Assembly (NCBI GenBank): GCA_964106915.2
Contig: OZ066916.1
DNA from: Podarcis gaigeae
Lineage: Eukaryota
Direction: 5' to 3' (one strand)
DNA length: 64,000 nucleotides
A program made the translations under genes and the position numbers. The notes under the pieces are model-generated. The model was not told where the DNA came from, did not search any database, and saw nothing but the letters and a program-made list of their open reading frames with translations. Positions 1 to 64,000 of the stretch are shown piece after piece; position 1 is the stretch's first letter; each line of letters starts with the position of its first letter.

Positions 1-1307
1 GTATCTTTACCACCTTTCAAATACCACCAATTCTCAGTATACTGTATGCATAGAAAATTTGCAGCCAAAAGTGCTAACATACAGTGGAAACAACCAGTCT
101 TGAAGTGGTTTGTAGAAACAGGGCCAGTGCCATGTTTGAGGAGGACCTCTCCATGTTGACAGACCTCTGCTCACAGACTTACCTGGCAGAAGCAACTGGG
201 TCAGTGATCTTCCATTTGAAAAGATTCCACAATGCCTCAGAGTGACACAACATTAGAGCCATTGGAGAAATATAAAAGGGTAGCTTGCTGGACCAGCCAG
301 CCAACCAACACCAGAGCGAACAGGGGAGGTATACCGTAAGTTTTGGTGGATCTTGCTGAGTCCATGATCATGCAAGATTCTCTATTTCAGACCATTTAAA
401 GAATTCAGATTTTAAAAGCTGTAAGTGGATTTCAGCATTCTATCAAAATTATACTATAAGGCATTACTTGTAATAATGATTTAAATTAATCTTGTACTCA
501 GTAGTGGCCCCTTCTCCCTTTACAATAAAGTATTGCTTTGTTGAGTACATTGTTGGTCCTTCCACATCACTGAACACAGCAGGTTACAAATTAAGAACTA
601 GTATACAGTATATTGCAGATCGAAAGGTTTTAGAGAGTATTATTGTCATAGTGGAAAATCAGCTACATAGCGATTCATCCACCTTACACATGATTCAGTC
701 AGCAATTATTATTTTTTGAATTTGATCTAGCAGGAATTTCATGTACATGAAATAAGACAATAAATAGCGAGCTGAAATGCCATAAATGACACTCTGGCCA
801 AGAACAGAGACACCAACCTCCTATTTTATCAAGTATTTGGATCATTTAAGGAGCATGTTTGTGTCAATACTCTAGGACACCTCTTCAGAAGTAACACACA
901 TTCCAGACTCTGATTTCATAACCACCCAAACGGTGTTATCAAAATATAGGGCATCCTTTCTATCCTGCAAAGGAGGAATCTATGTATAGGAAACACACAC
1001 TTCTATTCATCTCCATATTGCCACATCCTTGTTCCTACAGCAGAAATAATACTTTCCAGCACAGAAAGGGTTCCAATTAGACTAATGAGCAGCACAAGTT
1101 AACACAAGATGGAACACACAGGTTTCAAGTAGACACGCTTTCACTCTCTGTATTCACCAGCCCCTTTCAAAAGTGAACTGAATCTCCATCCAAGTGCAGC
1201 AGCAAGGTTTTTGAGGACTAAATTCAACCATGTCATCTTCACACTTAAGACCTGGCAGCATTATTTAGTTCTCTGTCTATTTGGGTCATATAAAGCTGCC
1301 TTGCACC

Positions 1308-1497
1308 AAGGTCCCATCAACACTATACATTTAAAGTGGTATCATACCAATTTAAAACAGTCATGGCTTGCCCCAAAGAATTTTGAGAAGTGTAGTTATT
1401 ATTGGTGCCAAGAGTTGTTAGAAGACCCTGCATTCCCCTCAAAGAGCTACAGTTCTCAGGGTGGTTTATCAGTCATTCTCTCCCTTCCCAGGAAAGT
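1308..1497. mobile_element. Partial palindromic MITE (Harbinger-like family, related to 43330-43623)
   Basis: Shares catttaaag..cagtcatggctt.cccaaagaat..tgtagtt..cccctca.agagctac with the copy at 43330. Confidence 0.55.
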
Positions 1498-1660
1498 CTA
1501 GCTATCCAGTTCTCAGGCATGGCGGGAACTTCATATCAACTTCTAAACTCTTTTTGATTTTGTGAAACCATGTTGAGATACACTTAAAACAAAGTATTCT
1601 ATCATATAACGTACTTAATAGCACATAAGGATGCATTGCCCAATGAATTCCATTATTGCG

Positions 1661-2469
1661 TGTTGAGGTCCCCAATCCACCCCCCAAAATAACTCACAAC
1701 GGACACGTAATTTTTGTTTAAGATTTTTGGCATGATTTTGGCCACAACTTTATTAAAATACAAACTGCGAGTGGTTGTTTAGGCATTGGTTAAGACTATC
1801 TGTCCCCCCGCCTGGGGACAGAACTGACTTCTGGGCACCACCGAAAGACAGTGCGGGGGAAAGCAAGTTGGGGAAGAATTGGAGCTGAGACACAGACCCT
1901 CAACTCTCACCCGCCTGCTCCCCGAAGGCTTGCCGGCCCTAGTCCCATTCCAGGGATTGGACGAAAAGATGGCAAGCCCCAGGATTCCTTTAACGGAATT
2001 CCCTTTCCGCAGCAATCATGGAGGGGCAGGCCCAGCCTATCCTGAACCCCTCCATGGAGGGGTAGGCCCAGCCTATCCTAACCCCTCCTCCACCAGATTT
2101 ATAACCAATGCCTAACCACAACCTTACAAGTTGTGACGATTTGCTACGCAGTAGGCAAAATCCACCCAGCCAGCCAATTTGCCAGGTGGAAAAATTCCTA
2201 CCAGGCCCCTGCTCAAAGGCAGACGACCCCATGACAGGCATAGCAAGGTCAACGCAACAAACCCCTTATTCTAGGGCGGGTGATCCGTTGCACGCAGCAA
2301 AAGAGAAAGTACAAGGCTGCGTGCAGAGTATTTAAACCTTTTACCCCTCCCACCAAAATTGCAACATAACTTTTGCCCCAGCAACTCGGCAATCCAATCA
2401 ATGCCCCCTGGCCATCTTGGAGAACTTACCCAGCAACAAAGGGGTGGCTCAGTAGACCCCACCACAACA
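1661..2469 (-). mobile_element. Solo LTR (~810 bp, LTR retrotransposon/ERV) with a long structured R region
   Basis: TGTTG..CAACA termini. On the minus strand: CCAAT/YY1-like motifs (~2395-2419), TATA-like TTTAAATA (2336-2329) and AATAAA (1754-1749). A possible CGTG TSD overlaps the left end. GC-rich island within AT-rich DNA. Confidence 0.65.
2151..2201 (-). other. ENE-like RNA element (U-rich internal loop)
   Basis: GUAGG-AAUUUUU-CCACCUGGC-loop-GCUGGGUGG-AUUUUG-CCUAC: two stems flanking opposed U tracts. Confidence 0.5.
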
Positions 2470-5400
2470 CGTGCTCTTCCTGAAGGAGAACACGCTTTCC
2501 AGAACATAATAAATAAGCTCCACTTTTCAATTAATAAGTTATCCTGTTTGACTCTCTTACTTTATTTGACCATGCCTTAAATTGCTGGGGAGACTGGCTT
2601 TTCCACCCCATCCCATATGTAACATATGTAACATCTATCAGTATATGGTGTTCTTAATAAATGAATTATCATTTTAGTATTTTTAATGTAACAGAGTAAT
2701 CCAACAGTAATTGGATCTGATAATAGTTCATATCCTGTGTTTTTTTTAAATAATCATTTATTACAGCAGTACTAAATGTTATTAGCCTGGAATACAACCA
2801 GAATGGGCAAAATATTTTACACACACACACACATATATGTGTGTGTATGCGCATCAGGGGTTACATTTGAAACACTCTTTGTGCAGAGCCATCTACCGCA
2901 AAGTTATGGTCCCCAATTAAAATTTCTATCCCTTGTTCACTTAGGAAGTACTTCACAGGTACACACAGTGTGGTCAGAAGCAGACCCCTTCATCCCATTG
3001 TGATTATTTTAGAAGTATTCTTTTTAAAAACCAAAACTATAACACTCCCATTAGCACCGGCTTTTAAAAACTTATCGGGTAATAAATTGAGTGTGGGTTG
3101 TAACACATAAGCATTTTGTAACAAATTCAGGTCTTAACAGAGGTACCCATGAACCACACAATTATTGTGACAAGGTTATTTTCCCCTGGGAGAGAGGACT
3201 GAGCTTAGTGGTTCATCAACGTATTGAAATTGCTGAGGCAGATCAAAGTGTGGGGAGGAGGAAAAGTGGGGGGGGGGGTGAAGTGCATGATCCAGCACTC
3301 TAATTCATTCATTGACTACCGCATTTGCACGGCACTAATTTTAGTAATTAGGGAGAGAAGTCCATTATTACACCATCCATTAAATAACGATCAGTAACCT
3401 TAATGGCTAATTGGAAAAAAAAAAAGATTTATTGTACAAAGCATACCAAATCAAGCCAGAGTCAGCTACTAAGAACATATGTTGGGTTCCTTAATGTATA
3501 TTTTCAAGAACTCTACTGCCATTTAGGGAGTGGGGGAAAGGACCCATGTAGAAGTGAAACAGAGCCTAATAACAATTACACTGACCGGAGCAAAAAGTAA
3601 TTCATAGTGAGCATAGAGAGGGAGAAAACAATTCTCTACATGCTTTCAAGCAGCTGCTCTACTGTTAATGGTAGAGCGTGGTGCTGATGCATGCAGGTAT
3701 ATTTAAGTCATTTCTAGATGTTGCCGTATTTCACATACAAAAGCTGCCTGCTCTTGAATAATGCATACACAGTACACTGAATTCAAGAATGTTAGATGCA
3801 AGGCAGAATTTTCGCTTCGTCAATTAGACAGATGACCTGCAACTACTGGAGTGAAGGCTGTTGTGCAACAGAAGTGAACTTTTTCAGTAAGTTTCCATTC
3901 CTCTGAGACAGAGACAATCATATCTCAAGACATCTGCTGTCCTCTGGCAGTTTAAATTTCAACACAAAGGTGAGCTCTTTTACCATGGCAGGTGCAGGTT
4001 CTCTCTCTGGCTGCTTTCCATGTCAGAAAGACAAATTTAACTATGTTGTCACACAGGGGCTCAAAGCAATGCCCTGAGACTGGTCTAGTTTGGAAACATA
4101 GACCTTGCGCTGACTATAAGGTACATTCATTTCCTCTTCCATGTTCTATCCTTTATTAACAACCACCACATATGGCGTGAGTAGCAGTCATGTTAATAGC
4201 TTTGGGTTAAAGATCCAGATTTCAGCTTCATTCATTTGTGGGGAAATGAGAATGGGTTCATTTACACATGTTCCAGAGCTGAAGAAGCTTAATCATGAGC
4301 AGGCACAGAAATGAAGAAAAACAAAATTAGAGAACTGTTAAACAAGCAAAGTATTTTTAGGAATGTCATACCGTTGAAGAAACCTTACATTATCTGTTTT
4401 AGTTGATTAAGCAATTTTACAGTCAATTAAGTTTCATAGGTAAAAGCAATTATGAAGCCAAAAGTATGATTTTTAGATGCTTGCATTCACCATAAATGAG
4501 GCATTCCCACCTAGACCTAACAGTATCTTGAGGTCACCACAGTGGCTACTCCTGGCCTAGTGAGTGTGTGAATAGGTCTTTTCATGAAGACGAAAATGCA
4601 GTTTTCCCCCCTGTACTAACTAAAAACAGCAATGTTGTGTGGCAGCATGCCAAAAACAAAGAACAAAACTCAGTCACTCAAAAACAAACCAGCAACTATG
4701 TCACCATCAATAGTAAGTGCGGAAAGGCCCTAGGAGATTCTGCTGACACTGCTTAAAAAACATATCCACAACTCAAGTCCTACCATTCAAATGACTGGGA
4801 GCCAGTTACATATATCTCCAGTGGCCTCTTAATGTGCTCTGTGCACACTCCACAGGTGCTGGTTCTATGCAATGCTGCATACTCAACATCAACCATTTCA
4901 TCCAAGGTTGACAAAACCAGACAAACTAGGCATCAAGATTGCATGATGAGGGAGGGAATATTCTAGACATGATGGGATTCCTTTTCAGCCTTGCATGAGC
5001 ATATGAAGCCACACTTGGGGTATCTAGTTTTCCATACCTGGTTTTTAAACTGCCATTGCAATCAGATTTAGTAGACATTTTAATCTTTGAAACATAACCT
5101 GCAAAAAAGGGCACAGTTGCTCGGACGCTTGGCATCAGTTAAAGATGGAATCGGCTTGCCGTGTGGTTGGGTTGCCAAAAAGAGGGCATAAGGCAGCTGC
5201 CTGGCACCTACTGCTTAGGGGCAATTATGTAGATGTAACTGACCTATGTAAAGAGAAACAATACTATTGCATGTAAGCAGCATGCTTTCACAAGAAAGAA
5301 ACACAATCCACCTCGGAAAAGCTTGCTTTCCCCCCCTCAAGACTTAAAGAACTAGAATGAAGCAGGTGTGCTCTGGAGAGTGCTTTCTTTCAGTGGATAT

Positions 5401-6683
5401 ACACCTATGATTTGTAGAGTTTAATTGGGCTCCAGCTGGGGTTAATTGTTCCCCCCCCTCCACCGTTCTTGCTGTTTTTATTTCTTTTCTACACAACAGA
5501 TTAACGGGAAACAGAAACCCCCTGCTCCAAGGCTACAAGACGGAAGCTGTGAACAGGAGAAAATATCTGTCTTTCATAAGAGCACAAGCCAAGGGTATGC
5601 AACATAGTGCGCTCAAAATGTTCTGGGGATTCCCAGCTCCCAGCACCCTCAGTCCCAGTCACCATGGCCGGTTCACAGAGAAATATAAGTCATATCATGT
5701 AAGTGTGCAGGTGCACAGAGCAAAAACTGCAAGTGCTTCGCTCTTCCCCAGAGGGTCTTCGTTACTAAGCCATGGCTTGGTTCAGTGTTGTGTGAGAACC
5801 CAGGCCAGCAAGAATAAAGCTTAGTGTTGCACTGAGTCCTCTGGAGCATTGTGGCAAGTTGGGGCCCACCTTGCTGAGATCCCTTCAAACTGGGAGCAAG
5901 TCCTCTATGGAATGGCAGCTTTGACCTATCTTCAACTGCTCAGTTTATGGGGAACATTTTTCAAATAAAAACTCCTTAGAAAAATTACAGGGAAATGTCA
6001 TCTATAGCTGGTTTTGTTTCTTTCTTTCTTTTTTCATTTTAAACAAAACAAAACAAAACATGAACACCAGACCAAACAAATCTCATAAGAAAATGTTCAA
6101 CTAAATCCACCCACACAACAGTAGGAGCTGTTATCTCAGAAAAACGATTTAGAGGTCATAATTAATTTGATCACTGCTGCAAAAAATAGGGATTGCAAGA
6201 AACTGGGGAAAGAGCACAGCTCCTACTCTTTTCAAGTGGAAAAAAGTGGTCTATCACAACTACTCAAATTAAATTACTATAGGAGAATACAAGCAAATCT
6301 ACACAATACGTATGAAGAAGTGGGTGCTCTACTTGATGTTTTGGAATAAAAAGTACGGTGGCACTATAAAGCCATATGTTGTTTTTTATTTATTATGCTA
6401 TCATCTGAAACATTTGTTACCAATATATTACAAACATTAAAAATACATAAAAAATAAAGGAGCTAGAAGTAAAAGCTTCACAGTCAGATGAATACAGTGT
6501 ATTATGTTCTTCACTTCTTGTTTATTGGAAATTTGCCACCTGCATAAAGGTAGTGCATAAATCTAAATAGCTTCTACAAACTAACACAAATGCTTGGCTA
6601 AACATCAGGTGTAGGAAGCCACGTGGATATTTCTTTATTTCAAGTATCCCACCTCCCACCCTCCTTCCACTAGATCAGCATTA

Positions 6684-6837
6684 CAGTGGTACCTCCACTG
6701 GCCGTATCCCAAGGAATTCACAACTGGAGGACCACTTCTGCACATGTGCATGGTGCGTAGAGCACTTCTGTGCATGCGTGCGTGACAAAATCCAGAAAAA
6801 TACTTCCGGGTTTGCCGCATAAGTGGAGGTACAACCG
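6684..6837. mobile_element. Tc1/mariner (pogo/Tigger-like) MITE, internally deleted
   Basis: TA|CAGTGGTACCTC..GAGGTACAACCG|TA; internal sequence similar to 32713-32936. Confidence 0.75.
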
Positions 6838-7874
6838 TATTAGGAAAAGGTTGAATAGTATTATCTAGGATGGGGCCAGGGAAAAGCCACGAATTACAAA
6901 CAGAATTCCACAATAATATTTAAGGGAGGTATGAAAATCCTATGTGGTATTAAAATTAATGAATATAACTAAGTTAGCTCCATTCATTCAACGGGTTTGC
7001 TCAGAGTTAAAATTTAGTTGAGTATCATCCTCTGTGCCTAAAATATAACTTTATGTTATATGGTGAGATTAATTCAAATAAGGCAAATGGCTAATAAGGA
7101 TTGTTGGGAATCCAGAATGACTTTGGACAGCATGGTAACTAGCAAAAAGCAGAAATAAAAATGCTCAGTTTGTCCTGTATGAATCAAGTATGATTTTTGG
7201 TCTTCCTTTGTCACATATTATGAATAGAATCAATTAGTTTGACACTTTTTTCTCCTTGACTTAACATATTATCCATTCATTTATGAATCCTTTTTAGTTA
7301 TTGATAGAACATTTATATCATATATGACAAGTCTCATCATAATATAAAATACTTCAGCAATATCTTTGCAGATTTATTAATGAATATTAATTGCTAATCA
7401 TTTACTTAATCTTGACAATTTAATAATACAAGAGACCGAGTTATTATTTACTTCTTAACACATTTTTTTGCCCTGCTCTTCAGTCAAAAAATACTCCTAG
7501 AGAGGCTTACATACAATCATTAAGAACAAAACAGTCCTTGCCTGCAGGGTTAGAATCTAAAATACACGACACAAATGGGAAACTAGATGAGAAGGGAAGG
7601 GGGAAAAAACACAAGTACAATTTCTTAAAATTAAACACTAGTTCTTATAATGACCCAATGGAATGGAAACAGTCCAGGGAGAGGCAGTAGCAAATGCAGC
7701 TAGCTCCCCTCACTGAATTGACAGTTGCCTTTTTTCCCTCTCTCACTCAGGTCACATGCAAACCATACCTGTTAGCTCCCTATAGATCAGGCCAAATCAC
7801 CAGGCAAATTAAGGACCTGTACTCTCATCCCATGAAGCCCCAACACTGGTAGCAGCAGGTGTGATACAATAAGG

Positions 7875-8081
7875 CAGGCATGTCCAAAGTCCGTTTTGGG
7901 GGCTAACCTGGTCTGCTGGTCAGTTTAATCCAACCTCTGTGGCAGTTATTTCCTAGGGTAAGATCCTAAAAAAAGTAAACAACTTCAACCCTTAAGAAAA
8001 GCTCAAAAACCTCAGGTCAGTCCTCACGGCCCTTCACTTCATCAAATCTGGCCCTCTTTGAAAAAAGTTTAGACACCACTG
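7875..8081. mobile_element. hAT MITE
   Basis: CAGGCATGTCCAAA..TTTAGACACCACTG TIRs; perfect 8-bp TSD CAATAAGG (7867-7874, 8082-8089). Confidence 0.85.
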
Positions 8082-8295
8082 CAATAAGGGATGGGGTGGG
8101 GGTTAAATCTACACTCACTCTCCAGCACTTACTGAGGATCTTGGGCAATTCACTATCTTTCAGTCTAATCCAACTCACACAATGGGGAGGGGGGAAACAC
8201 TGTGTATTCCTTGAATGAAAAAGTGGAATAAACTAGGAGAAAATTAGGCTCTTTGAATGAAGAATGGCATAGAAATATAATAAATACATAAAATA

Positions 8296-8998
8296 TCATC
8301 TCACATCCCCAACAAGGTCATATAGCCATAATTTACCCTTTCCCCTTAATCTGCTATCTTGCCTATTTGGATCCATGGTCAATCTGGATTCTCTGTGGAA
8401 CCTGTTGCCCCACCCCTTCAAAAATGACATAGAAGTGAGTGATTTCTTTCTTTGGGGGCGGAGAGGACTAAAACCTATGTGGATGTGGGGGGGCGGTACG
8501 CCCCAGGTTCCATGTCTGTGGGGGTGACAAGAAGTCACCCTGCAGGGCTCATGGCGGCACGAGCAGTCATTGCGCTGCCTTAGCCACCTTTGGAGGATCC
8601 TCCGTTCACGGCTGCAGCCGCGAGCAGAGGATCTTGGCACCATCCATACAGCACTGGAGCGGTGCTGGCGGCAAACCGCTATACAGCGCATGTGCAGTGT
8701 CACTACTTATGGTGCATGGCCTTATGTAGCAATGCCTCTTTCCCAGAGAGTATGTCAGGTGGAGCAGCTGGTGCTCAGCAGCCATTTCTGATATTTTGAA
8801 TAACTCTGAGTTTATACTGTTTCTTTCTTTTTCTTTTCTTTTCTTTTCTTTTTTTTGCCTTATTTGAGTGCTACTGTGTTTTCTGGTATAATTATAGTGA
8901 TGTTTGCTAATTTTGTAATGCCTTTCTTGTCACTGTGAGCGGCTCTGAACTCAGCGCTGTTGGAAAAGTTGAGTACAAATATTAAATAAAAAATAAAT
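8296..8998 (+). mobile_element. Probable LINE 3'UTR/tail (L2-like end)
   Basis: GC-rich block, then T-rich sequence and tgtgagcggctctga..tacaaatattaaataaaaataaa, resembling the L2 tails elsewhere in the window. Left boundary uncertain. Confidence 0.4.
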
Positions 8999-10724
8999 CC
9001 TTATACTCTCAATAGGGAACAGAAGAAAGCATTCAAAGCAGCCAGCCAGCCTCTGATTACCAACATTCAGCAGACATATAACTTAACTTTAAATTTAGCT
9101 ATGTAATTTAGTGTCAGCCATGAAGGGATACTTTGATTTGTATTTTTAATTAAAACTGTTTTACACTGTGCTCCTTGATGGAATTGTAAAAACACTGGGC
9201 TATATCGACTTGTGTCCTTCCACTCACAGAAGGTTCTTCTATCCAGCAGAGGCTTCCATAAAGTGTAGCAGGGAGATGCACCCTGCACTCCCATATCTGT
9301 TCCAGAAGATTGGGAGATCCCTCTAAACATACGAGGTGTCATATAAAGACTAAACGGAAAGGGGAAATGTGGAAAAAATCATTTCCTCCTTGTTCTATTC
9401 ACTGAAACTGGTTCAAAGAACCTTCTATGAATGGAATGGCACAATTCAAACTTAAGGAGTAACCTGCCACCTCACAGAAAACAGAAAATGTTTATTGTAT
9501 GCTTTATTGTTGTAACTCACCCAGGAATCTTTGGACAGAGGGGCAGGATCTACATTTTTAATGAACATCTAAAATAAATGTGAATCACATCCTAAAAGCA
9601 ACAATTGGCATATTAAACACCATTCAATTGTGTGTTATTTCATTCTGCTTCTGTCCTAGAACTAACTTCTATTCATTTGCACATTACAATGCCTTATTTT
9701 AATAGAATAAAAGTGACACGGAAATACACATCCCTTCAATTCTTCCTTTCAGGCACTTTTAATCTCACAATGCACTCTCTTAAACACACACACACAGTCT
9801 CTCCTCTGTGGTGAACTAACTCCTGGATTTTTCAAATGCGTGTGTCACAGCCTTTACATTTGTTAGTATAAACCAGACACTCAATACTTTATCCCTGTCT
9901 TTTGAAGGAGTGTTGAGAGACAGAAAACAGAACAATGTATGTTTAAGAGGGCTTGGCTATCAGCTTTGAACAGCCTGGATTTTTTAAAACCATATGTGAA
10001 AGCCTACTTTGGTTTTTGAACCATGGTTAAAAATACTCCCACATAATTAGTTCCAAGCAATATTTAGCCAATGTATAAATAGTCAATAAAAAGAAGTGTA
10101 GTGAGTTTATTCTTTTTAACAGATTGCAACTGTACCTGAGCTCTTCAGAGCCCTGCAGTCTCCGCTAGAGTTCTGTCTGTATTCATTTCCAGAATACAAC
10201 AAAGAAAACCTGATTCCACTGAGCAGAAGAGATAGTGGTTACTTATTATTTCTGAGAGAGGGCAGCCTTTGCATAAATGTTTGGTTTCAAGAGACACAGA
10301 GTGAAAACCTGTAATTACCAGTGAAAACAGGAGGCCAAAATTAAGCCTTAGAGGATCCGTGGCAATTGGCAAATGGCTACCCACAGCGGTGGGTCTTCGC
10401 ATCTCAAATTTCAGTAGTGCCCTGTGCAACACCAAAATTTGGCACCCCACCTGGTTTCTCACCTTCTCTTGGACAGTTGCAGTTCCTGCTGTGGTGCTCC
10501 AGAAGCTCTGCACCCCGTCCAAGTGAACCAGTTGCACTCCCCTAGACCTGCCTTTGCTACCCACACGAGCACAAATTTTAAGCAGCAATTATTTGGCATG
10601 GTTTTCACTCTTTAGATAGAGCATCTTTTAATTATATTATAAGGGCGATCAGGATTTCTCAGAAGCCGTCATAGTGGTAAGTAGTGTGAAACTGCCCTTA
10701 ATCACTGAATAAACTACTGAAATA

Positions 10725-10949
10725 CAGTGGTACCTTGGGTTACATACGCTTCAGGTTACAGACTCCGCTAACCCAGAAATAGTACCTCAGGTTAAGGTCT
10801 TTGCTTAATGATGAGAACAGAAATCGTGCTCTGCGGCCTGGCAGCAGCGGGAGGCCCCATTAGCTAAAGTGGTGCTTCAGGTTAAGCACAGTTTCGGGTT
10901 AAGAACAGACCTCCGGAACGAATTAAGTACTTAACCTGAGGTACCACTG
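10725..10949. mobile_element. Tc1/mariner (pogo/Tigger-like) MITE, family A
   Basis: TA|CAGTGGTACCT..AGGTACCACTG|TA; near-identical to 24618-24843 and to the inverted copy at 29288-29513. Confidence 0.9.
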
Positions 10950-11114
10950 TATTGAAAAAATGAAACTCTCTGCACAGAGTCCAGTTTCTGCTTGAAAACT
11001 GAGAAATCAATTAGGCTGGGAAAAACATCCTACACAATGCCAAGGGACAGGAGGAACCATGTTGGTGGATGGCTAAAGCTGCAGGGGAAATCAGGGGTAG
11101 TAAGGTAACTGGGT

Positions 11115-11540
11115 ACAGAATATTTAAAGGAATCAGAAGTCCCAGGGCTCAGGAAAAGAGATACATTTAAGCAAAGGAAGGGCTAATGACATACCTATGG
11201 AAAACATCTCACATTGCTGAAAGACAGCAGTAGGGGAAAGAGACTGGGACACTTCCTTAAGGAAGTAGATGACAGAAATGTGAATCTGAATAGTGGGAGA
11301 TTCAGGACAGACAAGATCAACCAGATAGTTATTTATGGAGGAAGACACTCTAAACTGCTAATAGTCTTGATAGCTGTATCTCCAGCGTCAAAGGCAATAT
11401 GACTCATTACCCATTGCTAGGAGTCACAAACAGAAGACAATGCCCACGTTCTCCTTGTGAGCTTCCCATAAGCTGGCCACTGTGGGAACTAGGATGCTGG
11501 TTAGATAGGTCTTTCATCAGATACAACTGGTTTTTTTCTT
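11115..11540 (+). mobile_element. Old degenerate CR1-like LINE 3' fragment
   Basis: Contains gggagattcaggacagacaa and ggccactgtgggaactaggatgctgg, motifs typical of CR1-group 3' ends. Confidence 0.4.
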
Positions 11541-11879
11541 ATGTTATTAGGAGTTTTTTAAAGGTTGGCTGGCCAAAATCTCAGATTTCGGCTGTGTGCT
11601 TCTGGTAGGAACAAGTGACCAAATGTTTTTGCTGAGGGAAGGCATCCGGCATACCTGAGTCTTTGGCACACTGTTTCTATCCTGAAGCTTAACTTAAAGC
11701 AATGGCCACTGCTGCATGTATGGCAGACTAACTCGTACCTCACAAGCTGTAGTGTCGAAAACATTAACAAATTCATTGCAGCACACGGTCTCATGGCCCA
11801 TAGTCCACTTAGTCAGATACATCTTGCCCACAAAAGCTTATGCCACCATACATTTGTTAGCCTTTATTAAGAAGAGTTT

Positions 11880-12103
11880 GGATTTGATATCCTGCTTTAT
11901 CACTACCCTAAGGAGTCTCAAAGCGACTAACATTCTCCTTTCCCTTCCTCCCCCACAACAAACACTCTGTGAGGTGAGTGGGGCTGAGAGACTTCAGAGA
12001 AGTGTGACTGGCCCAAGGTCACCCAGCAGCTGCATGTGGAGGAGCGGGGAATCAAACCCGGTTCACCAGATTACGAGTCCACCGCTCTTAACCACTACAC
12101 CAC
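11880..12103 (-). mobile_element. tRNA-derived CORE-type SINE (Squam3/MIR-like)
   Basis: Minus strand starts TGTGGTGTAGTGGTTAAGAGC (box A) .. GGTTTGATTCCCC (box B), then CTGGGTGACCTTGGGCCAGTCAC and a GTTGTGGGGGAGG core. Confidence 0.85.
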
Positions 12104-12397
12104 AAGGTGCCACAAGGTTCTATTTTTGCTGCAAGAGACTAATGCAGCAACTCTTTAGGAATTAGTCAATGGAACTCTACATTCTACTGATGGCTATTTA
12201 CCTTCATGTTGTTACCTTCATGTTGTTACAGAAAACAAAAGCAGTAAACCACAAGTTCTCAGGAAAGAGAGGTTAATCACTTCCAAATCAGCTGTTGAGT
12301 ATCCACTTCCAAATCAGCCTATGTTGAGTATCCTTCAAACCATATGAAAGTGTGTTTCTCTCTGTGATGCCTAGACAACATGGCTAAGTACAATAAT

Positions 12398-12482
12398 ATA
12401 TGACATGATATGATATGATATGATATGATATGATATGATATATGATATGATATGATATGATATGATGATATGATATATGATA
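12398..12482. repeat. (ATATG)n microsatellite
   Basis: Direct inspection. Confidence 0.95.
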
Positions 12483-13469
12483 GGATTTCTTCTCTTCATC
12501 AGAAGATCACAGGGCAGTTTACAACAGACCTGGTCACTTCTCAGAAGCTGTAACACAGAACTTAACTTTCCTTTTATGCTCCCAGAGGATTATCGTCATA
12601 TTAACTGAACAAAAAATAAAAAATGTATAATACAATGGAATGCCATCAATCTACCAAACCATGTTTTCCAGGAAAATATATTTTGAAGTGTTTATTCAGC
12701 TATGACAGCCAGACATAGGCATGCCTGCTTTAGATTTATTAAACTCCAAACATTTCAATATGACGTTTTGCAGATGCTTATGCCCAGCCATCCAATTCAT
12801 AGAGATATTGCTGCCTCAAGTACCCCAGAACACAATTCCTCAGAAAATGAAAATTCAACAGTGAATGCAGTATGAGGGGGTTTGCCTTCAATAATTTGTT
12901 GGAGGGGGTCTAATTAAAGTGCTGTAGACAGATGCATTTTAATTTAGGATTTTCTGCTCATTAGAATTTAACACTCTTTCTTTGTCCTCTATTAAGTTTA
13001 ATTCTTGCTTGTAACAGTCAAGAGGATGCAGATGGAAATGAAACTGACCAGAAAGAAGAAAGGAATTAGGATAGGTTAAAGGAGTTTTCAAAATAGGTTT
13101 TAAATAGTGCTTGGGTGGTTTTTTTAATTACACCTGGGGAAAAGCATCTGAAAAACAATTAGGAGTAATTTCTAAATGCTTTCTAAAGCTCGTACAAAGT
13201 GTTGGGATTTTTGTGGTTGGTGGGGAGGTGAGCTTGTACACTGTGACCAATAAAGAACTGCCTGCAGATCATCCAACAGGTTCAATGTAATCACCAGGTC
13301 GCAAATGAACATGCATAACATTTATCTTTAATAAAGCAGTTTCCCTGTTCAAATGCAATGGAAAGGTGTGGTTTTCCATTACAGTGTGTGAGAGAAGAGG
13401 GTTAGCAGTCACAACGCTTGTTCTCTATCAAATGAACCATCGTTTATCAAACTGCTATAGTTAAGTTTG

Positions 13470-13794
13470 AAGTGGTGGAGAAAGGGGGTGTGGCTCACCC
13501 CAGGTGTCATCACTGAGGGGGGGTGACAAAATGAGTTGTTGTGTTTTTAAAAACTTTTTAGGAGTGACATGGTGGCTTAGTCGCCTGCAGGTTCCGCGTT
13601 GCCTGAAATGGCAGCTTGGGACTTGAATCTGCCTACTGCCTCTCCCTCAGCCGCCCTACAGTTAAGGGGGAGGCGGCAGAGAGACTCCACACGGCGGAGA
13701 CTCGCTCTACCCCCATGGGTGGATTGCCCCATCTTTGGCTGCAGGACACCCCGCCCCCCTGCACCAGGCACCGGAGCAGCTAGCTCCGCCGCTG
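13470..13794. mobile_element. hAT-like MITE
   Basis: TIR AAGTGGTGGAG..CTCCGCCGCTG; 8-bp TSD TAAGTTTG/TATGTTTG; GC-rich interior. Confidence 0.7.
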
Positions 13795-15229
13795 TATGTT
13801 TGAATTGCACCACAGAGTTAATTTTTAAAAGCAATCTTCTGGTACTCCTCTTTCAATGCTAAGTGCCAGACGGCGAGTTTATATAATTAAGCAGCAAATC
13901 TTAAACTGTGCCATTTTATACCATTGTAGATGAGGAGTTGCATGCTTGAATCCTTGTCGAGGGGAGGGGGAGCCACACCTCTACATGTTCAAATTGCATG
14001 CCATGGAAAAGAATTAGCTACCTCCCTACATGCAAGGACATCACATATAAATTCATGGATAACGGCTCATATTCTTAGTCACCACACTAAGCTACCTCTC
14101 ATGAAAAACAGGGCATGGGGATCAGAACATTGTTGGATTACCTGGACATTCAAGTCTGGAAAATGTGGAATGGGTGGTTATTGGAACCAGAGCTTGCGGC
14201 AGAAGAGAGAGAAAAATGAGTGGACACTGCCTGCAGGAAACTGGAGGGCATCCTGCTCTAGAGCAGAGAAATGAAACTATTCTGACAGCACAAATGGCCA
14301 GCAGATTAATGGCGATTCAAAACCTGAGTTTTAGAAAGAAAAACACTAAGTGCATAACACAGCTGCAGTTTTTACCTTTGCATTAAGCGATTCTTATTAG
14401 TTTAATGCTTCCACACCATATAATCTATTTGTTTCACAATGCAGGCTGTAACTAAACGTAACTTTACAAAAGGCACATCCAAGGTTCAAACTTCCATTCC
14501 AACCATTTTTAGCCTCTGTTGTGAATGCACAACATGCCATAACAGAAAAAGAGAAAGGCTCTTTGAAAGGCTCTTTCATCACCTTCCCTTGTTTCTTACT
14601 CCTCTATGTCCTATTAAAACCTCATTCTTCCCTCTTAGCAAGTTTCCTGCTTCGGAATTCCTTTTTTCAGACTCATTCCTAAACACCTGAAACTGAATTC
14701 AAATTAATGTGAAGTCTGACAGCTCATTAAATCAATGCATGAGTTTCACGTAACAGAAAACAAGGTGGCTCTGTGCAAACAAGTTTATCAGGAAATTTGC
14801 TGCCAAAGTATTTGCCTTTTTCTCCATCACCAAACCTGTTGGTTTTGAACTTGATGTGAACTTGACATGCCAAAGGGAGTGGTGGATATTTATAAATCCA
14901 ATTTAAGATGTAGCTAAGGCAGATGGGCTGTAGGAATAAATAACTGTGCCTTCCATATTTTGTGATAGTTTGGGTAAGTGATTCATGAAGCAGACATGGG
15001 CATAATCCTCATCTGAATTTCCTTATAGTTCACAACTGGAGATGGTGAACTAGGCAATGTAGCAATTCATCTGAATACTGTATACTTTCCTTCCAGATAC
15101 CAAGCATAAAGGAAACCTAGATGAAGTATAAAGACTTAGTATCCTCATTTAAAGCTAAAATTGGGAACAGAGGAATCCACCTTATGCCGAGTCAGAACAT
15201 TCATCCATCTATTTCAGTTCTGTTTACAC

Positions 15230-15356
15230 GAACTGGCAGTGACTCTCCAGGGTTTTGGATTAGCAGCCTCTCCCAGCCTGACTTGGGAGATGATGGGAAT
15301 TGAACTAGTGACCTACTGAATGCAAAGCAGGTATTCTACCACTGGGTTATGGCCCT
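15230..15356 (-). mobile_element. Old tRNA-derived SINE fragment
   Basis: Minus-strand head ggccataacccagtggtagaatacctgctttgca..gttcaattccc (A and B boxes); related to 22380-22575. Confidence 0.55.
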
Positions 15357-17307
15357 TCCCCACTGCCGATTTCTCAACCACCCTAAAAAGATTAGGTTGT
15401 AGATTGCCTCCCTGCCCCTCCTTCCTCTCTTCTCCAATACAAATTATTTCCCCTTTCTTTGTCAGCCACATCCCACATCCCACAGCTCAGTACCCAATAA
15501 CCAAGACTAGCCATAGTGAGTCCTAACCCGTTGCCATCTTACTCAATTATCTGAAGCAAATTTGAATGCTGTAACAGGGAGCTGTGCTAGTGTTAACCAT
15601 GGTCAGTGGGGATATAGATGTAATCTTAAACCTCAAGTAATACAAATTTTGTCTCACAATTATGTGGTTCTAAGGGAAAGATGAGGGAGATAGATGGTGG
15701 GACCATCTACAAATATAGCCTTTTCCAGATCTTTTAACCCTGGCTAAGAAAACTGCTGTATTATGTTTGTACTGGGTAAATTGAAACAAATTTTAAAAAA
15801 CCTCAACCAATTATACTGTGGTTTGTGTGCTCCCAGGCATTCTATTCCAAATCACTGCAATTGCTTTTATTCGGGGGGTGGAAGAGGAGTGCATTTACTT
15901 TTTTATATTAAGAGAAACCCTTTTCTCCCCCGCTTTCTTCTCACATTTACATATGCCCAACTTCAAATACAAGCAGTCTCACTGCCCTTAAAGGTTACCC
16001 CTGGGTCCTTCTTTATCTTTACCACAGAAATAAAATTAACGTAGCCCTGGGGTTGGAAGCAAACCATTATATACTTGTGCTTAACACACTTTTATACACA
16101 CATTTAGGATCTATCAATTTAGAAGCTCTTGTTCACCACCCACAGCTACTTCCTCTTAGCCTAGCAGAAAAATAGTTCTTCGCTGCTGCAGGCTAATTAC
16201 ACCATCTGTTTAGCCGCCATACAGCAACGCTACAGACATAGCACATTAACTCCTTTAACATTCCCAAACGGAGCTGCCTTGGGCTGCCCTCATACTGCTT
16301 CAGACTGCGAAAGACACAGTTGGGGCAGAAGGCAGTGGAACTCAAAAACTCCCTATTATTTGTATTCCTTGTTTCCTCCAATACAGCTGCAGTGCTGAGT
16401 CTCCACAGGGACTTCAACAGTCTGACAATTTCCCTCCACCTCACCTCAGTGCTGTAGTTGCCAGTTGTCAGGACTGGCAATAAAAACCATCAATCTCCCT
16501 TTCTCACACATACACACAGGCGAACCCATAGAAAAAGGGAGAAAAATCCACGCAAGGCAGCACAGCTTGTCAAAAGAAATAGGCTGTTCCCAGGCAGAGC
16601 ATGCAAAACAGAGAAATGATTCAAATACAGTCTGAAGTCTACATTCTAAAGATCTAATGCCCAACAGGCTAATGTTTGGAAATACGGCCTGTCAAACTTT
16701 TACACTCTCTTTATATGCACACATCCTTCATGCACCTTATATGGTGTTCCTGAAACTTTACAGAACAGGCCCTCTGTTTAGGAAACTTATTAGACCTTCT
16801 AGAACACCATATCCTAACAAAGCAGCTTCTCTGAGTTTACTTCCCAAGCTCTGATCATCCCTCTACCACTTTCCTCCCAAGCTGCCTGAACCCCATCAGC
16901 TGTGGCTCCTACACATATCTTACTCCTTTCCCTTTAGCAGGGGTGAACTTTGGTCTTTCAAATTTTAGTGGTAACCAGTGCAACGCCAAAATTCAACACG
17001 CATGTCCCTACCTCTCACCTTCTGTTCTGCTCAATAAACTCTGTAGGTTTGGGAGTCCTGCAGCCCCTAGGCTTGGTGCCCAGTGTAGTGGAACTGGTTG
17101 TGCTGCCCTAAATACGAATCTGCCCTTAGCAGCTACAGCCAACTACACGTATGGAATAAGATGCCACAGCAAAAACATGCATGGTGGAAACGTCAAACAG
17201 GGAACAGAAGATTGCCTAACTGCGGTCACCACTTTAAACACACACGAGCCATAATCATCTCATATAAATGTCAGCTTTCAAGCCTAATTTGTGGCAATCA
17301 GGTATGT

Positions 17308-17585
17308 CAGACCCTCCAAGTGTCTCTATTTTCCACGGATGTCCCCGATTTAGAGAAGCCAACCTGGTTTCTGATTTGATCCTGGACTGTCCCACATTAC
17401 CTTACGATGTCCCTATTCTTACTGGAGAAATGTTGGAGGGTATGGAGTTATCTGACCCCTGAGCCATCTGAAGGCAATCCTGTATGGGGAAAGGTTTTTT
17501 TTTTAATGTTTAATGTTTTATTATGCTTTTATATATGCTGGAAGCTGCCCAGAGTGGCTGGGGAAACCCAGTAAGATGTGTTAGG

Positions 17586-17624
<39 letters not shown>

Positions 17625-18589
17625 TTTTTATTTATACCCCGCCCTCCCCAGCCAAGGCCGGGCTCAGAGCGGCTTACAAGCAATAATAAAAACAAGATGA
17701 ATGATTACAACTTAAAAACAAAAATAAAATACAACATTAAAATAATGGAACATTAAAATATTAAAATGTAGCCTCAGCGCAGGAGAAGGAAAAGAAAGAA
17801 AGAGGAGAAAAGAAAAAAAAGAGAGAGAGAGGGAGGGAATCAAATTGGCTCCAAGCCAAAGGCCAGGCGGAACAACTCTGTCTTACAGGCCCTGCGGAAA
17901 GAAATCAGATCCTGCAGGGCCCTGGTCTCATGAGGCAGAGCGTTCCACCAGGCCGGAGCCAGAGTTGAAAAGGCACTGGCTCTGGTTGAAGCCAATCTAA
18001 CTTCTTTAGGTCCTGGGACCACTAGGGTGTTATTATTTATGGACCTTGAGGCTCTCCGTGGGGCATACCAGGAGAGGCGGTCCCGTAGGTACGAGGGTCC
18101 TAGACCGTGAAGGGCTTTAAAGGTCAAAAGCAGCACCTTAAATCTGACCCTGTACTCCACCGGGAGCCAGTGCAGCTTGAAAAGCACTGGGTGAATATGC
18201 TCCCATGGCAGAGACCCCGTGAGGAGCCTCGCTGCAGCATTCTGTAACCGCTGGAGTTTCTGGGACAGCTTCAAGGGCAGCCCCGCATAGAGCGAATTAC
18301 AGTAGTCAAGCCTGGAGATGACCGTCGCATGGATCACTGTGGCCATGTCGGGGCGGGAAAGGTAAGGGACCAACTGCTTGATGCGGCGAAGGTGGAAAAA
18401 TGTCGCCTTGGCTGTTGCTGTAACTTGCGCCTCCATGGAAAGGGAGGCATCAAGGATTACACCCAAACTCTTAACGGAAGGCAATGGCACTAATTGGGCC
18501 CCCAATTAGTAAAAATTAGTATAAATAGTAAAAATATCATTATGGAATGGGACATCCTAATTTTCATAAGAGAAATGTTGGAAGGTATG
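17308..18589 (+). mobile_element. Composite non-autonomous DNA transposon (CA.ACCCTCCAA TIR, 6-bp TSD), interrupted by an L2
   Basis: CAGACCCTCCAA..TTGGAAGGTATG ends; TSD GTATGT (17302-17307, 18590-18595); homologous to the inverted copy at 33388-34171. Confidence 0.75.
17590..18505 (-). mobile_element. L2-clade LINE, 5'-truncated, young
   Basis: Uninterrupted 221-codon RT C-terminal region (KSLGVILD, SRLDYCNSLY.GLP, QNAAARL, LHWLPV) at 17840-18505, followed by a 3'UTR, a stem-loop tail and (TTA)n. Confidence 0.92.
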
Positions 18590-18788
18590 GTATGTGTGAA
18601 TACAACCATTTTCCAGTTGTAGGGTTTACTCCAAAGCTTAATTGACTGAGTAGCAACCAATACATTTTATGGTTTGTCAAATATTTGAGCTGAATATACT
18701 CACCTTTTGAATGAGGGGCTAATCAAGGAAGCAGCAGCCTAAGAAAAATTTTAAAGGGATCTCTCTTTTTAAAATACTTTATAAAAAA

Positions 18789-19139
18789 AAAGGTAAAGGA
18801 CTCCTGACAGTTAAGTCCAGTCACGAATGACTCAAGCGTTGCGGCACTCATCTCACTTTACTGGTTAAGGGAGCTGACGTTTTTTCCGCAGACAGTTTTT
18901 CCAGGTCATGTGGCCAGCTTGACTAAGCTGCTTCTGGCGAAACCAGAGCAGTGCACGGAAACGCTGTTTACCTTCCCGCCGGTAAACGGTAAAATCTATT
19001 TGCACTTTGACGTGCTTTCGAACTGCTATGTTGGCAGGAGCAGGGACCGAGCAACTGGAGCTCACCCCATCGCAGGGTGACCTTCTGATTGGCAAGCCCT
19101 ACTCTCAGTGATTTTAGACCACAGTGCCACCTGCGTCCC
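18789..19139 (-). mobile_element. Sauria SINE
   Basis: Minus strand starts GGGACGCAGGTGGCACTGTGG and has the CTGGCCACATGACC body and an ACCTTT tail; homologous to 57541. Confidence 0.9.
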
Positions 19140-19190
19140 GTTAAAATACGTAAGTACTGTTTATTTGTCTTTGAAAGTTACAGATTTTTT

Positions 19191-19612
19191 TTTTAAGGGG
19201 GGGTGCGGACTTCCTTTTTAACACTCCCCCGATCGTACCAAATTCAAGGAGAAAGAAATTTTCAAATCCAAATTCCGTACTACTCACGGGTTATTTCTTT
19301 TTGAGTCCAAATGTTCAAGGAAAAAAGTCAGCACTCTTCGGCCATGGCTCGCGGCTTCACTCCACTGAAGTAGCGGTCTACTCACAGCACCACGCCACTC
19401 TCCGTACCCTCTCCAAAGCCTTTAAAAAGGCTCTTCGTGGGTCGGGGGGCGCTTAAGGTGCCCATCGAGTCACCAAGTCCGCAGGCTTCAGCGCCTGCGG
19501 TTTCTAAGGGTCCCCGCATCGCCGCCGCGGCAAGACCCGTCTTCAGTAGAGCCGATTCCCTCCGGAGCTCAGAGGCAATCCGCCATTACCCGATCGCGCT
19601 AACCCGGAAGTC
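19191..19612 (-). mobile_element. L1-like 5'UTR-only insertion (3'-truncated)
   Basis: 18-bp TSD GAAAGTTACAGATTTTTT (19173-19190, 19613-19630) and a TTTT/AA endonuclease site. CpG-rich start GACTTCCGGG..TAATGGCGG is typical of non-mammalian L1 5' ends; ends in a short A run. Confidence 0.7.
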
Positions 19613-22379
19613 GAAAGTTACAGATTTTTTAAAATAAATATTTCAGATAACCTTTTCATCACTTGCAAATGTAGCTAAGCTATGTGATCCTCTGCATTTT
19701 TATCAGTCAGCATTCTTATTAAAAATATAATCAAAGTATGGCTAACATTTCCCTTCTCTGCCTAGCTCACTGCATCCTTTCTATTCAATTTCATTTTCAA
19801 TAAAAGCAATTGTATCCAACAGGATAAAGATGAATCTAACAAGCGTTTTCAACCCTACCAAAATTATTAAGTAGATACCCAATAACCAAAGCAAAATAAT
19901 ATTCACTTCAACTTCTTGGAAAACTTTAGCTCATTATATAATTAGGCAATGAAGAATCTCTAGGCATCAAAAGAATGCAATGTTTAAAACAATCACTTTC
20001 ACAAAACAGACTAACAGAAAAGCCCTCTTAGCCTGACTTCATCTCTGAACTTTTGAAAAAGCTACACATAATCAGAGGATACACAAGCTCATTCCACTCT
20101 ATACTTCAAGACAAGGCTTACTAGCATCACAGAAGCATTGATAATAAAATTGAATAGGAAGGATGCAGTGAGCTGAGCAAAGAAGGAAAATTTTAGTCAT
20201 ACCTGATTATGTTATTCTCAGAAGAACACTCCAATAAAAACACAGTGGAACAAATACGTACATCTGCATTTCACTACTAAACATGTTATTTGAAATATTG
20301 ATTTATATATATTAAAAAACCTGTATGTTTCAAAGACAAAATAGCACTCATTTAAACATTTATATTTCAAAACTGAGAATTACCTTAACATTCCTTGGTA
20401 TTCATCTACAAATCAATTTAGATGTCATTTTAACAGTAGAGCTCTGTACCAAGGAAAAAAAGGATAAAAAAGTCCTTGAATACTGCAAGAAATAAAACCT
20501 ATTTTCATTAGCCAGCTTTTATTCATGTCTTCTAATTACAGCCTTTCTTTGTTCCAACATTTTCTACCACTAATGAAACCATAATTAAAAAAGATGGGGG
20601 GGGGGAGAAATCCACTAAAACAGGGACTTAGCTTGTGTAACTTATTCTGTCTGAATTTAACTACCATTGGAAAATTACTAAATGGATTAAGCCACAGCAC
20701 ATGTGGTCAGTGCTACCTAGCAAAAAGCCAGCTATTCATTAGTGCTGCACACAAGCACTGTGTGTGTACGTGTATACAGATATTATGGCTACATCTCAAA
20801 AATGTCTTTAGATATGGGTTGGCACAGCTTCAATATTACAGACTGCCAGCAATATTAGGGATTGCCAGCAATAAAAGCAGAGAGTGTATGCTACAGGGAA
20901 CACATTAAGTGAAAACAAGTCTCTGTACGCTTCTGTATTTTGGGGGTAGCAAAGCAAAGTAAAACTGAGTATTTGGTCCAGAGATAACACACCCATCCTC
21001 TTTGCTTTTTCAACTAATGGAAAAATACCAAGCTAGCCAACAACGTTGTATTATATAGATAAAGATCAAGAGCTGTATTGCAGCAACCTTTTTTTTTTTA
21101 ACCTTAATGTGGAAAAAACTTTAGCAAACGTCAACCAGTGGTGAAAATCCAGCAAAACTGGGCAAAACTCGTTTGTCACATGGTCTCTGTTGTCAACGCA
21201 GCTTGAATAAGCAATACGGTTGCAGCTTGACCAAGACACGAAAGAGAGCTGTGATTCTCAACAGCAACAGAGAATTGTACCTTCTTTTTGGAGGATATTT
21301 CTAAAGCTTAAGCTCAAGCCTTCTTAAAGTGAATGGCAGACGGTTGCATAGGTAGGTTCTGAACCCAAAGACAATTGGCTTTGCACATTGGAAATGAAAT
21401 AATAAAAAAGAAAACTTGTCTTCCTCCTTCGCAGGTTTTTAGAGTTCCAAATTAGCCAGTCCTTTTTGCAGAGTGGCACCAATACGTACATTGGCAAACC
21501 AACCTTCTCTCATTTATCTACAGTATTTCTAAACTGGACAGCTGTGTGTGTGCCATTTGCTCCCTCCCTCTTTTCATTTATTTGTGTCTCCATCCCCACC
21601 CCCTCAAATCCAGGTTAACAGAGCACATCAGCAATTGTACATATCGATGAGAACAGCACAAATAAATGTTATTTTGATGTGATGGAGAACATGGCCACGT
21701 TGGTTCTTTTTAAAAATTGTGTTTTATTTGTCTATAGACACAAACACTCTTGCACATCAGCAATCTAGCTAGAGAAAAAGGCACATAGGAATAGTACTAA
21801 TTGAAAAATGCAGCACACTTTACATGCCATAACTATGAAATTCATTTTAGAAATGTTGAAAATTAGGAAATTGGGGAGCACAAGACAAGCAGAGCAAACT
21901 ACATAGAAAAGCAAGAGGGAAACCCCCAACTGCACTTACCACTGTGGCTTCGTTTGCACAGTATGGCAAGCCAACCTATAGTTTACTGGGACCATGCAAA
22001 TGTGCCAACTTCTGGAGAGAAGTTCACAAAGCTTTGATTCTCCCTGGTCTGTTTTTATTTTTTTTAGCACAGCACATTATGGCATGTGTGTTTTTCAAAC
22101 CTCTGACCATGTTTAATGTCTCTCCTTTTTCTTCTAACATAGGACAAACCCTTGGCTACAGATAGTGGTAAAGGGCAAGGCACCCTAACCACAATCCCAG
22201 GTTCAGATTACAAACTAAGACAAACCTTGGTTTGGCTGGCCTGCCACACCATGTGATAATGCTGAGCTAAATGGAACAAGAAAGAGTCGTAATTTGGACT
22301 TTCCATGTTGTCCTATATGTTCTCATGTTCAAATAGGAACTGATATCTCTCAGTTCCCTCTCACTGGTCCTCTTTTGAA

Positions 22380-22575
22380 GATAGGAAGTTGCCTTATATG
22401 AAGTCAGTCTATATGAAGTCCATCTAGCTCAGTACTGTCTATGGTGATTGGCAGTGCTTTCCAGCATTTCAGAATGTGGACATTTTCAGTCCTACCTGGA
22501 AATGCTGGGAACTGAACCTTGGAACTTATGCATGGAAAACAGAGGCTCAATCACTGAGCTGTGTCCCTTGGCAGC
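22380..22575 (-). mobile_element. Old tRNA-derived SINE with CR1-like tail
   Basis: Minus-strand head gggacacagctcagtga..ggttcagttcccagcatttcc; tail tataaggcaacttcctat. Confidence 0.6.
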
Positions 22576-22654
22576 CCTCCAAAATCTTGTCATTTTGCAC
22601 CCAAGATTTCTGCAAATCTTCTGCAGTCTATAAATTAGTACCTGCAAGTTACTT

Positions 22655-23035
22655 TGTTGTTGTTTAGTCGTTTAGTCGTGTCCGACTCTTCATGACCCCA
22701 TGGACCAGAGAACGCCAGGCACCTCTGTCCTCCACTGCCTCCCGCAGTTTGGTCAAACTCATGCTGGTAACCTCAAAAACACTATCCAACCATCTCGTCC
22801 TCTGTCGCCCCCTTCTCCTTGTGCCCTCCATCTTTCCCAGCATCAGGGTCTTTTCCAGGGAGTCTTCTCTTCTCATGAGGTGGCCAAAGTACTGGAGCCT
22901 CAGCTTCACGATCTGTCCTTCCAGTGAGCACTCAGGGCTGATTTCCTTCAGAATGGAGAGGTTTGATCTTCTTGCAGTACATGGGACTCTCAAGAGTCTC
23001 CTCCAGCACCATAATTCAAAAGCATCAATTCTTCG
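22655..23035 (-). mobile_element. RTE-BovB LINE 3' end
   Basis: Encodes ..LKEISPECSLEG..LQYFGHLMRREDSLEKTLMLGK.EG.RRRGRQR.RWLD..; (CAA)n tail; 11-bp TSD GCAAGTTACTT (22644-22654, 23036-23046). Confidence 0.95.
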
Positions 23036-24617
23036 GCAAGTTACTTATAACCACACCAATCATGATTATTTGTCAATCAGTGAGTCCCATTGCTTTCACA
23101 GGAACTTGGGGCTGAACATGCAATTTGTGAGCAGACTAGCCACGAAGAGTCACTTGTGGCCCACCATTTTTCTTCCAGTGACGTGCATCTCCGTTTATCA
23201 GTGGGGAAAAAGATGAGCAAATTTTTTTAAAGACAGGTGTATTACATGTATCCATAGCAGAACAGAATTTCCAGACAGTCAAGCCAAACCACTAAAATGA
23301 CTTGCTTAAAATATGTGCCAAGATTTACCAGTAAGATTGCACAGGAATGAAGGGAATGTAGAACACCTATTCATTATTACGTAACCAACTTGGCAAAAAG
23401 GCTTAACTGCAACAGTTTCTCCACTGTAGTCTAATGCAAATAGAAAAATTGCTTGAGGGGTGAAAACTCTTAAGATTATTAACAGCGCATAAACCAGACA
23501 GGTTCAAATTAGTGGGTTTTGCAACAACAAAGGTCAAATGTGATTTTTTTAAAGGATTATCTCACAAAAATCTCCTCCTAAAGTAGGAACAAGAGTTTCT
23601 GTGAGAGCACTTTGTATAAGGCTGGTTCAAAAACCACATGTTTTGGTGTTTGATGATGGCAATTATCAAGAAGTGCTTAGGAGGCATGTCAGGCTACCAT
23701 TTTCTCTAATAATGAACTCAGTTGGTTGACTGCCTATCATTTTGGAAGTGAAACAAACTCAAGGGACACCCCAGTTTGTCAGAAATACATACATTTGTAA
23801 ATGAAAAGAAAGGTTCACTGCTCCTCCACCCAAATACACACAGACACACCTGCCAATGATGGGATCTTGCGAGTCTATCACTGAAATATGTCTGAGACAC
23901 TCAATATTTGTGTGCCAGTTGGCCGGTGGCGTAGGGACATATCCGGAATACTGCAATTGGCAGCAGTGTACAGGCAGAAACTGGCAAAATTTCAGGGAAA
24001 ATCCAGACATATATGGCAGACCATGGCAGCAGTGTCATTTTTGTACACTTTCTATAACAACAGCTCAAAAATGGCAAAAAAAGGAAATTGCATAAAGAAG
24101 CTTAACAGCTTTTCTGTCTGGATTTTCATGGTTTGAAATATGGCAATCCTACGGTGGGGGACAGAAAGGGGAAATTGGCGGGGAGGGTAGAAGAGAAGGT
24201 CAAGTAGGAGTAGCTTATCTAGTTAGGGTGAGAGGCAGCAATACCTCTCCCAACAGGGGTGTCACTGCCACTTACCAAAAAGGGATGGAGCGAATTGACA
24301 GTAAGGGCAGAGCACATTGGGACAGCCCATCCTACACTCGTGCCAGTATGCCTAAGCAGCCCTAGCCTCACCAAAGCCTCACCCCAACAGGTAGACAGCA
24401 GTGACACCCCTGACAGGAAACTATTGCTGCCATCACATCCCAATGGATGAACTGTTCCTGGAATTGACATACATAGTCCCTGACATATTGTAGGAAGTTT
24501 CCTAGAAGGGAGGGGATGCCATCCCAATCTGTAGAACAGCAACCTATCCCCTCACCGCTATGGGAGCTAACAAACAAAAGTTACTCAGGTGTGAGTTGGC
24601 AGCCCTCAAGCACTATA

Positions 24618-24843
24618 CAGTGGTACCTCGAGTTACATATACTTCAGGTTACATACTCTGCTAACCTAGAAATAGTGCTTCAGGTTAAGAACTTTGCTTC
24701 AGGGTGAGAACAGAAATCGTGCTCCGGCAGTGCGGCGGCAGCAGGAGGCCCCATTAGCTAAAGTGGTGCTTCAGGTTAAGAACAGTTTCAGGTTAAGTAC
24801 AGACCTCAGGAACGAATTAAGTACTTAACCCGAGGTACCACTG
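24618..24843. mobile_element. Tc1/mariner MITE, family A
   Basis: TA|CAGTGGTACCTCG..CGAGGTACCACTG|TA. Confidence 0.9.
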
Positions 24844-24845
24844 TA

Positions 24846-25089
24846 CAGTGGTACCTCTAGTTGTGGACACGATCCATTCTGGGGTACCGTTCGCACCCCA
24901 AAAAGTCTGCAACTAGAACGGCGCTTCTGTGCAAGCGCAGAGCGTGATAGAGCGCTTCTGCGCATGAGCGCAGCACACGTCTGAGCACGCACATGTGCGG
25001 TGAAACCTGGAAGTATACACTTCCGGGTTTGGCGTGTTCTCAAGCCGAAAAGACGCAACGTGAACCTAATGCAACACGAGGTATGACTG
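24846..25089. mobile_element. Tc1/mariner MITE, family B
   Basis: TA|CAGTGGTACCTC..GAGGTATGACTG|TA; shares the TA at 24844-24845 with the preceding MITE. Confidence 0.85.
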
Positions 25090-26158
25090 TATAACAGGGA
25101 GGAGCGAAGGTCTGGAAGAAAAGGAGAAGAAATGTGACCTTTACTCTTTTCTCCACACTCACTTCCCCAGGAGGTCTGACTAGTCTCCTGTTCCAGGCCG
25201 CCCACATCCCTGAGCATGAGCAGTGCTTTTAGGAAGTGGGGATGCACTGCATCATTTTTTTATGTGTTTCTTCATTAGTCATAACAGAGCGGCCAAGCTG
25301 GTGCTCTGTAGATGTCATTGGCCTTGGGGCTCTGACCATCCCTGACCACCATTTGAGCTGGAGTCCATTTGGATGGTGTCAAGTTGACTGTCCCGGTTCA
25401 TACAATAACCCATATGTCAAGCATAAACAAGTGATACCAGAGTGTATGAAAGAGAGGGCATGCAACAATGAGTGTGAGTGAGCATGTAAGTGCCATATAC
25501 TTGCATGCTCCCAGCGAAAGCTTCTAGCATAATCAACTGTGCACATCTTTGCTTTAAAACAGTCTGCCAACATTACCCACAGAGAAAAAATCTTTAAAGG
25601 CCGCACAGGAAGCCAAAATCTAATTCAGGAACTATGTCATTTTTGGAAATAACGATAACGACCAAGGTCTCCGTTTAAGTATCTACCCGTTTCGAGCTGT
25701 TTAGCATTTCTAGCAACACGCTTTAGAAAATGGGAGTCAACAAGTGATTTTCAAAAGCACAGCTGACACGGCACCTCCCTCAGACCTCTTAGACCTTCTC
25801 AACAGAATTCAAAGCTAGTTCACCCACAGCCACCTCCAATTTTGTTTTCATTTCTGCCTCCTCACAGAGGGATAAATGGAAAGTTACAGTGGGAAAATGG
25901 CACAAATTCTTAGCATAGGCTCCGTAAATGACTGCAGTTTTGCCAGGAGAGGGGAAAAGAACACAGGTTACACAGGCTACAAATTGAAAAGATTAAATCC
26001 AATTTGTTGGTTCTCTCTCCTGGGCTAGGTTTCTATACTGAAACTTCTCTTTGAGCTTTTGCTACAGGCAGAAGTAATATGCTCAAATATTAAAAACAAA
26101 AATAGATTTCTGAAAACAAATATGACCCACACGCAAAGCTCTCTCACTCTTGTGCGCG

Positions 26159-26159
<1 letters not shown>

Positions 26160-26189
<30 letters not shown>

Positions 26190-26190
26190 T
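26160..26190. repeat. (CT)n(CA)n microsatellite
   Basis: Direct inspection. Confidence 0.9.
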
Positions 26191-28288
26191 ACTCTCCCCC
26201 CACAAACAAAATCCTTTGATACCTTGGATCCATTGAGTAATATTGCATAGCTAGAAAAGGCCAAGGAAATAGGTCAAATATAATAAACAGCCTTTACCTA
26301 CCACACTGAAAAGTCAGCAAATGGATAAAGGAATCTGATAGCAAAGCTCAGATGCACAGGGTGGGCAAATACCATAGAAAATGAACAGAACACCAAGATA
26401 GGTTGAACAAGCACAGTAAACTTGATGAGACCATCTATAGCCCCTAATCATTAAGTTGCTTTTTTTTTTTTAAAAAAAAGAACTCTTTAGTTGTATTTTT
26501 AATATAACATTACATGATTTGGGCTTTTTCATGCAGCAGCATGCAGCTACCAGTCATTATCGTTAAGTGTGGTGCAATAAAGTAATTCACATGCATGAAT
26601 TACTTGATATTACTTGATAATAAGCAGCAATTCTCGCAGGACAGGGGTGGGCAGAAGCCAAATCTACTGGTAGATCACTGGATTATTTGTTGGGCATTGG
26701 CAAGAAGTTGCAGCTCCCAATTGTTTAATCACAACAACTTCTCAAAGGTTCTCCCCACCACCAGCCCATGCCTCAGATTCAGTAGTTTGAATCCTTGATG
26801 TGTAAGTAACACAGATATACGGTACATACGCAGGTCATATGCAGGCATGGCTCATGGGGAGCAGTAATTATGTGATTCTGACCCTGAGCCACTATTTCAC
26901 ATTCCCACAGAGCTACTGGACTTTGACCACCAAAACCAAAGGTCCAACATGTTGTTGGACTACAACTCCCATCGTCCTTGACTGCTGTGGATAATGGAAG
27001 TTGGGAATCCAGCCACATCTGAATAGCCGCAAGAGAATCCAGGTTTGTTCCCCCCCTTTTTTTTGTCTGTGAAATGTGAGCAGGTGTAACACTGACCTAG
27101 TTCACACATCATAGCAGCCAAAGTATTGCCTACCTGGAGTTTGCAAAAATGCTTGCTCTCAGATAGGAGATCATACCTGCTTTGCTCCAACCTGGGCTTT
27201 TTAGCTCAGCACAGGAAAGCAGCTAAGCCAAGGTTTGGATTAGTGCCAACTGAACCCAGGATAATAATTAAGCTCCCTCCTCCTGAACCAGAAGTTGTAC
27301 CTCTAAGTAAACCTTGGTTCCACTGCATGGTTAACTATAAGAAACCTTAACTATGATCCCAGGTTTGAAGGACAAACCTTACCTTAGCTGTCACACGGAG
27401 ATAAAAAGCCCAGCAGGGAGCAAAATGGGTGCAATTTCCTCCTTGAGAACCAGCATGGGTTAGGTTAGCTTCACGTGACACCGAAAACAGCTACTATCTG
27501 ATAAAGTTTTTTTTGTATTAACATTATTATTGATCTAATATTTATAAATCCTTAATTCAGGATAAATTCTGAACCCAGTGACCACATAAACTGCACATGT
27601 GAAAGTCAAGCACTACCTTAGTTATTCAAAATAAAATTCTATTATTTTATTTATTTTTTCAATAGCAATGCCCATGCAACAATAGGCTAATTTTCTCGTG
27701 GGAGATACTATTTTTCTGTCATTCTGAAGCATGCTAAGCTTCAGAAATCCAAAGATTGCAAAGATTTCTTAATTTTGCTTATTTTGAGGCATATGTGTTT
27801 CTTATTTGTTTTGCTTGTAAAAGAGTGTAATTGCCAACACACACACCCCAAAAGGGCAACCCAAGATTTAGCTATTGTATCTTGAACAATGAAGTTGGAA
27901 CTGCATAAAAGACATCTAAACATTATCAATGAAAACACAATAAAATATTTAAGACTGGAGCTTCATGTATGGCTTCCACAGCTTGATAATATATGCTTGC
28001 TTGGTGTGAGAAACACAGACACAAATGAGTTAATATTTATTTTATCAATTTCATTAAAAATATTGGCAAGTAATCCTTCATCCACTGGAGTACAGAATTT
28101 AAATTGGACCAACCAGCTAAATTATATAATAGATAACACACACACACCAACAAACAAACAAACCTCACAATCCAAACAAAGGCATCTAAGAAACAGGTTA
28201 ATATTCAATACTTCCAAAAGCAACAACCCAAACTGGGTATGACAACTTGTAATGTGCTCCCAAGGTAAAAATGTGCTATTGGGAGATG

Positions 28289-28348
<60 letters not shown>
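28289..28348. repeat. (GT)n(GA)n microsatellite
   Basis: Direct inspection. Confidence 0.95.
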
Positions 28349-28351
<3 letters not shown>

Positions 28352-29287
28352 TTGATTCAAGTGCTAGCATTTAAGCGTCCCAGATAGCAACAATACAGCC
28401 AAATTCCAGTTTCAAAAGTTATCTCAACAAGTAAAGAATTTGCTTATGCTAGATTGCTTTTTATAACTCTGCTTAGCATCTGTGTGTATAATACCTCAAA
28501 GCAAACAGATATGCTTTTCCTACACAAGTTTATCTTACCCATCTCAGAAACTAAGCATATGGCCAGTACTCATCAGTGCCATTTAGATGTAGGACACAGA
28601 TTACAAAGATTACCCTCTACCACCACAGACACACCCAACCACAATAATGCAAGAACACAGACCAAGCACCTGAAGGCGTTTTCACTACCTCATTTGAAGA
28701 TCAAGACTTCAGATAGGCAAAGTTGCTGTTACAGCTCCAATTAGTAGTTCTGCATGAACATAAAAGCACTGCTAAATGTATGAAGAAATTACGCAATCAT
28801 AAAAGCCAGTTCTAACCACTATGAAAACAATACAGAACAGTAAATTGTAAATCAAGGTGGGTAATCTATTTCTGACCAAGGGCAAAAGGCAATATCAGGA
28901 AGAGCAATAGATGTGACTCTTACTTTTGTATAGTAGGCTACATTCCAGCCACCTAAAAATCACAGGGCTTCTACAAAGATGCACACCCACCCTTCGCTAT
29001 AGCCACCCATGCAATTACCTTTATCCCAATTCAGTGATATATCTCAGACAAGTAAAAAATACTAAAAGAGAGTGCCAAACAGGTCTAGTGAGAGCTGTGG
29101 CCTGAGGGAAAGGGGTGTTGAGGGAGAGAGCCCTGAGAGACAGACAGAAACGCCCCTGAACTTGAGGTTCCTCACCTGTTGTAAATGTGTAACTATTCAG
29201 CTTGGAGAGTGGTAAATGGTCTATCCAGCATCCAAAATTTTACCTGGATTTGGGAAGACGCAGCTTAATCTATTTATAAGCAAACTA

Positions 29288-29513
29288 CAGTGGTACCTCG
29301 GGTTAAGAACTTAATTCGTTCCGGAGGTCCGTTCTTAACCTGAAACTGTTCTTAACCTGAAGCACCACTTTAGCTAATGGGGCCTGCCGCTGCTGCCGTG
29401 CCACCGCCACACGATTTCTGTTCTCATCCTGAAGCAAAGTTCTTAACCTGAGGTACTATTTCTGGGTTAGCGGAGTCTGCAACCTGAAGCATATGTAAGC
29501 CAAGGTACCACTG
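29288..29513. mobile_element. Tc1/mariner MITE, family A (inverted relative to 10725)
   Basis: TA|CAGTGGTACCTCG..AGGTACCACTG|TA. Confidence 0.9.
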
Positions 29514-29726
29514 TATGTATGAGGAAACCGCCTCTCCCCTAGTGCAACTCTCATGTACAGGCCTCGCACCAGTGGTCAAAGGTGTGGGAAATAGTAGTCC
29601 AGAAACATCTGGAAGGGGACAGTTTCCACATCCTTGGATTGTGACAAGATAGGGCCTACACAGACTCAAAATAAGGCTCTAAAGGTGCCTAGGACACTCC
29701 TGCACCCACAGACCGTACATGAATCA

Positions 29727-29727
<1 letters not shown>

Positions 29728-29775
<48 letters not shown>

Positions 29776-29776
29776 G
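29728..29776. repeat. (ATT)n microsatellite
   Basis: Direct inspection. Confidence 0.95.
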
Positions 29777-31282
29777 CAGTGTTCTGTAAAAGTTCTCTCA
29801 GAAATTAACATGAACACCCATGAAAGAAGAATTGTGGACTCTGTGCACAATATACTGACTGTGCGCAAAGCCCCCTAAAAACCACAAGCTTCTCCTCTAC
29901 CAGAAGAATCTGAGGAATCCAGAGCGAAAGTCATAAGGAAATTAATCCCACACATTTATTTGAACAAGCCAGTTAATAACCGCTGCATTACAGTAAAGCA
30001 CAGCTCCATCCGAAACCTTTACCAGCTGCTGAGTGAACTTATTTTCTATTTGTAAAGCTTAAGAGAAACAGAGTCGGGCTTTAAAGCTTTATCTCAATTA
30101 TACTTATTAAGAGCAAGTACTACCTTTTAATATTAAGCAGGACTTAATAAAACCTTCCTTCCAGCTGTATAAAACATCTCTTGTTCAAGCTCAAACAACT
30201 GAAAAGGTATTTTTAAAATCATGCCATGCATTCCAATTGAGGTGATGATACAATTCCTTGGTGCTTGTGATCCTTACAATCAGGCTTGACCAACAATACA
30301 GTTCCTACTAATTATGTGAACCTGGACTAGGGCAGGAAGAACACATTAATCAATCTTGTGTTTGTCATGACTATTGTAATGTGCTTTTAATGAATAGCAG
30401 TTAATTTTTTTTGATGTTTTTGCCTTTTTCCTCATTCCAAAAGAGGGGTGGGGATGGGGAGGGAGAGAAAATAAAAGGAAAAGGAAAAATCCAGATGAGT
30501 TTTACTCAGAGGCCCTGCCATTTTACCTTTTTCTTTTAAATAACCAATGTTTCATCTTGACTTTGATTTAAAGTTAGCCTACCTCTACATAGAATTTGAA
30601 ACTTTACGAGAGAATACGTTCAAGACGAAGGGGAAAGAGTCGGTGTTGCGTTTAGGAATGTTAATTTCATTGCGTATACAATTAGGGAAAGTCCAGTTCT
30701 CTTTTTGCCTTCACAAATGATTAATTTTATCAATTGTGGTACAAGAGTAACTTAACTTGAGGGAGCATCACGCAGCAGAATGTACAACAACCACACACAC
30801 ATGCTAATCATTAGTCTGACAAAAAGACAGACACCCCCCCCCCCCCGCTCTGAGAGCATCAGAAAAGGCCTTGGAAAAACGCATGGGGAGAAGACACGAG
30901 GGATTCTTTTAGAGCAATGTTGAAATCTACACACAGTGTGTCTGCTTTGAAACAAAAGAAAAGCTGGAAGAAAGAGCAGAAAAGAAGTTCTAAAAAAGTA
31001 AAAGTTATAATATTCAGCAGCCCTGAGTTTTTGCTTGAGTGGTATTCAGATACATGTTACTAGAAGAGAAATAATTAATTTATGTTACTTGTATAGTTCC
31101 CCATGTCATGGAATACCATGAAGATGACAACAAGTCCAAAAACAGATGCACAGGCCAACTTTTGAGACCACTTATTGCGCCCTCAGGTTACATCAACTGG
31201 GCTTGTTTGGCAGGGGTGAGCTGGAAGCCCTCCTCTGACGTATTTCAGGTCGCACCTTTATCTCAGGTGCTTATCAAGGATA

Positions 31283-31497
31283 AAAGGTAAAGGTAAAGGG
31301 ACCGCTGACCATTAGGTCCAGTCATGGTCGACTCTGGGGTTGCGGCGCTCATCTCGCTTTATTGGCTGAGGGAGCTGGTGTACAGCTTCCGGGTCATGTG
31401 GCCAGCATGACTAAGCCGCTTCTGGCGAACCAGAGCAGCGCACGGAAACGCCGTTTACCTTCCCGCTGGAGTGGTACCTATTTATCTACTTGCACTT
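31283..31497 (-). mobile_element. Sauria SINE, 5'-truncated
   Basis: (AAAGGT)n tail on the plus strand; body homologous to 18789 and 57541. Confidence 0.9.
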
Positions 31498-32712
31498 GTA
31501 GTCCAAGGCAACTGGAGGAACCCAGGATTGCAAAGGCTACTGCACAACAAAAATAACAACTTAAGCAGCACTTTCTGATTCAATAAGCTAGAAATACTAC
31601 CAGTGACTATAGTAATATTTTATTAAGACATTTCCCTGCAAAGTACACTTTGTCAGAATCATTATACTCAGTCACTAAACAAGACAAGTGCTATGACTTT
31701 TCATAAGCCTAATGGGATATGTGCTATTTTAGAGGGTTACTTGATATTATTATTATTTTGTAACACAAACTGCAGCAAAGAATAGTTTTGTGCAGTTTTA
31801 AAACAGTGTGCAATTAGAATACAGGCAATATGAAAAACAAAGCTACAAAGAATCCAGTTGTGTGTGATTTTGACTGCCACCTACTGGTCAGAGTCAGATC
31901 ATTTTAAAAGCATATACTTTAAAGTCTAGTGATTTAATTATAAAGCAGGGTTCCCCCCCCCACAAGTAACGTTGAGCAAATACCAGGATGGGGGGGGGGA
32001 GAACCATCTGGAATAAATATTGCAAGAGGTATGTATAGCCACAAAGAAAATGCACTAAAATATGCATACAGCGTGTGGTGTGAAATAAACTTTTCCAAAA
32101 CCTGGGTAAATACAATAAAAGCAACTGTGGGGGGAGGGAATGACTTGCTCAGAACCACTTAGAAAAGTATCATTGTTCCTGAATGGAACATGTAAAATTT
32201 TAAGGTGGTAAGAGCTGTTGAGCACTTGCTATCTCAGGGAACGCAGGCCTTTTTCTCTTCTTATTTTTTTCCAACTACCAGATTTAGAGACGGATCACAC
32301 AAGCCATACACTTAATGTGTTTCAGAGTATATTATTTAATCCTTCTCTCTTCTGTCTATCAAGACAGGCCATCACACGCACTGACTACCAATTCCAGAAA
32401 CACCTCTCTCTGATTCAGAGGAAGTTTTAATTATCCCACAAGCCCACCCTTTAATATACTAAGGACTATTACTACGTTGGCCCTTTCCCTCTTTATTAGT
32501 GATCGTGTTGCATTGCCATGTGGTGGCCTTTTGCTGTTGTGTGCATTTTCGATTTTACTTTAAAATAAAACTTCACATGAAAACTGTCACCAGAAGAAAC
32601 AGCATGCACAGAAGCAACAACTCTGCCAGAACTGTCTTGCCCATAACAACATTGAAATGAGTAAAAAACACCCCACAGCTGGCGAAGTTCTCCTGTGCAG
32701 CTTTTGCAAGTA

Positions 32713-32936
32713 CAGTGGTACCTCCGGTTGCGGATGGCATCCCTTCCGGAGCTCCGGTTGTATCCTGAGGTTTCCATAACCAGACGGAACACTTCTGTGC
32801 ATGCACGCACGCATGGTGGCAGAGCACTTCTGCGCATGCGCGCACAGCAAAAACCCAGAAATATACTTCCGGGTTTGCCGCTTATGTATCCTGAAGTTTA
32901 CATAAGTGGAGGGATACGTAAGCGGAGGTACAACTG
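32713..32936. mobile_element. Tc1/mariner MITE, family B-like
   Basis: TA|CAGTGGTACCTCCG..CGGAGGTACAACTG|TA. Confidence 0.85.
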
Positions 32937-33039
32937 TAGAAGGGCTCTCTGGCAACGGACTTCAACTGGTGGGTTGGGACCCACTGCCAGGTCAATATCT
33001 GATCAAAGGTGGGTCTGCAAAAGGGCATCGAATGTCAAT

Positions 33040-33280
33040 CAGTCAAAGGCCTGGCTGAAGAGGAACATTTTTGCCAGCAGCCTAAATGAAGGCACCAGAT
33101 GAACCTTCCTGGGAAAAGTATTTCATGAATGAGGAGCTGCAGAAAAGGTCCATTTTCATCTTGTCTCCTCTCTGGACCTCTCATGGAGGAGACACACAAA
33201 GAAGAGACTAAGAGGATGATCTCAGGGTCCAGGTAGGTTGAGGTATTGCGGTCCTGAGCTATTTAAGGTTTTATAGGGGG
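33040..33280 (-). mobile_element. Old L2 fragment
   Basis: Degenerate similarity (caaaggcctgg..ggtcctgagc..aaggttttatagg) to the L2 at 17850-18125. Confidence 0.5.
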
Positions 33281-33387
33281 AAACAAGCCACCATCTGGGC
33301 TTTGAAAAACAGGGTTCCTCACTGGGGCACTGGGGCTATCAGACTGGGCAGCAACACCAGACTGTGTGGTAGTTCCCTTACTCCCAG

Positions 33388-34171
33388 CATACCCTCCAAC
33401 ATTAATTCAATGAAAATAGGGACATCCCATTCCATAATGATAATTTTACTATTTATACCCCATAAACCTACTGAGTTACCCTAGCCACTCTGAGCAGCTT
33501 CCAACACATATAAATACATAATAAAACATTAAACATTTAAAACCCTTCCCTAGACAGGATTGATTTCAGATCGCTCGGGGGGGGGGGTCAGATAACGCTA
33601 TACCCTCCAACATTTCTCCAATGAAAATAGGGACATTCTACTGTGCCCTCCAACATTTCTCCCATGAAAATAAGGAAAAGTGGGACATTCCAGGATCAAA
33701 TCAGAAACTGGGATGGCTTCTCTAAATAAGGTACATATCTGGCAGTGTTAGAATCCGAGATATGAAAGCTAAGAGCTAAATGGCACCTTAAGCCCAGGTT
33801 ATGGGTGCAACAATGGAATGTTTAGGTGCATTTTTAATAACAAGAATACAAAGCTGAAAATGAATGAACTGCAGCTAAAATATTATGTTCATTTTTCACA
33901 TGGTCTAGTCCTTCCCCTGCCTACCTCTCCCATCCAATATTCTTAAGAAGCTCTCTTCTCCAGTCTTCAGAGAGTAGCTGGAAATGAGGAGGCAGAAAAA
34001 GGTCCTCCTTTCCTTCCATTCTGCAGTTTTAATCTGAAATCTTAGGCGCAGTAACTCTCTCAGATCTCAGAAACTGCCCACGCTAATGAAATTCCCTGCC
34101 ACAAAATGTGCCTAGAACAGTGGGAGTTTCAAACACTGGTCCCTGGAAAATAGGGACACTTGGAGGGTCTG
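33388..34171 (-). mobile_element. Second copy of the composite CATACCCTCCAA-TIR element, with a nested insertion
   Basis: CATACCCTCCAA..TTGGAGGGTCTG ends; 6-bp TSD TCCCAG/TCTCAG; reverse-complement homology to 17308-17590 and 18510-18589. Confidence 0.75.
33743..34138. mobile_element. Nested hAT-like element
   Basis: CAGTGTTAGAA..TTCAAACACTG TIRs; absent from the 17308 copy of the host; degenerate 8-bp TSD (ATATCTGG/GTCCCTGG). Confidence 0.55.
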
Positions 34172-37100
34172 TCTCAGATGACACTGCTACCAAGAAAGGC
34201 GGTTGAGGTGAGGAGCAGTTCTAGCACAGCCTCACCTTCCTCAAACAGACCACAACAAGTTGCCTTAGGACTCTAGTAAAGCTGTGCTCTGGCTTGATGA
34301 GAACCCTTTTTAGCCCACTGACAAAATGATCCATGATATTAACATCATATTGAATAGGACATGGATGCCAAGTTTGTTACAAAATTCATCTTTACCAAGT
34401 ATATTTTTTTGCATCCATGCTATACAGGATCTTCTGAGGTTCTGGTAAGGAACTCAAATGTTTCAAAACATAGTTTTCAATAAGCTACCTTGAGAGAATC
34501 CAGATACAATTCCTAATTAATACCAATAGATATCTAGATAATATATTCCACATAATATATTCCCCATCTTTGCCTATATTAAGCATCAATACATGCTCTC
34601 AGAATTCAGATTGTAAAACTTGTTGTCCTGTACATTAAAAAAAAAAAATAGTATGCATCACCAATGAAATACAGCCTTTGACATGCTCTGTCTCTCTGTG
34701 TGTAGCTGATCTCAAAAATAAAAGCCTCTTGATGGATTAATGCCAATAGTTCCAAATTAATCAGCCCCATAATGCTTTGCATGTGCCTACACATTGGTCT
34801 TTACATCACAATAAATCTTGAGCCATTAAGTTGCATTTTGCGTTCTCTTACCATAAATTACTCACATCATGCGCCTGTGCACACAAACCCTGTATAAGAA
34901 GTTTGCTAAGCTTTGACTAGCATGCTAACAAAATACCTGAACATTGCCTTAAGTCAAAACATTTAGACATTACGGAGCAGCCTTGATACATTAGGTTCCC
35001 CTCCCCCATCCTGAATACAGGGCTGTTTATTGGAGATTCTGTGCCTTTGACATTCATCAACCAAGGCTGACAGCTTTAAACTGTTTAGATCTGTAGATCA
35101 GATAGTGGAAGCAAATTTTTATTGGTAGACATTAGAGTTAGGGGTATACCTGCTGTTTCCCAAGGATATTAGGTTGTATACCTAAATACAGTGGATTTAA
35201 ATTTACTTACATCTATTTATTTCAATAGGTATACCCCATTTAATTAGTTAGGTAGTTAGATACAACCTATTTGTCCTCTGCATTCTTGTAGCAGGTGCAC
35301 ACAAAATGTTAAAAGTGACCTTTCCTTCTAACAAGCAGTAGTAGCTTTTGTTTATTAAAATGAAGATTGTTTTGCATTGCCCTGTCTCAGAAAGGCACCT
35401 AAACTAAGGTGTTGCCAATGTGTAAATGTAGTGAATTTTTAAACATTTCAACCATCTTGTTATTCCACAACAGCACCATCCGTTCTTGCTTCAGCCTGCA
35501 ATGCATTCAAGTGCTGAAGGGGTGAGTTAAATCCTGGAGGAAAAATAAACAAGACCTCCGAAAATCAAGCATAAGCTCTTCTTCCCTTCCATTCCAGGTC
35601 TCAAGTAATCAAACAGTAATGAGATGATTATTTTTGCACATTGCAATGAGAGATATGCAGAGTTTTTCTGAGAAAACAAAATGGGGTTGTTTTTGCAATA
35701 ACCTGAAATTGTTTGTCCAGTGTAGACAAGAATTGTTTTAAGATAATGAATCTGTAGGATAAACAGTCCTGGCTCCTTGAATCTGTAAACAAAACATTTA
35801 TTTACTTATTTATTTGGATGTTTGCACTATGGCCCATAGACATTCGTGAACTGCAGCTTTGAAACTGAGCAATGTTAATTTGCTGCCATGACCTCAGATT
35901 GTCAAACTGCAATCATACAAATATGTCTTCCATTGAGATCCATGCTATGCATACACAAAATGAGGGTGTTTTAGCTTTGGGGAAACAGTACTGTATTATA
36001 TATGCAAAAAAAATTCCCAACACTTTCATGGAAATATATATGGCATGTAATTTAAACCAATTTGATTATGCCAGTAGAAACAGGTAAGAAGCCTCTTAAT
36101 CAGAATGGCAAACATTATTAATTTATATTAACCAAGTGGAACAAACTTTATACCAGAAAAAAAAATGCAATACTTTTACATTTACACACACACACCTACT
36201 GATGTGTGCATTTGTACGTGTATGTTTATAAACACACATACACACACACTTATGTATTACTAACAGCTGCTTTGGGTTCCCTTTTCAAAGGATTAGTGGG
36301 GTAAGCACATGAGAATTAAAAAGGAAAAAATAGTTTACCCAAGCTGGAAATTGGCACCAGCGGTATCTCCTTGTCAAGCAAGCAACCATTGCAACTTCGT
36401 GTCTTTCTATAAGATGCAGTGCACACATTTTTCTTTCTTGGCACAAGGAGTTTTAGAACTGAGCTATAAAAAACTGTTTAACAATGCAACCCTATCACTG
36501 AGTTGCATCAGCTGCAGAAGGATAGCATCACTCCATTCCAAGATAGTAAAGTGTAGTAAACTTAATCAGCCTTACTTAAAATGTCATAACATCTTAGTCA
36601 TCAAAACTTTATGAGCTGGGCCGTAGCTAGGATGGCACTGCAGGGTGGGCAGCAGACTAGGGAGAGATGTAGGTTTGTGTAATCTTAGTTGTCACCCTGT
36701 TCTCTGTTCTCCTCTATACTTTTACAGCTTTCCAAAGTTGGGGCTCCACTTCAGATAGCAAAAATATATTGAGCTGGCACTGATCACTGAACCGCTGCAT
36801 AACAAGGGTGCTATCTGGTGAATGCAGACTCACTCGGAAAGTGGGGGTCCTGGTTTAGTGAACTATGTGGAAGGGGAAAGAGCAAAGATGAACTGCCAAG
36901 CCCTCATTCTCAATGGACAACTAGGCACAAATGTCTGCTGTAGCTGCTAACTGTAATACATCACTATATTCACTTGCAACCTATCAGCCTTTCAACATGC
37001 ACCTAAGCCAGAACTTTGCCCTCCCAACACCAAGTAAGATCACAAGAGAGGCCAATAACAAGCAGTGTCTAAGGAGCAGCCAGTAGTTCCTCTGCATAGG

Positions 37101-38409
37101 AAACAATGACCTGAATCAGCCATTGATTTAAATTGCGGAATTCCTGTTATCTTTGAAAGCTGCTGGAGGGACAGAAATGTAGGAGGTGTGGATTTACACA
37201 GCATGTGGGAAACAGTGAAAGGGAATGCTGCACCTGTTGCCAGGCACCACTTTCAAAGGAAGAGGGAATCTGTGAGAAAGAAGGCGGACAGCAACACCAT
37301 TTCTCTAGGATGCTAGTGGGACTCGCTCCATATAACTGATAGTGTTCATAAAAGCCGACACTGTTTCTGCCCTCGCTCTGTTCTTCTGATAGCTTGCACA
37401 TGTATTTGCTTGTGGAGTGAAAGTCCCTTTTACTCACATAAGACCATTTTCATGATAGGTACAAAATGTGAGGGGGGCACTGGGGTGGATCTCCACTACA
37501 ACAGGCCAGGAAGGACTGAGAGTCTGAATCATCACCAGAAAGGCTGGAGTTGGGGTTGAGAAGAGAAACTAAACAACTAAATGACTTCTTTATTGCTCCC
37601 CAGTTATTAATGAAGTAGTGTTACAACTATGAGGGGGCGGGAAGAAAGAGAAGAGGCTGAGACCGACAGCAAGGTGTCCTTGGAAAACATCACCAAACAC
37701 TGGTCATCAGCATCATATGAATATCCACCAGTTGTAGCACAATGAGAAATGGACTAGGCAGAACAGAAAGCACACAGAGGTGTACACAAGTCCAACAGTG
37801 ATCAGGATTTCCATACACTGATCCAGGCATGGTCAACCTGTGGTCGTCTGGATGCAGCTGGACTACAGCTGTAATTCCCTTTCCACTGGCAAAGCTGGCT
37901 GGGGCTGATGAGAGTTCACAGTCCAATATCCAACACCTGGAGGGTCGCAGGTTGCCCAGCAATGCTCTAATCACTCTGACCAGCTGTCTAAGTTAAAAAG
38001 TGGGCTTTTTAGAAAAGGTTGGAACACGAAAAATTGACATCACCTTAAGTGATTTGAGATCTAGGAAGTTTAACTTTGTAAACAAAACTTTTTAAATATG
38101 CCATGCTAATTTTACATCTCTGTAGGACAAAACTGTTGAAAGGAAATACTTTGTTTAGGGGAAAACAACAATAAAGCATATCAGTGTTTTAACAGACAGT
38201 GTAACATAAACAAACTCAAACTTGTACTTTAGAAATTATTTTTACTGAAATACTCATAAAACTTTTTTAAAGCATACTTGCAAAATGTTATTTTTAAGAG
38301 ACAACTCAATAGAGCATGTATTCTCCATCTTTCAATGTAAAGGAAAAGAACAGAAACCATCACATACTAATTTTAGCATGCCCAAGGAGCTATGAATGCA
38401 TATATATGC

Positions 38410-38447
38410 GCTCTCTCTCTCTCTCTCTCTCTGCGTGTGTGCGTGTG

Positions 38448-38487
<40 letters not shown>
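38410..38487. repeat. (CT)n-(GT)n-(GA)n compound microsatellite
   Basis: Direct inspection. Confidence 0.95.
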
Positions 38488-38490
<3 letters not shown>

Positions 38491-39298
38491 ACTTTGAAAC
38501 TGCCCAATTTGCGTTATTGTAGAAGCTCATGTTTATTCACTGATTTTCTGAAAAACTGCATCTTTAGAAATGGAAAAAGGGATGTGGAAAAACTCAACAT
38601 GGAAATAAATTCCGCCACAAATCACTAGTCCCTTTCCAGCCTCTGTTTGTCCTCCTTCAGTACCAATTTATATGGCTTGAGTCCTGGGGTGTATATAATG
38701 CACCAATCCTCTATTTGATTTACTATAAAACATACCCTACTTTTTGACCTAGAGCTCCACAAAGCAGATAACATGCATGAAAACAGGAAAGCGATTAAAG
38801 ACATTATGAAGGCCTGATCTACAGTTGTAATTTCAGGGTGCTGGTCACTTAAGTGTGAGATTGGTCTTATAGTTGCACTCCTCTTCCCCTTTCCATTTAC
38901 CATTAGTATCATATTCACTAGACCCCAAAGGGCTGTTGACCTTGTAAAGGCCACATTCTCAACTTCTAGACATGTGACTCAAGCCCACCACAGTGTACAA
39001 GAAACCAAAACCAGTATATAAAACATACACCAAAACTAATACAGGTTAAATGGCAGTTCACCAATGCAATATGATCAGCGCACAATAATAAAAATTTCCA
39101 TTTCTGAATAGAAATAGAAATGTCTTAAGCATGCATCGGAAATAATGGATTGTTGGTGCATGCCCTATTTATAATGATAACAATTTGCACATTAAAGTGG
39201 CCACAGCACTGATTGGATACCAGGTGAATAGCAGAAGTACTTGGTACTACCAGAATGTAATCTGCCAGGGAATGCAATGATCAAGCAGGTGCTTAAGG

Positions 39299-39551
39299 CA
39301 TGGGTAGACAAACTAAGGCTCAGGGGCTGGATCCGGCCCAATTGCTTTCTACATCTGGCCTGCGGACGGTCCAGGAATCAGCGTGTTTTTATATGAGTAG
39401 AATGTGTGCTTTTATTTAAAATGCATCTCTGGCTTATTTGTGGGGCATAGGAATTTGTCCCCCCCCCCAAAAAAAAAAATATAGTCCAACCCCCCACAAG
39501 GTCTAAGGGACAGTGGATTTGCCCACTGCTGAAAAAGTTTGCTGGCCCCTG
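39299..39551. mobile_element. hAT (Charlie-like) MITE
   Basis: CATGGGTAGACAAACT..AGTTTGCTGGCCCCTG; perfect 8-bp TSD GCTTAAGG; same family at 52680 and 55050. Confidence 0.9.
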
Positions 39552-41625
39552 GCTTAAGGGGAGAGATGGTCTCTCAAATAGCCTGGTAGCAAGGTTGCTT
39601 AAACAACTACCACCACCCTGAATACAGCGGGCCATTGCATACAGCAAATCAAAATCCTCCTCCACTAACTGGATGGGTAAGAAAATATGGGAAACCTCAT
39701 TGTTATTCAAGTTGACATACCAAGCAAGAGCTGTAAGCAATCTTGAAGAAGCTAGACTCCCAGGAAGATGGGCTTTTTTTTGTAACTGCTCGGAATAAAA
39801 CAAATCAATGTAGTGTGTTCCTTATAACTCTTTTTTGCCACTTTAAATATAAAATGTTATACTTTTTCCAAATGGGGAAAATGCTTACATGTGACCACCA
39901 TGAGACTAATCTATTTCTTCCTATTCCCTTATAAAATGTTATTTTAAAAAATTATAAATTTAAGCAAATTTGAAAACGTTTAATTTGCAATCCTTCACTC
40001 ACCTGAACTCAATGGGACTCACTTCGGAGTAGGACTGCATTGTTAATTGTTTATTTAATGATAAAAGTACATGTGCTTAGCAAGATGACTTTTTAAAGTG
40101 ATTTGATTGTTCATTCAGCTCAATTGGTTGTTGAATAAAAGTGCCGCTTTGTATACATTAACAGCCTTTTAAAGACACATTGCCTGAAACAAAACATCTT
40201 CACACTTTCTGAATCTTCTCTTCATATTCTGCTAACAGTATGTAAAGCACATAATGCTAAACAGAGAGCTGTGAATTCAGTCTACAACTTGACAATGAGG
40301 AAAACCTCAAGGCTTCTGTTTGCAAGACTAAGCCAGATTATACTCATTTAGCTCTAGGAAGTTAAAAGATTGGTATCATATTGCAACTTGCTATCATTTT
40401 TTTTTTAAAAAAAAAACCTTGCTCCTCTGGGTCCCCTCTCCTACCCAATCTTACAGGGCCAGGAGCATTATTCAACTCATTCCAGCAAGCTGCTTCCCCC
40501 ATTCAAAAGTGGGGGGCGGGGAGGCAGCACCAGAAATCTGCAAAAACATGCAAGGTAAAGAAAATGTGATCTATAAAATAAAATGAGTGTGATAAACTGG
40601 TTTTTTGGGTGGGTGGGTGGGTGTGTATTCTCTCTATAATCAAGCTCCAAGCAGGCATAGCAGAATTCAAATCTTCAGCACAAAGGCCTGTACTGACATA
40701 TTTCCAGCCAGGAATGGCAGAGATTTCCTGTGGAATGTGGAAAGAAGTTTTCTCAAGGAACCACAAAACTTATTCCTCTCCGCTAAAAGACTAGTCAAAA
40801 CATTTTCTCAAGAAGAGCTGACTAAACTGTAGAGAGGTGGGGTGGGGAAGTTTTAAGCTAAAACATTTTTTCCTTTCAAGAAAGATTAGATGTTAGAACA
40901 GCCACAAGCCAAGTTAAATCTGTTCCACTGAGTACTGTATTCTGCAATGGATCCACCTGGGGTGACAGGGACAAGAGATGGCAGGGGAATGCTGCAATGC
41001 ACCTGGTCTCAGATCAGCTGCATCATTATGGTTACCAGAAGTGGTCAGGAGGCCAGTGTGATCCAGGGGCAGCAGCAGGAGCACCAGACTGCCACAGCAC
41101 CCACATTGCACCAACTTCACTACCACCTCTCCCCTCTTGCTCTTGGTAATCATAGCAGCTGATGGGAGTCCCAATGCAACACACAGCATTCGTCTGTACA
41201 CATACTCTTGAATATGAAGACCAAGTTCTAGCACAGCCAGAGATGGTAGTAATTATTTCAGTGTAACAGAACATGAGACATGCAGACAATGCTTTTTATC
41301 ACATGACAATACAAAGCCAAACAGGAGCTATTGGTAGATCTCTGAATGATTGACAATAGATCAGCAAAGATTGTTTAATAACTGCAGCAGCTCCCACCCT
41401 AAATTATACTAATGTAATGAAGTAAGATTGTGGTAACCAGGAGTGGATCTGTATGTTGAAGGATTGTGAGTTCCGTTCAGTTATGGTACTCAAAACAAAG
41501 TTCCTGGGCTCAGAATTCTGTAATCCTAATTCTCTTTTGCACCAGGCTCTGGCTGCTGGATCTTTGGGTAGATACCTAAAGCTGGGTGTCTGCATGCTCC
41601 AGAGTGTTTTAACAATCAATGTCAC

Positions 41626-42103
41626 TGTGGCGTTTGCCTCCTAGGTGACATCATGCTGGGTCATAAGGAAAGGGTTAAATGAGTGTGAAGTGATTGGCAA
41701 ATGGGAACCTAAGGGGAGGAGTTAGAGTTAGAGTTAGTGTTGTTAAGGAGTCAGTTGAGAGAGGGAGGATAAATCTGTGGGTTGAGATAGTTTGATGTGA
41801 GAGAGTGAGAGAAACTGTTAGGAGGAGTCAGATAGACAGTTGGGATAATCAGTTAGAAGTTATTAGGAAGGTATAGGCCGGTAAAGAAACTAAGATTAAG
41901 AAATTGACAAGAAAAATTATCTGAAACCATAAACTTGTTAATGCTTATAAAATATACTTGTTTATTTGGATTAATGTTAACAACTGTCTGGACTCCGTGC
42001 GTACCCGAGAGAAACGGGTTGGTGGCAGCGGGGAAGCAATCACAGTGGTGGCACAGGGATCAATAGACCATCAAACATCCGGGGACCCTGTGTGATCGCC
42101 ACA
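41626..42103. mobile_element. Solo LTR (478 bp, Gypsy-like)
   Basis: TGTGGCG..CGCCACA termini; 5-bp TSD GTCAC/GTCGC. Confidence 0.8.
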
Positions 42104-43329
42104 GTCGCCTTCACAGAGAACTCTCAGATCTGTAGCTCTAAGAGGGGGTCTCCTCACAGCACACTTGCCAGCTACAGCTCCCATGCATTTCTGTTTCAGG
42201 TAGCATCATATTGCTTCAAGTGCGTGGTGTGAATCTGGCCTGAGGGTTTCTGCCAGGGTGGAATGTATCCTTGAACTCAGATAATACTTTTTGCTTGCCT
42301 GGATGAGGGGTAGAAAGAGGTGTGCACATGAGTGTGGAAACTAGTCTAATGCACAGAGGTAACACTGACAATTATTGCTTTACCAGCCTTTGCCCCTGTT
42401 CCCACCCACCACTGGCATGTGGTTCACCGCAGAAGATTGCCCAGAATGGAATGCAGCTTTCAGACTGAAAAAAGGCTCCCCACCTCTGTTGAAAGAGCCC
42501 TGAAAAGGTGTTTCAAGCTCAGTTCATGGCCCTGGAAATGAACTCCCAAGAATCTTTGTGGGAGATGATCTTAAAACTCTTTATATTATCAAAATAACAT
42601 GCTATCATGAATGGGCTCCCAAGTGTTTTTAGAGCAGAATTCTCTATTTTTAAGGAAATATTTACAGTCTGTCAAGAGGTTATGGCACTGGTGAGAACCC
42701 TGTCAAAAATTGTTGGCTAGTGGCATTTCAGAATAAGCCAAGCTGTTGCTGGTATTTCTTCACTGATTAACCGATGGTAGAAGATAGTGATAAAAAGGAA
42801 GTATTTTAAGGTTATCCTTGTCTAAGGTCCCAATATCATGAACATCTGCAACAGAAAAACTTAGTGTTAACAGCCATCGTCAGCTCATATAGTCTTGAGG
42901 AAAGTTAGTTGATAGCACTGAAGAAAACAAAGGTCCTATAGCACCGCAGAGGCTTGCCAGATCGCTGGAGGGCTTCTACTGCATGAGTGCAATTTTTTAT
43001 TATTTGTGCAGCAGCCATGGGGAAGCCTGAGCAGCTCTGGAAATGGAGGGGGTTAACTCTTTGTCTCCCTTCCACAGCCCCAACAAAATATTCCTCTCTG
43101 AAGTTGCTATCAGGATTTCAAAGGAGGCCTCCATTGACACTAAAGGGAATTTCCCTTGAAAATTCAGTAACTTCAGAGAGGCCTTGTTGGGACTGCAGTA
43201 TGCAGAGAAAGCATTAAACGTACCCTCCTGCCAGTGTAGGCCAACTCAACCTGCTGATGGTTTCCTCGAGAAATCTCTCTTCCTGGCAGGATATTTCCTC
43301 ATAGAACAAACCGAGGGCAGAGACTTGGA

Positions 43330-43623
43330 GCACAATCACACCATCCATTTAAAGCCCCATGATTCCCCTTTAAATAGTCATGGCTTCCCCAAAGAATTCT
43401 GGGAGCTGTAGTTAATTGTCAGAAGACCCCTAATTCCCCTCACAGAGCTACCATTCCAGAGTTCCCAGGGAAGAGGCATTGCCTTGCAAATTGTGGCTCC
43501 TGGAAGGGAATAGGGGTCCCCTAACAATTCTCAGCACCCTTAAACTCCCAGAATTCTTTGGAGGAAAACATGACTCTTTAAAATGGTACCATGGTGCCTT
43601 AAATGTACGGTATGAATGTGGCC
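43330..43623. mobile_element. Palindromic MITE (Harbinger-like)
   Basis: Long degenerate inverted arms (catttaaag..agtcatggcttccccaaagaattctggga / tcccagaattctttggaggaaaacatgact..taaatg). Confidence 0.7.
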
Positions 43624-44216
43624 TCAGTTGTTAAATACAGCCCAAGGTAGTCACATTGCCTACCTTTGGCTATTTGATTAGGCAGGAATTTGCAAGGCAG
43701 AGATGAACACAAAAGGTGGTATGCTTACACATAGGGAAGATAGGAAGATTCCCACATAAATCAGTTGCTAGCTCACCTGTATACTGAAGGTAAGTGTCAG
43801 CAACATGCACTTTCCACAGAACATAACACTCAACACCAGGCCTCAGCTGACTCATGACCCCTGCTCCTCAAGATTAACTGTGCTTTCATCATTAGTGAGT
43901 TGCACTTCATCAATAACTGTGAATCAATGCCTGCCTCAAGTTACTTAAGGGCGTAGACCTACCTTACCTTTCTGCTTCTTGCATCTTTTGACATTTCTTT
44001 CCCCTGCTTCTGTATTTAAAACACTGGCAGATGGGGGGGAGGGAAGCTGCCACTCTGTCAAGTTAGAATAGTCAGCCCCATTAATTCATTTTATAATTTA
44101 TTGCATTTATATTCTGCCCTTTGTTCAAGGAGGTCAGAAAAGCATACATGGTCATCCATGCTTGATTTGAGCCCACCAGGTAAGGTCAATTAGGCTGAAT
44201 GACAGGCCAAAGGTCA

Positions 44217-44290
44217 CACAGAATCACAGAACTGTATAGTTTGAAGAGACCCCCGAGTCATCTAATCCAACCCCCTGCAATGCAGGGCTC
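44217..44290 (-). mobile_element. CR1 3' tail fragment within a MIR-like SINE
   Basis: cacagaatcacagaa repeat plus tcatctaatccaaccccctg, as at 59433. Confidence 0.6.
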
Positions 44291-44590
44291 TCAACACATG
44301 GTCCCCCATCCAATTTGAAACCCTACAGGACCTTGCTTAGCAATCTCTGCAGACCTAGTCCAATCCCTGCATCACATTGGCTTTCATGGCAAAGCTGCTG
44401 AAATCTGGTGGGAGTGGGGTTGCACACACATGCACATATCTATGTGCTTAGAATCTGTAATAATTCTGAAATTGCAAACACTTTTCAGCCTGTCTCCCTA
44501 CTTAGCCCTTAAGGATGTGTGTGTGTATATATATGTATGTATGCAGGTTTTGGTGTCCTCGGGTGTCTTCCCGTGTAAAAGTTGGGGTGT

Positions 44591-44638
44591 CTAGGCGACG
44601 TTTCGACGAGGTCTCACTCGTCATCTTCAGGCTGGTGC
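44591..44638 (-). ncRNA. Minimal type I hammerhead ribozyme motif in the 3' pLTR
   Basis: CUGAAGA-U-GACGAG(UGAGAC)CUCGUC-GAAACGUC: intact core, 6-bp stem II, palindromic ACGU in place of stem III, GUC cleavage triplet, short stem I. Confidence 0.75.
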
Positions 44639-46256
44639 TTTCGGCTTCTTGTTACTGGAACAGAGTGGGATCTCAATGTTTGAGTTCCTATAAATACTGT
44701 AGAGGGGGTGTGGTGTCTAGCCTCCAATGTTCTGGGCAGAGAGGAAGTTCCCAGGCTAGTGTGCCTTTTCTTCTTTTGTTCCTTAATTACTTGAGAGATA
44801 CCTTGAGTGATTTCTTGAGTGATATCCTGAGTACCACTTAGGTGGGTCATTAGGTGTGGATTAGTTGCTAAAGTCTTTGTGTCTTGACCTCTTGAACTTT
44901 GTGAAGAGTTTTCCTGAGAAGATGGCTGTATTGCACTTAGTTGTGCTTTGGCTTGGCTTCGTGTATAGGGGCGAGCTGTGGTTTTGTGGCTTGTGTCAGC
45001 CAGATCTGTGTAGGGATTGCAGGGGGGTGCAGCATCCGGAGGTGCCACCATGGATTGGCTACTGGATGGTGTCAGTAATTCATCTGTGGAGAGGGTCTGG
45101 GTTTGGGTCTGGTGTGGTTGATTGGTGTTGGCGTTCTGTGTGCCTCTGGATCTGGTGTCAGTTTTTGTGGGGAGGGCTAATTTCCAGATGTCTGGCAAGC
45201 GGGATGTGTCGTCACGCTTGTTCATGTTGTGAGGGTGTTTCTCTATCTCGATGGCTTCCATGATTATTCTCTTGTGGTGATGTTCCGTGTTAAAGAGCAA
45301 TTTGGAATCTGCAAAATTAATTTCGTGTCCTGTTTCTTTCATGTGTTGGAAAAGAGAGGAAGTTTTTTCTTCTTTTTTGACGGCATTCTTGTGTTCTGCG
45401 ATACGTGCATTTATTCGTCTGTTTGTTTGTCCAATGTACGTGGCTGGGCAGACTTTGCAGGGTATTTCATAGATCCCTTGGTTTTCCAACTGGATTTTAT
45501 CCTTGGGGTTTCTGAGGATATTGGCTATTTTTTGGTTGGTGCAAAAGGCTGTTTTGATATTGTGTTTATGGAGGATTTTGCTAATTTTATCTGTAGTGCC
45601 CTTGATATAAGGAAGGAGGGCCATGCCATTGTTTTCTTCTGTGTCTTGGTTTTTGGGGGGTGTTTCCTTTTGGATTAGCTTCGTAATCCTGTTTTGCTGG
45701 TATCCATTGGCAATTAACACATTTGAGAGATTCTGTAACTCAGTTGTCAAGTGGTCTTTGTCAGCCAGGCGTTTGGTTCTGGAGATGAGAGTCTTGGCTA
45801 CGGAGTTTATTTGTGCAGGGTGGTGGTGTGATTGTGCATGTAAGTAGCGGTTGGTGTGTGTTTTTTTCTGGTAGATAGTGTGTCCTAGGGAGCCATCAGG
45901 TTTTTTGTAGATTAGGACGTCAAGGAAGGGAAGTTGGTTGTTGGCTTCTATTTCCATAGTGAATTGTATTTTGGGGTGTAAGTTGTTGAGATGTGTGAGG
46001 AAGCTATCCAGTTTTTCCTTCCCGTGTGGCCAAATTACAAAGGTGTCGTCAACATATCTGAGCCAAAGTTTGGGTTTGTGTTCTGACTTGTCTAAAGCAT
46101 TGGTTTCAAAGTGTTCCATGTACAGGTTTGCGATGACCGGTGAGAGGGGTGATCCCATAGGTGCTCCTTCTATCTGTTTGTATCTTTGTCCATTGTGGAT
46201 GAAGTACGTGTTGGTTAGGCAGTGGTTGGTCAGGTCCAAGATGTATTCGGGGGGAT
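44614..46256 (-). CDS. Penelope-like RT (C-terminal part) + GIY-YIG endonuclease, N-terminally truncated, open frame
   Basis: QIEGAPMGSPLSPVIAN, LRYVDDTF (~46045-46056), LPFLDV, GIYEIPCKVCPATYIGQT (45477-45430) with downstream His residues (CCHH). No stop codons over >540 codons. Confidence 0.92.
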
Positions 46257-46296
46257 CTGAAGATGACGAGTGAGACCTCGTCGAAACGTCGCCTAG
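46257..46296 (+). ncRNA. Second hammerhead core in the inverted pLTR (lacks native 5' stem I strand)
   Basis: Identical CTGAAGATGACGAGTGAGACCTCGTCGAAACGTC beginning exactly at the inversion junction. Confidence 0.65.
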
Positions 46297-46376
46297 ACAC
46301 CCCAACTTTTACACGGGAAGACACCCGAGGACACCAAAACCTGCATTCCTGTACCCGTGAAAATCTACGAAAGCAA

Positions 46377-46394
46377 ATATGTATGTATGTGTAT

Positions 46395-46460
<66 letters not shown>
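46377..46460. repeat. Compound (TATG)(CA)(TA)(GA) microsatellite
   Basis: Direct inspection; continues on the left of the PLE at 44516-44543. Confidence 0.95.
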
Positions 46461-46464
<4 letters not shown>

Positions 46465-48611
46465 GGGCCATTAGAACTAAAAAGTCTGAAGTGCCATGTT
46501 CTCTGAATCTGCATCAGGGGAAGCAGCCCCTTTGAACATTTGACTTACAATGGAAGCACACTTCTTAAAGTATCTTTTTTATTCTTATATAACTGAAACT
46601 CGTTGTGACCCAAACAGCTACTGAACATGCTGTAGCTTTTCCAGAAACTTTGTATTGACATCATCAAATGTGAACTCAAATCAGATCATCAGTAAGCCCC
46701 AGTATAAGTAAATATGCATACCCATGGATGCAGGGGAAAGGTGAAAGTGTGCCACCCATTTACTAGTTTCACATCCGCTGGTGCTTTTTGTGTTTTCTTA
46801 GGCTCATCTTTCTAACCACAGGGGCCAAAATGTGTCCTTTATGTGCTAAAAATGGGATGAGAACAGTTACGATGCCAGATTTGTCATAAGACTTCATAGC
46901 CAAATGTCATTAAAGACAGTAAACAGCCAATGGACAAGCCAACACTTCTCACTTGCAGAATCAGAGGTTCAGCAATGCTAGCAAGTATACTTACACCATT
47001 TAGGAAATCAGCTGAAAGCCACCCCTTTTTAAACAACTTTCAAAAGACCATCCTTCCAAGCAGCACCCACATTTTTTTTTAAAAAATGCATGCATTCTAT
47101 GGCATTTTATGAGTTCAAAACCCAAAGAGAATTATGTATAAAAGTATATTTTAACTGGTTTTTCTCATCCAGCACCCCAGAAGTCACCATATTCATATTG
47201 AAATTTAAACGGACCACTTGCCAGCAGAACCTGTTGCAGCATAGTGCTCAGAAACTCAACTAACTCTTCAGACTCCATCTCTTGAGTTCTACAGGTATGT
47301 GGAATCATGCTTCAAAATGTACATGAGAGCACATACAAACCCACATTATGATTACCTTCTTGTTAAGCTGCTAGCCATAGTGTTAGATGACCCATTAGGT
47401 TTCCACTTCTTCTTTTTAATAGCATCAAGGGTCACCAATCTTTCAAAGCTCATGGACACATTTGGATTTCTGGGCAAATGCCATGGAAACCACCCTTCTG
47501 GTCACTTCTCCCCCTCCAGCAAATTGCTCCATTCGAACCCAAAAGAAGACAGAAAAAGAGAAGGGACACACATACAGCTGAAGTGGGAAAATATGCCACT
47601 CTTTGCACATCCTCCTGCCTCACCAGCTCCATGACCAAGAGGGCAGTAAGGCTGTGTGTGGGTGTCAGAAGCTTTGTGGGCACCAGGAGAAGAACTTATG
47701 GATGCCATTGTGCTTGCCATTTTGGCAACTATGGCGCAGCTAATGTCACAAATATTCCATCAAGGTGTTTCTGAAGACAGAAAATAATCCCAGTTAACTC
47801 AAAGTTCATTTCAGAGTATCTGATGTGTGTGAGCAGGCTACAGTTTTAACAAAGTGCACAAAACCATCTTTTTTGTTAAAATCATTCTTAAACCACAGCA
47901 CCTGAGCATATATATTTTTTATAAAAAAAAACCAAAACAAATTGAACACTCTCCCACACACACTAATAATCAGAACAATCAAAAAACAGTTATGAATCAT
48001 AAACCAATGAACCAAAATGATTCAGTACTTTGTCAGCTGAAATACAGCAATCCTTGAAAAGGATTGTGACTGGCAATCAAAACAAAATAATGAATATGCA
48101 GTAGACTGTTACCCAACAGCAAAAGAAAGTTTGGGGAAGGGGGTTGTTAATTCAAGTTACATGCCTGTTGGGTAATGACACATCTGCCTCTAACAGCATC
48201 CAATTCTATGAGCCATCACACAGAGGCAGCAACTCAGTGTTCTGGGCACAGTGGTCTCAGCAACATCACAGTGGGACCAATTAGACCCTTGCACTAGAGG
48301 AAAAAGTGCTGGCACCCCTCCATCCAGTGAAGCAACTCCAGCACACTTCAAGCTAAGCCTTTCCCAAAGACTTATTCAGGAGAACACGGGGCTTGGTCTA
48401 CTGCCAAAGAACCAGCAATGCCACAGCCACAACAGTGGCTGTTTCCAAAGCAGCAAGAGAATTTTGCAGAGTGACTCCACTAATTGCCAAGTATGGGAAA
48501 CAACTTTAATTTTCACTCTACAAATGAGTTTGCAAGGGGTCAGTTAAAGCTAATCTATTGGATTTAAATTTACCTAACACAACAGCAATACTTCCTCACG
48601 CCATGGTTCAT

Positions 48612-48945
48612 ACCTGAAGGTCCTGTATAACTGAAGGAGCGTCTCCACCCCCATCGCTCAGGCCGGACACTGAGGTCCAGCACCAAGGGCCTTCTGGCAG
48701 TTCCCTCACTGCGGGAAGTGAGGCTACAGGGAAGCAGGCAGAGGGCCTTCTTGGTAGTGGTGCCTGCCCTGTGGAATGTCCTCCCATCAGACGTCAAGGA
48801 AAAAAGCAACTATCCTACTTTTAAAAGACACCTGAAGGCAGTCCTTCAGGGAAGTTTTAATGTTTAATGCTCTATTGTGTTTTTAATATTTGATTGGGAG
48901 CCACCCAGAGTGCTGGGGAAATAATAATAATTATTATTATTATTC
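48612..48945 (+). mobile_element. L2 LINE 3' fragment
   Basis: Degenerate RT C-terminal end (YLKERL.P..., RAF.V.P.LWN.LP) plus gccacccagagtg tail and (TAA/TTA)n. Confidence 0.8.
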
Positions 48946-50034
48946 ATAAAGAACACAATCTTTTGTTCTTTCTGGAACATACACATATACATAGAACTAT
49001 TGGTGAGGAAACTTCACCAGCAGGTCCCTGCTTCAAGTCTTCCAACCAAAACCCTCTAAAGGTTTTGAAATGAGAGTGGCCTTGCATCTGAAAGCCCAGA
49101 GCAATGGAACTCCCAGACATACCAAGCCAATGTCCCCCCATCCCACCATAAGGCTTTCAGGGCCACACCCTGTTACTTGTTAATTAAGACTTTGTGCTCA
49201 CCTGGCCAAGAACCAGCTCACCCATCAAGTGAGCTTCCAGGTAACAAAAGGCCATCATTGAAATGCAAGAGCAATAGATGGGGAATTGTCTTCTGTAAAT
49301 AACCTCTGCTATTTATATCCATTGCCAGTTTCTTCTTTGTTTAATCTACTGATTCAGTCCTCCTCCTTTATGCTTTGGATTGTTACTTTCCCCTCCACCA
49401 ACCCCTCTTTTGCCTTCCAAATACTTTCAGGAGTATTCACACATTCCATTTAATGAGTGAACCATCTGTGCACCTCTACATGCACCTCTATTTGAGCTTT
49501 AAAAATCAGCAAATGTACACTCTTTCACCCAACACTTGTACATGTGCAGAGCCAGCCTGTGCCCTTGTTTAGTGTGTAACATATGTACAAGTCTATTGTT
49601 ACATTCATAAACTGCTCCGTATGCATTTCATTTATTTATTACTTTCATTAATTTCTATCCTGCCTTTCAGAAACATTCTCACAAGACAGCAAGCACAAAT
49701 GCATAAACTAAGCATAGCTAAGACTATCAACACATTAAAAGAACCGGCACATTTAAATAACTACCAGCCACAAAACACCATGTAATCAAATATTTGTAGA
49801 AAAGCACCACAAAATTCAGCAGCAGTTTCTTGTGCTTTTCTATTAATAAACTCCCTTTCTTGGTTAAGTTGTGGTGCCTTGGCTCTCTCCTTCCTTTCCA
49901 GAAACCTAGTGGCATCACTCCAAGACCAAGCTTCCTAAGATAGGCATGCTAATTTCTGTTAATTTGGCAAAGGTACCAGTTTCCTCAGTCAGCTCTACTG
50001 AGTGGATAGCCAGACTAGAGCAAGTGCAGAAGGG

Positions 50035-50115
50035 AATAAGAACGTAAGAAGAGCTCTACTGGATCAGGCCAGAGATAGATGTGGGCCAGCATCCTGTTCT
50101 CACAGTGGCCAACCA
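50035..50115 (-). mobile_element. CR1-like 3' tail fragment
   Basis: taagaacgtaagaagagc..ctggatcaggcca..ccagcatcctgttctcacagtggcc. Confidence 0.6.
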
Positions 50116-51776
50116 GGCACAATCATCCTGACAGGACAAGGGCAGTATGGGAGGTTTGTGCATATGCTCCATTTAAACATTAGTGACATACGTGCACTGG
50201 CATGTCAATATGGGGTAGGATGTGATCTCCCTGCCTTCACTGCATGTTCAGTATATTTTCTTCAGTGAAGAAATAGACAGGCTTTCAAACCCTCTTCGGT
50301 ATGTTAAGAAACGACAGGGTTTGTTAAGGCCAGTTTAAACAGAACAAACGTCCTTTTGGCTTGCTTTGCCTATAGAGTTATGTTTAAGGAATCAGAAGGC
50401 AAACTTTTAACAGCTCTTCTGCCCACTATGCAACTGCTGTGGGTTGGTGTTCTTGTCTACTTAATGCCAACTTATATCCTTCCTAAATCAGATGATCCCT
50501 ATTCTGCAAGTTATTGATCTCCCTGGAGGTGGACACTTCTGTCAAGTCTCTAGGGTTCATCCATCTCTTCAGGGCAATGCTTTCGTTTCTTGATGAGATA
50601 TTGTGTGAAATTCATCTCTATAGGGGAGGACATTTCTGTAGATATTACAGTTAGATCCCACCTCCATTTTCATTCTGGTCAAACAGTTGAGGCTGATCCT
50701 CTCTAACACAGGAACTTGCTTTTCCCTGTGTTACCTGCAGCTTAAATCTGAATGTTTGAGCTACTATTAACTTGTATTTGAGCTTCACCCATCCTTAACT
50801 GACTCCCTAGTTTTCTGTGTAGAAAGGTTCTTTATTTTAAGAGGAGGGGCATAGAGGTCTGTCCCATCATGTGAAACCCACTTCAGTTTGAAGCAAAGCA
50901 GCCCTGGCATAAGGTTACTTCTGCCTTGTGACCTAGGTCTAAACATCATATGCAGTCATTTAACAATTTGCATCAAATTAGCAAATTCTCAAATAATGAG
51001 CAAACTTAGTGAGCAAGTTGCAAGGGGCAAGGAGTGCAGCTTTCCAAACGCTAGACAGCTGCTTATGTACAGCCACATCATAGTCTTAACTAAACAGATG
51101 AAGTTTGGGAACATCAGGGCTAGAAATCTGGGAGCTAGTCCAGTTCCAACCCCAAATCTGCCAACTTTAAAGCTTCCCAACAGGTTTTATAGCAGCAATC
51201 AAAACAGCAGGCTCTAAATTAAAGATTTTATTAAGCAAGGCAGCCAACATTCTGCAAGGCCACGCACCCAAATCATGCTGAAAATGGCTATTGGACACTT
51301 TTGAGATTATAAGATTATATTCTTAAAAGAACAACAACAAAAATCTGCTAAGGGAAGCATTTGCCCTGGGAAAAGCTTCCATTATCCCTGGGTCAGGGTA
51401 GGGATGTGTGTGTATTATACATATAAAACGTCTGCTCTATACACAAATACAATAAAATCCAGGTTGTTAGAAGCAGCTTTTATCCTACATGTGGAGTGTT
51501 TATCAAACTACATTTTTTTACAGAAGTTGACCCAGCTTTTCAAGTACTTCTAATCTTTCCAGGTCTCCATTGAGTATCTGGAATCCAAATGTTGTGTGTT
51601 CCCATGTATTCTGCCCTCTGCCACAAGAGAGATCTTTGGTTTCTTCCCTTGTGTGCATTTATTTTTTTTTGGAGGGGAGGAAATCTGAATCCCTGCATAG
51701 CAGAATGAATTGCTTCTTTTCGTCCCTAGTGCAAAAGATTCAGATTTGTTAAAAGGCAGGATAAAAGCACCAAATT

Positions 51777-51950
51777 CAGTGTACCCCCCCCTAAAAAATG
51801 TTTAGGCAGTACTCTCATTTTGACTCAAGAAAATCACCATTTTACAGTTCAAATAGGGAAAAATAAATACTGTAAATGGACATAAGTACAAAGATTCACA
51901 AAATGTTTAGGGGTATATGTACCCCTGTGTCCCCCCAGAAAAAAGCACTG
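51777..51950. mobile_element. hAT-like MITE
   Basis: CAGTG..CACTG ends; 8-bp TSD ACCAAATT/ACCAAACT. Confidence 0.75.
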
Positions 51951-52679
51951 ACCAAACTCAGTTGAAAATTATTTTGTTTTCAGTGTCCATCTAGCTGTAT
52001 AACATGCAGCAATCTAAAAGACTTAGAGTGTATAAGATGTGTGTTAAAGGAAAGCTTTGCTGCCTTTAAAAAATATATGTATTGATGTTAGGATTGTGGC
52101 TTTATATAAAAAGAGTTCAGTTGTTTTAAAGATTCTTCATTATTGTTTTATAAATATTTTTATGTGCAATGGGATATTCACATCTAATGGTGGTCATTCA
52201 GAAACCCAGAATATAGCAACTGCCCTCCTAGAGTGGAAATGAGCATCAAAAATTCATTACACCAGTCACTTCTGTGACAGCAACGCTGGCTGCTTGTAGT
52301 CCTCTGAGTACAATTCAAGGCTGTGGCCTCTGGATTTATGCAAGTGACCGTTTCCTCTCCTTCATGACTGGGTGAAAAGCAAGCTTGAGGGTTCCATTTG
52401 AGATTCATGGTTGTGTAAATATGCACACTGAGGTTTGTGAATCGTTAGGGCTCCCCAGTTCCACAAATGCTTTTTCTTCAGAAGAAATAAACACATGAGT
52501 GGCACTTTTCTTTTCTTCTTAAACTCAGGCATAGATGCCCAAGTACAAAAACATTTATATTCTGCCTTTCCAAATAAAAACTCTTTCGGGGTGGCTTACA
52601 TATTATAACCATACAACAGAATAAAATAGGCCTTCCCTGATTTGATAGCACTGACAAAATGATACACAGAGGTATAGCC

Positions 52680-52935
52680 CATGGGTAGGCAAAGTAAGAC
52701 CCAGGGGCCGGATGCAGCCCAATCACCTTCTCAATCCAGCCCGTGGATGGTCTGGGAATCAGCATGTTTTTACATGAGTAGAATGTGTGTTTTTATTTAA
52801 AATGCATCTCTAGGTTATTTGTGGGGCATAGGAATTTGTTCATTATTATTCTTCAAAATATAGTCCGAGCCCCCCACAAGGTCTGAGGGACGGTGGACTG
52901 GCCCACAGCTGAAAAAGTTTGCCCATCAAACCATG
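52680..52935. mobile_element. hAT (Charlie-like) MITE
   Basis: Homologous to 39299-39551. Confidence 0.85.
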
Positions 52936-53512
52936 GTGTTTCACATATGCAGACTTGCTTTTCAAGTAGCTAAATTTGTATCGAGGTTGCAACAGACAGG
53001 GTGGTGAGTGGCTGAGGAAACCTTCAAACATTTTGCAGGGGTTATACTTCTTTAAAAAAAAAGCTCAAAAGCAGTTTTGTCATCTCTTTATTACTATAAT
53101 TTTGTTAACACGGGGAGACTGCTTTCAAATCAAAACTACAAATTAGGGACCAATTATGAAATCGGCACCAGCGTTCTGATAAAACCTCGAAAGCAAATCA
53201 GAATACATTCTTCTGGAAGAAATGACTAAACATTTACCAACTTACTCCTCATGTTAAGTGTATCCTCCAGGGATTGTCTAGTGTATCAGCTAATTAAACA
53301 CAAGCTATCCTGTAGAGCTTCTTGAATTCTTGATTGCTTAGGGGCTTCTCTGTCTTGAGGACTGAGGCCAACATTCCTCACATTTAGACTACTTCACAAA
53401 CTACATGGGATGCATTAATTTCTTTTACATGCTGCATTCATGTTTAACGTCAGTTAATTTTCTGGAGCCATTTCAAACCTTTACAGTTGGTTCTGAGGTA
53501 AACAACTAAGGA

Positions 53513-53527
53513 AGTGAGTGAGTGAGT

Positions 53528-53558
<31 letters not shown>
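53513..53558. repeat. (GTGA)n(GA)n microsatellite
   Basis: Direct inspection. Confidence 0.9.
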
Positions 53559-53562
<4 letters not shown>

Positions 53563-54128
53563 AGTCGTCCCCCACCCCACCCTACTTACAGCCTATGAAA
53601 CACAGATTTTGCTGGAGCATGAAGCTAACCTTCCTTGTTTTCAGGCACGTCAATGATGAGATGTTTATAGTTCGCATCTGGATGTCATTATCATGCACAA
53701 GCCATCTATCCAATGACCTCAAAGTATAACCAAGATCCACAAACGCTATTAAAAATTACATGTGGTAGTCCTCCAAATCCACAGGATTGCTGTGCAGCCT
53801 GTAAATTTCAGGCTAAAGGTTTTTAAGTACATAGTTTGTCAATTGAAGAGTTGTGTACATTCCCATCTCCCAACCCAATGACTTCCAAGCAACATCAATG
53901 TCCTTCCCCTCAGTCCTATCAACATTTATAAAATAAAAATAGCACACCAACCACCCTGTTCACAATCTGGTCAGAATTCAGACTGGACATTCTGAATTTT
54001 AACAACTCTGACTCTTTAAGGTATCCAATTGGCTTTCCTCCACAGGCAAAAGGCATCTGGCAGCAGATCAAAAGCAGGGAATTTTCAGCAATTCCCCCTC
54101 CCAGCTATAATCCTTCAAATCCCCTTTG

Positions 54129-54259
54129 GTGGTTCTCAACCTGTGGGTCCCCAGATGTTGTTGAACTCCCATCACCCCTGAGCTCTGGCCTTGCTAGCTA
54201 GGGGTGATGGAAGTTGTAGTCCCAAAACATCTGGGGACCCACAGGTTGAGAAAGGCTGC
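54129..54259. mobile_element. Short palindromic hAT-like MITE
   Basis: TTCTCAACCTGTGGGTCCCCAGATGTT .. AACATCTGGGGACCCACAGGTTGAGAA perfect inverted arms. Degenerate relatives at ~26940-27030, 29570-29635 and 37825-37965. Confidence 0.85.
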
Positions 54260-55049
54260 GGCCTAACTCTCCTGTGCAGATCTGGGGGCACAATAGACAC
54301 TGGGGTGTGTGAGAGAATCCTCCAAAACTGCCTTCCTCCTAGTCTAGGGATGTCTTCTGTCCGCAGGAAGACATAAACTGGATGCCACCCACAGGAGAAA
54401 TTATTTTGAAACAAATTAGTCCTGATAGTTTGGGAAGCACTATCCCTTTTTCAGTGCACTTTTCTCCTCTTACAAATGAGATTCAACACAATTGGACTGG
54501 AAACCAGGTATCACATGAATGGCTGAAGAATGAATTACTCTGCCATTGTGTCACAGCTCTGACAACGCACAAGGGAATGTTTATGTGATCATATTCTTCT
54601 TCTAGCAAACCAGGCTGCTGCTCCCTGGGGAGGGAGCAATTTCATACATTCTAAAGCGACCAGTGTGAGGTACACTAAAAAAAACAGGGCTCTGGCCAAC
54701 TGTAGATCTCTGTTTTTTGTTTAAAAATGAGGTTTGTGGTTATTTTGCATGTTTTTAATAAAGATGTATTTCATTTGTTGTAAATCACCCTATTATTTTT
54801 TAATCTGTTACATTTTAGCTACACACTTAAAAACCTCTTGGATACAGACACAGAAATGTAACATTGAGAGGCCCTGAAGTTGCTTTTGGTAAAATAATGT
54901 ACACAAACGCATGGGCAATATTATGGATAATTCATTTATATTCTGCTTTTTTCCTCAAGGAGCTCAAGGTAGCCTAACTGGTTATCCCCCCCCCCCCCCA
55001 AAAAAAAAATTATCCTCACAACAATCCCTGGACGTAGGTTAGGTTAAAT

Positions 55050-55349
55050 CATGGGTAGGCAAATTAAGGCCCAGGGGCCGGATGCGGCACAATCGCCTTC
55101 TCAATCCAGCCCACAGATGGTCTGGCAATCAGCGTGTTTTTACATGAGTAGCATGTGCCCTTTTATTTAAAATGCACCTCTGCGTTATTTGTGGGCCTGC
55201 CTGGTGTTTTTACATGAGTAGAATGTGTGCTTTTATTTAAAATAAATCTTTGCGTTATTTGTGGGGCATAGGAATTTGTTCATATATTTTTTTCAAAATA
55301 TAGTCTGCCCCCCCCCACAAGGTCTGAGGGACAGTGGACTAGCCCCCTG
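55050..55349. mobile_element. hAT (Charlie-like) MITE with internal duplication, nested in a MIR-like SINE (~54935-55440)
   Basis: Homologous to 39299; ~60-bp segment duplicated (55133-55195, 55204-55264); flanks rejoin as a MIR-like SINE. Confidence 0.8.
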
Positions 55350-56732
55350 CTAAGAGATATTGACTAGCAGAGTTGAGATTTGAACCTGGGTCTCCCAAAT
55401 CTTAAACTCATATCTTCTCTATCAGCCACCATTAGCTAGTGTATACAGATTATGCTGAAAATCACTGTCTAAGAAATTTCCAAACATGTTCCAAGGTGCA
55501 TATTTTTCTTAATGATGTTAAGCACCATTCAATTAAGGAAACAGTTATTTAGTTTGCTCAGCAAACGTACTTCAGTGGCTGTTTCCATAGCAAAATCCAT
55601 CGCTGAGTCACAATTTTGCCTTTGTTTGGATAGTTTCTTAATTGTTTAAAAATACTGCATGTACACCAAGGCATTTATTTTATAATGGAAACAAAAATCA
55701 ACTGAACCCAGCACAATCTATATGTGCTGTTGTGATCCAATGGGTCAATAGACGCAAATTGAGGACAGAGAAGTGTGGTTCCAATTATAATGTCTTCCAA
55801 CAGCTTCTGATAAATTACTCCTTTTAAGGAATACAATCAACATTTTTTGAAAAATGTGTATGGCCATTAATTGCAATGCTTGACTCTTCAAGTGACATGG
55901 CTTTATAGAATTCAAATTAATTTCAAAAACAATACACACAAGTATCCAAACCCTCTCTTCAAGCTGATTGGTTAAGTAAGGATGAAAAAACCTGCCTTGG
56001 GTTTTAAAAAATAAAAATAAAATGCAATTTTAAAAATTAACTCTTTCACTGGAATACATTAAATACACTGCTTAAAAGCAGTGTTAGAAATTCAGATATG
56101 AGTGAATCATCAAATATTTCCTTAAAACTAAATTGAGGTCACCACAATGGAATATCCAGTTGTGATTTTCCCCTCAATCATATTATTATTATTATTAATT
56201 TCATTTCTATATTGCTTTATATTTTAAAGAAAAAAAGTGATTTACAACACTTTAAAATCAACATCAAATCAAACAATCCAGAATAAAACAAATTCAAGCT
56301 TTAAGGAAAGTATTTCAGATCATTCTCTAAGTGATATTTTGCATTTCCCATATTTATTTACCTACTTGATTTAAATAGCTAGCCCATAGCAGAAGTAATC
56401 CAGAAAGCCAGTATGGTTGTACTTGTTAGATTTAGAACCCACCTCTTTCCATACACACCACCCTGGTCACTTAGCTATGGATGAAGATCTGTTGATAGTG
56501 CCACAAGGCAAAGCAAGTTGTGAACTTGAGCCTGTGCTTTTAGTGCCGTGCTCCCAATTGCCTAGAAGTCTCTTCCCTTAGAAGTAAAGCAAGATGCAAC
56601 ATTGTTATGTTTTCAGTGTTTGCTGAAAACCATTATTTTCTCCCAAAGCTCTCCAAATTACTCCTTCATTTCTCCTGGGGTTAATCTTTGTTGGTTTTTA
56701 AAACACATTAATGATCCCTATTATATTTAATA

Positions 56733-56959
56733 CAGTGGTACCTTGGTTCTCGAACGTCTCCATTGATGAACATTTCGGAACCCGAACACCAAAAACCCGG
56801 AAGTAAATGCTTCCATTTTCAAATGCACCTTGGAAATTGAACAGCTTCTGCTGCATGTTTTTCAATTTTCTCAATTGAATTTGCAGACAGCCCTTTGGTT
56901 TTTGAACGTTTCAGAATGGTCTTCCACAATGGATACATTCAAGAACCGAGGTACCACTG
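56733..56959. mobile_element. Tc1/mariner MITE, family C
   Basis: TA|CAGTGGTACCTTGGTTCT..AGAACCGAGGTACCACTG|TA. Confidence 0.85.
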
Positions 56960-57540
56960 TATTCTATTTCTGTTTTCACTTTCTGCACTGGTTTATTGTT
57001 AGTTTTTTATTGTGGGCTGTAAACAGCTTTTTGGAGGAAGTTCCTCAAAAAGTAGGCAAAAAATTATGACTAAATAAATGTTGGGTCATTTTCCCCCTCC
57101 CCAGCATCTCTCCAATGACCAAACCCACACTGTTCAGAAGAGATGCTCAGGTCTCCAGAGGTGCTTTTGGTGAGGATTTTTTTTTTGGGGGGGGGGGGGA
57201 GCTAGGAGAAAAGGATTCAGGAGTATCCTGGTGAAAACTTCCTTCTGTTTAGGACCCAAACACTGCATTTTGTAGAGAACACTGATTATCTTAAGTAGTT
57301 TGGGCCACCAGTTTTTAACACCATATCTTATATTTACATTTTTGTTATCTGTGTTCTCAGGTGTTGTGAAATACTTAGACAAAAGATAAGCTGTGAAGGA
57401 GGCTCATTAGCTGAATGCAGCGCCCTTCAGTTGAGACAAGTTAATTCAACAATAATGACCATTAAGCCATAAGCCTGTTTCCACCATAGTTGTGAGAAGT
57501 GGCACTTAACTCTTCATTTCCAGTTTTGTACCTGATTTAA

Positions 57541-57851
57541 GGGACGCGGGTGGCGCTGTGGGTTAATCCATAGAGCCTAGGGCTTGCCAATCAGAAGGTT
57601 GGCGGTTCAAATCCCTGCGATGGGGTGAGCTTCTGTTGCTCGGTCCCTGCTCCTGCCAACCTAGCAGTTCGAAACCACATCAAAGTGCAAGTAGATAAAT
57701 AGGTACCACTCTGGTGGGAAGGTAAATGGCATTTCTGTGCGCTGCTCTGGTTCACCAGAAGCGGCTTTGTCATGCTGGCCACATGACCCAGAAAATGAGC
57801 GCCGCAACCCCAGAGTCGTCCATGACTGGACTTAACTGTCAGGGGTCCCTG
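57541..57851 (+). mobile_element. Sauria SINE
   Basis: GGGACGCGGGTGGCGCTGTGG head, GGTTCAAATCC box B; 10-bp TSD CCTGATTTAA. Confidence 0.92.
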
Positions 57852-59010
57852 CCTGATTTAAAGGTGTTGTGACCCAGGGATAAACAATAATGTTAGTACG
57901 TCCTGCCCCTGCTACTGAGTTTCAATCAAAGAAACAACATTCTTTATGTTACTCAAGCTTACAAAATCAGCACTGATGTCAATTTGCAGAAGTTTTGTGT
58001 TTCTGGAAGCATATATGAAGCAAAACCAAATCTTCTTGCTTTAGAAATCTGCACTTGTCTCTAAAACATAAGGCTTTGAGCCTCTTGAGCTGGATCATAT
58101 TGTTTCAACTTACACTCACTTTTCCCAGAAACGTTTTAAAAAACCATAAATCAGTTTTCGGTATAGTTGTCAAAATTCCACAAGCCCCATTTGTGTCTGG
58201 TTAGCTTTAGGATTTGCTGACTTTTGAAAACACTGCAAGATACCCTTGATATCAAAATCATACCGTACATCATTATTCATTATTGGTACAGTGGGGAGTG
58301 TTCTATTACACAGCTGGTAAGAAAGTGTACAAATTATAGAATTATTCCTTTGCAAGTTCTCTGCTACTGTGACTAATTACACAACGTTTTAACAGTTAAA
58401 AACAGCACAATTTATTATCTGGACAACATTACTTTGTGACTTACAAAAATAAATAAAGACTTTGTGAGCAAGTGCCTAAACTTTTGCTGATTTCGACAAA
58501 GCTGGAACTGCACCCATAACTGTGAATTCGTCGTTTAAACACTTCTTGTGGATGTTCGTTTCACTGTCTCTGATTTGAAACACCCAAGAATATCCTCTGG
58601 AGAATTCCTGTCTCTGGAGTGTTGCAGCCAAATGTAATAATAATAAAAAAGAGAAGTATGTTACAGAGAAGCAGTGTTCACCTTTCGCTCATAACAAGGA
58701 GGCACTTATTAACTGCTGCCTGCCCTCTGACTCCCATTGGAACACACACATATTGTGGACCACTTGCTAACACAGCAAAGAAAGTGATCATCATACATAA
58801 CATGAGCTCAAGAGCTGGGTGATATTCACCTGTGTGCTGTGCAGAAAGTTGGCAGGATGAGGAAAAGACCCCGAAAGAAACGGCATCAAGTGATAGAGGC
58901 AAAGAATTGCTCAGCAGATTTGTCTATATTCTCACAAAGTATAAAGGAAGCACTTAGTAATGTCTCCACTGTATATGAAAGACTGATAATATATTTATTT
59001 ATATCCCATG

Positions 59011-59157
59011 CACAGGAACCAAGTCCCAATAAAATATTTGAGGGGGCTGGATCTCCCCACAAAGTGGTGTGCATGCTCTGCGTTATGTGATCAATTATGC
59101 GGAATTGGGCTCACCTGCCAGTCCCCCCCCCAAATGTTATCCAAGTTCTCACCCCTG
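59011..59157. mobile_element. hAT-like MITE nested in a MIR-like SINE (~58995-59310)
   Basis: 8-bp TSD ATCCCATG/ATCCCATA; CA..CCCCTG ends. Confidence 0.65.
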
Positions 59158-59432
59158 ATCCCATATTTCACCAGGCAGCTTCCATGGTTCTCCCCTTCAA
59201 CATTTAATCCTTAGAACAGCCCCATGATGAAGGGTTAGGCTAAGAGACAGTGACTGGCCCAAGGTCACTTCACAGCTGGGTGGGGATTTAAACCCAGATC
59301 TATCAGATCCAAGTAAAAGAAGAGTCATGCCCACTTACTTCCGACCTTGCGCTATTTCCCCCCACTCCTCCACAGAATGAGGCACTATCATCAGCCTTCA
59401 GCCCCCAAACCTGCCAGTACCTTATTCAGCAT

Positions 59433-59805
59433 CGAATCAGAATTGTGGAGTTGAAAGAGACTCCAAGGGTCATCTAGTCCAAGCCCCTGAAATGCAGGAA
59501 TCACAGCTAAAGAATCCGATAGATGACCACCCAACCCTCTGCTTAAAAACCTCCAATGAAGGCAAGTCCACCACCTTCCAAGGGAGTCCATTCCACTACT
59601 GGACTGCTCTTACCATAAGGAAGTTCTTCCTACTGTTTAGTCAGAATTTCATTTCTTGTAATTTGGACCCTTAGGGTTGGGTGGTTCCCTCTGGAACAGC
59701 AGAAAACAAGCTTGCTCCATCTTCCATGTGACAGCCCTTCAGATATTTGAAGATGGCTATCATATCTCCTCTCAGTCTCCTCTTCTCCAGGCTTAATATA
59801 TCCAA
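59433..59805 (-). mobile_element. CR1 LINE 3' end
   Basis: Minus strand encodes RRLRGDMIAIFKYLKGCH..GASLFSA, followed by the GGACTAGATGACC hairpin tail. Confidence 0.85.
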
Positions 59806-60559
59806 TGTCCTGCTCTTCTACCTCTTCACCCCATCTATAGAAGGCTTTTCATTCTAAACACTTGATGGAAGTTATCAGAAAGCCACTTGGGCAGAGAGCC
59901 ATTTTCAGAGAGATTTGTGGACCATATTTAGGTCTGATGTCAACACAGTGCGCTGCATAATCCACTGTAAAAATCAACACTAGCTTAACGTACATCGAGC
60001 TGCACTGACAACTGATTCAAGAAATAAACTAGAGACTACAATAAAAATTTCAATTAACATGCTGGTGATGCACATCAATGAGATAGTGAAGTCGCAGCTA
60101 GTAGGCTAAGATTATTAAAGATGTTAATTAAATGGTGATCAAGACAGTCAGCATTTACACTGTATCTGATAATTTTAACACAGAACAGTAGACAGGAATT
60201 ACAATGAACTTTATATAATCAGGCAAAAGGAGATACGGAAACCAATTATGATGTAAAAGTTGGGTGACAAATGTGTGCAATAGTATTACGTAGTATTAAT
60301 AAAGTATCGTAATATTTCTTCTCTGCATATGTGAAAAGTGGTATATAAATCACTTTATAAATAAATAAAAGCTATTATTGTCCTTTATTTCAGGAAAGAA
60401 ACCATACTTCTGTAAATTTGCTATGCCCGAGATTTCTCTATAGAAGACCTTTGAACACAGCATATTGAAGGAAGTGTTAGCCAAGCTGAAAATTCACAGA
60501 AGTCTAGAGGATCACTGAGGATTCAATGATTACTGAAAAGAAACTACTTTTGGACTATT

Positions 60560-60762
60560 CATGGCTGTGAATGTGGTGTAATGTGGGAGAGGTTTAAATC
60601 GCAGCTAAACCACGAAACACACTGAGTGATCTTGGCCAGCCACCCTCTCTCACAACGACCTACCTCACAGGTCAGGTTTGTTGTGAGGATAACATGGGGA
60701 GGAGGGAACCATGTACACCACCAAGTTTCCTCGGGGAAAGATGAAATACTAATGTAATAAAT
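60560..60762 (+). mobile_element. MIR-like CORE SINE (old)
   Basis: gtgatcttggcc..cctacctcacagg..ttgttgtgaggataa core. Confidence 0.6.
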
Positions 60763-63366
60763 GCAGTCTGTGGCTGCTTCCTTTCAACTTAAGAGCACAA
60801 GCATGTATATGATGGACAGGTGCTCCAGCTCGATCACCACAAAGTTGAAGGAGGAGCTTAAACGCACCTTAAACACACCACTTTAAGACTGTTAGGATAT
60901 AACTTGTTCATTTATTTATTTTATTTAGGAAATTTATATATTGCTTAACATATTTCTGACAAAATATCTAAGTGGTGATCATGCGTCAAGACAATTCACA
61001 GACCACCTGGCTGCGTTTCATACCTGCACCACTGCAGGTTATCTGCGAAGAAGGATCCTTATCTTAGTTTCTTTCCTAGTAAAGTTCCAGGATACTGATG
61101 CAGCCCTTAGGCGATTATTCTACATTTTAAGCCATGAAGTAATTCAGAAGTGTCGAATACACAGTTATTACTTCCTCCCTTGGGGAGGGGAGCAGGGAGA
61201 GGGGAGAAGAGACTACTATGAAGCAGCATAAGCAGGTTTTTGGCAGCAAGAGTCACACAGAGAGACCACAGATTTAACAGCATCAGGAGTCAGATTGTGA
61301 CAACCAAACCACACATTTGAACTTGCTATGGCAAGACACAGGCATAAAGACAAAGTGCTTTTGTGTAGGAGGTGTGTGCAACATGTAAACAGATGTGAAA
61401 CCCAGCCCCACTTCATTTGCTTTCCATGCCCAAGGGCACAAGAAGCAGAAAAGTTTTGATTTCTAAGGAAGACAGATCAGATGCTCTGAAAACATGGACA
61501 AGATGTGTATCAAACACCCACACTTTTCATTTGCATTTGTGAAATGTATCACCCACAATAAAAATAGACTTCCAACTTGGGCAAATAGGGACAGTTCTAA
61601 TCCCGGAAGTCTTCCAACCCAAAACATTCAATCAATTTACAAAAAGTCCTGCTAAAATAGAGGAGGGAGGGCAGAAAAAAATAAGACTGCCTTTGAAAGC
61701 TGAGCTTGTAATAGCTTTTTGCATAAAATATATCCCTTTCAAGACCAGTCTTTTACAGCACAACCCAGTCAGAAGTAATCCCATGGATTTATTTCCACAT
61801 AAATGTGTGCAAAGTATTGCACCCTTAAAGTTGCTGCTCCTCTCTAAAGCTAACAATGCACACAGCAGAAATGGATTAGGACATCCTGCTTGCCTGCATG
61901 CAGATCAAACATCGCTGGTGACAACCGAAAGGGTCCAAAGAAATGTAGACAATAAAACTGATTCTAACTTGGGAGCTATTTGCATCGCTTTCGCTACAGG
62001 CTGAACAGTAGCTTTCTCCCTGGAAGCCGAAGGAAATGGTTAAAGGCAGCCCTTCCTCTCGGATGTGTCTGCGCGTCCTTTGAACTGGGTAAGCAGGTTT
62101 GTTGGGACTTTCTGCATTTCGCTTTGTTGCTGTCAACTTGCTTTTTTTCCAGTTCTGCAAAAACCTTCAGATGACTTCCCAAGGCCCTTAATCACCACCT
62201 TTCCAGAAACAAAGCCTCGGCTAGAAAAAGCGTAAAAGGCGCTTGCAACACACAAAGTTATTTACGTCCGGGCAGTGGAGTCTGCGCGTCCCCAGCAGTT
62301 CCGGCCAGGTACAGTCTCTGCCTGCCTGATTAGGCAGCCAGGATCGGCCCCGCTGCCAAAAGTTAGCCCGACACAAAAGTCAACAGAAGAAAGGAGGGCT
62401 CGGCCTGTCGCTGCTGGGCGCAGCTTGTTTGCTTTCGGAAACCCGGAGAGCAGCTGTAATGCATTAACTCTTTCACGACTGCTTTCCCTCTCCTTGGAAA
62501 GGGGAAGGGTCTGCTGGGGTGGGAGGGGGCAAAGAACAGAAACAAGGCGAATCGGTTATAAGCCGGGAAACTATACCTGCCCTCTCTCCCACCCCCCGCC
62601 GCGATTCAGAGGCTGGTGAACTTTTCACCCATAAACCGACTGGCTTCTTTCCACCTTAGGCAGAAAGTAGCAGCCGACTCCCAATTTGGGAGAAACTTAA
62701 AAAGGTAAAAGTCGTCTGAAGGTGGTTGCTTTTCGCTCCATCCTTGTGCAGAAAACTGTACGCAGAAGGCGAAAGGAAAACACGTTCTCTTCCCCTATTA
62801 ACAAAGAAGAGAAAGGGCAGAGAAGGTTCCACAATGGAAGCTCAGCCAACGCTGTGCAAACGCTACCTGGGAAACTGACCAGAAGAGAGGCCGAGGGGGG
62901 AGGCGAGGATTAGCGTGAGAAGCTCGAAGTGTGCAGCTTGGAAGTCTCGTTTTAATAGCTCCCCACCCCACCCGGTCTGCCTTGAAGGTGCAAAACTAGA
63001 GCTATTTTGCACAAAGGGCACCCCTACTGTCGTCTGTCACTCATCGTGAAGCGGGAAAAGAGGGGCTTTCCCCATATTTTACTGGGGGGGGGGGCGCGCG
63101 CAAGAACAGCGGTTCCAAACGTTCCAAAAGCAAATCAGACCATGTCCCAACATTCCAAAGCGGAACGTTCCTGGGCTCCTTCTCCAGAGGGTCTCGCCGA
63201 CTGAGGAAGGGGACTGGTCCACGTTCTCCTTTGGGAAAGCTGCGCTCAAGCGGGCTCTCCAGAGAAAGAAGCCACCGGGTCGGTGGGACCTTGCTCGAGC
63301 GCAACCTCCTCCTCCTCCTCGGTCTCTCTCTTCCCCTCCAAACCCCGACGCGAGTCAAAAAAAGGT

Positions 63367-63392
63367 ACACACACACACACACACACACACAC
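63367..63392. repeat. (CA)n microsatellite ~90 nt into PTPRK intron 1
   Basis: Direct inspection. Confidence 0.95.
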
Positions 63393-63480
63393 AAGCCTGA
63401 GCGGGAGAAGCCTCGGAGAGGCGGTCCTCCTCCCTCGTAGAAGAAGAAACAGGACGCCTTCCCGCGAGGTAGCCGCTTAC

Positions 63481-63583
63481 CTGCCGAGAACTGCCCACGG
63501 GCCACTCCGAGCAGGGCAGCCGAGGGGGCGACGAGGGAGGCGAGCGCCGCCAGCAAGCCAACGGCTCCAACCGCCGGGGCCAT
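63481..63583 (-). CDS. PTPRK: Receptor-type tyrosine-protein phosphatase kappa, coding exon 1 (signal peptide)
   Basis: ATG in a strong Kozak context (GTCAGCATGG) gives MAPAVGAVGLLAALASLVAPSAALLGVARGQFSA+G (103 nt, phase 1), then a GTAAG donor at 63480. The hydrophobic signal peptide ending ..GQFSAG matches the known PTPRK exon-1 end (human ..GSAQGQFSAG) and differs from PTPRM/T/U. It lies in a CpG island. Confidence 0.9.
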
Positions 63584-64000
63584 GCTGACTTTGGAGAACT
63601 TTTGCGAGGAGTCTCGCACTCAACTCGGGCGCTCTCTCCCGAAGCCGCGAGGAAAGCTCGTCTTCCTGGCCAGTCCGGATCCTCCTGTTGCCTGGATGAA
63701 ACGGGGGCGGGGGCGGGGGGAGACGGAGAGCCCGGAACAGCAACAGGGTCGCCTTTCTCTTCCGCGGCGTCTGCGCCAGAGTGCTCCCTCCCCGCCTTCC
63801 AGGGGCAATCCTCAGCCAGGCGCGCCTGCACTTGGCGTCGGCGGCTGCACTTAGTCCACGAGAGTTACTTTGCCGATCGGCGAGTGGCGAAGGGAGGAGC
63901 CGAGCGCGCGCGTCCAACCCTCCGGTTCTCAGCGCTTCGGCAGAGGGAATGAGAGACTCATTTCGGCCGGGAGCCCATAGCCCAGCGGAGAGGGGCCCGC

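Follow-up and report, generated by a model that had tools for sequence, protein, structure and literature searches.

Does a lizard mobile element carry an RNA clamp for its own poly(A) tail? The question arises from a repeat on the minus strand of a 64-kb stretch of Podarcis gaigeae DNA (the window), in which an earlier note had recognized a hairpin whose internal loop is U-rich and had proposed that this lizard LTR family may carry a functional ENE. ENEs bind poly(A) tails and slow deadenylation, as shown for PAN (PMC7583470) and Evade (PMC12501189). They are located close to 3′ ends and make retrotransposons more mobile (PMC12501189; PMC7583470), and the G-C pairs flanking them matter (PMC12501189). 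ENEs occur in transposable elements of plants, fungi, and slime mold, as well as in stickleback retroviruses (PMC7583470). The earlier note knew of no thorough account of ENEs in vertebrate LTRs; given the stickleback examples, an ENE in a vertebrate retroelement is not new as such.

The hairpin occupies 2150..2202 on the minus strand, where it was recovered by a single fold, by family comparison, and by RNAalifold. Its lower stem pairs 2197-2202 with 2150-2155, and its upper stem pairs 2181-2189 with 2162-2170; between them, a 5′ loop strand of two As and five Us (2190-2196) faces the 3′ loop strand at 2156-2161. Folded alone, 2149-2203 reaches −24.3 kcal/mol (z −4.41, attained by 0 of 200 shuffles), while its opposite strand gives −15.9 kcal/mol (z −2.9). 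The two-stem, U-rich minus-strand hairpin reported previously is therefore real. The loop, which had been described as U5 opposite U4, requires a correction: U5/U4 is private to the window copy, and the family, whose loop reads AA+U5 against U5+G, has U5/U5 in 23 of 23 other oriented copies and at 27 of 30 loci. The difference lies at A2161, which is U in all 23 other oriented copies. Because this private U-to-A change lets one U pair, the window copy is left with a U4/U4 loop. An Rfam scan of window positions 1-6000, taken to E 10, returned 11 weak matches, none of them over 2151-2201 (Rfam may lack a general ENE model).

By its layout and ends and by the ORFs of its relatives, the element that carries the hairpin is a solo A-C-B unit of an Ngaro retrotransposon (DIRS order). 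The unit measures 843 bp (1656..2498, minus strand), and its ends are common among copies. It belongs to a young, multi-copy family, here termed S1, with thousands of solo A-C-B units (4115 first-look candidates; 97-100% identity in the 40 that were scored). Its 5′ end (2489..2498) combines an AAA core with a GCGTGTT arm, half of a putative recombinase site, and its 3′ end (1656..1664) combines the inverted counterpart of that arm, AACACGC, with an AA core; the termini thus carry an A core flanked by short inverted arms, not TG...CA. Among 30 copies, target duplications of 4, 5, and 6 bp were found 1, 0, and 0 times, the control means being 1.6, 0.6, and 0.02. Together with relatives of the layout A1-Gag/RT/YR/SGNH-B1-A2-C-B2, the A-core ends and the lack of target duplication identify an Ngaro solo unit, so that the assignment to a solo LTR has to be withdrawn. 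An LTR of the ERV, Gypsy, or Copia type is ruled out by the same ends and missing duplications, and also by the parents: their repeats are split instead of forming two whole direct LTRs, and they encode a tyrosine recombinase (YR) instead of a DDE integrase. A Helentron or HINE, suggested by a terminal hairpin and TT ends, was likewise rejected, since the parents encode RT and YR and not a Rep-helicase.

Three segments make up the unit. Repeat A (2281..2498, ~215 bp), delimited by A1/A2 self-matches and present as A1 and A2 in full elements, has its boundary directly before a C-rich tract. Spacer C (2118..2280, 160-185 bp) is a unique, structured segment between A2 and B2 that is unrepeated elsewhere in full elements. 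Repeat B (1656..2117, ~460 bp) is present in full elements as B1 and B2, which are 100% identical over 463 bp in locus L081. The hairpin lies, as had been stated, between a TATA-like box upstream, TTTAAATA near the end of A (2329..2336), and an AAUAAA downstream (1749-1754). TATA-like words stand at the equivalent place of A2 in the nine relatives compared, and transcription would start ~30 nt downstream of the box. Some further features of the unit deserve mention. At the extreme start of repeat A is another hairpin, with a UUCA loop (2468-2495, minus strand), whose G-U pairs are compatible with the minus strand only, and repeat B contains a 36-bp tandem duplication (2017-2085) restricted to family S1. 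At the A2/C border (2274-2280), 22 of 23 elements have a C-rich tract made up of three or four CCC runs, and several metagenome relatives are C-rich at that place as well; in minus-strand cDNA, the complementary sequence could fold into a G-quadruplex. Two of 30 copies, the window copy and L002, lack 8 bp of this tract.

Full-length relatives were found in the genome with a head-to-tail junction pattern containing the AAA core, which gave 30 exact matches, compared with 0 for a control pattern. All 20 junction loci fetched read B-AAA-A-(spacer)-B, and the B-A junction sequence agrees with the element ends. When 10 of these loci were extended, nine showed the order A1-ORFs-B1-A2-C-B2, with A1/A2 self-matches of 210-222 bp at 98-100%; the tenth, L081, has an assembly gap at the expected position of A1. 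The 1656-2498 unit corresponds to the 3′ end of the ORF-bearing L081 at 97.5% identity, and L081 is a member of the window's own family. In all three elements scanned, the ORFs comprise a CCCH-finger Gag-like protein, RT, tyrosine recombinase, and a GDSL/SGNH hydrolase. RVT_1 (E 7e-14 to 3e-10) is the sole domain above the Pfam cut-off in these three, and the phage integrase (E 1e-4 to 2e-3), GDSL/SGNH (E 4e-5 to 7e-4), and CCCH finger (~1e-3) matches fall below the curated cut-offs. The R, K, H, R, and Y columns are invariant in the recombinase alignment, and the closest YR relatives come from lacertid lizards first, then from geckos, anoles, and amphibians.

For comparison, 23 elements with two B repeats, several of them close kin, were assembled from the 10 junction-picked loci and 13 of 40 protein-picked loci (L221-L260). 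Recombinase identity within this set goes down to ~51%, two frameshifted copies (28-39%) having been set aside. The other 27 protein-picked loci, excluded because they have no spacer C, stop cleanly after one B without A2-C-B2; an upstream A match lies within the fetched stretch in 16 of them. These one-B elements stand in a reciprocal relation to the A-C-B solos. Repeat recombination could give rise to both forms; alternatively, a circle bearing two B-A junctions could be resolved by the recombinase into a pair of circles inserting separately. For a further family, S5, the one junction pattern searched gave 0 matches, and S5 is therefore known from solos only. A large share of the ORF-bearing Ngaro matches falls on one 29.5-Mb contig (G000:C32), on which nearly identical copies lie between 24.6 and 27.3 Mb; L221 and L222 have 3′ flanks in common, which suggests segmental amplification, perhaps on a sex chromosome. 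Another subfamily (L083 and L088) has degenerate ORFs, internal tandem repeats, and many near-identical junction loci. With A1/A2 100% and B1/B2 99.6-100% identical and the hairpin intact, its sequences point to what is likely a recently active non-autonomous Ngaro.

The hairpin is a real, conserved, sense-strand RNA structure. It is present once, in spacer C, in all 23 elements retaining both B repeats. A motif descriptor, written after the motif was seen and hence tuned to it, matched once in the 64-kb window, and none of 30 dinucleotide-shuffled versions gave a match. On both strands of 1.9 Mb from the same genome, a set of overlapping loci chosen because they contain this element, the descriptor gave 64 matches in Ngaro spacer C and 0 elsewhere. 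In an alignment of 28 copies (the window copy, 22 full elements, two S5 solos, and three solos of family S3), 97.6% of the 464 cells for 17 named pairs are paired, compared with 31-51% for slid controls, and RNAalifold returns the same stems with the loop open. Three Us per loop strand, the AGG/CCU core, and two G-C pairs adjoining the loop are invariant in 28 of 28 rows, and the upper stem varies in sequence and length. Two-sided changes affect three of the six lower-stem pairs, and the covariation score was matched by 0 of 500 shuffles. Since those shuffles ignore relatedness and the two-sided changes derive from two or three lineages, this covariation is support, not proof. Nothing about covariation can be learned from the C-B helix described below, from the CC/GG pairs, or from the AGG/CCU core, all of which vary little or not at all; covariation in the upper stem was judged from single folds and not counted because MAFFT misplaces the upper stems of families S4 and S5. 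When sense-strand copies were folded alone, the loop was part of the MFE structure in seven of seven, one of which has a different centroid, and G-U variants are compatible with the sense strand only. Among copies, then, the U tracts and flanking stems are conserved or covary, the reverse of what the earlier note had listed as evidence against its motif.

The loop also forms a natural series of U-tract lengths, written here as 5′ strand/3′ strand. In addition to U5/U5 in S1, the tracts are 4+G/5 in S2, 5/6+C in S4 (15 of 25 loci), mostly 4/3+C in S3 (9 of 29 loci; an older, more decayed family with 6410 first-look candidates), and 3/3+C in S5 (21 of 25 loci; 1676 first-look candidates). Two further elements, L257 and L259, have three Us on the 5′ strand. 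Across families, the range is 3 to 6-7 per strand, and the lengths of the two strands correlate (Spearman 0.70 over 22 hand-tabulated, related rows). ENEs are generally expected to have four to five or more U-U oppositions. Families S1, S2, and S4 reach this number, and S5, S3, L257, and L259 have three or fewer. Two other features of the ENE layout are present: an internal loop rich in U, with Us on either strand and a short helix on each side, and G-C pairs beside the loop (the A-minor receptor).

Beyond the hairpin, the minus strand is predicted to form helix P1 and two long-range helices, which would fold B out and bring the hairpin next to AAUAAA, one of the two at B2 only. Helix P1, whose 5′ arm at 2239..2246 pairs with 2141-2148, closes the spacer domain; 95.9% of its cells are paired, its changes are one-sided only, and RNAalifold predicts it too. 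The C-B helix starts 12 nt behind the hairpin, where a 10-bp stretch of the spacer (2128..2137) pairs with 1741-1750 and overlaps the last two As of AAUAAA; its partner arm belongs to a segment (1741..1754) made up of the hexamer and the nearly invariant stretch behind it. The B-start helix pairs 2102..2118 with 1776..1792, an inverted repeat (I1, 17 nt, 94%) whose second arm lies 25 nt before the hexamer, and loops out ~310 nt. Paired cells reach 98.1% in the C-B helix, with 0 two-sided changes, and two-sided changes affect three of 13 pairs in the B-start helix; for the long-range helices over 27 rows, 97.9% of cells are paired and six of 32 pairs have two-sided changes. The hexamer is present in 27 of 27 aligned rows. 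In the B2 context, the predicted probability is at least 0.8 for the C-B helix in 19 of 23 elements, at least 0.97 for the B-start helix in 21 of 23, and at least 0.5 for the lower stem of the hairpin in 17 of 23; in this long context, the lower stem is below 0.5 in six of 23, with 0.02 in L081. The fold of window positions 1715-2300 (z −6.5, 0 of 100 shuffles) has all three helices in its MFE structure, and its centroid is without the C-B helix. The AAUAAA, ~400 nt downstream of the hairpin in sequence, is near it in the predicted fold.

The first of the two poly(A) signals stands in other surroundings. No spacer C precedes B1; the end of ORF4 is instead predicted to pair with the stretch before the hexamer, and in 23 of 23 elements this pairing is stronger than that of the matching stretch before B2 or that of the ORF4 ends of the other clade. 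In one clade, all 10 elements have the AAU of the B1 hexamer covered by it, compared with one of 13 in the window's clade, in which the ORF4 duplex is only modestly above shuffles. At B2, the predicted C-B helix covers the last As of the hexamer and could weaken, not help, that signal.

On balance, we consider it somewhat more probable than not that the spacer-C hairpin is an ENE-type clamp on the poly(A) tail, slowing the decay of full-length RNA that ends in B2. In this model, transcription would start near the end of A1, and the RNA would read through the B1 AAUAAA, copy A2, and end at the identical B2 AAUAAA. The C-B and B-start helices would fold away ~330-380 nt, so that ~25-40 nt of backbone would separate the U loop from the start of the tail. 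A U-A-U triple helix at the first As of the tail may then slow deadenylation. RNAs ending in B1 have no spacer C and would therefore have no clamp; in this way, the element would enrich the template for its replication relative to the shorter RNA. The suggestion that this family may carry a functional ENE thus survives in part: it draws on the architecture, the conservation across families, the compensatory changes in the stems, and a fold that sets the loop beside the signal, but the host is not an LTR and some families have tracts of three Us. The window copy itself, a remnant of recombination whose U4/U4 loop is weakened, probably does nothing for its host.

A more elaborate version can be put forward tentatively, namely a two-state RNA switch in which the signal is hidden by the ORF4 end at B1 and the docked spacer ENE clamps the tail at B2, the triple helix selecting the template. 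Among readings without a poly(A) clamp, it is possible, if rather unlikely, that the hairpin is an arm of a replication or packaging structure whose U-rich loop binds a protein and not poly(A), acting with Gag or RT, in priming, or in strand transfer. The whole of spacer C is conserved, its pairing with B included, and conservation therefore does not single out poly(A) binding. The loop base is an invariant A-purine opposite G, and the loop keeps a size of ~6x5 in S3 and S5 even where C replaces Us; the C-rich tract that 22 of 23 elements have where A2 meets C suggests that C holds further replication signals. However, U-tract lengths range from 3 to 6-7 and change jointly on the two strands, as would be expected more of a homopolymer partner than of a fixed protein site, and the predicted fold sets the loop at the poly(A) end.

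U-rich upstream elements are known to act in 3′ processing. Spacer C might accordingly serve poly(A)-site choice only, as an upstream U-rich enhancer near the B2 hexamer without any clamping. The predicted helices bring the U-rich loop to AAUAAA only at B2, and the predicted B1 and B2 folds differ, as this reading would have it; for an enhancer, however, G-C closing pairs around a two-sided U loop would not be needed, and the hexamer is partly covered by a helix, which makes the explanation improbable. That the fold is a functionless by-product of descent is very improbable, for although the positive families are all related and come from one genome, with invariant core pairs and with the hairpin in 0 of 12 non-lizard relatives, the interior of B and the upper stem diverge freely while the stems, U tracts, and distant arms are kept with compensatory changes.

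The clamp reading can be set beside characterized ENEs. Like the single-domain ENE of KSHV PAN, the lizard hairpin has a U-rich internal loop between short helices, at a position predicted to be 3′-proximal in a polyadenylated RNA (PMC7583470; PMC13541005), and the five Us per strand of S1, with G-C pairs adjacent to the loop, resemble the five U-A-U triples of PAN. It differs in its loop bases, which are two purines on the 5′ side and G or CG on the 3′ side, in tracts of 3-7 Us, and in standing ~400 nt from the signal, to which it would be brought close by predicted helices; the short loops of S3 and S5 fall below the five triples of PAN and are the strongest point against a classical ENE. 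The ENEs and double ENEs of Evade/Copia93 and stickleback retroviruses are likewise U-rich and borne by retroelements in a 3′-proximal position (PMC12501189; PMC7583470); as a clamp of this kind, the lizard hairpin would protect the template of transposition. Unlike these, the lizard hairpin belongs to a tyrosine-recombinase element whose direct repeats are split, and the spacer that holds it is followed by just one of the two identical poly(A) signals; unlike double ENEs, it has a single main loop, above which a 2x2 pyrimidine loop is added in some families. With respect to the MALAT1/MEN-beta type, which combines an encoded A-rich tract with a tRNA-like processing element, runs of four or five As follow the hexamer in S1 and S2 and are absent in S4 and S5.

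Similar comparisons can be drawn with known Ngaro elements. Xenopus DIRS-53_XT, an Ngaro with an SGNH ORF, has the layout A1-ORFs-B1-A2-B2 with overlapping Gag-like, RT, YR, and SGNH frames (PMC9210276). The lizard elements differ in their structured A2-B2 spacer of 160-185 bp and their longer B repeats, and the portion of the DIRS-53_XT account considered here mentions no RNA element (PMC9210276). Isolated split-repeat A-B units resembling the lizard solos are represented by the solo AB repeats of Cafeteria Ngaro (PMC8547959) and by SIRE of the Trypanosoma cruzi VIPER, which is its A2-unique-B2 part (PMC6681497). In contrast to both, the lizard unit has thousands of copies and includes the hairpin together with a TATA-like box and AAUAAA, and it could therefore give a short ENE-bearing RNA, predicted at ~570 nt. 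No paper treating Ngaro or DIRS elements together with ENEs was found in the literature searched, the coverage of which did not extend to the 2012 and 2016 ENE surveys or to the 2021 pocket paper and supplements; PMC13541005 has no occurrence of DIRS.

Metagenome contigs yielded 80 YR loci, 12 of them with two downstream repeats, and a loose descriptor found the hairpin between these repeats in 0 of 12, most contigs being too short. With 0 of 12 non-lizard relatives positive, the hairpin is, on present evidence, a feature of this lizard lineage. One metagenome contig has a clean U5/U5 ENE-like hairpin (L189:590-633) ~3 kb upstream of its recombinase match, not at the spacer C position. The index searched listed no RNA data set containing the element. 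Four RNA runs from a related organism contributed 101, 68, 65, and 88 reads, mostly 90-95% alike and in both directions, which are too few and too divergent for ends or strand to be read from them. They form no pile of starts or ends and show no poly(A) among the 24 of 54 loose ends shown, and are thus uninformative on start, end, and strand.

The synthesis, ending, and protection of RNA in split-repeat DIRS-order elements have been little studied, and a conserved putative 3′ clamp by just one of the two identical poly(A) signals offers a concrete handle on their life cycle. If the clamp is real, ENEs would be extended to a new class of mobile elements in amniotes, and solo copies in or near host genes could stabilize host RNAs that end in them. 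Should the switch reading hold, the thousands of solo A-C-B units would be ready cassettes for short, PAN-like stabilized vertebrate RNAs. The natural series of U3-U6 loops in one genome is also suited to asking what the minimal length of an ENE is. Elsewhere in the window, a short repeat starting TACAGTGGTACC recurs at 10722-10951, 24615-24845, and 29286-29516, which we take to be probably a MITE family of the Tc1/mariner type.
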